DNA from: Trichosphaerium sp. ATCC 40318
Lineage: Eukaryota > Protista > Tubulinea
Direction: 5' to 3'
Assembly: GCA_038496445.1 (NCBI GenBank)
Contig: JALMLS010000446.1
Span: forward strand, 1-64,000
Length of the DNA: 64,000 nucleotides
Made by a program: the position numbers and the translations under genes. The number at the start of each line of letters is the position of its first letter. Position 1 is the stretch's first letter. Below are positions 1 to 64,000 of this stretch, piece by piece. The notes under the pieces are model-generated. The model did no database searches. It was not told the origin of the DNA and saw only the letters and a program-made list of their open reading frames with translations.

Positions 1-295
1 TTATGACGAGCGCCACATTGGTCGAACACGTTGAAACCGAATGCCATTTGTCTCCTATGCAACCTATATACTTTGGAGCACCTCTAAAACTACCGTTGGC
101 GCCTAGAGCTTGATTAATTAACACTACCGAAACTCGACTGGAAACAAAAAAAAAAAGTGTGTAAAAACAGTAAACTAAATGTACAACAGTAAACAGTGTA
201 ACCCTAAACTCTTTCAGTTGTTTGTTTTTTGCAAGTTTGCAACAAGAATACTTACCGGTGATTTGAGAACAGCAACGAGCACAGAAAGCGTCCAT
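1..295 (-). CDS. 5' part of a probable LIM-domain protein (runs off the window)
   Basis: Manual splice gives MDAFCARCCSQIT...GAPKYIGCIGDKWHS, matching the first half of the LIM pattern CxxC-x(n)-WH. GT-AG introns are present. Confidence 0.45.
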   Translation of the reverse strand, partial: MDAFCARCCSQITGKYSCCKLAKNKQLKEFRVTLFTVVHLVYCFYTLFFFVSSRVSVVLINQALGANGSFRGAPKYIGCIGDKWHSVSTCSTNVALVI

Positions 296-336
296 ATCGC
301 GTACAGAGTGTTTACACAAAGTGTAGAATAGTTAGT

Positions 337-916
337 TTAGTGGTTCATCCGATTCCGCTTTGTGGGCCAAAATAACACTAAAAAGGTTACAAGTACGCTC
401 TGAAATGCGATATGAACGCTATTAGAGTTATACTAGCTAATAAAAAACACTTACCGTTACGATCACGTTTTTTCGCCCAAAACTAGAACAAAAACTGATC
501 AAAGCGACATTGGCGCAATATTACACATACATGGGTTAATTGGGGTAAATATTAACGTATTAACTAAGAGCGTTAAAAATATTCCTGCTGTAAAAGTGCC
601 GGTGCGGTTGGCAGCACCACAATTATGCTCGTGCCATAGATTTGGAGAATAATATAAATAAATACTGTAGTGGTTATCGTACACTGCCTTCTCACTTGTA
701 TTACGCGCGTAACCAACAGCTCTTAAAACTGAGCCGCCTAGCACTAAAATCTGCGAACTTTAAGTCGTTGTCTACAATAATTTTAACTACCTTGGTGAAC
801 GCATTCGCGCTTGGAAATCATCAGTTTAATGATTCAATAACAAAATGTTTGATTTGAGAACAAAGAAAGTGGCTCGAGCTCGACTACGTATTCTTTTTGT
901 GAAGTAACCAGGCCAT
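337..916 (-). CDS. small spliced hypothetical protein with one hydrophobic segment
   Basis: ATG at 916; GT-AG introns join ...TAGIFLTLLVNTLIFTPINP-FWAKKRDRN-VLFWPTKRNRMNH*. No recognisable family. Confidence 0.3.
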
Positions 917-1078
917 TGTAAAAAAAAAATACTTTAATCTATGTACAAGCACAACCAACTACGTGTGAAAGACTGAGAAAGGTTGTTTTCATCCAAAAAG
1001 CTTCCTGTAACCTTTCCGTCTCTTTTACCACTTTGAGGTCAGTTGTGTTTTTGTTCGTGTTTCGTTATCCGATAACTC

Positions 1079-3573
1079 TTATAAATTCGGATTTGGGTTA
1101 CTTCTACGTCTGCGATACTTTCCATTAGTGCGGCCATGGTTGTCTCTACAAAATTATAAAATCAGATAAACTTGACTGTACCATCTTAAACACCCTTTGC
1201 AGTGACGTACCTTGGTACAGAAGGTGGAGGACGTGTTCTAGAGTCAGAATTACGCCAAGTGTAAGGATCAGGCCAATTAGCACTACTCGTTCTATTATGA
1301 GGCAAAGTAGGCGATTGAGAGGCATCGTTTGGGTTTGCAGACATTCTGTTCAATGGCGCTGCACGAGGGCGAATCTCAGAACGTTGTTCTGAACTACGTG
1401 GTGAAGTACTCATAGTGTTGTTGTTGTTTGTGTTTGAATTACGACCAGGTTGGTTATTTACTCGGTTAGTGATATGCGCATTATTAACAGCTCCGTTAGG
1501 CACCTCTCCTTGGCGTATATTATTACGACGAGGCTGAGTAGTATCAACACGGTTCCCACGATTATTATTTTGAATATTAGAAGGAGCTTGATGATAGTCA
1601 CGCTAAAGAAATTCAGTTAGAAGATGAACAAGGAAAATTAAAAAGTAAGGTGAGTTTTTTTTAAGGGGTGACGACTACGTACGTTTCCATGTCTTTGGGT
1701 AGCAACAGGAACCCATGCACCTGACGGAGCTACATTGTAAGGGTGAGGTACATTCTCGAAAGCACGCCATGGATGCCATGTACGTTGCTCTACCAGCACG
1801 CTCAGCACAATTTTTTTTGAAAGAAAAACGACCTACCTGAGGAACCATTCATTGGAGAATTAGCAGGCCTACGTGGCGACGAAGGTGAGAACTGGTCTTG
1901 GTTTCCATCGTGCACGAATTGTGTTTGGTAGCGCATAGGTACTAGCGTCATTGATGGGTGAACAGGTGTAATAGGACGTGTTGTATAATACGGTAGGGTA
2001 TTGGTGTACCCTGCGTAGTTATAGTGTACGCCACTATGAACAAACGAATTGTCGTCTGTAGCTGGCATTCTCGCGTGGTATCTAGGTGGAGGCAAGAATG
2101 AGCCAGCTGTGTGCAAAAGTTAGTGCTTTACACGAAACTCAATTATGGGCTTACGAGGGTTCTGAGGAGGGGAACGATAGTGCCGGCGTCTGGGATCTAT
2201 CATTGGGCAATAGAGCTTGGTAGAAGGGTATAGGTTGAGGTTTGGTCTTGTATTCAACTACAACGCACTGGTGGTGTTCGCGATTGTTCAAATGAGGTTG
2301 GTGGGCGTGATATTTGCGGCATAAAGTCGTGAAGGAACGGATTCCTTCCATGGAATACGTCTTCTTGCCACATTTCTGAAGGTCCTAAAAACAACATAGT
2401 ATTAGAGTAGTCCCTTGTTGTTGCGTTTTAAGCAACATACCACGCAGTGAAAGTCCTGAACTGCTACTGGAAAGAGGGTGATCTGAAGGTTCGTTGTTAG
2501 GCTCAGTATTAGGGTAACCAGAACGCAAACCGAGTTCGCCCCAAGCGCTAATAAAAATAAGCTTTTTTTGTAATTTCTCCTTTTTTTTTAGTGTACTCTA
2601 ATATAGACCTATGCTCTTCTGGTTGCTCCGTATTACCTCTTTCGAAGTTTGCTTGATCATCACGGCACTTTACAAGAATATAAGAGATTGATTTGAAAAT
2701 CAAAAAAAACCAGAAATTACAAGTTTAGAAGAGTGATGCAGACTCTTAACTACCGTGATTTACCTTTTTAACTTGCTCTTTAGTCATTCTGGCTCTATAG
2801 AGCGAGAAACAGTCCTTGCACAAGTAATTATGACGTTCAGTTCCTTCACCTTGTTTACAATTCCATAAACAAGATTGATCAGTCTCAACACGTTCCTAAA
2901 ATCACAGTTAGTATCTAGTAATAGATATTGTTGATGATCTAACCAAAAACAGACAAAATCAAAAAAAAAAAATAAATAGAGATAAAAAAGCCTTCAGTAC
3001 CTTTGTAGCTAAAACCTGACATAGAGCTAGATTCTTACGTAGTGGTATACATGGAGAGAAGTCCTCACTTTAAAAAAGGAAGAGTTTAGTATTGGCGTTA
3101 TTGCGTTTCTTTAAAAAACTATATCTTACCGGCATATCGGACACTGCCAAGATAAAACGCCCATAATACACTTTATGCAAAATGAATGACCACATCGTAG
3201 GCTAGTTGGGAACCCTAAAGTGTTAGGTTAATCGTTGAGATTTTAAAACCGCGCTCGAGTTAAGGACAAAGCGTAAAGCAATGTGTACAGGCCGTATTGG
3301 TAATTCAGAAAAGCGAAATTTTAAAAATGTAACGCAATTGTACCATTACGCCCTAGTGTGTCCAAGCATATCGAGCAGGTGGGATGCGAGGCTTTTTCTT
3401 CCTGTAGGCGCGTTTCGTCATTACTTTCCACAGAGCATGCACAAGAACGCGTAGGAGTAGCCAGCTTAGTACCTAAGAGCCTATGTAAATAATCGTCTTT
3501 AACACTTATTAAAATTACGTGGTTTGAGCGCCACCAACGGCTCAACGACTACTTTAGCTGTCTTATTGCTCAT
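1079..3573 (-). CDS. RING-finger protein with long disordered Pro/Asn/Arg-rich C-terminus
   Basis: Spliced exons give CSICLDTL...CGHSFCIKC...CPICR (C3HC4 RING), followed by low-complexity exons (ORFs 1186-1503, 1802-2116). Confidence 0.75.
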
Positions 3574-4033
3574 GAAATAATTCTGTGGCCAACCAATGAG
3601 CTTCCGCCAATACTCGACCCATTTCCTACTAGACTTAACAGCATAAAAAAACCCGACTTATTTTAAGGCAGAAAAATCCATAACTGCCTTTTTAGAGCGC
3701 ACCGGTTCAATAACAAGCAAACTGTAGAAACACAGTTTATAAAAACGTGCCGTGTTTTGAAAAAATCAAGAAAGAGCCGAGTTCAACAGCAAGTCAAGAC
3801 ACCCTTTTCTTAGTTTTCCATAGCGTAATACTTTGTGTTCGAACTTTCCACAACAAGTTGAGTTTACGTTTTATTTCGCTTATAAAATGAGCAGTTTCAA
3901 CACGTGGGGAAAAAGGGGTAGAGAATTTGAACGAATAGAAATGTATACCGCCTTATTTAGTATTGCACCTCAAGGCTTTGTAACGATCAGTGACATATGA
4001 AAACATTTATTAATAAGGAGCTAGTAGATTACA

Positions 4034-6447
4034 CTACTCATCTGGTACTGTTATGTCCGGCTTAGGAAGAATAGCTCCAGAAAATGCGAAATATGCAGCT
4101 GCGAGTGTCAAGAGAAAGTTTACAGTTTGACCGACTAGGTACAAGAGAAGGAGTTTTCCTCCTTTTAGTTTCTTGATTAATACTTTAATACTGCATGATA
4201 ATCCAATACCAACAAAAGCAACAGAAAACCACCACGTGCTAGCTGCCTACACAATAAAAACAAGTTAATTGTAATGCCTTTAAACAAACAAAACAAAACG
4301 TCAAAAGAAGAAAACACGTGCTAGTTTTCAAAGAAGATAATAAAGAAGTCTGTCTAAAACTGTGGTTTTAAAATTATTTCATATGAAGCACTTGCCTTTG
4401 CCATATCTAGAACAATATCTGTCTTTGCTTCACCGATTGTTGGAACAAGAATAAATGAGTACACAAGAGAAGCAATAAAAAATCCTAAAACGAATTTTGG
4501 AAACTTCTTCCATAGGACCCAGTATGATACACCGTTTCCTTCAGAATCCTTTTCAACCATTCTGTACCAATAAAATGCGATAGCAAGACAAACAAAACCT
4601 AGAATAAATACAAAGTTAAAAAGAGAAAAAGAAAGAATTATATCGCTCCAAGTACTTGCCTATAATTGCGTTTTGTACCATCTTTACAACGCTAGCAACC
4701 TCTTCACATATTGCACTTACAATTGCTCCTGCGGCAACAACTGCAGCGGTTTCTAGACAATCACGTGAGAAAACGAAATAAAAAATATTTTAAAGTGAAT
4801 TACAACTTACCGTTTATAGATCCTCCGAACCAAGCTCCAGCAACATAGTGATCCATACCAGAGTAGATGACCAAGTACGGTAATGATACCATAAAAATTG
4901 TTGTAAAGAAACTTATCACGCCAATGGCAATAGCAAGCTTAATACAAGTTGTTAGAATAAAACAAAAAAAAAAAGAGAACGCAAAGCAAAACTTACGTCA
5001 GCTGCATTTCCACCAACACTTGCTGAAGCTGCGGCTGCTGCAGATGCGCCACAAACGCAAGTACCAGTAGACAGAGTAATAGCAAGCTTCTTGTTAGCCA
5101 TCTTGAGTATTTTTGTTCCGAAGAGGTACATGCTTATTAAAGCAACTATTGGATAACACTTAGTGATACTACGCCCAACTTTTTGTAAACTTACCAGGTG
5201 TAACGCAAAACGCAACAATAATTCCCGGTGCTCCCAGGTTGATAACAGTCTGTACTTTAATTGCGAGTAGTACTAGGCCAATCTTCAAAAAATATTCTGG
5301 TCTGTTTGGTTTTAAAAGCCATTCGTTTGGTATCTTCAATAAATCCGTAATGTTTACAATAGCTATACCGAAAACAATAGCCTAATAAAAACCTATGTAA
5401 GTATATTCGCAAAACTGATCATGTAAGCACCCAAAACGCGTATCCAAGACCATACCTAAAAGAATTTAATTAAGAGATATTTTACTTTAAATTTCGTCTC
5501 GGTCACGTTCATGCACGTGAATGTAACCGACATTTTATAGTACGCACGTTGAAAAGTCTTCTTGTTTTCCCAAGAATAAGGCAAGGAAACCAAATAAGTG
5601 TACAACAACATCTTATAGGCGTCAAACAAAATAAGTTGTTTCAGTCTTTACGGTAGTTGGTAAAATTTTTCAAAAAGGATACATGATAATGAGAGCGCTT
5701 TGAACTCTCTGCCATGAATGAACATGCCAGAAAATGCGTTTATGATAAACATGACAGCAGAATTAAGTAAAATACCAACCCAAACGTCATCCGTATCAGC
5801 TCTTGTTGTCTTGTCTATTGCAATAAAAGCCACCTAAAAAAATTAAACACTGACAGCAAGAAAAAGGCCACAAAACGGGTATAGTTTAAAAAAGGAAATG
5901 TCATGCTTCTAGGCAGTACAAAAAAAAAACCTAATGAAGCCTTATCTAGTGGCATGTACTGCCCAAAATAGCATAAACCAAAACACTCCGAACATTTTTG
6001 ATTTTCGAACAATACAAGAAAAAAGTCCTCAAACTATTCTACCTTGGGCTCTTTCCAGGGCCACTTTTGCGGTATGAACGCTGTAAGTGGCCTGTTGTCA
6101 GATGTGAAGACCACAATCAATATTAAGGATATGATAGTCAAAAAACCTAAGGACGCGTTAGCTTCATCAACCATTAGGTCTTGGATGTACCTAGCCACAC
6201 AGAGAACCAATCCTCTGTTATTTTCGGGCCTGCTTGATCCCATATGTAACCCAGCGTTATCTAACGAACCAGTTACACCAATAGAAGTAGTTTTGTAAAG
6301 AAGAAAAGTTGACATTACTTTTGGCTTTTCTTTGTATTGTTTTCCGTATGCGCTGGTGTCTGAACCGTCTGTTACAAGCATTGTACTTTCTGCCGTCGAA
6401 AGCGGTGTGGCTTCATCATTTTGAAGAGAAGTACCGCCGTAAGACAT
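4034..6447 (-). CDS. YeiH/UPF0324 (putative sulfate exporter) family multi-pass membrane transporter
   Basis: Motifs KIGLVLLAI, STGTCVCGASAAAAA, GGSI-TAAVVAAG, KMVQNAIIG and WKKFPKFVLGF; many TM exons. Confidence 0.8.
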
Positions 6448-6666
6448 TATGGAGTATTTGTAGAACGAAGTATTATGTTTGTTGGTTCACCCGCACGTGA
6501 TGTTTGTACTTGCCTCGCTTAATTCGTTAAGTCATTTACTACAGGCAGTACTTTGTGGTACAACAAACGGCGCATTCGAAACAAACATTAATGGAGCCTT
6601 GTAACAAAGCAAGATACTTAATCTTTGTTTTATGTATCACGAGCAATCACTTGTGCTAACTTTTTT

Positions 6667-8151
6667 TTATTTACGCATTTTTCCCTTAGCAGTCTTCTTT
6701 AAACTCAACCCAAACTGGTTTGTTCACATCTTTTCCAGATTCATATAGAGCGTCGAGTACTTTTGTAATACGCTCAGCCATATGCACATATGTCTTTCCA
6801 GCATCAGGGTTTGTCTTCATTTCTTTAACGACTTTGGCAAAATTGTCTATCATATTGACTTGACCATAGCCAGGTTTCCCTTTTCCTGAAACAACCTCTA
6901 CTTCGGCCTCTCTTGGAGGTGCATGATACTCTATTCCAGAATTAAGTTACGTAGATTACCAGATAGAAAACAACTTACTCGTGTATTGCCATTTGTCTGG
7001 TACGCTACCCTCACCTTCTGGCCAAGGGAAGCAAAATGATCCGTGCCAAGGCAAGTAAACATCATCACATATAATCCTACCTTTCTTTCCGACAACTTCA
7101 ACAGACTGACGGACTGTACCAGCAAGGAACCCTACAGTGGAAATAAGACCAGAAACTTATCCTCTTTATTGGCATACCGAAATCGAAATTAGCACGACAT
7201 TCGTCTTCAAAAACAATCATTCCACTGCCAGTATAGATAACACCAAGTTCCTGGTAACAACGTCAATACCTTGATTTATAAAATTGTATAGATTTCTAGG
7301 TACCTCATCACGGAGATACGAACACGTGACACGAGAAATCTTTCTATCAAAACCGGCACACGTGAGAATAATACGGACAGCATACCAACCAACCTATTCC
7401 TCTTATTAATGAAGTCATTTAATAAAGATCACATACGTCTCCTAATGCCCCCATTGGTTCCATCTTTGGATTCCATCTTATGCCTTCCTTGGTACCACCA
7501 TGTGGAAAAGAAAAATTTGAGTTAACTTTTATAACTTCTCCTAATTCTCCGTCTTTTCCTTTTGCGCAGATTTCTGCGATCTCTTTTGTCCTTGGATGAT
7601 GAGGGAAATGTGTAGCGTCCATAAACAATACACCAGCTAAACGAAAGCGTAAGTTTAACAGTATATTTTGGGAAGGGAGAATGTGACTTGTTTTTTTTTC
7701 TTACCTTTTTTACAAGCGTCTGTGATTCTACGAAGCTCTTCGAAGCTAATGAATGGCTTATCTGCTAAAACGTGCTTTCCGCTTTCAGCAACTCGTACAG
7801 CGACATCAGCCATGACAGCTGTAGGTATAGCAATGTCTAATGAAACGTGAGAAACGATATACAGGCTATTAGAGCGTACAGATAGCATCAATGGCTGAGT
7901 CTTTTAACAAGTCATCCTGACTACCGTATGGAGTGATTTTAGGGTCTTTTTGAAGCGTTGTAAACTCGTCAGCGAACTTTGTTGCCTTGTCAAGCGAACG
8001 GCTCGCAACAGCACCAATTACGCTTCCTGACGCCACCATGGCTTTAGCGACATGGCCTAATACCTGTTACGGGAAATAAACTGTTAAAATACGTACGCGC
8101 AATGAAACCAAGTCCAACGATACCAAATCGAAGAGAAGGTATATCTGTCAT
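6667..8151 (-). CDS. Gfo/Idh/MocA family NAD(P)-dependent oxidoreductase
   Basis: LRFGIVGLGFIA, AVASRSLDKA, GKHVLADKP, FMDATHFPHHPRT and GALGD-VGWY motifs across GT-AG exons. Confidence 0.85.
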
Positions 8152-8757
8152 TATATTCTTGAAGCCTAAACACTAGTTGCTTCTGTTGTAGGTATGAACT
8201 GGGATTACAGTTGGCACCAGCATGACTTAATTCAAGTTACTTTCCCAAATGTTACCACTAGTCTGCAAAAAGGATGTCCCAACTAGGGTATGACACAGTG
8301 ACCCTGAGGAACGAATTCAGCTTAAACTACGAATTCGTTGATACTCCGCCTAAGAACGCACTTAAACAAACAATATGTGTACAGTTTGCTGATCAAAACC
8401 TTCAAAATGACTATGTAGAACAAATCGAAGCTCCAACGAATACTACAATAGAAACAAAGTTGTTTTAGAGCAACAAATAGCTGGCGAATTCTGAACATTG
8501 TTTTGGCGTTGTGCTTACAAAATGAGTTTGTTACTTTGCTTTCTGGTTTTTTTCTTCTTTTCCTCAATACACTGATGGTTTCTTTACATCATTCTGTAAT
8601 ATACGACTTGGACCGTTACTACACTAAGAATATACAACACAAATTTTATGGCAAGAAGTAGTCACTAAAATCGGAATGTTCTGATATTGTTGCATAGACA
8701 AAGAACTAAATACAATTCAAACAGAAAGGTACTATTGTATTAAAATTGCTCTTTTTT

Positions 8758-9985
8758 TTAACTATGGTGAGCACGAATAGGTGCTCGGGTAGTCGTTTTG
8801 CTTGATTTATAACGTTTAGCGAAAAACAGTACAAAAAGACCAAAGTAAGATAATCCTAAGAAAAATATCAACAAAGAATACAACCAAAAAAAAAAAGGAA
8901 TTAGAACTCTTTGTCACGTGTTGCGTACCAACGAAATTTCCCAATAACCACGATCTCCATGTTGCTCTACATTCTGTTTTTCCAGAGTAGTAATAGTAAG
9001 GGAATATAAGAGATGTCACAACATCACCTAAAGGAAGTTTAGAAGGCAGCTTTACTACTATTAAACTAAAAAAAAAGTAAAAGTTATCAACGTACCAACA
9101 AATTGTGTTATTTGACCTACTGTCAAGTACTTCGCCCATTTTGGCCTGGTTCCCATTGTTGCCATTGCATAGTAGCTATTCTTTTGTGAGTTCAAGCTAA
9201 TAAAAACAGACACTATGACGTACTAGTACATAAAAATATGTACAACAACATTAAAGAATCCAGTGATCCAAGAGAACAATGTATGATCATATAAAGGCAT
9301 CCAAGTAACAAACACTACACTTGAGTGATGCCACATATGCAATACAGTCATTGGACGCTTCTACAGACAATCTTTAAGTGAAAACGAATGAAGTTTGATA
9401 AAAACGAAGAAAAAAACAATGTAGCTTCGTTTTATACGTCATGACGTACCTTAAACGCGATCAAGAAGGTATCAACGAATTCATAGTATTTACTCAAGTA
9501 AAATACGTTCATCCACCAAAAGATATTAGCGTCTTCTTCCTCTGTATTGTATCCGTTGTGTGAGTTTAATGGGGTCCGTTACGTCAAAGTTGGGAACGTA
9601 CCTGATATGCCACCACAGTACATACCATATAAACCGTTATTCCAAGCGGCTAAAACGATTATTAACGCTATTTACAAAAAATGTAAAAACAACAGTACTA
9701 ACCTACTGCTACGCTCTTAGTTAGGCCAATGAACATAATAAGAGATATTCCAGAAAGAAAGAAATTGTGAACAATAGTAAAGTACTTGAGCTTGAGCGGT
9801 TGCTTGTTCTTCATGTAAAAGGCCAATGCAAACGCAGTGACGAGGTACAAGGAGACCCCAACAATGGGGTCCATCTACGTTGAGTGAGACAAACGTCAAA
9901 ACAATCTTTGTGGTGTTTTCATGCGTACAATAGGATTCGGAAGGAAATGCGTCAAGTACTGTGAGTCATACACTAGAGTTGTCAT
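8758..9985 (-). CDS. ELO/GNS1-SUR4 fatty acid elongase
   Basis: FYLSKYYEFVDTFL, the LHMWHHS histidine box and PWAKYLT motifs. Confidence 0.9.
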
Positions 9986-10122
9986 TAGCTTGAATCTACA
10001 GCAATAACCATTACTATGAAGAGATGTACGCACTTTCGTGTTATCTGTTCGCTACAATGCTGTACAAGCTTGTCAAGAAAAGTCGCGAAAAAACTGGTTC
10101 ACAAAACTTTGATTATTTAGGC

Positions 10123-12717
10123 ATGTGGCAAAGGGTTAGCCTAGTGACGCGTAGAATCACATCTAAGAATTCTACGCGTGCCTCAGACAGGCGTTCCCGC
10201 TTTTACTGTCAAAATGCCAAGGGTGTCGATTCTAACTCGAGAACTCCATTTGATCAACTTCTAAAGCGCCGATTCTTCTTTGTTCCGTCATTTGAAGTAT
10301 ATAAAGGTAAATAATTAACAACTAACGTAAAACAGCAGCTGACGCAATAAATCGCTTTTATAATTGCTTTCTAACTTGTTTAAGGCATTACGGGAGGTTT
10401 GTACGATTATGGTCCCAACGGCTCTTCATTACTTCACAACATACTCCAGGAGTGGCGTAAAACATTCATTGTACGTGACAACATGCTTGAAGTATCTCCA
10501 AGTATTGTTACACCACATGATGTACTAAAGTGCGTTTTACGCGTTGAAAATACCAACGCTAACACTCAATAGAAACTCTGGGCACGTTGAAAAATTTTCT
10601 GATTTTATGGTTTCAGATGAAGTCACAAAAGAGTGCTATCGCGTCGATCATCTCATAGAAGAACATATAGAGACACAACTTCAAAAATTAGACCCAAAGA
10701 AGTGAGTACAAGGCAAATCTCGACAAAAATTTTAAGAGAATTAAACACAATTCATTCTGACTTTCCACCAAGAGATAACTACAATGAGGACCACGCATCG
10801 CTAACAACTGACATTAATAGTATACCTGATATTGTTAATGCACAGGTACTATAATTTTGAAAGCAGAAATTTATGAAACAACTGCTTTATTAAGTTTTTT
10901 AGGGATTCGATGAACTTCTCAAAAAATACGCTTTAAAATCACCAAATGCAAACCCTCTGTCATCATCATATCCTTTCAACCTTATGTTTGGTGTAAAGAT
11001 TGGTCCAAGAGGAGACTCAAGTGGGTACATGCAACTAATTCAACAAGAAACAATAGTTTTTTTCTGGAGAAATGAACAAAGTTAACACTTTTTTGTGTTG
11101 TAGGTTTCTTCGACCTGAAACTGCTCAAGGTATCTTTGTGAATTTCAAACGACTTCTAGAACAAAATGGTAATAAATTACCACTTGCTTGTGCATGTATT
11201 GGACAAGCATTCAGGAATGAAATATCTCCAAGATCAGGACCACTACGAACACGTGAATTTACATTAGCTGAAATTGAACATTTCGTACTCCCTACAAACA
11301 AGGAGCACCCGAAATTCAATAAGGTACCATCACTGATATAGGCATTGATGTAACTGATGATAGGTTGGACAAGTAAGGATGAATGTACTAGACAGAGAAG
11401 GGCAAAAAGAAAACAAAGGTGCAACCGAAATGACAATTTCTGAAGCTGTTGAAAAGGGTATTGTCAGTAACAGCCTTGTTGGTTACTACCTTGGAAAAAC
11501 ATGCTCATTCCTTCACAATATTGGTGTGAGACCAGAAAAACTTCGTTTTCGACAACACAGAGAAAATGAAATGGCACATTATGCCGAAGACTGTTGGGAT
11601 GCTGAAATAGAAACTTCACATGTACAAAAAAAATCAATATTTAAAGACTCTACTCTTACATGTTTAGGGATGGATAGAAGTTGCTGGTATTGCAGATAGA
11701 AGTGCCTTTGATTTGAATGCACATTCTAAAGGGTCAGGACAAGCACTTGCTGTATACCAAGAACACAGCAAACCTGTATCTTTCTTTACTTTTTTTTTCC
11801 TTTTCGCTTTGGTTTTATGCTGTTGGATCCCTTAACAAAGTAGAAAGTCACTGACAAATTATTCGCCATTCCCAACAAGCCAGCTATTGGTAAAGCTTTT
11901 CGTGGAAACGCTGGTCCTGTTTTCAAGTATTTTGAGCAAATAGAAGAGAACCAAACGATAGAACTAAGGGACACTCTGAAGAAACAAAAAAAGTACAAAA
12001 AAAAACCCAAGAAAACTTATTTTTACCAATTTTATCTCTTTTTTTAGGATGTCTATAAACAAAGACTTGGCTATAGATGAGACAATGGTGTCATTTGAAA
12101 CAAAACGTGTAACTGAGAAAGGGACATACATCACACCCAATGTAATTGAGCCTTCTTTTGGCATAAACCGAATACTTTATGCTGTTCTAGAACACGGCTT
12201 TTGGGTAACTACTTAAAACAAGCTCGCTTTACTTTTGTTGACTCATAGTTTAGGTGAGACCTGAAGATAATCAACGTGCAGTACTCTCATTAGCACCTAG
12301 TGTGTCTCCTGTAAAATGTAGTATCATGCCACTACAGGCAGATGAGAGGCTGGCACCTTTTGTTTCTCAAGTGGTACGAACTCTTTGTTGTTATCATGTT
12401 TTTCTATTGTTAACAGTCACGTGTAGGAGGATATATTAGGTGACCTTGAGTATTCGTTTAAAACTGATAGTTCTGGGGTATCTATTGGAAGAAGATATAG
12501 TCGTACAGATGAGATTGGTATACCTTATGGGATAACAATAGACTTTGACACGTTAGAAGATAAAAAAGTTACAATACGAGAGCGAGACTCAACTCAACAG
12601 ATAAGAGTAGCGTTAAAAGATCTTTCTAATACATTACGTACTCTTGTACGTAATCCAGAAGAATGGAAGAATATGTACACTAAATTAGGCTTCACAGAAG
12701 CCGCAACGGAAAAGTAA
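10123..12717 (+). CDS. GARS: glycyl-tRNA synthetase (class II, eukaryotic alpha2 type), with mitochondrial-presequence-like N-terminus
   Basis: Eleven GT-AG introns traced. Motifs [48 protein letters not shown] and [13 protein letters not shown]. Confidence 0.95.
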
Positions 12718-12811
12718 ACAAAAAAAAAACAATTACTAAACTCGGTTTTTTTCGAACATTTTACTTAGTGTTGACAAGGTGGGCTGAGGGGTTGGGTCTC
12801 CGAAGTTTGGT

Positions 12812-14470
12812 TTATGGTACGGCATTATATTCTGTTCCTAAATTCATACGATAACGTACTAGTATCAAAAGAGTTAGTTGTGCTTTCAAAAAACTGTGAA
12901 AAAAAAAATCCAGTTTTCATTTTGTTGATATTTAGGCTTCAGGAAGGTTACTCACCAAAAAATCCAATAACAACATTAGCTGCAATTATCACCAATACAA
13001 GTGCTGATATAGAAATTGCAATAATAACCTCTCGTGCTTCAATAAAAATAAGAAAGCAAAAAGCAAAACATGGGAGAAAAAAAAAAGTATTATCTCTTTT
13101 CTGCTCTGAAGCATAAGGGTGTGTAGCTTAGATGGTAAAGCGGCTTTCTTTAAACCAGCAGATCGTGGGATCAAACCCCACCTCACCCACTTTTTCCTTG
13201 AAGCATAGACGATGTTACGTACAGAGTACTTGTGTTGTAGGTGTTTGCGCTGCTGGAGCTACTGGTGCTACTGGTTGTGTTGTAGGAGGAACTGGAGTTA
13301 CAGGCGCTACGGGCTCTATAGGGGCGATAGGTGCTTCTGTTGGAGTGATTGGCTGTACGGGTTCAACAGGGGTAACAGGCTGTTGACCTGAAGGTGGTGC
13401 TACTGTCGGTGTGCCAACACAATCCGAGAACAAGTCGTACGTACTAAATGCTAACCGAAAACCGTTTAAAACAAAATGAAATCAGAAGAAGCCGTACTAG
13501 CGTCACCAAAGTTATGTTGTATGAATTCGTTACCTGCAAAGAAATAATTAGTGTCACACTTTTGACCTATTGGATGATTCATCCACAACTAATAAACACT
13601 TGAACTACTGAATAAGCCAAGCGTTTATATACTTACCAGGCCCATGTGCAAATATGAGTTGTCTACCAATACCTCCTTGAGATATTACATGGTCGAATGT
13701 ATCACTTGTGTTAAGTTTTTTTGTGAAATTCATTTCTGTCCAGTTTCCAACAGCATCTGTAAACTGAAGAGCAGTGTACGACTGTAGTTTTCTTTAGTGC
13801 TTTGGTAAGACCAAATAAGGCAGTACCAAAATATCATCTGTTCCACCAAGTTCTGTGTCAAGCTGTGGCTTTCGGTAGCCTGGAGACCAGTAGTCATCAA
13901 CAGTACCATTATTGGTTCCATTAAATAAAGCGATGGAGATATCTGCTTGAATCATAACACCAGTAGTTTTATTAGTAGCATGCCAACCTATACCTAAAAC
14001 ATTGTAAACACATAACACAAGTTCTAAAGTCAAAGTCTTTGGTGTTTTTGATATTTGAATCCAAATCATAACGTTATGATAAAAAACTTTACTTGTGTGT
14101 TTTTTGAACTTTTTCTTAAAACTAACCTATCCAATGAAAGCCAACAACTTTACAATGAAATGTAATAACATCATCTAAGATATGCCAACTGAATGTATAC
14201 GCTAACAAAACGTCAATTCAGAAAACGTTTCGAAAAAAGGTTCAAAAAAGCAAGTCGCTCCACGTGTTTTTTGTCAAAATAGAAATATCAAAATTTTGGA
14301 AAAGTCTATTTAGTACCATCATTTGTTAGCTCACTTCCTGAACCTTTACAATCTAAAGGATTTACGCTATACGCTTCAAGAATACATTTATTATTTTGTT
14401 TTTCATTTTATTGTACTAGCGGCGTACCGTATGTTAAAGCGAAAACAATTAGAAGAACAGTAGCTCTCAT
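12812..14470 (-). CDS. DOMON-domain single-pass membrane protein (signal peptide, DOMON, Pro/Thr stalk, TM)
   Basis: MRATVLLIVFAL signal; GVMIQADISIA, DYWSPGYRKPQLDTELGGTDDI and KKLNTSDTFDH..IFAHG (DOMON); PVTPVEP stalk; TM VIIAISISALVLVIIAANVVIGFF. Confidence 0.75.
13117..13189 (+). tRNA. tRNA-like gene with UUA anticodon (ochre-suppressor-like or tRNA pseudogene), intronic and antisense to the DOMON gene
   Basis: 73-nt cloverleaf GGGTGTG-TA-GCTT-AGATGGTA-AAGC-G-GCTTT-CTTTAAA-CCAGC-AGATC-GTGGG-ATCAAAC-CCCAC-CTCACCC-A with A/B-box-like motifs. The anticodon stem has only 3 of 5 pairs. Confidence 0.8.
13191..13195 (+). terminator. oligo-T Pol III terminator of the tRNA-like gene
   Basis: TTTTT begins 2 nt after the discriminator base. 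Confidence 0.6.
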
Positions 14471-14757
14471 TTGGGTCCAAAAAGTAATACAAAGTTAAGG
14501 AAACATCACTTCTTCGCTTATTTAGTCTCTTTTGAGATTCAAATGCTATCTAACGCACAACATTACTTTTGAATTGTTGTAGAAGGTACAGTGAATAAAC
14601 TAAGCGATTATCCTAAACAGAAAGGGCAGCAAAAGTTCAAATCCCAAAAAAAATCCAAATCCAGGTTCGTTTTTTTCAATTTGTAAAAACGCTAATATGC
14701 GATACAAGTAAGTTTGAAGGGTTTTTATTTTGTGTTATGATACATTGTGGGTCGTTT

Positions 14758-15183
14758 TTAATCCCCTCTAATCTTTTTATCTTTTACGACAGCTTGAACA
14801 ATAGGACAGCAGTTGTTTACGTTTTGTTGACAGCAGAATACTGTTCTAGCTACTGTACCACCGTTTCCATCATCAACATTGCAGTTAACGTAGTCACATC
14901 CACCTACGGCTGCTTGAACTTGATCGTCAATTGGACTTGGAAGTGGAGACGAGTTTTCTTGTGCTTCTTCAAGTGTTTCATATGTTTCTCCGAGTTCAGG
15001 CAAATTTAGGTCTAGGACTGCAAGAGCAATACCCGGGTACTCAGTGAGTTGCTCTTCAGATAGTTCTCCATCAGTGTATCCATACCTTGATCTTTCTTCT
15101 TCATTTTTAAAAAGAACAATGTTGACACATGCGCAGACTGTGATGAAGATAGCGATTATTGTTAATGTTTTTGAGAGTTGCAT
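14758..15183 (-). CDS. intronless secreted prepro-peptide with C-terminal 6-Cys domain
   Basis: 141-aa ORF with signal peptide, acidic middle region, then C-x4-C-x15-CC-x6-CC. Confidence 0.7.
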   Translation of the reverse strand: MQLSKTLTIIAIFITVCACVNIVLFKNEEERSRYGYTDGELSEEQLTEYPGIALAVLDLNLPELGETYETLEEAQENSSPLPSPIDDQVQAAVGGCDYVNCNVDDGNGGTVARTVFCCQQNVNNCCPIVQAVVKDKKIRGD

Positions 15184-15951
15184 TGTTGGTTATTTGTTGG
15201 TTTTGTATGTTTTTGAGAGTTGTTGTGTTGTTGGTATGAAAGTAGTTGTTATGTCAAGTCAACGATTCCTATTTTCGGGTTTTTGGTTTTCAAGTTCATG
15301 CTTTTTTGCTTTCTCATGAATTAGGTTCATAAAGTATACGAATGAATAAATAAGTACTTCAACCCAAATTTCGAAATCATTTGAGGAGTTGGAGGACTGA
15401 TATTCACGAGAAATGAACCCAGTTTCAGTGAAGTATGGAAATTTACTGTATTTTTGGTTTGAACACTCGAAAACCGGAAAAAACAAACTCAAACTACCCG
15501 CATCGTTTTATCTACCAATAACACTAGTCGCATTTGAGGTAGCAGTGCTCTCACAAACATTGTAAGTTTAGCGTGTAAAGAACACTACGAAACTGAGTTT
15601 GTAAACGCACTAGGTGGTTCTGGAGTGCGATAAATGTTTTTAGAGGCTAAGTTGTGCCAATTTTAGGTGAGTTGCAACGCCGTGCGTACATATACCTTAG
15701 CAAACGTCTGTGAGTGAGTAGCGCGTACCAAACTAAGTTCGAACGTAAAAGACCACGTAGTCAAACCAACTTTAACTGTTTCACGCCTTTCTAAAGCGAC
15801 TTTTGAATAAAAAAAAGACAAGTGGCATTACATGATATTTATTCTAAGCTACAGCGGGGCAAATGTATTCAGCGCAAGGCATCTAACAAAAAAAAGAGAG
15901 GTAATAATAAACAACCGAGATATCGGTAGTAGAGAAGATAAAGGATTTTGT

Positions 15952-18120
15952 TTAGCTGAACATTTCCTCCATTTCTTGCTCTGCTTGGCGTTCTTTCTCT
16001 TGCAAAGCTTGGTATCTTGCCAAAAGAGCAGCTTGTTGCTTTTTATGCTCTTCTTCACGCTGGGCTTTACGTGCAGCGATTCTCTCCTTCATACGTTGAC
16101 GAGCTTGATCTTCAGCTCTTTGTTCAGCCTCATATCTAGCCATTTGTTCCTCTTCTTGTTGAAGTTTCCTGTTAAGCAGAAAGTTAGTTTTTGGTTTTTT
16201 TACTCCATGCAAGGTCACAAAAAAAAAATACGTACTTTTGTTCTGCTTCCATTTTACGTCTAGCAATACGTTCTTTCATGGCGCGGCTAGCACGTTCTTC
16301 TTCTTCTTGTTCGCGTCTGTATTTTTCCATAGCCTCATCTTCGAACTTGTTCTTGTTTTGTTCAGATTCAGCCTTACGACGAGCGATACGTTCGCGCATA
16401 GAAGTAAGAGCTTGTTCTTCTGCTTTTTGTTCTTCTTGGTAACGACGCATTTGTTCTTCTTCTTCTTCAGCCTTTCTACGATCGGCTTCAGCTTTACGAC
16501 GAGCAATACGCTCTTTCATTGCTCTAAGAGCATTTTCTTCCTCTGCTTGTTCACGTTGGTATTTCTCCATAGCTTCAGCTTCGAACTTGTTCTTGTTTTG
16601 TTCAGACTCAGCCTTACGACGAGCAATACGGTCACGCATAGAAGTAAGTGCCTGCTCTTCTGCTTTTTGTTCCTCTTGGTAGCGACGCATTTGTTCCTCT
16701 TCTTCCTCAGCCTTTCTACGATCGGCTTCAGCTTTTCTTCTAGCGATACGTTCTTTCATAGCGCGAAGAGCATTTTCTTCCTCTGCTTGTTCGCGTTGGT
16801 ATTTCTCCATAGCCTCAGCTTCGAACTTATTCTTGTTTTGTTCAGATTCAGCTTTACGACGAGCGATACGGTCACGCATAGAAGTAAGAGCTTGTTCTTC
16901 TGCTTTTTGTTCTTCTTGGTAACGACGCATTTGTTCTTCTTCTTCTTCAGCCTTTCTACGATCGGCTTCAGCTTTACGACGAGCAATACGCTCTTTCATG
17001 GCTCTAAGAGCGTTTTCTTCCTCTGCTTGTTCACGTTGGTATTTCTCCATAGCCTCAGCCTGTAAAATGTCAGTTAGTAAGTGTAATCAAAATAAAAAAG
17101 TTCACATACCTCAAACTTGTTCTTGTTTTGTTCGGACTCAGCTTTACGACGAGCAATACGGTCACGCATAGAAGTAAGAGCTTGTTCTTCTGCTCTTTGT
17201 TCTTCTTGGTAACGACGCATTTGTTCTTGTTCTTCCTCAGCCTTTCTACTTTCAGCTTCAGCTTTACGACGAGCAATACGCTCTTTCATGGCACGAGATG
17301 CGTTGTTTTCTTGTTCCTGTTCGCGTTGGTATTTCTCCATAGCTTCAGCCTCGAACTTGTTCTTGTTTTGTTCAGATTCAGCTTTACGACGAGCAATACG
17401 GTCACGCATAGAAGTAAGAGCTTGTTCTTCTGCTCTTTGTTCTTCTTGGTAACGACGCATTTGTTCTTCTTCTGCGTCAGCCTTTCTACTTTCGGCTTCA
17501 GCTTTACGACGAGCAATACGCTCTTTCATGGCACGAGATGCATTGTTTTCTTGTTCCTGTTCGCGCTGGTAGGCTTCCATTTGTTCTCGCTATAAAATGC
17601 AATCAGAGAAAACTGCAAGAGTAACTGACGAGATGCAAGGCGTGTTTTTTATGGATTTCGGTTTTGTTTTCTGTCGTACCTCACGTTGAGCTTTACGAGC
17701 CTCAGAATCAGCTTTACGACGCTCAATACGCTCGCGCATACGACGAGCAGCGGCTTCCTCCTCTTCTTGCTCTCTTTGGTACTTTGCCATGGCTTCAGCC
17801 TATTCAAGGTGTCATAAAAATGCAATAGAACGAAAAAGAAAAAAAAATGCGTTAAAACCAACCTCGAACTTGTTTTTGTTTTGCTCAGATTGAGCTTTAC
17901 GGCGGGCAATGCTTTCGCGTATTCTGGCTGCGGCTGCATCTTCTTTGGCCAGTTCTTCTTGGTAAATGGCCATTTTTTGACGCTCTTCTTCTTCTTTACG
18001 CTTTTTGGCTTCGAAACGGGCCTTTGCTTTGGATCTTTTTAAAGCAATCCTACGTTTCATTGCAGCCTCCTCCTCTTGGAGCATACGTTCCATATCCTGA
18101 AGTGACATTCCATTGTCCAT
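15952..18120 (-). CDS. E/R/K-rich tandem-repeat alpha-helical (coiled-coil/single-alpha-helix) protein
   Basis: Five exons with introns at 17800-17862, ~17590-17679, 17060-17109 and ~16169-16235 join the repeat ORFs in frame. Confidence 0.85.
16240..17790 (-). repeat. coding tandem repeat, 240-bp (80-aa) unit made of two ~40-aa subunits
   Basis: MEKYQREQ..MKERIARRKAE..MRRYQEEQ..MRDRIARRKAESEQNKNKFEAEA repeated about 5-6 times with high nucleotide identity. Confidence 0.95.
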
Positions 18121-18741
18121 CTAAAAAGAGTCAAGGGATCGTGCGTGCATTTTTAAAACATAATATGGACTGCGTTATTCGCCGTAGAGCGTAACCAAAG
18201 AGCAACAGGAAAAGACTAGCGCCTTCGGAACAAAAAGAACAGCGTTTAAAGGTTTTCACTGTGATGAATGCGCTGAGCGTACAGTGATGTGTGTTGTGTT
18301 TAGTAGTTGTGTTACGTGGTTGTTTTGTGTTGTTTAAGGGGTAAAGAGTAAAATTTTTGGCCCAAATAAAGGTAGTCAAACTCGTTATTTATGGTTTGTT
18401 CAAGGTTTATCTACGCGTTTGGCTACTTTTCGTGTGCATAACAACAGTCTAGACTATTAACTGTAACGACGGAATGTTTTCAGTCCATCCAAAAAAAAAA
18501 AAGGTAATACTTGGGCCAAGTACAATCTAGTGTAGTTACATGAACAGTTAAAACGTAAAACAAGCGGTTTTTAATAGATGCCAAACTTGGGGACGCTTTT
18601 AAAATGAGTGATTTGGGTGAGTAAGGCGTGGTAATGAGTAACTATAGTACCATTGATAATATTGATGTTTCGCGGTTAAAACCACTTTGTGAGTAAAGAA
18701 ATGTTTTTACCTTACATTTTTTGTTACAAAACTTGTTGAGT

Positions 18742-20535
18742 ATGTCTGTGCTTAAGAAAATACGTGAGCGAGAGGTACCTTCATTCGGTAGATTCATGTT
18801 TGTTAACCGCAAAAAGTTGGTGGGAAAGATTACAAAAAGGCGCTCTAAGAAGCGGAGAGTATTTGAGAAGGTATTTTTGCCTCTAAAAGCGACTGTTAAC
18901 GCAAGTAGGTGCCATCTAGATTTATTTACCCAATGGCGACGTTAGATCCAACAAAAGAGATTCTGGGATGTATTATACTTGGTTTTACAAAGAATGGAGA
19001 GCATTTGAGTGCGTACAAATGTAATTAGGCTTCAAAAAAAATAACGCGCGTAGTATCGTATACCAGTGGTTGTAATCTTGACGTTGATAATATACGCACC
19101 TCATATCATGTGGTAACTACACATATGTCAAAATTGATCGTTGATTTTTTTCAAACAGCAATTTTGGCGCTTTTTTGTAGCTGATAAAGCAAGCGTCCGC
19201 AAAGAGTTTGAAATAGAGGTGTTTGGGACAATGGATGATAGGCAAGAAACAAATTTGTATCTCAGCTTATTGGAGACAACAGACGACGTGATTGTCATCC
19301 ACGGTCATCAACTTAGACCTTGTAAGTTTGATACATAGCATTAACGCCTTTCTAATCAATTGTAAAGCTGGTATGACGTGCGATAATTATGTAACAGTAA
19401 TTCCATCACCTACAAAGCATATCTCTGTGAGTGTCTTGCATTTTGAGTATACATCAAATCCTCTTCCTTTGTTTCATCCTACAGTGAACTACTACCAAGG
19501 TACTGGTGGTAAATCTCATCTATTCCTTAACGCAGGCACGTGTAATGTTATGACATTCTCGTTTTATTTTTGTTTTATTTTTGAGTTTTTTTGCTAACAA
19601 GGTTCCTTCGTTACAGGGAATGGTATTCTCCGTGTTGACTTTTCTTTAATTGGCATGGACGATAAGATAACAAAACTATCTACACGAAGCCCATTCGCAT
19701 TTCCTCCTGCTCCAGCTACCCTGTGGGCAGTAACAGACGTAACTAAAGGTAGAAAAGTGATTTTGTTAACTTGTAATATTTACTAACTTTGAACTCGTGT
19801 AGAAAGACTCATAAGTGAACATGACACCAAGAGTGATAAGAAAGGTATAAAAATAGTAGACGACTTCACTTTTTTTGATGTTGAAGATTACATCAATACG
19901 GTAGTCATAAAACGAACTAGAGGTACTGTACAACTCAGTAATATTTGAACCTTTTTTATGTATAAAATCACGTGCATTGCATGATTTAAAAGTCCTTGTA
20001 ACACCTTGGTTAGGACTATCTATAGAAGACTATGAAATGCGTGTTTGTGGTGTTCAAAGAGATAAGAATGTTGTGGTAGCTCTTAGTGTTGAGTTACAAT
20101 CAGATGACAAAAAAACTCAAATCCATACTTTTATTTTCACTATCAACTTAACTCTTGGCACTGCAACTATGTTACGTACTCTTAAAGATAACTACCCTAT
20201 ACCAGAATTACCAAAGTACGTTAATGAAATAACATTATCGAAATTACATAATGCAAGGGGTCTTACCCCGAGCGTCCGTTGGGATTTCTTTTTAGCGTTT
20301 TGTGCAAACAGTTTTCATCAATTTTTTTTTAAAGCTAATTATTTCTTTCTTTAGGAAACATCTTTCGAATTATTGTTCTGCTTTAAGACGTCAAGTGATG
20401 CGATCTTTTATGATGAATGTACCTAAGAGCAAACATAAGATGCCTGTATTCTTCACGAATGAAAATGTTCTTAAAGGTAAAAGCTTTAATCATATATTTC
20501 ATACAACTTGGCCGTTAGCTATTTGCCTAAGATAA
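18742..20535 (+). CDS. DCAF15: DDB1- and CUL4-associated factor 15-like
   Basis: N-terminal LKKIREREV...ILGFTKNGEHLISYT and C-terminal FFTNENVLKGKSF resemble DCAF15 termini; multi-exon. Confidence 0.65.
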
Positions 20536-21054
20536 AGAACCAAACCTCCACCGGTGTTGTATTTAAAAGCCCCAAAAAACTCTAGCAAATGGAGTAACAA
20601 GTGTATAATAATAGATATAATGTAACTATGTAATGAAAGTTTTTGTACAAATAATGATTACTTGGTTTTAGCAGAAACAATCAAATGTCGAACAATATAA
20701 CCTAATTGACGTATCGCACGGAGGCGAAATGTTCGAATAATAATATTTCGGCGTAAAGAAAACATAGCCAGTGTGCAATTGGAAGTTGTATGGTCAAACT
20801 ACTTCCACAGTGTTTTTGTTTACCTTGAACCAACCAAAAACAGTAAAAGCACATTTGAATAGAGCTTGCTTAACAAATCTTGACAATAAAGTGCTTTACT
20901 GATTGAGATGCTTCTTACATAGTTTTAGTTTACATCAAATGTTTCTCAAAAAGGGTTGTAGGCATAAGTTGTGCGTAAACAGAGGCTTTGAACAATATTT
21001 TTTAAGGTTGTTTATTGATGACTTTGTTACGAGTTAGTACAGACGTATACGCCC

Positions 21055-21988
21055 TCAAAGGGCAGCAAATGCTTTTTTCATTTTTTCTTGTCTCTTGGTC
21101 ATGATATGGAGCATGATAATAGCCATTTGTTCAGGCTCAAAGACTGATTTCAATTCGTCCATGATTGCCTTGCGGTTTTTCTTCATTTCCTTCCTAGCTG
21201 CATGGATCTTTCCAAGGATTTCTTCAGCAGCAGCCATGTCATCCTTCTCAACAGCTTCTTTAAGAGCAGTCATCACAGGAGCAACCCGTTCACTGGCTTG
21301 TTTTCGCTTCTCAGCGACAAACTGAGGAAACTGTAAGAATGACGGATGCTACAGTGTAGTGGAAGAAAAAAAGGTGTACCTCCAAGAATTTGGCTTTCTT
21401 CTTTTGTTGCTTATCCGTTAGTGTTATTTCAGACTTGATGGCTTCAATAGCCTTCAATATACCATCGGATGGACCAGCGTCCTTTTTTTCGCGCATTTGC
21501 TCGCCAATGTAAACGACAAGGGTTGCCTGTATGCAACACGTGTCAGTAAAACGTATATTTTTGTTCAACGAAACAAGATAACGTACACGTTGTTTGACAG
21601 TGAGAATACCTCTAATAGTTTCCACTGTTTTCTCTTTACGAGCCTCTGAAGCCTAATAATTACAACGTGAGTCTAAGCGTAACATGTTTTAGCGATATAA
21701 CTTACTTCTTTGAACTTATCCATTTGAACTTTCTTCTTTAACAATTTTACTTTGTATCCAATTTTCTTGGCACTGGCAATAGCTTTAACCTCTAAAGAAA
21801 GAAAACTCATTAATAAAATGCAATTGGAAATGGTGCTATTTAGTACCTTCAAGCGTCGCGACAACTTCTGGCATACGTTTTTCAGCGTCTGCAAGAGCAT
21901 CTTTTAGTACGGCATTGATTTGAGTTTTTTGATCATCAGTGACTTCGGCTTTGTCTGCTGCGTTTCTGAGAGATGCAAGGATATCCAT
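21055..21988 (-). CDS. all-helical protein with two tandem Spy/CpxP-like (LTxxQ) modules
   Basis: Spliced product contains VTDDQK, ILTVKQR, LTDKQQ and VFEPEQM spaced by amphipathic helices. Confidence 0.55.
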
Positions 21989-22920
21989 TTTTTGTTTTTT
22001 GTTTGTTTTTGTTGAGTTGTTGTTCTCAGGATTGATGTTGTTGAATTATGAATGATCACCCAAGTAATTTTTTTATCAAATTTATTATGTACACACAAAC
22101 TGTTTTCCCGTTGTTTATCCGATCTAATACTTAACTCATCAACCAAATAAACACTATGGGGATGAAAAAAGACTCAAAAAGTATATTTGTAGTTTTTTTT
22201 TTGGAGAGCTACCCAAAACTGCCGATGAATATGACGAAACGCGTAAATAATTGTATGGCGATGTAATGGAAGTAAAATTATCCGATATGACGCTACCCGT
22301 CAACGGGAAAACATCAAAGTCATAAATAATTTTCCGGTTCACTTAATGACCGCTCTTGAAACAGATGCCTCTCCTTGAACGATATTACTCGTGTAAACTA
22401 CCAAACGATTTTTACCTATGTACCGTACAGTAAAGCGCGGGTTATCCAAGTCTAGACGCGCATGAAAAATTGGTAAAGAACACTAAGGGCCTCAAAGCTG
22501 TTTATCAACAGTACGCTTTACATAAAAAATTCTCCGTTGAAGAACGCGATTAAATACTCATCAAAAGACTTGTGTTTAAACTACGCATTTATCTATTAGG
22601 TACTACTTCACAAGTAGAAGCTCAGCTGGCTCAAACTTTTCACGTGTGTTTCCAAAACCAAAAAGTGACACCGATTGTTATTACATTGAGACTGTATTTG
22701 TTGTTAAGGGTATGAGAGGATTCGGGATTTTTCCATTTTATTTCCGAAAAAGGAAGAATGACATGCTTCAAGAGACGTTTTATCTATATCACTTCAAAAG
22801 ATAGTATGGTGTTTATCCCTTGTGTATCATAATAAACTATAATACAACGTTCTGTTACAAATGGTTATGTTTTATTCATCGTTTACTGTTTTTTTTTTTT
22901 TTTCACTTGGTTTTAAAGCT

Positions 22921-24123
22921 CTAGCATGGTGTATTATTGGCTTCAGTAACTGACACGGCAAGATCAGTATCGGGTCCAGTCCAAGTACATGCAAGAATAA
23001 CACGTTCTGTACCAAGTGGCCATGGGTTGCCGAGTGTAATCTACGAAAAGATAAGTGTGAGCACAGCCGAATAAAACAATCAATTTGCAAAACAATTGCG
23101 TACCAGTTTCGTGTTAGGACCAGCGTCAGAAACAGACCCTACAGAAGACCAACAAGACTGAATACTTACACCTGCAGGTGAGTTTTGTTTCACTTTTACA
23201 CTTGTTATCATAGCACCAGAAGAAGGAGAGGTGAGATGTATGTATGCGTTCATATCGTTATGCCAAGCTATACACGTATTAGTACAAATCAAACTCCATA
23301 AATCCAACGTACCATTAATTCTTGTTTGTGATACAACAGGGCAAAATGAAGGCGGTTGAGGTGAAGGAGTAGCAGTTACAGGTGGAGGAGGAGCGCTCGT
23401 AGGTGGTGGAGGAGCGCTCGTAGGTGGTGGAGGGGAACTCATAGGTGGTGGAGGTGGAGAGGCCGTTGGAGGCGGAGGTGGAGGTGGTGGCGGCTGAGAA
23501 CCTCCTGTGTATGTAGCAACTGCTGGACCAGTAAAAAAGAATGGAGCATTAGGTTCATAGACTAATCTGTATTGGCTTGCATCAAGAGGAAGGTTTCCAG
23601 GAATAGTAACTACAGGTGTCCAGCTGATAGCTCCAGTATTTCCGTTTGTGATAACGACATCAGCGCATTGTACATAGTATTCGACTTGAGTGACGAGTTG
23701 AAGGGCATACCATTCCCATCTAAGAACAGCAGTACCACTAGGTACCCAAGAAGGGATAGTTACACTTGCTCCGCTTTTTTGGTGACAATCACGAATTTGA
23801 GCAATCTTCGCCCACGTGGCTTCGTTATCGAAAGAGAGGTAAAAGAAACAATCTCCTGGGTGAGCAGCTGTGAATGCCCAATTCATTTGGTATGTTTGGC
23901 CGGCTGAATAAGTTTCTGTTGCGCCCACAACAGGTTGATTACGGCATACATGTGCTGATGTGTATTGTCCTTGGTTCAAGTTTACTGGTTCGTTCTGCGT
24001 ATGTTGTGGTCTTCCGTTTTGTACGTCACGTGATATTGGGTTTGTAAGACGTCCATGTCCGTAAACACAGCAAAGTAGAGAACAAAGAATAGCAACGAGA
24101 AATAAAGACGTGATAGAGGTCAT
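22921..24123 (-). CDS. secreted lytic polysaccharide monooxygenase (His-brace) + Pro-rich linker + putative carbohydrate-binding module
   Basis: Signal peptide ends at VYG|HGRL (His1); AHPG second His; LRWEWY and YYVQCADV; poly-Pro linker; last exon ITLGNPWPLG...NNTPC*. Confidence 0.8.
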
Positions 24124-25146
24124 TATTTCTAAGCCTTGAGAGTTGTTGTGTTGCTTTTGTGTTGTTGTAGTTTATGGACTATTTAAGTATTATATGGTAC
24201 TGTGTACACTGCTTAACCAAATTTCGATATCGCGCGATCGCACGTTTTTTATTTCGCTAGATAGCAATCGAATATGATGTAATAGATGTTCGCACATAGG
24301 ATTACTCGCGATCTTGAGGGTTTTTTGTAGTTTGTTGAGTCCCGTTTTAGACCTATTGTTTTACGTCGTTAAAGAGGGAGAGGACTCAGTTATTAGCTGA
24401 TCTTGCGAAGTACCTACAGAGTACACACAAAAAAGCGCTAGCGGCGATAAGTTTCTCCTTGAGGTTGTTATAAAAGCCTCTTTGGTTATCGTGATCGCGC
24501 TACAGCCCATCGCGATAGATAGTGCTGTAGTAAAAAGTGGAGCATTTCGATTACTTCACAACGACAACAAGTTAGTTGATAGCGTTGACTACGCTCAAAA
24601 CCGTCGGTTTCGTATTTTTGAAGAAGAAGAAAAACCGAAAAAATGCAATGTTGGGTTATCCACCCGAAGCTACATCCCCGAAACTAACCCATGGATGCCG
24701 ATATAACAAATAATCGGGTAAAGTTAATACACAAGCCGCTAGCTAGAATTTTTGCACCTTTGTGTTTGTCGCACAAAGGTGCAATTTTTTTCAAAGGAGA
24801 CACAAAATTTGCATGGTGCAAAAAAAGAGACACCCAATTACAAACTGGGCTCTCTTGTTTTTTATGAACGTGGGATGACACATACTAACGTAGCAGTAAC
24901 ATTGTTGGAAATAACTGGTTAAGAAATACCTGTCCATATTGTCCTTGGTTAGTTGTGTTCTGAGTTGAAGCGTTTCTCACATCACCACTTGTATTAATTT
25001 GACGTAACATGCATTGTCTCATTAAGAAAAGAGCTCTCGCTTTCTATTTTTTTTTCGTTTACTCATATTCTATTATATGTGTTGCTTTCGCGTACATAGG
25101 TTCTATTATACTTCTAAATCTTTAATTAATATAGTACTTATTACAA

Positions 25147-27442
25147 TCATGATGAAGCTTCCTCATCATCAGTCAATAAAGTCGCTGAAGAAGACTCTTC
25201 ATCGTCTGTCTGCAAATCTCTTGCAACACGCTTCTTTACTTTTCCTTCGTTTATCTTATTTATCAATTCGCACGCTTGGATATGTGGCGGTACGTGATCA
25301 GGGTCATCTACAAAAGTAGTTAAATCCTATCAAGTAAAAACAATAAGACTGTCCTACTCAACAAACAAAAGCCATGTTAGAGTTAAAGGTACCTATTGGT
25401 AGTAAGAACGCTGGTGTTTTCCCAGTCTTTCTACGGAAAACCTCCGCCATCATAGAAGGTGACGGATATGCTGTACAAGAAAAAAAAAAGTTAGACAAAA
25501 TCTACTACTATACTTCCTCGTACCTTTGTTACCAATTATAGCCGGATACTTATGAAACGTCGCCGGATCTTTTTTTGCCATTGCCTTTCGCAGTGATTTA
25601 ACCCGTTCTATGTCTTTATCACCAAGCACGATACCATAGTCCTAAATTGGAGTCACGTGATAATCACGTGTTTTGAAAAAAAAGAAGTACATCTTCGTCA
25701 TCATCGTCGCATCTAGCTTTCAATTCATCCATCAAATCAGATACATTATCGAAGTTAGTATCAAGAAAATCTTCAGCGTCAACATCTGTTATCTTATCAC
25801 TTCCACAAAGAGAACAGCAACAAAGCTTGAGTGTAATCCATGTTAACAGGTAACTCAGATGTACTATACCAATGTACCTGTACGAATGGAATTAATACAT
25901 AAATTTTAGTTGTGAATACGTTTTAAAAAGGTGTTGTGGAGAGGGTAACGCACTCAAAGATCATTGCAAGCCAAATACCAGCTCTTAGTCCGTAGATGTT
26001 AAGTGAACGTATTGGCTGTGCCTCTGTGATTAGCTGAGGCCATAGTTGTGCAGCAATAACAGTAACCATTACACCTATCATACCAGAATCGACGAAACCA
26101 ACTTTAAACCACGTAGGAAGCTTCACTTCTGTAAACGGGAAATATATCTTCACAAAATGTTAAAAACCAAGAAACGCAAACAAAATTGTCATGTATGTGG
26201 TCAATCACGTGAACACGATAAAGCAATAGGCATTAAGCATGGAAAATGTTTTAAAGTGCCTGCCTATTCGTGGTGGCCACGTGAAGACTTAAACTTCAGT
26301 GAACACATGACAAGAAAACAGAACTGAGCTGTTTTTGTCATAAAACGGCTAAATTAAAAGCAAATGAAATTAACGTACCATATCTGGGTAGTTCGTAAGC
26401 CTTGAAATAAAAAACACAGCGAGAACAACGAACACCTGTCTTCCCTAGAGTAACAATTACAATATTGAATAAAAGCCCAACTCAGGTGCACTCTACGCGT
26501 GGCTTAGCTCGTGAACAGCACGTAACAACAGACTTAGTACTCCTGACGTTCATAGTGTTCATTTGCTTAAAACCACTCCAATGCAACAAAACTATGGACA
26601 AGTAGTTCGTTATATCAAGAAACGTGCCATTAGAAATCGTGCGAGGTTGCCCTTGCGCGAAATGAACTTCACGTTCCCGTATGCTATCCTATGAGTATTT
26701 TTGATGGCTTGATAGTGGGTGCCGGCGCTTTTTACCAAACTACATGCAAGTGAGCGGACCACGTAATCTTTGAGCGGTGAGTTTCTGTACGCAACCACCA
26801 ACGTTTTGATGTACTAGGTACCTTATTTGTAGCCCTTCCATAGACCCCAAAATGAACATGCATAAAAAGAACAATGAACATCCGATGGCTGGGTGTAAAG
26901 GTAAGGCGGAGTAGTCACGTATAATGCCATACATGACGAACCTAATTTTGTTAGAATTTGACGTTTCAAAACACGTGCCAGAAGGCTTTAAATTAAACTG
27001 TCGGTTTAAACAACAAAGGAGACGTTCACTTTCAGTAAAAACCAAAAAAAAAAAGGGAATCACGTGCTAAAACTATCTGTTGACGCGTTATAAACGTTAC
27101 CCGAAGCAAAATATCCACAACAAAGTGCTGAATACAGTTCTCACTACAAAAAGTACTCGTATAATCCATTTACATGCTGTTTGCTTGCTTGATCTTGTAA
27201 TAGTGAGAGAAAGGAACAAAAGAAAGCTATGTCAAGGAAATGCTAATTTTGCTAGCCCCGATTTTTTTCAGTTTTAAATTGCTTGGCAGCGTACCGTTTT
27301 CTCTTCTTAACTTGCAAAGAAGGGCTGTTGTAGTTACTAGAATTTGTACCGTATGTTGTGTTAGCGGCCTAAAGGAGGTAATAAGTTAGGAACCTTATCT
27401 AAAGTAAATGACATCTATCTGACATACAGATTCAATGTCCAT
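25147..27442 (-). CDS. silicon-transporter-like protein (SIT-L)
   Basis: One EGLQ (EGxQ) and one GRQ motif in TM context (ILGSMEGLQI; RFLM-GRQVFVV), plus AQLWPQL; about 5 TM segments. Confidence 0.8.
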
Positions 27443-27820
27443 TTTGTTTGGTGTTGATTGTCAACTATTGCATGACTCGCTTAATCAATTTTGTACTCAA
27501 AACGTGCAATGAGTTGTCAATTGAATTTCTAACGCTTGTTCATACACTAAACCACAAAGGTGTTCACAGTAAACCTTGTCGCTCGGCTGAAAAAAATCGA
27601 AACAAACTACGACTATCCGATTTGTCGTCAGAATAGGTGTTAAAGCACTCAAACGCGTTCACGAAACAGCCTTATTCTTTACCTTGACATTACTAGCGTC
27701 GAGGTTCATCAATGGGACCGTTTTGCTTGAGTTTCATAAAATGTTAGCCCGTTGAAAAGTCTTCACTTAACGAGCGGCCTAACTACTTGTACAAGACAAT
27801 AATTCGTTTACAACCTGCCC

Positions 27821-30349
27821 ATGACGGAAGCTAAGAATATTTTTCGCGTTGGTGGTGTTCCAGAGCACTTTAACTATCCATGGCACATGGCCATCGAAAT
27901 GGGGTTGTTTAAGAAGCGTGGTGTCGAAGTACAGTGGGTTGAACAAAAACTGGGAACAGGTGCATAGAAACTCCGTAAAAACTCGCTAGCCTGACTCTTT
28001 TACGCGTAGGCGCAATGATTAAGGCTGTAAAGAGCGGTGAGGTAAAGATTGTATGACGTGCGTCAAAAACTCATAATAATTGTAGGTGGACATGGTACTA
28101 GCGCTAACAGAAGGATTGGTGGGTGATATACTGCAAGGGTCTGATCTACGCCTCGTTGGCACATACGTCAAATCAGTACGCTTTCAACGCAACGTCGTCG
28201 CATTTACAACTTTAGCCGTTGACATGGGCTGTGAGTACTGGAAGTAAATCAAAGTTCAACAGTATTGAGGACCTAAAGAGCCAGGCACGCGCAAAAACGT
28301 TTTACTTTCTATCAAAATGTAACATGAGTACAGAAATTTGGCATCTCTAGGTTCAAGTCAGGTTCTCACCTCATGGTTTGCGTATTAGCGCTTGAGCGCG
28401 GATGGCATCCTTCCAGAGACATTTCCTTTGAAGTAAAAGGAGACTTTAAGAGTGAGAACAGCTACACTCTTTGTAAACTAACATGAGCTTTCAGGTCTTA
28501 GAGATGGTCTAAATGATGACTCCACTGCAGCTTTCCTATGGGAGGTACGTCAATGCTGAGTTTTTAACGTTTTCCTTTGCTAATAGCAGGTCAACAGACG
28601 TTTACGACGAAGCCATACCATGACTCTGGTGAGATTAGGCGTATTGGACAAATAACTACTCCATGGCCTTGCTTCCAAATGGCTTGCAGAAAGGAAACGG
28701 TAGAAAACCGCTCAGAAGTCCTTGAAAAGGTATTCATCACAGAATTTTAACTCAGTCATCTAAACCTCATAACAGGTCATTGAAGCAATACAAGAAGCTT
28801 GCGTTTTGTTCCACAGCAACAAAGACATGCCAGAAATTATTGCGAAGCGTTATGGATTGAAATCAGAAGATGCTAAAGCGTACGGAGAATTGTCATTATT
28901 TCGCTTGTGATATGCTTAATAGTTGGTTCGTTTAGGTGGTATGATGCCGTACATATTGCAGCTGAACGTACAATTGCTGAAGCAGGTCTTGAGCGTGCAA
29001 TGATTGCTCTTATTCAAGCTGGAGTAAGTCAAAGTTGTTTTTATTGGATTTGTTCTTATCTATTAGGTTATACCAAAAGCAGAATACAATGTTGCTGATG
29101 TTGTAGCACCTTCTTTGTGCTCTCTAAGAAAGGATATTAAATTCATCAAATTGTACAACAAACCAGAGTTGCTAAAGGTAAATGCTCGCTTTTCTCAAAT
29201 TTTTCTTTTTTCCAATTTATTGTCGTATTAATATGTCGCTCTAGAGCTTCTACAACAATCTCAGAGAGAATAAATTAATTAAGGGACCAATTGAGTACAA
29301 GAGCCTATTGCCTTATGATCAGGTACGATTTTCTTTTGGATACACATTATTTTGTGTGGATTCTTACAATGAAGTTTTAGCATCACTACTTTGGTGTTGA
29401 CGCTCTTGAGGAAGCAAAAAAACTTCTCAGCATAGACGAGAAATCTTCTATTATCAACATTGGTTCAGGTCTTGGTGGCCCAGCCAGGTATTTTGCTGGA
29501 GAACACAAAGGTAAGCACAAACAAAACCAGGAGTATTCTTTTTGTCTTCTAACTCTTTTTTCTTAGTCCAGCGCGTCTTGGCTGTAGAGTTACAAGATGA
29601 CCTTAACAGAGCAGCTTCTGAATTAACTGAGAGGTAACTTCTAACTCAGTTTTCGAAGGATTTATCGGCTAACATTTGTTTGTAAGGTGTTCTCTATCTG
29701 GCAAGGTTACTCATATCTGTGGTGACTTTTTAAAGGTTGGTGAATACCTTGGTGCAGATTCTTTCGATCACATTGTCTCCTGGTTGACAGTATTGCATAT
29801 TAAAGATCGTGAAACTCTATTCAAGACAGTGCGTTTATTTCCGCTTTCGTAAATGCCAAACTAACCTTTGGGTCATTGTAGAGCAACAAGGTGTTGAAGA
29901 AAGGAGGTCTCTTCTTCGCTGAGGATTTCTACGCTTTGAAACCGCTCAACGCTCGCGAGAAGCATGTACGAATAGCATCCAAAGCTTGTTCTTGCCATTT
30001 ACGCTCTTTTTGTAGATTTTAGAAGAGGAAGTATTCTGTCCTTACGTGCCAAGCATGGAAGAGTACAAGAAACAAATTACTGATCAAGGCTTCGAGATTG
30101 TAGAGGCACGAGTAGCGTGACTTTAAAATTAGTATCTTAACATTGAGCCTGTAGTGTACTGATCTAACTGAATCGTGGCTTGAATACTCTAAAAAAAGAG
30201 TTGCGTACTGGGACGGTAACAAGGAAGAATTAACTCGCGTCCATCGCGCTGACACGTTCAAAAGACTTCGTTTCTTCTACAATACTATCAAAGAGTTATA
30301 TGAGGGAGGATCCCTTGGCGGCTTGCGTATTATCGCCCGTAAACTGTAA
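27821..30349 (+). CDS. fusion of NMT1/THI5-SsuA-like substrate-binding domain and class I SAM-dependent methyltransferase
   Basis: N-terminal RVGGVPEHFNYPW, GTGAMI, ALTEG, FLWE-TFTTKPY and TPWPCF; C-terminal YDQ-HHYFG and NIGSGLGGPARY. Continuous frame across GT/GC-AG introns. Confidence 0.8.
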
Positions 30350-30508
30350 ACGAAGTTATATGTACTGAGTGAAAAATACAAAAAAAATTATTGTTTTAAG
30401 TGAGCGTTCTAAACCACTTGTATTGTTTTTTTTTTGCCTTGCAACGCTTCCTTTAAGCGTATTTTTATTAACTAACAACCTATAGAGTAAAAGAGTAGAG
30501 AAAACAAG

Positions 30509-31714
30509 ATGAGTGGATACGACGAGCCTGATATTAGAGTCACAGTAAACCTTAACGATGCTGCAGTCGATTCGACAAAAAGAGATAACGTTCGACGCGA
30601 AAACTATGGAAGAGCGCCCAAAAACCATCGGCGGATAGACTCAGCAACAAACTTGAACAAGCGAAAAAAACGATTTAACTTGCAAAATTCCTCCAACGAC
30701 GACGAAAATGAGCTAGATTACTCCCCACCGCGTAAGAAGTCACGTATATTAACAGATGAAGATAAAGAGAGCGAAGTACTTTTCTCCACACAACAACTCA
30801 AACTACGCCAACAACGTTTTGGCAAGACACTACCAAGAGGGATAGATTCAGCATTAGAACCAAAGAAGAACAAAGCCAAATCCAAACGCTTCAAGCGCAC
30901 AGGCGCTAAACTAAGCGACAGCACAAGTTCAATAGAAGATGAAGAGGAGTTAAAAAGACGACGAGCAAGAGCGAGACGATTTGAAAGCAATGGCAGCCCA
31001 GGAGCACCACGAAGAAAAACTCAAACAAAAACGAACACAAACTTGTCCACACAACAACAGAACGACGTTAGCAACGGCACAAGACTTACACGACATACAA
31101 GAACGCGAGAAGGTAACCATACACCAACAGACTACGCCAACAACAACGAAACGAACTCTGAGGAAGTGACAGACCTTACAAAGATTGATGGAGATGAAGG
31201 CACCGATCCTGTACTTTCCCCAACGGATTTTTTAAAGTCGGTTATACCGGAGGCAATTGAAGCCCGAGACCAGAAAATAGCCTCTAGAGGATCTATACAG
31301 AGCGAGGAACAAGATAGCATAAGTAATGAAGCATCAGAAGCCAAAGAAAGAGCGGTGATAAGCATTGACGATTTGGAATCAAAACAAACGTATGAGGAAG
31401 CTCAGATGGAGATTGAGGCACTAAAACGAGAAGTAGCCAAGAAAGATAAAAGAATAGAATCACAGAAAGGACAACTTGTTACTGTCCGTAAGGACTTGTT
31501 TGAACAGAGGAAAGCTAATGAGACTCTTAAAAGTGATGTAACGAACTGGCAGAACCAGTGTTTTCAACATGTCGGAAAAATGAAGCATTTGGAGGATAGG
31601 ATTACTGAACTGTCCAAAAAGGATGAGAAGAATCAACAGTTAATTAGAGTATTGCGTAACATCGAATTGGATTACCACAACCTAAAGAAAAAGGTCGCAA
31701 ACCTAGTACAGTAG
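30509..31714 (+). CDS. intronless disordered protein with C-terminal coiled coil and basic NLS-like tracts
   Basis: 401-aa ORF containing RQQRFG and RRARARRF motifs and a heptad-rich C-terminus. Confidence 0.7.
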   Translation: MSGYDEPDIRVTVNLNDAAVDSTKRDNVRRENYGRAPKNHRRIDSATNLNKRKKRFNLQNSSNDDENELDYSPPRKKSRILTDEDKESEVLFSTQQLKLRQQRFGKTLPRGIDSALEPKKNKAKSKRFKRTGAKLSDSTSSIEDEEELKRRRARARRFESNGSPGAPRRKTQTKTNTNLSTQQQNDVSNGTRLTRHTRTREGNHTPTDYANNNETNSEEVTDLTKIDGDEGTDPVLSPTDFLKSVIPEAIEARDQKIASRGSIQSEEQDSISNEASEAKERAVISIDDLESKQTYEEAQMEIEALKREVAKKDKRIESQKGQLVTVRKDLFEQRKANETLKSDVTNWQNQCFQHVGKMKHLEDRITELSKKDEKNQQLIRVLRNIELDYHNLKKKVANLVQ

Positions 31715-32180
31715 AACGGCGGACTCTTTTTTTCCCGTCTTGGATTTTTTTGGATAAAAAACCAATACTATGGATATTGGCCTCAGCATACAGCAAAGAC
31801 GTACATTGACAAGTACGTTGACGATTACGTAACAAATACAGAATGGGAGACGATTTATGGGTTAAAAACAATGGGGTGGAAAGATTATTTGTAATTTTTT
31901 TTTCATTGGAAATGTACTTTTAATAAAAATGGTGATGACCTGGTTTTTAAGGTCTTTAAGTATTCGTTTGTAGCGTCTTACATTTAATTTGATAAAGTAT
32001 TCCAAGGAAATGTACCTTCATTAGTCTCACACTGGCGCGTGGATGAACATTTTGTGTAAGCACATTTTTTTGTTTTGATTTTGACTGCCAACCTTTTTTC
32101 CATAACGTTAAGTGAGTATGTCGCGCAAGAGTAAGAAAAAGAAGGAAACAACGGTACGTTAATCACGTGATATACCCTAA

Positions 32181-35100
32181 ATGAGTAACATAAAACAGCC
32201 ATTACTCATGGAGACACTCGATTCCAGCGCAGGAGTGCCTTTAGATGATGACATACTAGACACGAAGGATGAAGAGAAGGTTTGGTATTGTTAAAGTTAA
32301 CCACCTTATTCGTTATACAGGGACTCGTTCAAGGTTTAAGAGCAAGTATCTCCTTTGAGGAAGCGGAATACCTCCTCGTACTTCCAAAGGATATTTCTGG
32401 CCTGTCAAAGGCGTTATCGTTACCTGGGCATGAAGATACAGTTCGTAAGCAGTTGAAAGATAAACATGCTATGATTTTAAAACGCTTAAGAAGTGTTGGC
32501 CTTGAGGTACAAGGGGAATAGCTCATTTAACTGGTTACCATGTGACGCTAACTTTGAAAAAAAAGATACACGAAGTAGAGCCAGATGTACCTGTTGAAGA
32601 AACGTATTTTCTAGTAGGTACGCTAATAAATATCACGTGACAGATATCTTTGGCAAACTCCCTCCAAACCGAGGGTTATCGTTAGTATACTAACGTACTT
32701 TTGTTAGATGCACCAGATTCACTACTAGAGAAACGTGCGGAGGCTTTGGAACTTGAGAAAAGATTAAACGTACGTTGTACACATGATTTAACAACTCCGA
32801 GCTAGTTCGTTTTTATATTCTTTAGGATCATCATGGTGGCGGTTTTGCACAGTTCACGTGCGCAGAGAGGGGTACTTTTAAGAAATACAAAAAAGGAACA
32901 GAGTTATTCAAGACAATCGAAAAGCTTCGTATCATTGAAGATCTTGTACGTGGTACAAGAAGAAACGGAGGAGCCCATTTGAGTGAGTACTGTTTTTTTT
33001 TGAGTCCCTTTGGCTTTTATGTTGTTTAACACAATTCTTTTTAAACAAAGATATGCGTGGTTATGTTATGGATGGCGTTGTATCTGCTTTCTTTCCACTT
33101 CACGAAGGTACGTGTCCGAAACAGTTTTTTTAGTTCATTTTTTTTTGTGTTTGCTGTTGTTCTCTACGCGTGGTCACGTGGTATTATTGAGCTCATTTAT
33201 TGACTTTATAATTTAGAAAAAGCTAGGGATTGGTTAATGAAGAATTGGGTATGGAACATTAACGATCAACCACTAAGAAAAGTGCGTAACTATTTTGGTG
33301 AAAAGTTGGCTCTTTACTTCACTTGGTTGGGTACGCTTGCTTAGTTTCATAAAATATTTTTATTAAATGATTCGATAGGTTTCTACACTTGTTGGTTATG
33401 GAGTGCTGCTGCATTCGGACTTATCATTTTTGCTGTAAGTATCAATTGAAAAAAGTAAAAAATCAAAAATCTACTTGACTTACTTTACCATTTTAGATTG
33501 AGCTTAGAATCGGATTTGACAGTTATGCTGCACTTGGTATGTCGATTCATTATTAATAATCACAGTACTAACGCACTCAAAGCATATGCCGTCTTTATTT
33601 CTGTATGGGCTACGCTCTTTTTGGAGTTCTGGAAGAGAAAACAAGCGGTACACTTTCAAATTTTACTTGATGGTATAAAACCTTATTGCTGTCTTTAGAC
33701 TGTGGCTTGGAAATGGAATATGCAAAACTACGAAATGGAGGCACGTTCATTTTTAGTATAGACATGCTGTAGTCTAAGTTTTGGTTAGGAAAAAAAACGA
33801 CCAGAGTTCGTTGGTTCATTGGAAAACGGCATATACTGGGCTGGACTATGGCTTAAATTCGATAAAGAAGCAAAAACAGATGAAACGTTGGCTAACGTAT
33901 ACAGAGTACACGCTCAAAGTAAGTGATAATTTATTAACACAGTTATGTTGATTGTTGCTTTTAGAGAGATACCAAGTCGGTAAATACTTTATCAACTTCC
34001 CGTTAATCTTTACTTTGGTGAGTCAATCAGAAGTTTTTTTTGATTTTTTCTTTCGCTCCCTTTTGTTGTCTTTTGGCTTTTCTCGGTTTTTTTATTGTCG
34101 TAATAGATTCTTGCTGTTGTCTTTGCTGCATTTGGTATCATTATTTTCAAAGAAGTATTCTCTAAAACTTTCTACGGACCTTATCTTGGCGCTGCTGTAA
34201 GTAACAGATATTTTGTTAGTTGTATTTTTTTATGTCTCTTACATTGTTTTTCTAGTTGAACGGTGTTGGTACGTTTGAGGTTTTCTTCCTGTATAAGATG
34301 ATTTAAAACTGTATTTTCTATATCTTATTCATTATCCTAGCTATTATGATATTGGAAGTACTTTACAGGTAAGAGGATACAATAAATTTATCTTTTTTTA
34401 TTTTTTTTGGACCTAGTTCAGTTTTTCTTTCTCTGTTCTTACATTTTAAAGATGGATTGCTATCAAACTAAACAATTGGGAAAATCACCGTACTGATACA
34501 GCTTATGAAGATAACTTGGTATGTATTTATCCGAACTTGTTTCTGAGAGAGCACATGTGCTCCAGAAACTACTCAATTTGTTTGCTTTTTTTAAAATGTT
34601 GTAGATTCTTAAGTACTTTCTCTTTCAATTTGTGAACGCATACATCGCCCTATTTTATATTGCATTCATGAAGAATCGTCAATGGAATCTTGGTTTCTAT
34701 ACACATACTTTTAAATCTCGTTGTAGCCCAGATTGTCTAACTGAATTGTCCATCAGTTTGGGTACGCAGTATCGAGTCTTTTTTTTTTTCCTTGGGTTCT
34801 TAACCTTTTGTTAGGTACCATTCTATTCACTAGGTTGTTCATTTTGAACGCAATTGAAGTTCTATGGCCTCTCATATACTCTCGTATTTCTTTACTATGT
34901 GGTGGCCGTAAAAGGACAAAGCGTAACACGAAATTCAGGTAAAAAACATTTTTACTCTTTTTGAATGGGCACAAACTAATCTTTTGTAAAGACAACTCGT
35001 CGCTCAAAGAGATTTATCTGACTATGCTGTACGTGATAATATTATCCACATTCTTACTAATTAATATTTCACAGGGCGTTTTGGATCAGTACAATGAAAT

Positions 35101-35962
35101 GGTCATCCAAGTACGACTCAACTTCAGTTTTGCTTTTTTGGGAATATCTCATGTTGTGCACGTGATTGACATTTATTGTTTTTACAGTTTGGATATGTGA
35201 CATTATTTGCACCAGCATTTCCTCTAGCCCCACTATTGGCTCTAGTCAGTAACCTGGTAACCTACAACTTCAACATGCTTTAATTTTTTTTTGCAAAACT
35301 GACTTTTTTTCATTTAGGTTGAAATTCGTTCTGACGCCTTCACTTACTTGGTATCTACCAAAAGACCACAGTATGAAGGTGCAAAGGATATTGGTACTTG
35401 GTATCATGTATTGGAGCTCATGAGTTACCTCGCTGTTATATGTAACATGTGTCTCATAGGTAAACATAACAAACAGCTTAACTTGATTGCTTAACAGATA
35501 TTTTTCTCCAAACTTTTCTTGTCCTCTTGCATTGCTGATTTCTTTTAGCTTTTACTCAAACTGTGACTCGTCAAAATGCACTCTTAGTAGCTTTACTTTT
35601 CGAGAACTTGGTGTTCTTCCTCAAATGGCTAATCGCTGCTATCATTCCAGATACACCAACACGTGTTAAAAAGTGCGTTGCTTTTTTCTTTAGTTTGTTT
35701 TCTTGCTCATTGTTAACACGTGGGTTTTTAGGCAACTTGCTCGTGAAGACTTTTTACATAAATATGCCAACGGTACCGCTGGTATTGGATCAGCAAAGAC
35801 AGATGGAAAAGGTAAACAAAAGAATACTTTAACAACGAATTCTGTTGAAACTAACAATTTTTTTTTCAAACAGAGTTCTGGACCGATGAAGAAGAAGAAC
35901 TTGAGGAACAAAAGAAAGAATATGCTCGCACCAAATCAAGGCGTGCACGTGCGTTGGTATAA
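32181..35962 (+). CDS. anoctamin/TMEM16 family channel-scramblase
   Basis: FPLHE, VRNYFGEKLALYFTWLG, WATLFLEFWKRKQ, WENHRT, FLFQFVN, YNEMVIQ-FGYVTLF..AFPLAP, EIRSDA and DIGTW; more than 20 exons. Confidence 0.95.
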
Positions 35963-36346
35963 AAGAATATCAAAATACATTCTCAAATATCAATAAACAA
36001 CGTTTTAATACCGGTTATTTCTTCTCTTGGCTTATGACCTTGTGAAGACTTCTTTCTTTAATTTTCAGTTCACCACAATCTAAAAAGAATTGGTCAACGT
36101 GTTCTGCAACTGATAACCGCTTATTCCACCCTGTATTTGATGAATCGCATCATTCTATCGGCCTTAATTAAAAAGTGTGGCTAGTCAGAAAGAGGCTCTG
36201 GAAAGTTGTTGTTCTGTCCTGTTGTTAGTGCTTCCTTCAAAATTATTGCATTTGTATGAAGTTTGCTTCATTGTATTCATTGTACCTTAATGGTGATTAA
36301 GCAGCACACGTGCAAAAAACAATTGTGGCTGGACAAAAAAACGTAC

Positions 36347-37357
36347 ATGCTTCAGCCTGAAAAGATGCTAGATCAACATTCTGATGTTTGTGGGTACTCA
36401 AACCTTATCAACAAGCTTTCTAAAACAAGTGCTTCTTGTTTTTTACATAATAACGGCTAACACGCTGTTTAACTCTTCGTCATAGATTTCTACGACTACC
36501 GCTTGAACTACACGTGATGATATTGGACAATGCTTCAAGCGATATATTTGTTAATTGGCCTTTAATTTGTAGCCATACAGCGCTTACAACAAGGTTTACG
36601 ACATCCCTTGAAAAGCAGGGTATTTGGAAGCGCTTTCGTTCTGAAAAAAACATGATAACTGAGGAACAATCATATGTAAATGGTAAGAGACATGGTCCTG
36701 GTAAGGAGTGGTTTCCTTCAACTGGAAATTTATTTTGTACTGTTAATTATAAGGATGATGTTAAACATGGTCTGTATGTTGAATATTTTTACTATAAACC
36801 TGAACAATGCGTTACAAGATGTTATTATAACAACGGCATAATTGAAGGAGAGTACAGAAGGTAAGCATAGGCGTAGAATTTGGGCTGAATTGCCGACATA
36901 AAATAAGGATAAAAAATACATACAGCAACTCACTTTCTCTTCGTCCATCCGTCGTTATTTTTGTGTCTTTTTGAACCTAAACGCCTTTTTTATCTTATTC
37001 AATATCGTACTTACGGCGTCAATGTGTCAAAACTATATTACAAAGGGACAGCGCTCAGTATTGTTTAACTGAAAGTTTTGATGTTTGTTTTGAAAATTTT
37101 TTTTTTCTGGCAACATTCTTTCTCCATTTGCTAACAACGTTATGAATAGTTGGAATCAAAATGGAAAGATATCAGAAATATCCGAGTATAAAGACGGAAA
37201 GCGTCACGGTATATGTACAATGTACGAGGGTAGCTATACAACAGTTTGTCCATATGTTAGAGGTAAAAGACATGGAGTACAAGTGAATACAAGTCCATCT
37301 GGGGACGTAAAAAAGCATAGATATCATAGAGGAAAATACATACGAACCGCGCGGTAA
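36347..37357 (+). CDS. MORN-variant repeat protein (YwqK-like repeats)
   Basis: YVNGKRHG, YKDDVKHG, YNNGIIEG, YKDGKRHG and YVRGKRHG repeats. Start codon uncertain. Confidence 0.7.
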
Positions 37358-37370
37358 ATGTATACAGAGT

Positions 37371-37470
37371 TAAGAATGTTGTGGCAGCTCTTAGCGTTGA
37401 GTTACAATCAGATAATAAAAAAACTCAAATCCATACTTATATTTTCACTATCAACTTAACTCTTGGCACT
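37371..37470 (+). repeat. dispersed 100-bp copy of DCAF15 exon sequence (20063-20162)
   Basis: By-eye alignment shows 5 mismatches in 100 nt and no gaps. Confidence 0.9.
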
Positions 37471-37661
37471 ACACTACTCTACGAAATCTACATGTATTTA
37501 ACTCCCACCGAGTGAATATTTGTGATGCATTCATGAAGTTATTTTTTTTTTTTGACTTGTGAGTAACGGCTAAAGGTTCTCACTTTACAAGACAGTTGTG
37601 GGCAAGTTTTATGTACAAATTTGTTTTATTTATTTTTCATGAACGAATGAAGTTTCTTCCA

Positions 37662-40600
37662 TTACAGTTCTACTTTTGTAGGCTCTTTAGACTTATATGT
37701 GAACTCACAATGGTCACATGATGTCCAAGTCTTTTTATATTCCTTAGAGTTGATTTCAACATGGTCAAGACCATCTTCAATCTTCAACTTAAGTACACTG
37801 CCTTGATTAAATATTTGTTTCAATGTACTTGTTGTTTGACTCATTTTTGATGAAACATCAGCGTATCCTTGCATTTTGATTTCTACATCCTCTGCTCTTG
37901 TCATAGCTTCTTTATTACATATACGTATCTTACTTTCAATAACAGAAATACTCTCCCTAGATAGAAACTTAACGAAAACGACGAACTTCGTTTTTGGTTG
38001 AGAGAGAAACTTAACACTTACTTTAAGTCGCGATACTTCACTTCCTTGTCAGCAATCTGATCATCTAGCTCAACTATAGCTGTTTTCAATGCTACGATAT
38101 CTTTTTGAAGATCATCGACCTTATTTCTCTGTAGTTTCAAGGCTTCTACGACCTTTTCAAGTCGTTTACTTAATCCTTGCTTTTCGAGCTTGGAATCTTT
38201 TCCCTTGGCAACGTTTTGACCAATACCTTTTGTACAAGTTGTAGTAAGGCTATTAAGCCTCTTCTTCTCAGCTATTAGTTCTAATTTAGCCTTAGCACTG
38301 GCTGCCATATCAGCTCTTGTAGCTTCAATCTTGGCAGCATACTCTGCTTGTTTCTTTGATACAGTTGCAGCATACTTTGCTAAAAAAAAAAAGATTGTTA
38401 TCAACACAGTGCAAAATAGTGATTAACAAACAAAGAACAGATCAAAGGAGAAGATAAAAGAGGTGTGTATGAAGATGCGTACATATGAAAGTGTCTAATT
38501 TCTGCCCTGTTTCAAGAACAGAAGTGACATCATCAACATTTTCATTTGTTATTCCATTATCGATTGTATCTTTTTCTTCTTCAGATTCACCAAGTTCAAG
38601 ATTCTTCATCATTTCATCAGCTGTTTTAGTTAATTGAAGAACAGTCCTTAGCATTTTCATAACAGCTTGACTATTTTCTTTGGTCTCAGATGCGATTTTT
38701 TGAAATTGCTGCAGCACAAAAAAAGTTAATAACTCGCCAATAATGTACAAAAAAGTAAAGCAGTTAAAAAGTTGACGCTTTTGTTACCTTGAAAGTCTCC
38801 TGACGGTCTTCAAGTTTGTTAAGATTACCTTCAGTCTTTTCAAGCTTCTGTTGAAGCCCTTCATATATCATGTCCTATGCCAATAGGTTAAGTTTCGTTT
38901 TCGTATTTTTTCTCATTTTTGTGTAGAATTTGTTTTTAAACGACTGTCGTACTTGAGCGGCTATATCTATCTCTATGGCCTCTAGGCTTCTTTGAGCCTG
39001 TTCTTGTTGTTCCTTCAATGCCCTTTCTTGTTCTTCACTTTCCGTAATACGTTGTGTGAGTGTGGCAATCTGATCACGGAGAGACTTTTCTGTTTTTGAA
39101 GAAGTGACAACTGCTAACTGCCGTCTAGTCATATCTGCTTCATGAGCTTCTAATCTTGACTGCTTCTGGTTACGTTTTTTCTTTAGGTTCTCTATATCCT
39201 TATCAGGTATTATTTGCCCTTCAGCATCCTTCAGGTCCTCTTTGAGAACCTAAACAACAGAACAAAGTCAGTATCATATTTTCTAGCTTTTGAAAAAAGT
39301 TTTGGTTTGTTGATCATTTCGGAGCGTTGTCTTGAATGTACCTTGCATTCTTCTAGTTTGAGCTTTAAATTATCGCGTGTTCCAGACATACTATTATTGA
39401 TTGAGTGAAAGTTCTGTTCTATAGCAGAATACTGAGTCTTTTGTTCAATCATCTTTTTTCCTCTCGATTCCAAACTATCAAAATTATCTAATGTATCATT
39501 CACTTGCTTGATAAGCTTTTGAAGTGCTTTTAATTTATCTTCTAATAACTCCTTAAATTCAGTGAGTCTATGACGCTCTCCTGTAGGATATAAAAGGAGC
39601 GACCACTGCTCATGAGCAATGTCAAGTTCACTTGTATCGATTTTTTCCTTGTTCTTCATTAACTCCTGGCATTCTTCAAGTACTTTGTTTGGTTCACGAA
39701 TAGGCGCTCTACTTTCAAATTTATCGTTCACAATGGTTTTAGTGGTTTTAATATTCTTAGGTTCATCTTTGACACCCTGACTGGATGTTTTCAAATCAAC
39801 TTTAGCGCTGTAAGATTCCTCGACAGTTTCTACTTTGATTTTGTTAATTTTTGAACGTGTAGCTTCTTGTGGTACCTGTACTTTCACTAGCATCAGCAGG
39901 GAGTCCAGAAAGATCAAGTAGATGTACATCACTCAAAGGCTTTGTACTCTTTCCGCCAAACATTGCTAAGACGCCACCAACAATAGCACCAGCACCAAGA
40001 CTTCTTTTTGACATTTTACCATTATCGGTAGTAACAAGCCTCCATGTGCTTGTAGCTAATAAAAACCTCAATAAAAAACCCCATAAATACCAAGTGAAAC
40101 GTACCCAAGGTGAAGACCCACATGTCATCGTATGTATCATACGCTGAAGCACCACCGTAAATAACTAAATGACCCTTATGATGCTCTGCAAAATGTCCAG
40201 CACTATCACGTGTTCAAGTTAGTACTTCATTGAAAAGAAAGGTGGAAGTGTTTTTAATACATACCGTGGAGGTGGTTTGATGTTCAGTACAGGTGACATT
40301 ATAGTCCATGTAGGAGTTACAGCTTGAACATTAAGACGGTAAATATCATTAAGGAATACGCTATCACTACGACCACCAAAAACGTATATAAACCTATTGT
40401 CAATGGTAGTGGCAGTATGTTGACGTATAGGTGGAGGTGAATCTCCTTCAGCTTTTACACGACTACACTGTAATGTTTCTAAGAGATGCTTAGCAACAAG
40501 AACAGCCACGAAAGTGAAAAAATAGACAAAGATGTGTACCTGTATTCAAAACAAACAACTCGTTTGTATCACTCTTTTTAGTTTCACCGCCGAATATATA

Positions 40601-42677
40601 AATCTCTCCTGGACGTATAAAAGTTGCTGTATGGTATCTACGAGGACTAGGTACAATTCCTTTGATGTCAGCTGCTGCCCACGTCTTTGCCTCTAAATAA
40701 GAGTTAAACACTGTAAAGGCTTATAAATGCGCTAAAGAGTGCACGTACCATAGTTTAGAACATACAAGTCGTTCAATAAAGTTGTGAATAAAAGAGAAGC
40801 TCCTTCACCTCCAAAAACGAATATGTCTGGTCTATGTGGTATAACAGTAGCAGAGTGTCCTGCACGACTAGGGAAAGGAGCCATTATATTCAACTTCTTC
40901 ATGGAAGATCCACAAAGCGTAGGCTTAAGTATGAGCACATCTGAATACCATGAAGTCCTAAAGATGATTTTGTTAGTGTCAAACAATTTTTAACACGCCA
41001 AGATACCTCAAGTTTGAAGGTCCTTTACCACCTATGATAAAAATTTCGTCCGAAGATTTTGAAGTCTTTGTAGCTGTAGCGCCAAATCTTGGAGGCACAG
41101 CAGAGACTTTTTGTGGAGTCCAAGTTAACACCTAAGTTAAAAATTGTGTCAATAATATTTTTTTACTCATTTTAAAGAAGAATTTGTAAAAACACTTCAT
41201 GTACACTTACGTCATTATTGAGTGTTGTTTGTCCAAGCCATTCTTGGTAATCTTTACCTCCAGCCTTTGATAAAAATACTTTATGTACTTCTCTGAAGTT
41301 ATCTCCTTGTCTACAATCTTGACCTCCAAAAAGAAACAAACTTCGCTGATTTGAAGCAAAAGCCATCGCGTGACCACTACGAAGTGGAGGTAACTTTGAA
41401 TTATCTCCGAACAAGTCACTCTTCATCCACTCACCAGTATCTATTTATAGGAAAACAAAACAAGTAAGTTATCGTCCTGGTTTAGCTAAGAAAAAAGACT
41501 GAAATGGTGCGTACCAACGTCAAAGTAAAATATGTCATCAGTGCATTCCTTTGACTCTTTTGAACCTCCAAAAACGAGCATAATATCAAGGAACATTAAA
41601 GCTGAGTGTCCAGCTCTTGCTCCTGGTTGTACAGTATCTTTAAGCACCTCATATTGTGTCCACATATCAGTAGCTTTAAAAACGAGTTACTCACACTAAC
41701 AGATCACGTGAACAATTACTATACCTGTATCAAACTTGAAAACATCGCTGTACTTCTCAAACGGGTTCTCGCCACCAAAGACAATTAAAGACGTATCATG
41801 AGCAACAATAGAATGTCGAGATCTAGAAATTTTTAAGATTGCTTACCATTCATAAACAGAAAAAGATTAAGTTGTTTACCGTGGTTGTGGCTTTGTGCCA
41901 TCAGGTTTAATCTCAGACCAAGTACCAAGTGTAATATCAAAAACAAATATGTCGTTCATGTCACGATATCCATTGTTTCCTCCAAATATGTACATTTTAT
42001 CACCAATTATGGAAGCTCCATGATTCCTTCTCACTGAAGGTTGTGATCCAGCTGCTTTGACTTCTGTCCAAACAAATGGCTCTAAACAAATAATAAACGT
42101 GAGAACTTTCATTTTCACCGAATCTGTGAACCGGAGAATAGTGTTTACCTTGTGACATGTCAAGTGTCCATAGGTCATTATAAATATCCTCTAGTATACT
42201 ACGCCTGGACTCTCCTCCAAAGACGTATAGCGTATTGTTATTATATAGGACTGTAGAGTGTCCAGCACGAGGAGAAGGCGTTGGTGAGTCAGCAACAACC
42301 GAGGTTCGGAAAGTGTTTGATTCTATGATTGACAGTTAACCTAATTGTTGCGTTCGTGGCGTATGTAAGTACCTGTTTGGAATAACAAAAGATCTTTGTT
42401 GTTTGCATACTCAGCGTGATCCCAATGGCCGCCAATTATTATTATTTCATCTGTTAGAGGATTGAGAGTAGCCTACGGTCTTTAATTTAGAGTTTAGAAA
42501 GGTATAAAGCGTTTACGGTATGATCGGTACGTGGCCATACGGCAAGGTTCGAGGGAGGTTGTATAATAAAATGCGCGCGTCCTGAGAAGTTTTAGCATAG
42601 TTTCAACATACAATCTTTTTTGTACCAACGTGAATGGCAGCGCATAGTATTAAAAAAGCGTACAGCCGCTGACACAT
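37662..42677 (-). CDS. Kelch-repeat protein with signal peptide, long C-terminal coiled coil and C-terminal KVEL
   Basis: About 10-12 Kelch repeats (RxxH...YxFGG...D/W); N-terminus MCQRLYAFLILCAAIHV; coiled-coil exons 37662-39850. Confidence 0.8.
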
Positions 42678-42872
42678 TAACGCGGCAAAATCAAAAAAAA
42701 TGTCTTTTCGGACAGAAAAGCAACAGACACAGAATTTTGCGAATGTCAACGTAAGTCAGTCTACAAAACGTGTATAACCGCCAACACTATTAAACGGGCC
42801 TTTGTAACTTCTTTGAAGGAAGTAAGTTTCATATTAAACTTCTGAGTGGTTTATTCAGTCAATTATTACCAA

Positions 42873-43921
42873 ATGGAAGCTTTAGCGCACTTATTAAGCG
42901 CTACATCAAAAGAAATAGTAGAAGCTGTGGTCCTACAAGCGTGGAAAAATCGAAATAACCCAATCACAAAATCAGAAACTACAAGCGTGTCCAAGCAGTT
43001 GGAAATAACTCAAACAGATGCCAAAAATGTAAGTTAGTCTCCAAAACACACGAACTGTCACAGTTTAATTCCAAAAACGCGTCTAAGCACCTTTAAAGTA
43101 CTGACAACGCTATTAGCTCTTTATAGCTGTACGTCACCTTGTATGTGAGGCAGTACGAGCCCATATGGAGCCAAAAGAAATATTTGACATGGTTCCTTCG
43201 AGTATCAACGATAACCTACGTAAGCTTCTAGCAAAAATAATTTCAGGTCACATGGATAATCTTCGAGCTGATGGTGCTCGAAATCAAGTCTCGTTGCCAA
43301 AGTTAAAGGTGAGTGGCGGTCAAGTGAGATCTCTTTAGAGACCATCTTTTTTCCGGTCAAAAAAAAAAAAACCTTTCGTTATCAATGTTCTCACGTGCGT
43401 TAGAATGTAGATTGGCGTGTGGATGTTATAAGTGCTACAAGTGCGTCTTCTGAAAATGCAAAGAAGAATGTACCGACAGTGATAGTACAGTTAGAGGTAG
43501 GCATAAAGCTCTTGCTGTAGCTTTTTTTATTTCACCTCCGGACAATTACAGAAAACCAAAACATATTTCCATTTATAGTTTGCTTTGAACTACGCTTGGA
43601 GTGGTTGACCGGCGGCTTGCGTGTGATTATTTTAAACTATGTCACGAAAATCACCTTAATTTTTATTTTTCGGAAACTCCTTTAATACGCACGTGCTTGC
43701 AAAGACAAGTAAATATGCCGAAACCCAAAAAAAATTGTTTAGTATTTGAGTTTATTTTTGTTTTGAATTGACATTCTCCTTCGCAGGTTGAATCCTTACC
43801 TACACATGTGTCAAAGCCTCCAGAGATGCAAAATATCAATTTTGAAATGGATCGCGGTATGCTTGACCTCGTACTACAGAACCTCTCGAAAATACAAACA
43901 CAGCTACAAACAATTGAATAG
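42873..43921 (+). CDS. COMM-domain protein (COMMD9-like)
   Basis: VSLPKLK-NVDWRVDV, VPTVIVQLE and INFEMDRGMLDLVLQNLSKIQTQL. Confidence 0.85.
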
Positions 43922-45294
43922 AAAACACAAACTCGAAAAAAAAAATCAAACCAAAAAAAAAAGTCTGTCATAAATTCTTACGACGACCCTACCTTGTAGT
44001 ACCTTCATAACGTCATATGGCTCCCCAAAAATAACAATAATACAATATAATTTTCTTTTAACAAACCTTCTACTATTCAGGCTACACAAAAGGAACAAAT
44101 GTACACTCTTTTACTGTTTGGGTGTCATACAGATGTCGCTATACTTTGTATCTGTTTTCAAAAAACTCTACCTAACTCCACTAACTCCTACCTGTTTTCT
44201 ATGTCAATGTGATCCTTCTCATAGCTTGTATGTAACTCAGTTCCACAACATCTAGTGTGACGTGTCGGAAGTAAGGTATGTGACTTCTACCACAGCAAGT
44301 GAATTCTTGTGTAGCTTTTATTTTGGGTTTTGCGTTGAAACCTTTGTCACTAACTGCATGTACGGTAATGTCACAATGCGTCACTTTTTAAACATCCCAA
44401 GTGGAGAAACTAATGCTCCTGCTATGCAACAAACCCCGTTCCGCAAGTACAACCATGAAGTATTTACGTGCACTTCAACTATTTGAAACAATAATCTCAT
44501 TTGCATGAGATAAGGGTTCTTACACTTGACTGTTGTTCTAAACTCGGCGCCTCTACTACTGCACACGCGCGAAAAAAATCCCACAAATGATCTGGGGCAT
44601 GAGACAGCGCTTGTGGTGAGCGTAGAGAACCAAGCAGTAACGTTCAATCCTAAACCAGTCCATTCATCCAAGCATGTAATAGTTACTTGAATGGAAGAAG
44701 ACCCTAAGCGCAGTAAACCCCCTTTGTACAAAGAACGTATTGTATGTTTCGCTATGATACAACAATCCTACTTTTCGGAGTTTGACTAATCACTTCCGCA
44801 CGTCAAAAAAAAAAAAAAACTGCACAATTTCACCCAATGCGCACGTGATTTTGACCTTCAAAGCAAATACTGATCCGTAAAAGATTTATACCTTGCATTC
44901 CTTGAACTTAATAGGCCGGGTGATTCTGGGGATTCCAGATAATGCAGTATTGGTACTTCCCTAAGGCCTTTGGAAACAAAAAAGCTCCTACTAGTATTAA
45001 CGAAAAACAACACAAAAGAAAACAATGTAAACCTATCCACTTTTTTATTGAAAAAATAATAAAAAATCTTAAACACCTACGGAGTTACACAAAAAAAAAA
45101 AAAGAATCAATTCGTACATTATCGTGCACATATTCATGCATGAATGTCTTAGTCACATTTACAAGTTAAGTCTACTATAATCAGAAAGCACATTGTTTGA
45201 GAGAAGCACCTCCCGAACATTTTATTTCAAAAAAAAAATAGTATTGTGGATACTGACATCCAATAAAAACCCAACCAAATCCTAACCGAAGAAA

Positions 45295-45981
45295 ATGACC
45301 AGCAAAACAGCAATCGCGTTTTTAAGATCAATGACATCAACTACGAACCAGAATAACTATAGTAAATCAAGTATTTTCGATAACAACCGCAAATACATGC
45401 GCGATGTTATAAACAATACAGGCACGTGATATCTTTACTTTTTCGTTTTTTCTGTCATCTACATTTAAAAAACCAAACAAAAAAAGTTAGAACTTTACTT
45501 TCGGTATGAAGACAGTCTTTTCTTGGGTAGCCACTACCTACCCTTTCTTCTTACAGAAAGGGTTAACAGTGGTTGCTTTGTATTTACATAAAACTCGAGT
45601 CACACATGTACATGGCGCTGATTTCTATTATCTTTAGGCTCCAGAGCGCACTCAAAGATGTTACAACAAGACACAACTCGGTCCAGTTATTCAATAGGAA
45701 GAGGAAGTAGTAGCTTCTCTGCTCCTCCTTCTACACAACAGCGACGAAAAGGAGCCCGAACAAATCGAGCCAAATGCGTACGATACATTAGAACACAACG
45801 AGACGCCTTGTACATAAGAACTCAAAAAGCTGCCATGAAACCAAAGCGACAAGTGGTTGTTCAAACACGATGGATACACACAACAAAGCTACCTCCAGTA
45901 CATGTTATAATGAAAGAGCAAAGCGCAAAGAAACAAAATACACTAAAACTTGCGTCTGTAAACTGGGATACAACGCAGTAA
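45295..45981 (+). CDS. small basic hypothetical protein (2 exons, GC-AG intron 45422-45637)
   Basis: ATG exon joins ORF 45658-45981 in frame via a G|GCACGT donor; AATAAA lies downstream. Confidence 0.5.
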
Positions 45982-46114
45982 GTCGAACGCTAAAAACACT
46001 TGTAAATAAAAAATAAAACAATTTTTAACCTCAAACGGTCACATTAACAATTACAATAAACGCTTTGTTTCACATTGAACCTTACTGTTTATGACTGTCG
46101 TGTATTTACGCGCG

Positions 46115-46122
46115 TATATAAA
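46115..46122 (+). promoter_or_regulatory. TATA box upstream of the candidate structured RNA
   Basis: TATATAAA about 30 nt before the terminal helix, with no downstream ORF. Confidence 0.4.
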
Positions 46123-46150
46123 CTCAATCTAACCATTTCCAGTACTTTCC

Positions 46151-46454
46151 GGCGCTGTAGGGAAAAGACAATTTATAAATAAACTAAAAACTGTCCCTGA
46201 CAACCTAGGACGCATTGCATACTCTCAAGTACTATAGGTATCATTTTCGGGTGGTTTGAATATCTCCGGACGTGGGGAATGTGCTACAATCCGTAAGGAT
46301 AAAAACTAAGGGAGTATAGTAGTTTGGGTCGTTTTTGAAGTTCATCTCCGGCTCATCCAGCCATTGAGATCACGTCTAGTACTTCTGTAGCAGTATCAGA
46401 AAAAAAAGATCAGAATAGGTCAAGTACACAAGAAAGCGCCCTCCCTGCGTTGCC
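46151..46454 (+). ncRNA. candidate ~305-nt structured non-coding RNA (identity unresolved)
   Basis: 12/13-bp terminal helix 46151-46163/46442-46454 with G-U pairs favouring the + strand; several internal helices; GUAA tetraloop; lies between convergent genes. Confidence 0.55.
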
Positions 46455-46604
46455 TAAAGGTTAAAAATAAAAAAGATTGATTGAATTTTTTGCGAATTCA
46501 AAAAATCACGTGATAGCTGGTACATGGGCATGTTTTTACTTTGGGTAGGAGAAATTTTTTCCTTTTTTTTTTTTGCAAAGTTTTGTATTTTTTTTGTTTT
46601 TTTT

Positions 46605-48503
46605 TTACAACAGCTTTAAGATAACTTGCAATACTTCCTCTGTTTCAGGATCTACGCTTCTATCATTTAGAAGTATGAATAATAGAACATCATTGTTTAG
46701 GTTTCTTTTTAGGTATAGATACGCGTTATATAGTGCGTAGTGATCAGTGCGCGCCTATTGGAAAAAATAGAAAGTTAGAAAATATGTTGTTATGAAAGAA
46801 GATTTAGCACTCGGAGCTGTGTCTCTTTTTTTTTTTAACTCGTATGAAAAAAAATACCACGAGTATAACGCACTAAAACTAGTCTAAATGCGAACACCAC
46901 AACGTAGAACATGCTCTACTAAATGTACAAAAATAGAAGTTTAAAAAAATACTGCAAGGAATAAAAAAAAAAAATTAAATAGTTCCGTTGCTGTATCCGT
47001 TACTATATGCCTACCTGATCAACTAGACGTCTTATTTCATTTAATTGTTGTACAAGCTATTGGCAATAAGTAAATGAATAATACTGAGGAGGTTGTGCAT
47101 GTTTTTAATTGAGAAAAAGAAGAATAAAAGAAAAACTCTACATACCTGCATTTTATCTTGTTCTAGTTTTGCTCTTATGTGAAGAGCATCTCTTGGTTGA
47201 AACGCAAGTAATGCTTTAGCCCAACCATCGCAGTATTCATTCGTCGGAGATTCACCAAAAGATATTGTGTTATCTGTTGAAACTGTCAATGTGACACAAT
47301 CTCTCTTCGTTTCTTGGGTTTCGCTATCGGGTGAGTACGGTGATAATAAATCATACGTTTCCTCAGAAACAAGAGAAGCTGCTGCAGCGAATCTAGAAAT
47401 AAGAATAAGTCAGGAGTTAGGATTTAGAAATAAAAGAACAAAAAAAGATCGTTTGTCTTTAAAATAAAAAAGGTTTTACATGTAAAACAGGGCTGTCTAT
47501 TGGTTACTGTGCGTACCTTAGTATATCCTCGACAACAGGTTTTTTGTGTGCCGATTCAGGTGTAACATGTATGGGTTTACCGAGTAAGGCTGCGTGTAGT
47601 AAAAGTGCCAAATCCCCGACGCTAGCTGCGAGGTGAGATATAAAAAATAAACGGGGAAAAAAACACTCCTAACCGGATTGTTGATATGACACGAGAGATG
47701 TAAGTGATCTAAGTAAAAAAATTAAAATACGATAAAAAACTAGGGAACATGGAGAAGATAAACTACGAACTACGAAGTAATTGTGATGGCGCTATCAAGA
47801 GCAAAAAAAAAAAAACAAAGAAAACTTGTCAATCTTTTTTTTTTTTTGGTATCATGACAATTTCTTATGACACATCATGTCATCACGTACGCTCGTTTTA
47901 AACCAGTTGTCAAGATACGACTTCACTTCAGGGTTATTCTCTACGTTATCAGAGTCGCTCAGATAGCCTCGAAGGTTTTGTACGTATTTTGTAAGGTCTC
48001 TACTAAACCTTTTGTTTGTTAAGAGAAATAAGAGCGTATGGCGTAGTGAAGGTTCGTTAGAGTAGGATACAAATTAAAACCGTCGTTTTCTATTATTGAG
48101 ATGAGACATATAATGTACTGACCCGCTTGATCGCCTCCATTAAGCTGAGACTGTACAAGGGAGTAATAACACGTTGTAGTTCCGGAGACTGTGTTCTTGG
48201 ACATTTGCATTGTCGGGAGTATGCCTACGCGCCATTGGTACAGTAAAACAAGCGATGATTGTTGTAAATAATTTAGAGTTAACGAAAAAATTAACTAAAG
48301 CTATAAAATACGCACGTACCAATACTACCACTCTCGTGGATGAGTTTGGTACTGACTTTATGCAAAATGTACTTGGTCAGGCGTAATTTCTTTTCTTGCT
48401 CATTGTCAAGATCTGTATGTACAATTTTAAGCGTCCTTTGCTTGCCATCGTCGGTTCCAGCATTTAAAAGCTTGTACAAGCAATAAAAACACTTTTTGTC
48501 CAT
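46605..48503 (-). CDS. Njmu-R1 (C17orf75)-like protein
   Basis: YIICL...FSRDLTKYVQNL...VKSYLDNWF, LALLLHAAL, NEYCDGWAKAL and DHYALYNAYLYLK match the recalled Njmu-R1 motif order. Confidence 0.7.
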
Positions 48504-48718
48504 AACCTTATGGTTATAACGCAGTACTGAGAGCCTAGCGTCAAGTAGAATGACTTTTACTCAGAAAGCTTCGCTTAATCGCATCTCTGCCAGGGTTACC
48601 GTTTAACCAGGGCATCCCGAACAGTCTTTACAAAACAAACATCAAGTACGTCCAACTTTTCCAATTTTCTTCAATTTCGGCTTCACCTTACTCTTAATTA
48701 ATAATGGAACATAGAGAG

Positions 48719-50156
48719 ATGAAACTGTTGTTGATCATTACGACAATTTTCGCTTTGGCTTTTGCCAGCGATTTGCGTACCATCATGTTCAACGAGACAA
48801 ACATTGTTAAATTGACACTGGACGAAGTCGACGCGCTAGCTCTTGACCCAAGCATCCCTGGATTTATGGATATTACAGAGTTTCCTGACCGTAAACACGA
48901 GGTACGAACCGGCACGCGAAACAAGAAGCTGTTTTTTCATAACGACTTTTTTTTTTTGGGAAAGTTCTTTTGATTGCTCAACTCACAATTTACTTACAGG
49001 CACAACAATGCAACTACATGCCTGCACCTTCATCTGCTACACGTGGTAACGTAGTAAAGGCTTTGTTCACCCAGATTCAGGAAGAGAATGTAAAGCGTAT
49101 TGATGTGCATCTTTCAGAGTATTTTAACAGATACTACACAACTGCTGATGGTGAAGCGTCTGCCCAATGGCTTCTAGAAACTGCTCAAGGATACGCTACT
49201 GCCAATGGTAGATCAGACGTTGAGGTTAAGCGTTTCCCTCATTCATGGAGACAACCTTCAGTAATCGCCAAAATCCCTGGAACATCAAGCGAGTTTGCTC
49301 CTTATCACGTGATAATTGGCGCCCATGAAGATTCTACTGCAGGTATGCAAAGTTACTTTATTTATGCGATACGTTAGCTTTTTTTGGTTGTACCTCATAT
49401 GAGCCAAGGTGGAGCATCACGAAGAGCACCTGGTGCTTGTGATAACGGAAGCGGAAGTGCAGCTATCATGGAGGTGTTCCGTATTGTATTGAACAATGAC
49501 TTTAGACCAGAGCGTACTGTTGAATTCCATTGGTATGCTGCTGAAGAAGTTGGCCTCTACGGTAGTGCAGCTGTCGCTAATGCCTACAAAGACCAAGGTG
49601 TTTGCGTCGAAGGTACAAAAAAAGTAGGTAGCTTTTGATTAACGCTTCATTTTTAGCCATGTACAACTACGATATGGTCGCTTACTGGGCCAATAATCAA
49701 AAGAGGATTAGAGTCATTACTGACTCTGCTTTTACAGATGCTTCTTTTACTCAATTCGTTGTACGCACAATGAAGATTTTTTTCAAAGTTTTGATTTCAA
49801 TTTTGGTTCTCAAATTATTCAATGAACTTATCTCTCGTAGCGTGTTTTGATTGATGAGTATTCTGACCTTCCACAATACAACGGTGCTTATGGATACGCT
49901 GCTAGTGATCACGCTAGTTGGGCACGTGCCGGTTACAGAGCTTGTCACGCTAAAGAAAGTGGTAACTATGGACCAATCCACAGGTACTTTTTTTGTTCTT
50001 TACTTGTTGCCTGTTTTTTTAATTCTTTGTCACAGCGCAAACGATCTCCCATCAAACTTAGACTTTGAATACTCCACAGAATTCGTGAAAGTTGGTCTCG
50101 GTTGGGTATACGAGATGGGTTTCGTACCAGATAAAGCAGCTTCTGGTCCTCAATAA
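48719..50156 (+). CDS. secreted M28 leucyl aminopeptidase
   Basis: Signal peptide; GFMDIT, RYY, QPSVIAKIPG, IIGAHEDS, APGACDNGSG, YAAEEVGLYGS, YDM, SDHASW and IHS motifs. Confidence 0.92.
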
Positions 50157-50419
50157 ACTAGACTTTTCCACCAATCTAGACCTTTGTAATTCTTGTTCTG
50201 TGCACTTGTTTTACCCTACTTACTGTTGCCGTTGCACTTTATGTTTTGTGACACAATTGGGTATTTTCGATGAAGTGAACTGCAAGACAACACGTGTTTT
50301 GTTTCAGAAATCTATGCGTGTAAACTCTAACAGTTTTTCATTGAATGTACAGCTTTCTTTCCCTATTTTCCGCATAGTCTTGTCAATAAACAACGAAAGC
50401 AAGCAACAAGTCACTATAC

Positions 50420-51662
50420 ATGTCTACCAACCATATACTATATTATACAGCACTAAACGGTAAGCTACAGTTACTTTAGATTATTTCAAACAAACACAAT
50501 TCGCTAAACGCGTTTATAGTAAAGACCAAGCCTCAAAATAACCAACCAAAGGGTAAACAAGCAAAACAAACAAAACAAAAACCAACCGTTACCAAACCGA
50601 AAGACCCTTACGCCTACGCTGAAAACTATTGCTTCTTCTATTCATCAAACCCCTCTTCGGCTGAAGATTGGCTAAAACAACCAGAACACCTCTACTTTAG
50701 TAATCTATACCCCGTACAAGGTAATATAGCGTCAATAGGCACTAAATTACGCCTATTAGACCGAAACAACCCAAAAATAGTTAACAATCTAAAAACAATT
50801 GTAGATGCGTCAAAGAAGCCAACGTTAATAATTCCATGCGAAGGCGAAGACATGAAGTTTAATTCAACAGAGCAATACTTTCAATGGAAGAAAATGGACC
50901 ATAAAGACTCTGACGGGCGTTACATGATGACTTTAAGTCCAGCCAACGTTGCAAAGTACGGACAAGGTACGCACAGATTCACAAAAAACCAAGAAAATTA
51001 AATTAGTTTTCTTTCAGGTCGTTACCAATGGCGATCAAAGGCGAAGGCTGCTAAAGAAACTAAAGAATTCAACTTACCTTTTGATGTTGAAAAAGCTACA
51101 AGTGGTAAAAAAGTAAACAGAGGAAGACCTCAAAGGTAGTTGTCTTTTTTTTTGAAATGATCATTTGACACTTTTTGACATTTTGACACTCGTCGGTTTT
51201 AGCTGCCGTCTGTGCCTCTTTTTTTTTATTCTTTGTACTGTTTATCTCATTCCTACTACCAGAATACCTAATTGGGAGAAGATTGAAGTTGGTAGTAATG
51301 TTATGTTTAAGATTAATACTATGCTTTACGCTTTAAGAGCAAAGTTTGCTCAAGAGCCATTCCGTAAGGTTCTTCTTGATACAAAAGATATGTGGCTTAT
51401 TGAACATACTAAAAACGATTCTCAGTGGGCAGATGGTTATAATGGTAAGAGTTGTGAATATTCTTCTTTTTTTCTCTTCTCCTGCAACTTTGGTTCGCTC
51501 ATTTCTTTTGTGTCTGTAGGCGTTGGCTTGAATTATTTGGGTAAACTACTTATGCATGTAAGAGAAGAGATTGTTACTGGAACACAAAAACCAATACCTG
51601 CTGATAATAACCTTAATAAGCAAATGAAAGAGTTGCTTCCTAAAATCTATAGTGTACAATAA
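50420..51662 (+). CDS. NADAR (YbiA/DUF1768) family protein
   Basis: YFSNLYP, FNSTEQYFQWKK, ALRAKFAQ and LIEHTKNDSQWADG-GLNYLGKLLMHVRE. Confidence 0.85.
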
Positions 51663-51802
51663 ATGTTGTAAAAATACCAACACTAGTTGTGTACATTTAC
51701 AATTTTGATTAGTCGACAGACTTTACGTATTTGTTGTGTGACACAAATGACGTTTAAGTCATTTTGCTACCCTTTAGTAGTGTCAGTTCTTGTTTACTAA
51801 AC

Positions 51803-54729
51803 ATGGCAAGGCCCGTTGAGGATAAAGATGAGTTGTACGATAAAATACACGTAATATTAAACGATCGCCAGCCACCACTTCGCGGTATGTACAAGGATAT
51901 TGGCGGAGAGCTACTAGAGAGTACGTCATCCATAATTTCACGCGTTGTACAGCTATTACAGCGTTAGTTTCACAATTTACCAAACTTTTTTCTTAATCAC
52001 GTGATTTTGTTTACAACACGCGTGTATACTGTTCTTATATCCTTTTAAGATCTACGACGATTTTTAAGCATTTTCGAAGGTACTTTCTTGATTTTTCTCG
52101 CATCCTTTGACATGTTAAAGTGCAAGCGTCAAATGTTGAGTTTCTAGAGGAGATATACAATGATATACAAGCAGTAAGAGGTTTATTTAAAAATCGTCCA
52201 TATTTTATAAATTAGGATACATGTTCTGACGTTCTTTAGGTAACAGACTGGGTAAGCAGAGATGAATCTAAGTTTGGTACTATGCAGGAAGAGTACGCTA
52301 CATTTCTTGTACGATTCGGATCATTCATCACGAAAAATGTGCTGTTGACACTGTATAGAAACACACTGAAAAGATTTGCGGTTTAATCAAAACGTGCGCT
52401 TTGGCTGATGTAATTTTTTTTGACATTCTTTAGATACAAAGAATCTTCCGAAGATGGCGAAACAAGTTCTTTTACTGGCATTTCAAGGCATGATTAAATG
52501 TTTTATATAATTGTTAATAGCTGTAGGAAGGAAGCACAAGCCCTGTTTGGTGCGTGAATACGCTGATAGGCTTTTCGGCGTAAATCACCAACTTTTCTTA
52601 GAGCATCACGTGATAACGAATATAAAAAGCGCTAAAATAATTTACTGGTACCGTAATGGCTAAATGAAGTTTTTATATTAATGAAATGATAAATTAGGAT
52701 CGACAAGGATACTGAAAGAAACATTAAAGGTGTAAAGGATCTTAGCCTTAACCAACTAACAAAAAAAAAAAATAGATATCAAGTTTATAACAGAACGTAA
52801 TCCTACTACAGTCTTTTTTTGTGTACCTGCTTTTGAAGATGTGCGTAATGTCCCCCTCTGAAACTTGTGTCATAAATATTTGTTAGGTTGTTTTGGCGTT
52901 GTCACCCCACAAGAAGTTGCTTACAAATTCAGTTGGTACATACTACTAAAATTCTATTTTTATCAGTTGTTCATGTTCTTCAAAGGAAGGATTCGAATTA
53001 TAGTACCTGGAGAGGATAAAGCAGGACCAATAAAGTATGGAAATTTATTATTAAAGACACTGACAAGCATAAAAGGAGGATGATCACAGCAATGTTCACA
53101 CGAGGAATTCTGGTAATAACTGAACAACAAACAAATCACTTTTTTTTAATTTTACCTAACAAACTTAAACAGCTGCCTACAATTGTCAAAGTATATAAAC
53201 CTGAGTACGAAATAAATCTATTATTAACATAATTTACATTAATAGTATTAAAATAGGTCCACAAAAACTCTTGTAAAGGTTGGTCAATGAGTTCTATGTT
53301 GTACTTACGAAAAAATAATGAAAACAAAATAGGACATAAGCAAAGCTTCCTTACTTTCAATGAGAAGGGTATTCAACTTACCCACTGATACGTTATGAAC
53401 TTATAAAACGTTTAGTCGACAGTCACTAGACCTGGTATAACCCACAGATTACGTTCAATTCAAACCTTTGCTGAAATGTACACTGTTTTGTGGATCGGAC
53501 TTGAAGACAAGGTATACATTCTTTCAACACTAAAGACTTTTATAACCATTCATAGGAAGTAGTCACAACTCTGTTGGATGCAGGTATTTATGTTGATATA
53601 CGAAACGCTGATGATGATCAAATTCGAGCGCATTTAAGACAGCTGGCGCGTCAGTATTCAGATTCAAATAAATTGAAAATTGTACGTTGCTTATAAGCAT
53701 GCTCCATAATAATACGAAAAAAAAAATTGATTTGGATGTAGGTTTTCTTCGTTGACGATAAGAGTGACGAGGAGGATATTATTAATTTGTTACAGTCTCC
53801 TCTATTGCGACGACATAAAAGAGTAACATATATGTTTCATTATGCTGATTTTTATTCTCCTATCCTTCAAACACTCACAGATAGAGGCATTGAAGAAGTT
53901 ACAACATTTATTTCTTTGATATCAAAAATTACGGATACAATACAAAAAGAAAGCTCACTTGATGATCCACAATTATTCTTGCCAGATAAACAAGAACGTA
54001 CGATACACTCTCTACTAATAGGTGTGTTAACCATCATTAATTAATACAATATAATAGAGACGACAAAGGGCAAGAAAGTTACTTTTGTGTTAAGAAAAAT
54101 CACATGTAAAAATTTAAAGATTGCAGACTTAGGTATGGACAGAATAGAGGTTTATGTAACAAATGTCAAAGTTTTAACCTATTATTTAAATAGAGTCTTC
54201 TGATCCATATTTGCGTTTGAAACTCGGAGAGAGTGCTTTTAAATCACCAGTACAATTCAGAACACTCTTCCCAGAGTGGAAAGATTTGTCTTTTGAATTG
54301 TACGCACTATCCTTGTCTTACAATCTATGTTCACTTACCTTTAAATCTATAGTCATTGCATTACCCACAATACCTTGCGAATAGATATTTGGGATAAAGA
54401 CTATGGCAAAGCAGATGATCACTTAGGTATTTACAACTTAAGTTTCGCATGATTCTTTTCTACTGTTAACACTCTTTGAAGGGTTTTATCAGATCAAAAT
54501 ATCAGATATTATAGCACAACATAGTGAAAAGAATCCATTAAACCCTCTCAATGTTGGTCCAATAAAGGCAGTAGGTGCTATCAAGAACCTCATTCCGGAT
54601 GCTATCACTCCTCATTTAAGAAAAAAATGGAGTAGTGGTGATATACCAGTTCAACCTTTGAATGATAAGCATACAGTCCGAGGCACTATTTGTATTGATG
54701 CTGAATTCACCTATGGAGATAGACTTTAG
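51803..54729 (+). CDS. multi-exon protein with C-terminal C2 domain
   Basis: CKNLKIADL-ESSDPYLRLK, RTLFPEW and IDIWDKDYGKADDHLG. The N-terminal region is unassigned. Confidence 0.7.
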
Positions 54730-55540
54730 TCAATAAGAACCTTCTTAACGAACTTGTCCGAATAAAGCAACCTAAAAGAAAAAACTCTAGAGTTTGTTTT
54801 CACTTTTTCACAATTCATAACTGCGTAGTTTTAAACTGATGAATGCGAGTGAATTAATATGTATTAAGACCACATACACTACCATTTAAACTAGAACAGC
54901 AACTAGAAGGTTTGGATAAAAAAGAAACTAGTACCCAAGAAAAATCAATCTCAAACACTACTAGATAAATAGTCCCGACGTTTGTTTAAATACCTTTTCG
55001 CCTTGTTTTTAAGAAAGGAAGTTGTAATTTTCTCAGTTCTTTATGGGTTCAACCCGTAGTGTTTTGCCAAGTTTACCCAGCAAATACCCGATATTGTGTA
55101 TGAGCTATTACATTGCCTATATACTACAAGATAGCTTCAAACAAATTTATACAGATGCATGAAAATCTATCAGTGGGTGACACTCTCCCAGCTCGCCTCC
55201 GTTCACTGAGTATTCTTTAAAATTGGCATTCAGAGATTAGTTTTAACGGGTCAATGGTGAATTCAAAAAAATAGTGGTAACAGGCCTGTTACTCGCGAAA
55301 GATAGCAACTTTGTTTTTTAGGACAAAAAAAAGGGAAATTTCATTGTTTTTGGTTTTCCGTACTAAGTAATAACATCTGACAACTGACAACAACTGCTCC
55401 TTATCAACAACTTCTCGTAGGTTCTGACATAGTTGGTATGGCTGAGCGTAATTGCAAACGCAAAAGAACGAGAATAACAAGGAGTGTGCACAATAATTTC
55501 CACTGAGGTTTTTAACGTTCGTTCTGACTAGTTGCTAGGT

Positions 55541-57900
55541 ATGACACGTAATAAGCGTGAGACTGAACCAGAGTACGTTTTACCACTCACAGCTTTTTTT
55601 TTGGTCCGTTTCGTTAATCAATCTGTTACTTCTATTTTGACATTACCTAAGCGATTCAGACTCTTCACCACCAAAAAAGCGTAAAATATCTAAAAACACC
55701 TAAACGGGAGGCCAAAACAACAAAATGACGCCTAGAATTTACGCCAAGTACGTTTGTAACGGTTTTTAACCTCAACATTTGTTAATTCGCCTATTATCGC
55801 TTCTGTTGACTTTTTTGATAGCATCGAGTGACGAAGAGCCACCACAGAAAAAACAAAAACTGACACCTTTCAAAAAATATTTATTTTACACACTGTAACG
55901 GCGTGACTTATCACTTAAGCTTCTCATGACGTTGCATTGCACTGTAAGGTTGTTTTTCAGTTAGTGACAATTGTTTTGTGGATGCTATGTAAACATCCCT
56001 TGTAATTTTTCAATCAACCATATTTTTTTTTCACCATTTTCTTGCATTCTATTTTGCCTGTTTAGCTTTTTACGTGTATTAATCTTACCTTGTTTTAGAT
56101 GAGGTTAATACTCTCAACATACCGTGGGCGAAAAATTGTTGAATTTAACAAAGCACAGCGATTCATGCCAGATGCAAAAAATAGCGATTCACTTTGGCCA
56201 TAAGCCTGCTCCAAAGCTCGAACATCCGTACTATGTAGCATCATCAAAGTGGGCAACTAGCTTGTTCAGTAAACATGATACCATTCGAAAACTTTTTGAA
56301 AAAGACAGTTTGAAGGAGATAACACGTATTGTGTGTGACAACGTTCAACAAATCTTCGTTAATTTGGGCTATTGTTTGGCAGAGATATGCTCGTACATTG
56401 TTTTTTTTTTGTCAGGTTTTTTGTTTGCTGTTATAGACTTGACTAACTATTTTTCGATTAGATGAAACACTGAAGGCTGCCAGAGAGTATCATGAAGCTA
56501 AACTATTGGACCCAGAGGACCTCTGATAATAATTCAGAAAGTGTATAATATCAGTTTCTGGTGATAGCGTTGATAGCTTGAAGCAAACCGAAGATTATCA
56601 AAAGTACATGGCAGATATTAGAATTATAGATAAGGCTATCGAAGCATCTCCTAAAAAGCAGATTGAAAAAGAAGGCGACCTAGGGCTCACAAAAATAACG
56701 TAGACCCTTCTACAATGGCAGGAGTGTACGTTATTCTTTTTTTTTTAACATTACTGACACTGTTTTAAGAGATGGCTGAATACAGTGTTATTACTCAAAG
56801 ACTTCTTCATTTCAACAATGGTTCATGGGATAACGGCGTTTAGTATGCTATTGAGTCACTAGATGAGAAGGGCAAATATCGCATTGGCTCTCTGGTTACT
56901 ATGGTGATGAAATGGGTTTCTTAACTGTTGTCGGCAGATTGTTAGGCTATGTTAGCCACTCCAGAGGTAGTATTAAGTTGGTGGCTGTGAAACCAATACC
57001 ACCGAGCTTCAAGTAAGTAAACACATGCTCCTTTATTTCGCATAATTTACTTTTATTTAGAAACAGATTGGTACATTAGCAGTAGGCCATTATGAGTTCT
57101 TGGTGTCTTGGCAATTCAGTAAAGGATATAACTACGCAAATGGAACACCTTTCAAAAGAGACCTTAGTTCTTTAGATAAACGGTTTACCGAAAACGAAAA
57201 AAACATGCAAAGAACTGACCAACAAATTGGATGATACACAGAAAACATGCAAAAAACTTGTACATGAAAACAAAGAATTGAACAACGAATTGGAATAAAA
57301 ATGGGCTGACTATCAGAGAAAACAAAGGAGGAAAATAAAGCACACTATGAATTGCTGAAACAGGAGTATGCAGTGAAGTATAAACAAGTGATTGAAGAGC
57401 TCCGACAACTGCATGATAGACACAGAACATTTTCAAGGTCTTGGTGCGTTAAACTTGTTCTTTTTTAATAGATGCTGACTTTATACTTTAGATTACGTAC
57501 ATATTTACACTGTTACTACATGTCCACTCTTTATCAGTATGATACAGAAGAAGAATCTGGCTGCAAAATGTTGAGTCACTTTCTCAGCATGTCGCCTGGA
57601 ATTGGGTTGGAATCCTATTGTTATTCAACGTGCAATAACACCACAAAAACTGCTTGGTAGTGGTTCGGCAAAAGTGTACTCCATTCCAATCTCAGTGACA
57701 TTGTTTGAGTCAAGCAACCTGTTGATGAAAACAACAATGTTCTCATGGCTATCAAGGTATTTAAGGGGGCAGTAGTTGCCTTCTTAATGCCAGAGTGGAA
57801 AGCATACGGTAGAACACGAGATAAATATGCTCAAAGCAATCAAGGCTGCTAACGTTCCAATTGTTCCTAATTTGGTAGAAACCACATTTTACCGGCGTTT
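55541..57900 (+). pseudogene. decayed intron-containing gene with kinase-like fragments at the 3' end
   Basis: Exon/intron texture is retained but in-frame stops and frameshifts interrupt it; MAIKVFK and (shifted) EHEINMLKAIK resemble kinase subdomains II-III. Confidence 0.45.
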
Positions 57901-58143
57901 GTAAGCGAGACGTAGTTGCCCAACTAACTAGGGGTTAGCATAAGAACAACTTTCGGCGAGTAGCAAGTCCTAAGTGTAAAACGTCTTGGTTTTATTTTGT
58001 CATTGTTGTATTATTCAGTATATACCAGAACGGCTAAAAAGACAATTGTCTTAAGTATCAATTAACTAAAACACAGCAACATAGCGGCCTTATCTGCGCC
58101 CCGAAAGTCAACCCCAGACAATAAAACTAAAAGACAACACTCA

Positions 58144-58668
58144 ATGGCAAGTGTTGGTGATAAAGTCCCAATGACAATAGGTAAAATAGCTACAGCTGCC
58201 AATATGAAGACTATTCAAAGCTAAAATACGCCAATCTAAAAAGCACGATCAAGTTGAAGCCTGTAAAAAAGCTCTTGACAAAGAACTAGCAGGATTGACT
58301 CTAAAACAATGTGAAGGTAAAAACCTCAACTTACAATATGTTAAATCACATATCACGTGTTGCTATTATTCTCTACGAGCATAAGACATTTAATCCAATA
58401 GTTTTTAAGCTTAACAAAATGTTTCATCTTTAATTTCGTGCCATATTGGCATGACGTGTTAACACGTGGCGCCTGTCTTTTTATTTTTTGGTGAAGAGTT
58501 GATAGTTTCTTTCTAGCTCTTGTACGGATGGTGTTCAAGGACAATCAACTTGAAGTTGCCGTGGAATGCTCACTATATTGCTCTGAAGGCAAGGACAAAT
58601 TTGTTGCCCACATGAAGAAATGCATGAATCTCCACGAGTTCAAAAAACTTGATGGTAGTCTATTGTAA
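58144..58668 (+). CDS. small (~95 aa) hypothetical protein, 3 exons
   Basis: GT-AG splicing yields an open frame MASVGDKVPMTI-AKIRQSKKHDQ...KKLDGSLL*. Confidence 0.55.
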
Positions 58669-58910
58669 TACACCTGTAGATTAGTGGTGTAACAGCCGTT
58701 TTAGTAAACCCAATAGTGGTATCTAAGCCCGTCTTTGTTTGCAAACTGCAGATTAGGGTTAGCTTAATTCCACCTGATTGATGTTTACACGCCGTTGATA
58801 CGCGTGCAGATATCTCAATCAACAGAAAACTCGTAAGAAAAGTTGTCATTTCATTCTATTTGTGCTCAACGATTGTGTAATCGGACTTTTACAGAGTTGT
58901 TTAATGAGGG

Positions 58911-59113
58911 GATGCTTGGGATAGTATGCTATAAAAAGCATACACTTCCTAGCAATCAAAGATGTTTCAAAAGGCCTTCTTGTACACTATTACTTTGTAT
59001 TTGATAACGTACATTTGTGTAGCACTTTTCAAAAACCAGCAGTGCTACACTTCAAGGTGTTCGAGAAGCAGTGCTTCTTTTCTGTTCAGTGAAACATCTT
59101 TGTGTTGCACTAG
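58911..59113 (+). other. nested inverted-repeat / multibranch structured element
   Basis: Perfect 13-bp inverted repeat 58957-58969/59090-59102 encloses a perfect 10-bp inverted repeat 59017-59026/59041-59050 and two more hairpins. Confidence 0.65.
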
Positions 59114-59158
59114 GCAATATTGTTGATCAAAATTCAAAAAACCAACAACTATAACAGC

Positions 59159-60503
59159 ATGTCTCAACAACAAAAACAACTACATATTAAAGCAAACTAC
59201 ATGAACCTATGGAAGCGTTTAACTGTAGAAAGAGAAGGACTTACATTTTCTAAACTAATTGCTAAGTTATCTTCTCAATTCGGTGACAATTACAGAAATC
59301 AAGACAAACGTTATATGTATGCCGACAACGAAGGGCATAAAATATCGGTAAGAAAAAAAATCAACCTCCCTGCGGATCTTTGTAGACTTTTCTACAGAGT
59401 TCTTGGAGGTGTTATCGAAATTTGTTCTGACATTGCTATTTAGTTGTGTTGTAATGATGATCTATATGAAGCTCTATTTGTAACTGGTGTAAGTACACTA
59501 TACGTGTTTGCTATACCTGTATTTGATTTTGGAAGCGCTACAATAGCCCCAAAGGTATATCTTAGTTTTTTTAACTCTGCTATCATTGCTTAATTATTGA
59601 CCCGTCACTAGTATGGATACAATCCGGTCGATAAACTAATAAGTGAACTAAGTGTTGTTGTCAACGAATCAGCTAAAAAAGTCATTGAGCGCAATGTTAC
59701 TCCAATGCTAAGGTACTTAAACAAAAGTTCAAAAAAGCCTATGTAAGATTTAAGAATCTAATCGTAATTCAGGGAGTTTCACAAGAAGCAAGAAAATGAG
59801 GTAAAAAATCTGTGTGAAAAAATCATAGAGACAGCTTCAGAACTCATTGAAAGCGATGACTTAAAGGTTGTAGCAATGGGACGTAACTTATTGCAAGAAT
59901 CGCTTGAGCACGTCGGTGATGGGTCAGCAAGTTTCAAACTTGCATGCGCGCATAGTCGTCTCAGAAACAAACAAGCAGCACTGGATACTTTAGCCTTGAG
60001 TGTTCAAAATGGATTTAAAGACGCTACGCTACTCAAAAACCACGCTGATATGGTATCTCTCAAGTACGGTTTACAAGTCACGTGATTTATTCGTTTAACA
60101 ACTGTAATAGGAGCGACCAATCTACATAAGATGTCTTAAGCGGGTCAGTGAGTACAATAACGCTGAGGCAGTTTTTGGAACTTTTTGCAATCGCAAACCT
60201 CCTGCTGTCATTACAGAGGACGTTGTAGTACCGAAGGTTGAGGCACCTAGGACAAGTTTTCATGCTAATGTACCGCGTACTGTTGACATGGCTGCAAGAG
60301 CTCGTGTACTTGGTGATATAAAAGCCAACGCCTCTGGAACACAGCCTTCAGAAGAGTTGATGGCTTCAACTGTTCTTGAAAAAGCACTTGTCGTGCTAGC
60401 TTCAAATGGATTTACAGATAGGAAGAGAAACATTCAAGCTCTTGTGCAAGGCAAGATGAATGTTCCAGCTGCGATTCAAATTCTATTAGAAGAATTAAAC
60501 TAA
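59159..60503 (+). CDS. PB1 - TPR-like - UBA domain protein
   Basis: PB1 (LHIKA...YADNEGHKIS..NDDL), TPR-like FKLACAHSRL..ALDTL...GF.D, and UBA (LASNGFTDRKRNIQAL..NVPAAI). The last junction is ambiguous. Confidence 0.75.
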
Positions 60504-60759
60504 ATCGTCAACTGTTGAACTACCTATGTAACTGTTAATAAATAGATTATTTTTACAAGAAAAACGTTTATTTTCTTTCTACTTTGCTTGCCCTTTACCA
60601 AAGTAAGTTATTTACTTTTGAGAACCTGTTTTTACACTTACACTCAAATCACTGCCAAGATTAGCTATAGGCACGTGTCAGTCCAGTACAATTACTGAAT
60701 GATTCGGCTTAGTCTTGTTGGCTTAACTGAGTAACAAATTTCACTTTTAACTCACTCAA

Positions 60760-62842
60760 ATGAAGCTCATCCTTCTTTTATCTGCGCTTCTAGCGTTATC
60801 TAGCGCCATACCAAAGATTGGACAAATCAAATCCTTTCCTGGTTTTGCAGGAACACTACCTTTCGAAGCCGTGCGTAAAATTGTATATAGGTTACGTGTT
60901 AACATTGATAGTACTCTGGTTACTTCCCAGTGAATGATGGAAAGAAATTTCTCTTTTTCATGTTTGCTCTTAGCCAAGGAAACCCTGAAACAGACCCAGT
61001 TGTATTGTGGTTAAATGGTGGTCCAGGTAACTATTTTTTACCCTAAATTACTAAATTGTCAAGTCACGTGACTGTTTAGACTTTATTTTTCTACCTGGCG
61101 TCTACGACTGCTGGTTAATGATTTAATCTAGGTTGCTCTTCCTTTGACGGGTTTATCTACGAACATGGTCCATTTACCTTTCTAGATGGTCCTATGGGCG
61201 CACAACAGAACTTGACGCTAAATCCTTACAGTTGGAATAAGGTAACAAAAAGGAAAAGGAAATACTGTAGTGAACACGAATTTTCTTTTTTTTCTGTTGG
61301 GGCTGTACAATTTTAACTGTTTTGGTAGGTTGCTAATGTCATTTACTTGGATTCTCCTGCCGGAGTAGGATTATCTTTCTCACAAGACCCGGGAACAGAT
61401 TACAAAACAGGAGATACAATAACAGCAAAGGATTCTCATAACTTTTTGTTGAACTTTTTTTCTCATTTCGTTTCTTACCAAAAGAACGATTTCTATGTTG
61501 GTACGACAGTCACGTCAAATCACGTGATTTTTTTTGTCTTCATAGACGATTAACTCCTTTTCAAGCTGGTGAAAGTTACGGTGGCGTATATGTACCAACT
61601 TTATCACAACAAGTACTACTTGGAAACCAACAAGGTTTATCGCCTAAAATCAACATGAAGGGATACATGGTATGTGTCTTTCAAAAAAGGTGTACACTAA
61701 ACGCATTTTCTTATTCTTTTATCTAGGTCGGTAATGGTGTTACTGATCAAGTTTTTGATGGAAACGCATGGGTCCCTTTTGTAATTGGACATGCCCTTAT
61801 TGGAGACGATCTTATCGACCAAGTCAACAAAGTAAATTGTCAAATCATCAACTGGTTTTTTCTGAACATTAATTTAGGCTTGCCCAACAAAAGAGTACTG
61901 GAACGCTACTGGTGAATGCCAAAGCGTACAATTCAAGGTATGTACCATTAATCAATACGTTTCTGGATGTAGTACATAAATAAGTATTGACTTGGCTTTA
62001 GATGTCAGAGTTGACGGGAGGATTGAACATTTACAATATCTACGAAGATTGTTATCAATCTGGATTCAAAGCAAAAGGACCAATCTCTAAACTTGAATAC
62101 AGAATGCAACAGATCCGTGATAGCAAGAGTAAGCCATAGCCTTGAATTCTTGCTGATATTTCGAAGTCCTATCTTACTCTTCGTTTAGTTCTCAAGGGAG
62201 AGGTACCTTGCATCGACAGTAGCCGAGCTCACGCATATTTGAACCAAGTAAGTACAACGTTATAACAGGAATTTGAATGCTTTTGAATTTGGAACATTCA
62301 GTAACTTGTTCGTTACAGGATTCTGTTCGTACTGCTTTCCATGCTATACCTGTTTCACAGCAAGAGTGGACAATATGTTCTAACCAAATAGACTACCGTC
62401 GTGAAGTATCAAGCACTATTCCTATCCACAAGCAGTTGCTTGCTGCTGGTATAACTTTTTTTTTCTCTTTTTTTTTTAGAATTCTTTATTTCATCCATTT
62501 CTGACTTTTCTGAAGGCTACCGTGGTCTTGTGTACTCTGGAGATACTGATATGTGTGTGCCTTACACAGGTTCAGAGGCTTGGACTAAGTCATTAGGCTT
62601 CTCTGTGACTAGCCCATGGAGACCATGGACTGTTTCCAAACAAGTCGCTGGGTATGTTGTCTCGTACAAGGGTAGTGGAGGTGAGGACTTGACGTATTGT
62701 ACAATCAAAGGGTACGCTAAAATTACAAAGAAAGATTTTCTATTAACCTCTTTTTCATAGTTCTGGACATACAGTACCACAATACAAACCACCTCAAGCA
62801 TTTCACTTTTTCGAAAAGTTTTTGGCAAATGAGTCATTTTAA
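60760..62842 (+). CDS. serine carboxypeptidase (S10)
   Basis: Signal peptide; [43 protein letters not shown] and G-SGHTVP. Confidence 0.95.
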
Positions 62843-62963
62843 ACAAACACGTGTTTACTCTTTCATAAATGTAACCATTTTAAATAAAAATACCATTCTC
62901 ACTCATTTACCAAACGTCATTTACTGTTGCCGCTAGATAACCAAAAAAGTGGTAGTAAACAAT

Positions 62964-64000
62964 TTAATTGTAGTACAAACCATGTCTTATGGTAGTAGTC
63001 ACGTTTGCAATTGTGTTCGCAATGCCTGACTTTAAATTGATTGACGCAAGTGTAGCTGCTCCTTTGCAGTTTTGAGAATCACAACATACAGTGTAGTAAG
63101 AAGAACTATCAATCGCTCCAGCCAAAGATGTTAATCCGCAAAAACTAAATTGGGGGAAAAAAATGAACACGGTTGTCACGTGATATTAGGAAATAATAAG
63201 TACCCCGAGAATGAAGATCCTAAGAGTGACATTTCGCTTGATGTCGTATTGAATGTAAGTAATTGATTTGTTCCAATAGGTGCACGTGAGTTCAACCCTA
63301 AAATTCAATGTCAAAAATACTGTTCTTTCTTGCCGTTGAAACTGCTGTTGGTACCAATAATAACTCCTCCGTCCGTAGAAGCTAGACCTGCCCATCCATA
63401 CTTAACAGGTGAAAACGTAGCAGATGCACTCTCTACATCACGTGAGTGTTAGAAACTAGCACTTGAAGAAAATAAGATAAAAGACCGTACTAATATCGAA
63501 TCTAGCTAGCTCCCAAGATCCTTCAATATCGCTCACAACCATGTAAATGGATTCAGTAGCTTGAGAATACGTTGAAGATAAAAATTGATTCTTCTCGGTG
63601 CTCGCATTGCCCAGAAAATAAGGTGCTAGTGCCGTAGTCAATATCCCCAAAGAGATTGCTCAAAGTAGTACCTCCTGTCATTCCACTCACAGAGTAAAAC
63701 CGGTAAGAATTACGCCAAGGTTGGTTTCTATCATATACATTTAGAACAAAGGAAAACATGTTCGACGAAACACGCACGTGTACAATTGTTGTATGACGAT
63801 AATTTTTGAACTTGCTTCACTGTAGTGAACAGCAATGGTATGTTGAAACGTGCCAGCTAAAGGCACCGTTTTAATTGACCCAGATCTCAAATCCACTGTA
63901 GCCTGTAAGGCTGTTAGTTGTAAAAGCAGCCAATAAATGAACTCACCAGTACAGATGCATTAGAGGGAAGTTCAAGGATGCAAAACGCGGCTAGAAATCT
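62964..64000 (-). CDS. 3' part of a spliced hypothetical protein (beta-rich, probably extracellular)
   Basis: ORFs 63553-63777, 63456-63650 and 62964-63179 are linked by GT-AG introns and end ...HGLYYN*. Confidence 0.5.

Follow-up and report, generated by a model that had tools for sequence, protein, structure and literature searches.

An intronic tRNA gene with an ochre anticodon in Trichosphaerium sp. and its opal-anticodon twin

The 64,000-nt stretch of DNA analyzed here (hereafter the window) holds what is, judged from its sequence, a genuine Pol III-type tRNA gene with an ochre anticodon (13117–13189), and its one close relative in the genome, on contig C34, carries an opal anticodon. 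We refer to the two genes as twins. The explanation that we favor, to which we would give about an even chance of being correct, is that of an anticodon-shifted “orphan” tRNA that is tolerated as a poor decoder and is not a mobile element. In standard-code genomes, tRNA genes with stop anticodons are usually dismissed as noise, and the duplicate pair described here provides an internal clock. If the RNAs are made and charged, they would form a natural test case for how ochre and opal suppressors are tolerated and for the onset of stop-codon reassignment, and if they are uncharged, they would be tRNA-shaped RNAs kept for a non-decoding role, with the same acceptor stem and a free anticodon arm. 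Either way, annotators of this genome are warned against inferring a code change from its tRNA set.

The features of the window to which the text refers are the following (position, strand, description and basis).

12939–13189, +, segment duplicated on C34 (C34:319132-319363), with splice site, transmembrane (TM) exon, part of the intron and tRNA; blastn
12948–13036, −, final coding exon of the host, encoding a TM helix and ending in TAA (12948–12950); translation
13037–13222, −, host intron of 186 nt, GT..AG, phase 1, with the tRNA antisense within it; translations of the flanking exons join in frame
13107–13115, +, upstream 9-bp direct repeat TGAAGCATA; sequence; missing from the C34 twin
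13117–13189, +, ochre tRNA gene, 73 nt; ARAGORN, Rfam RF00005 at 55.4 bits, own covariance model at 97.7 bits
13150–13152, +, anticodon TTA in the loop C32 U33 U34 U35 A36 A37 A38; sequence, ARAGORN position 34
13191–13195, +, T5 run, Pol III terminator-like, one base past the discriminator; sequence
13199–13207, +, downstream 9-bp direct repeat TGAAGCATA; sequence; 5/9 bases in the C34 twin
13223–13433, −, Pro/Thr-rich stalk exon of the host gene; translation
13797–13994, −, DOMON-like exon of the host gene; Pfam PF03351, 21 bits, E 4e-4

Structure of the ochre tRNA gene

ARAGORN finds a single tRNA in the 64-kb window, at 13117–13190 (+), and gives its anticodon as tta (tRNA-Stop). The Rfam tRNA model RF00005, for which the gathering score is 29 bits, matches 13117–13189 with 55.4 bits (E 3e-9 for the 64-kb window) over model positions 1–71 of 71, and no Rfam family other than tRNA matches. 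The full 73-nt cloverleaf described in the initial annotation of this DNA is thus borne out by both programs, and its reading of a TTA anticodon, complementary to a stop codon and placed in the canonical 7-nt loop (CU-UUA-AA), agrees with the sequence at 13150–13152 as well as with the ARAGORN call. Its terminator is also there, as TTTTT at 13191–13195. Ordinary tRNA genes here are followed by at least four consecutive T within ~10 nt, and T-run terminators lie behind both twins.

The Infernal alignment marks exactly three pairs of the ochre tRNA as non-standard, namely 6:67 (U.U), 30:40 and 31:39 (both U.C), and these account for the acceptor stem of 6/7 bp and for the two broken anticodon-stem pairs that had been reported. 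A five-pair anticodon stem is therefore absent, with 3 bp only, and the minimum-free-energy fold also keeps 3 pairs. The remaining landmarks of a tRNA are in place: the universal bases U8, A14, G18 G19, A21, U33, a purine at 37, G53, U55 C56, A58 and C61, and A73 as discriminator. The exception is T54, which is replaced by A54. This base had been noted from the outset, and while it is indeed present it is no defect in this genome, as multi-copy tRNA-Phe(GAA), tRNA-Ala and a tRNA-Lys(CUU) of this genome have A54 as well. With multi-copy tRNA-Phe(GAA) the ochre tRNA in fact has the T loop GATCAA (A54, A57) in common, so its B box would be usable.

On the Rfam tRNA model, the ordinary tRNAs of this genome score 66–76 bits, compared to 55 bits for the ochre tRNA. 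The folding z-scores of the twins are ~0 and the minimum-free-energy fold of the opal twin is not a cloverleaf, results to be read with the reservation that thermodynamic folding of unmodified tRNA sequences is usually uninformative. A CTTTTTGG-like box at about −45 is common among the tRNA genes of this genome, and neither twin has one at such a distance, which is not decisive.

Host gene and intron

The tRNA gene lies antisense in a 186-nt intron, as initially annotated: the intron has GT and AG ends and the exons on its two sides join in phase. The other introns of the host gene range from about 46 to 225 nt (GT..AG boundaries read by eye), and since 186 nt is within this range the further suggestion of an intron oversized by an insert does not hold. 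Designation of the host as a DOMON gene stands in part, in that a match to PF03351 was found, yet at 21 bits it is below the Pfam cut-off of 32.7 bits and the label comes from this one sub-threshold exon of a gene that was read exon by exon.

An opal twin with a shared 5' flank

Within the assembly searched (70 Mb in 642 contigs, about 38% G+C), a BLAST-type search with the 73-mer found two copies, and two copies were also found genome-wide with a 25-base pattern covering the T arm and acceptor, at up to 3 mismatches. The single relative, C34:319291-319363, is 77% identical to the window gene (56/73) and its anticodon is tca (opal) according to ARAGORN. A covariance model built from the pair scores them at 98.1 and 97.7 bits, with the next hit in the genome at 59.1 bits. 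The initial annotation had named an ordinary anticodon and an intact stem in the closest paralogues as a mark of random pseudogene decay; the closest paralogue instead carries another stop anticodon, UCA.

An obvious candidate for a tRNA with a UCA anticodon is tRNA-Sec, which we rejected. The opal twin is 73 nt long with a 5-nt variable loop and is without the long variable arm and the extended acceptor plus T helix (about 87–90 nt) of that tRNA, and a true tRNA-Sec is found elsewhere in the genome (C5:742868-742954, 61.7 bits).

The relationship between the two loci is not limited to the tRNA. Comparison of window positions 12939–13189 with C34 by blastn gives 69.8% identity over 252 columns (E 1e-23), in a shared segment that comprises the 5' splice site of the next intron, the TM exon (12948–13036, 78% identical to its C34 counterpart), ~80 nt of intron and the tRNA, and that ends at the 3' end of the tRNA. 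The shared 5' flank of the twins is ~180 bp, and the upstream 187 nt used alone as query hit the same two places in the genome only. As this flank, exon included, is common to the twins, the comparison points to a segmental duplication (~250 bp) of a locus that already held the tRNA. The neighboring ORF pieces on C34 are MORN_2-like, in three frames, and going by the alignment the duplication is confined to the ~250-bp fragment and does not take in the DOMON gene as a whole.

Pattern of change between the twins

The twins differ at 17 positions, which fall in the D loop (16, 17, 20), at position 9, in the variable loop (46, 47), in the T loop (54, 57) and in the anticodon arm (29–32, 35, 37–39, 41). 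None of the 17 lies among the 32 bases of the acceptor, D and T stems (hypergeometric P 8.6e-6), while the 17-nt anticodon arm has differences at 9 of its 17 positions, which is an excess (P 0.002). Around the genes, identity is ~60% in the intron (with 13 gap columns), 78% in the exon and 49% in the 33 nt downstream. The anticodon arm has thus diverged at least as fast as the adjoining intron, where the neutral rate is gauged from an AT-rich intron alignment that is short, at ~80 nt, and includes 13 gap columns.

That the scaffold is unchanged while the intron has diverged by ~40% argues that selection has preserved the RNA in its shape, if in nothing else. Conservation extends to the 3' strands of the stems, which argues for a constraint on RNA structure that goes beyond the A and B promoter boxes, and the boxes themselves hold twin differences (9, 16, 17, 54, 57). 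A neutral pseudogene should show substitutions spread without regard to structure; in their place we found 0/17 in the stems, along with compensatory changes across the family described below.

Within the anticodon loop, U33, U34 and A36 are kept in both twins and 4/7 positions differ. Of the two genes, the window copy has changed more. Compared with four family members it has the derived states A9, A46, A54 and A57, at positions that are usually conserved, and with these four derived changes and two broken pairs it may have lost function recently.

Relatives of the twins in the genome

The acceptor pattern GGGTGTGT..CTCACC occurs in four genes genome-wide, the twins and two others, with zero matches for a reversed-pattern control. 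Together with a fifth gene, the members of the family other than the twins are the following.

C107:139768-139840, anticodon ACU, pyrimidine at 37; pattern search
C166:67695-67767, anticodon GAC; pattern search
C2:485410-485482, fifth gene, anticodon GCA, with U73 and GGGTGTT

The family acceptor stem is GGGUGUG/CUCACCY, including the U6.U67 mismatch. All of its genes are single-copy and their anticodons (GCA, GAC, ACU, UCA, UUA) are unrelated in meaning. The flanks of the C107 and C166 genes show no relationship to those in the window. In an alignment of the five genes 89.5% of cells are paired, compared to 75.6% after shuffling, with the T stem at 100% and 8 pairs changed on both sides (compensatory); positions 6:67 are unpaired in 4/5 genes and so are positions 31:39. 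On this alignment the family evolves as a folded tRNA whose anticodon stem is habitually short.

When the anticodon arm is left out, the twins are 86% identical and all other sampled tRNAs reach at most 71%, in an incomplete catalogue of between 54 and 60 distinct genes (the count varies with the ends that ARAGORN sets), and a closer sense-anticodon relative could exist outside this sample. The anticodon arm of the window gene differs from every sampled arm at 7 or more of its 17 positions. That of the opal twin is closest to the GCA gene (5/17 differences), and the two 7-nt loops differ at position 34 alone, which suggests a path from GCA to UCA to UUA. For the loop of the window gene, the origin from tRNA-Lys(UUU) suggested in the initial annotation is possible.

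A second family of the same kind was seen, with acceptor GTTCCCT../..AGGGTTC and anticodons CAU, UAA and CUC. Mismatched tRNA genes with mixed anticodons seem to be characteristic of this genome.

Genetic code

Four full-length HSP70 genes, with ~600 matched positions each, contain zero in-frame stops, and all four have TAA as the codon directly following the conserved ..EEVE terminus. Canonical TASNIKS, YLCDNKF and GGQ motifs are present in the eRF1 gene. Neither a stop read as sense nor an altered release factor was found in these four HSP70 genes and eRF1, a sample that is small and biased to highly expressed genes. Weaker exon matches in the HSP70 search do have stops inside them, in a mix of TAA, TAG and TGA, as is expected for introns that are read through. 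By these markers the code is standard, in keeping with the initial view of TAA as a normal stop that has not been reassigned, and we rejected a code change on the strength of the HSP70 genes, the canonical eRF1 and the separate true tRNA-Sec. Mitochondrial import of a UGA-reading tRNA was likewise considered and seems unlikely, as the AT-rich, probably organellar contigs carry tRNA-Trp(CCA).

The flanking 9-bp repeats

Both of the 9-bp repeats reported in the initial annotation, at 13107–13115 and 13199–13207, were found. The copies of TGAAGCATA match perfectly and sit 1 and 9 nt from the ends of the tRNA gene. When 73-nt segments are drawn at random from the window, 0.3% of them have a repeat of at least 9 bp within 25-nt flanks and 1.6% within 40-nt flanks. 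The repeat is thus real, and its origin by chance is mildly improbable. Among tRNA loci, 3/41 have a flanking repeat of at least 9 bp where ~0.6 would be expected, one of the three being low-complexity. At the opal twin the TGAAGCATA repeat is absent, with 3/9 bases matching upstream and 5/9 downstream. A mobile family is not implied by the repeat, which may stem from an old single insertion.

Origin of the twins and alternative explanations

The sequence of events that we propose begins with the copying of a ~250-bp segment that held a tRNA beside the TM-helix exon, which would have given rise to the UUA gene here and the UCA gene on C34. After this duplication the acceptor, D and T stems would have remained static, with the loops and anticodon arm changing at the pace of the neighboring intron. 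Transcription would proceed from the internal A and B boxes and stop at the T5 run, followed by processing to a tRNA-shaped RNA, and selection would read the scaffold rather than the codon-reading arm. The ochre anticodon would then be a by-product of a drifting arm, likely by way of a Cys-like GCA that became UCA and then UUA, and the tRNA would be tolerated as a very weak suppressor at most, given its 3-bp anticodon stem and a body that fits no synthetase's usual identity set. Eukaryotic tRNA genes are known to show anticodon shifts, with stop anticodons making up 14/414 of the possible single-base shifts (PMC3923123). Two observations sit less easily with this orphan tRNA. That both twins have stop anticodons (3/64 each, unless ancestral) is unexpected and counts against pure drift, and the 9-bp repeat is unexplained, as it needs either chance (0.3–1.6%) or an old insertion of which one lineage alone has retained the repeats.

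The alternative that the window copy, or both copies, is an unused, decaying pseudogene, with the ochre anticodon and broken stem as random damage, is in our view rather unlikely. The two broken pairs, the derived A/T changes of the window copy (A9, A46, A54, A57) and a score of 55 bits, compared to 66–76 bits for this genome's ordinary tRNAs, would fit with such decay, as would the frequent prediction of stop-anticodon tRNA genes in standard-code genomes, that of maize among them. Random decay would, however, have hit the 3' strands of the stems, which are spared here; the absence of any change in 32 stem bases contrasts with ~40% divergence of the intron and 22% of the exon; and the T5 terminator is intact and A54 is normal in this genome. 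It is highly improbable that the gene is a retroposed or mobilized tRNA copy (minimal SINE-like) that inserted in the intron with a 9-bp target-site duplication, as had first been proposed. The perfect repeat 1 and 9 nt from the gene ends, over a background of 0.3–1.6%, and the 3/41 loci with such repeats (~0.6 expected, one low-complexity) would be accounted for in this way, but there are two copies only in 70 Mb, a body or tail unrelated to tRNA is absent, the twin has the 5' flank and exon in common with the window and not the 9-mer, and a source gene of closer sequence was not found among the sampled tRNAs. The SINE-like element must therefore be given up on its copy number, its missing body and tail, homology that runs 5' into an exon, and a twin without the repeat. 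An assembly or sequencing error behind the TTA anticodon or the stem mismatches is close to negligible, since the anticodon arm differs from that of the twin at 9/17 positions and not at one base, and the surrounding exons read through cleanly.

It is also conceivable that the twins are expressed and charged as weak suppressors reading UAA and UGA, in programmed or background readthrough with an otherwise standard code, which we consider unlikely. The A36-A37-A38 context is recognized by tRNA isopentenyl transferases and is found in efficient yeast ochre suppressors, and the window loop CU-UUA-AA has this context, a good one for reading ochre. U33, U34 and A36 are kept in both twins despite 4/7 loop differences, the scaffold is under selection and both genes are followed by T-run terminators. 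In some eukaryotes, moreover, the reading of stop codons can be favored by a short anticodon stem (PMC13092985). Set against these points, the four HSP70 genes are without in-frame stops and eRF1 is canonical, the stem, at 3 bp and with two U.C mismatches, is weaker than the 4-bp stem of those eukaryotes, and no synthetase identity set fits. In addition, the anticodon arm has diverged at least as fast as the intron, and the pyrimidine at 37 and the ACU anticodon in other family members argue that the arm is not selected for decoding. The stronger version, in which selection maintains the ochre and opal twins with their weak stems as standing low-efficiency suppressors, whether for regulated readthrough or as an “ambiguous intermediate” before reassignment, seems decidedly unlikely to us.

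We also tried a role as a retroelement primer, and rejected it: the tRNA 3' end plus CCA complement had no exact match, and at up to 2 mismatches there were 15 matches compared to 10 for a reversed control. A bacterial or viral origin was rejected as well, with pattern scans of metagenome, viral and prokaryote sequences giving alphaproteobacterial-type tRNA-Lys(CUU) only, a likeness that we take to be at chance level. No part of the window had a human, viral or toxin-like appearance.

Comparison with known systems

The ochre/opal pair adds to the known stop-anticodon tRNAs, and what is unusual about it is that both duplicates have a stop anticodon and that evidence for conservation of the scaffold is internal to the pair. 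The closest parallel to the anticodon-shifted orphan that we favor is given by anticodon shifts through alloacceptor remolding (Rogers and Griffiths-Jones, 2014; PMC3923123), where, as here, a duplicate keeps its body and its anticodon changes class. The twins differ from those cases in that both duplicates have stop anticodons and the whole arm has diverged (9/17), and the shift is deduced here from paralogues in one genome rather than from syntenic orthologues.

Predicted “suppressor” tRNA genes with UUA, UCA and CUA anticodons have been described in standard-code genomes, e.g., maize (bioRxiv 10.1101/2023.03.20.533458), and resemble the twins in their cloverleaf, stop-complementary anticodon, standard code and a function that is putative. 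Each of the maize genes can be aligned well with the canonical tRNA of a named amino acid, whereas the twins are without a close sense relative (at most 71% in the body) and show conservation of the scaffold since an old duplication.

A shortened anticodon stem is a feature in common with the tRNA-Trp(CCA) of Blastocrithidia and some ciliates, which has a 4-bp anticodon stem and reads UGA (PMC13092985, PMC12153298); in the family studied here 31:39 is unpaired in 4/5 genes. In those organisms stops are reassigned, eRF1 is altered and the sense anticodon is kept, whereas the present genome has a standard code and standard eRF1 motifs, and the window copy combines a stop-complementary anticodon with a stem of only 3 pairs. 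The likeness to tRNA-derived SINEs consists of an intronic, tRNA-like Pol III unit with a short flanking direct repeat. Unlike SINEs, the gene exists in two copies and not hundreds and has neither body nor tail, and what the copies share besides the tRNA is upstream of it, host exon included, which is the opposite of a tRNA-head SINE with its 3' body and tail.

Lastly, the alphaproteobacterial tRNA-Lys(CUU) genes (Roseibium, Hoeflea, Afifella and others) have an identical acceptor including U6.U67 and ~75% identity to the window tRNA, a match that is largely by construction since the search pattern fixed the acceptor and T-arm bases, and that offers no sign of a transfer. Their anticodon stem is of the type GCUGA/UCAGC. 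The window gene, in contrast, lies in a eukaryotic intron and is nearest to its own twin.

Relatives of the window tRNA and a second tRNA family

The GGGUGU acceptor stem of the UUA/UCA pair, which comprises the ochre tRNA gene of the window and its close relative on contig C34, is common to three more single-copy tRNA genes of the 70-Mb assembly (G000). The relatives of the window tRNA within this family are as follows.

G000:C34:319291-319363 (L002:1501-1573), plus strand: UCA twin of the window tRNA, opal anticodon
C2:485410-485482, minus strand: tRNA gene with GGGUGU acceptor, anticodon GCA
C107:139768-139840, minus strand: tRNA gene with GGGUGU acceptor, anticodon ACU, pyrimidine at position 37
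C166:67695-67767, minus strand: tRNA gene with GGGUGU acceptor, anticodon GAC

The twin has a variable loop of 5 nt and a normal T loop (TTCGAAC), together with an A30.C40 mismatch, and it is adjoined by a copy of the TM exon that ends the coding region of the DOMON-like host gene in the window, with MORN_2-like ORF fragments lying beside it in three frames. The C2, C107 and C166 genes all lack pairing at 31:39, and compensatory changes are seen in their D and T stems.

A second tRNA family, with the acceptor GTTCCCT, is found at C1:816409-816481, C1:508647-508719, C86:118229-118302 and C31:255867-255940; in three of its members (anticodons CAU, UAA and CUC) acceptor pairs 2 and 3 are both U.U, and the same 5' acceptor strand also occurs in a clean tRNA-Ile(UAU).

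Flanks of the tRNA loci

Flanking 9-bp direct repeats are present at 3 of 41 tRNA loci, the window tRNA included, versus approximately 0.6 expected. They lie at most 40 nt out on both sides of L030 (tRNA-Thr UGU) and L027 (tRNA-Asn GUU), reading TATTTGCTT and TTTTTTCTG, the latter being of low complexity.

Many tRNA loci (e.g., L009, L010, L015, L025, L029, L032) have a CTTTTTGG(C)-like box approximately 40-50 nt upstream, a possible external promoter element for Pol III; no such box was seen at this distance upstream of the UUA/UCA pair. Many ordinary tRNA genes carry CAA immediately 5' of the first base.

Other tRNAs and genes

The minus strand of G000:C5:742868-742954 (L242) encodes a genuine tRNA-Sec of 87 nt, which scores 61.7 bits with Rfam RF01852; the organism probably makes selenoproteins. 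On C291 (~44 kb), AT-rich tRNA pairs, including tRNA-Trp(CCA), at 19757-19907 are mirrored at 31258-31408 as inverted copies. The contig probably represents an organelle genome that contains an inverted repeat. Such pairs also occur on C318 and C369.

Further genes and ORFs in the window are the following.

10400-12450, plus strand: class II aminoacyl-tRNA synthetase exons, just upstream of the host gene
16184-17050, minus strand: 288-aa coiled-coil-like ORF, E/K/R-rich, with tandem repeats of ~80 aa
23083-24123, minus strand: 347-aa ORF carrying an AA9/LPMO-like domain (PF03443, E 3e-11)

The class II core domain PF00587 is recognised in one synthetase exon (29.4 bits, E 1e-6), and the enzyme may be GlyRS-like. 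The strand opposite the 288-aa ORF is open as well.
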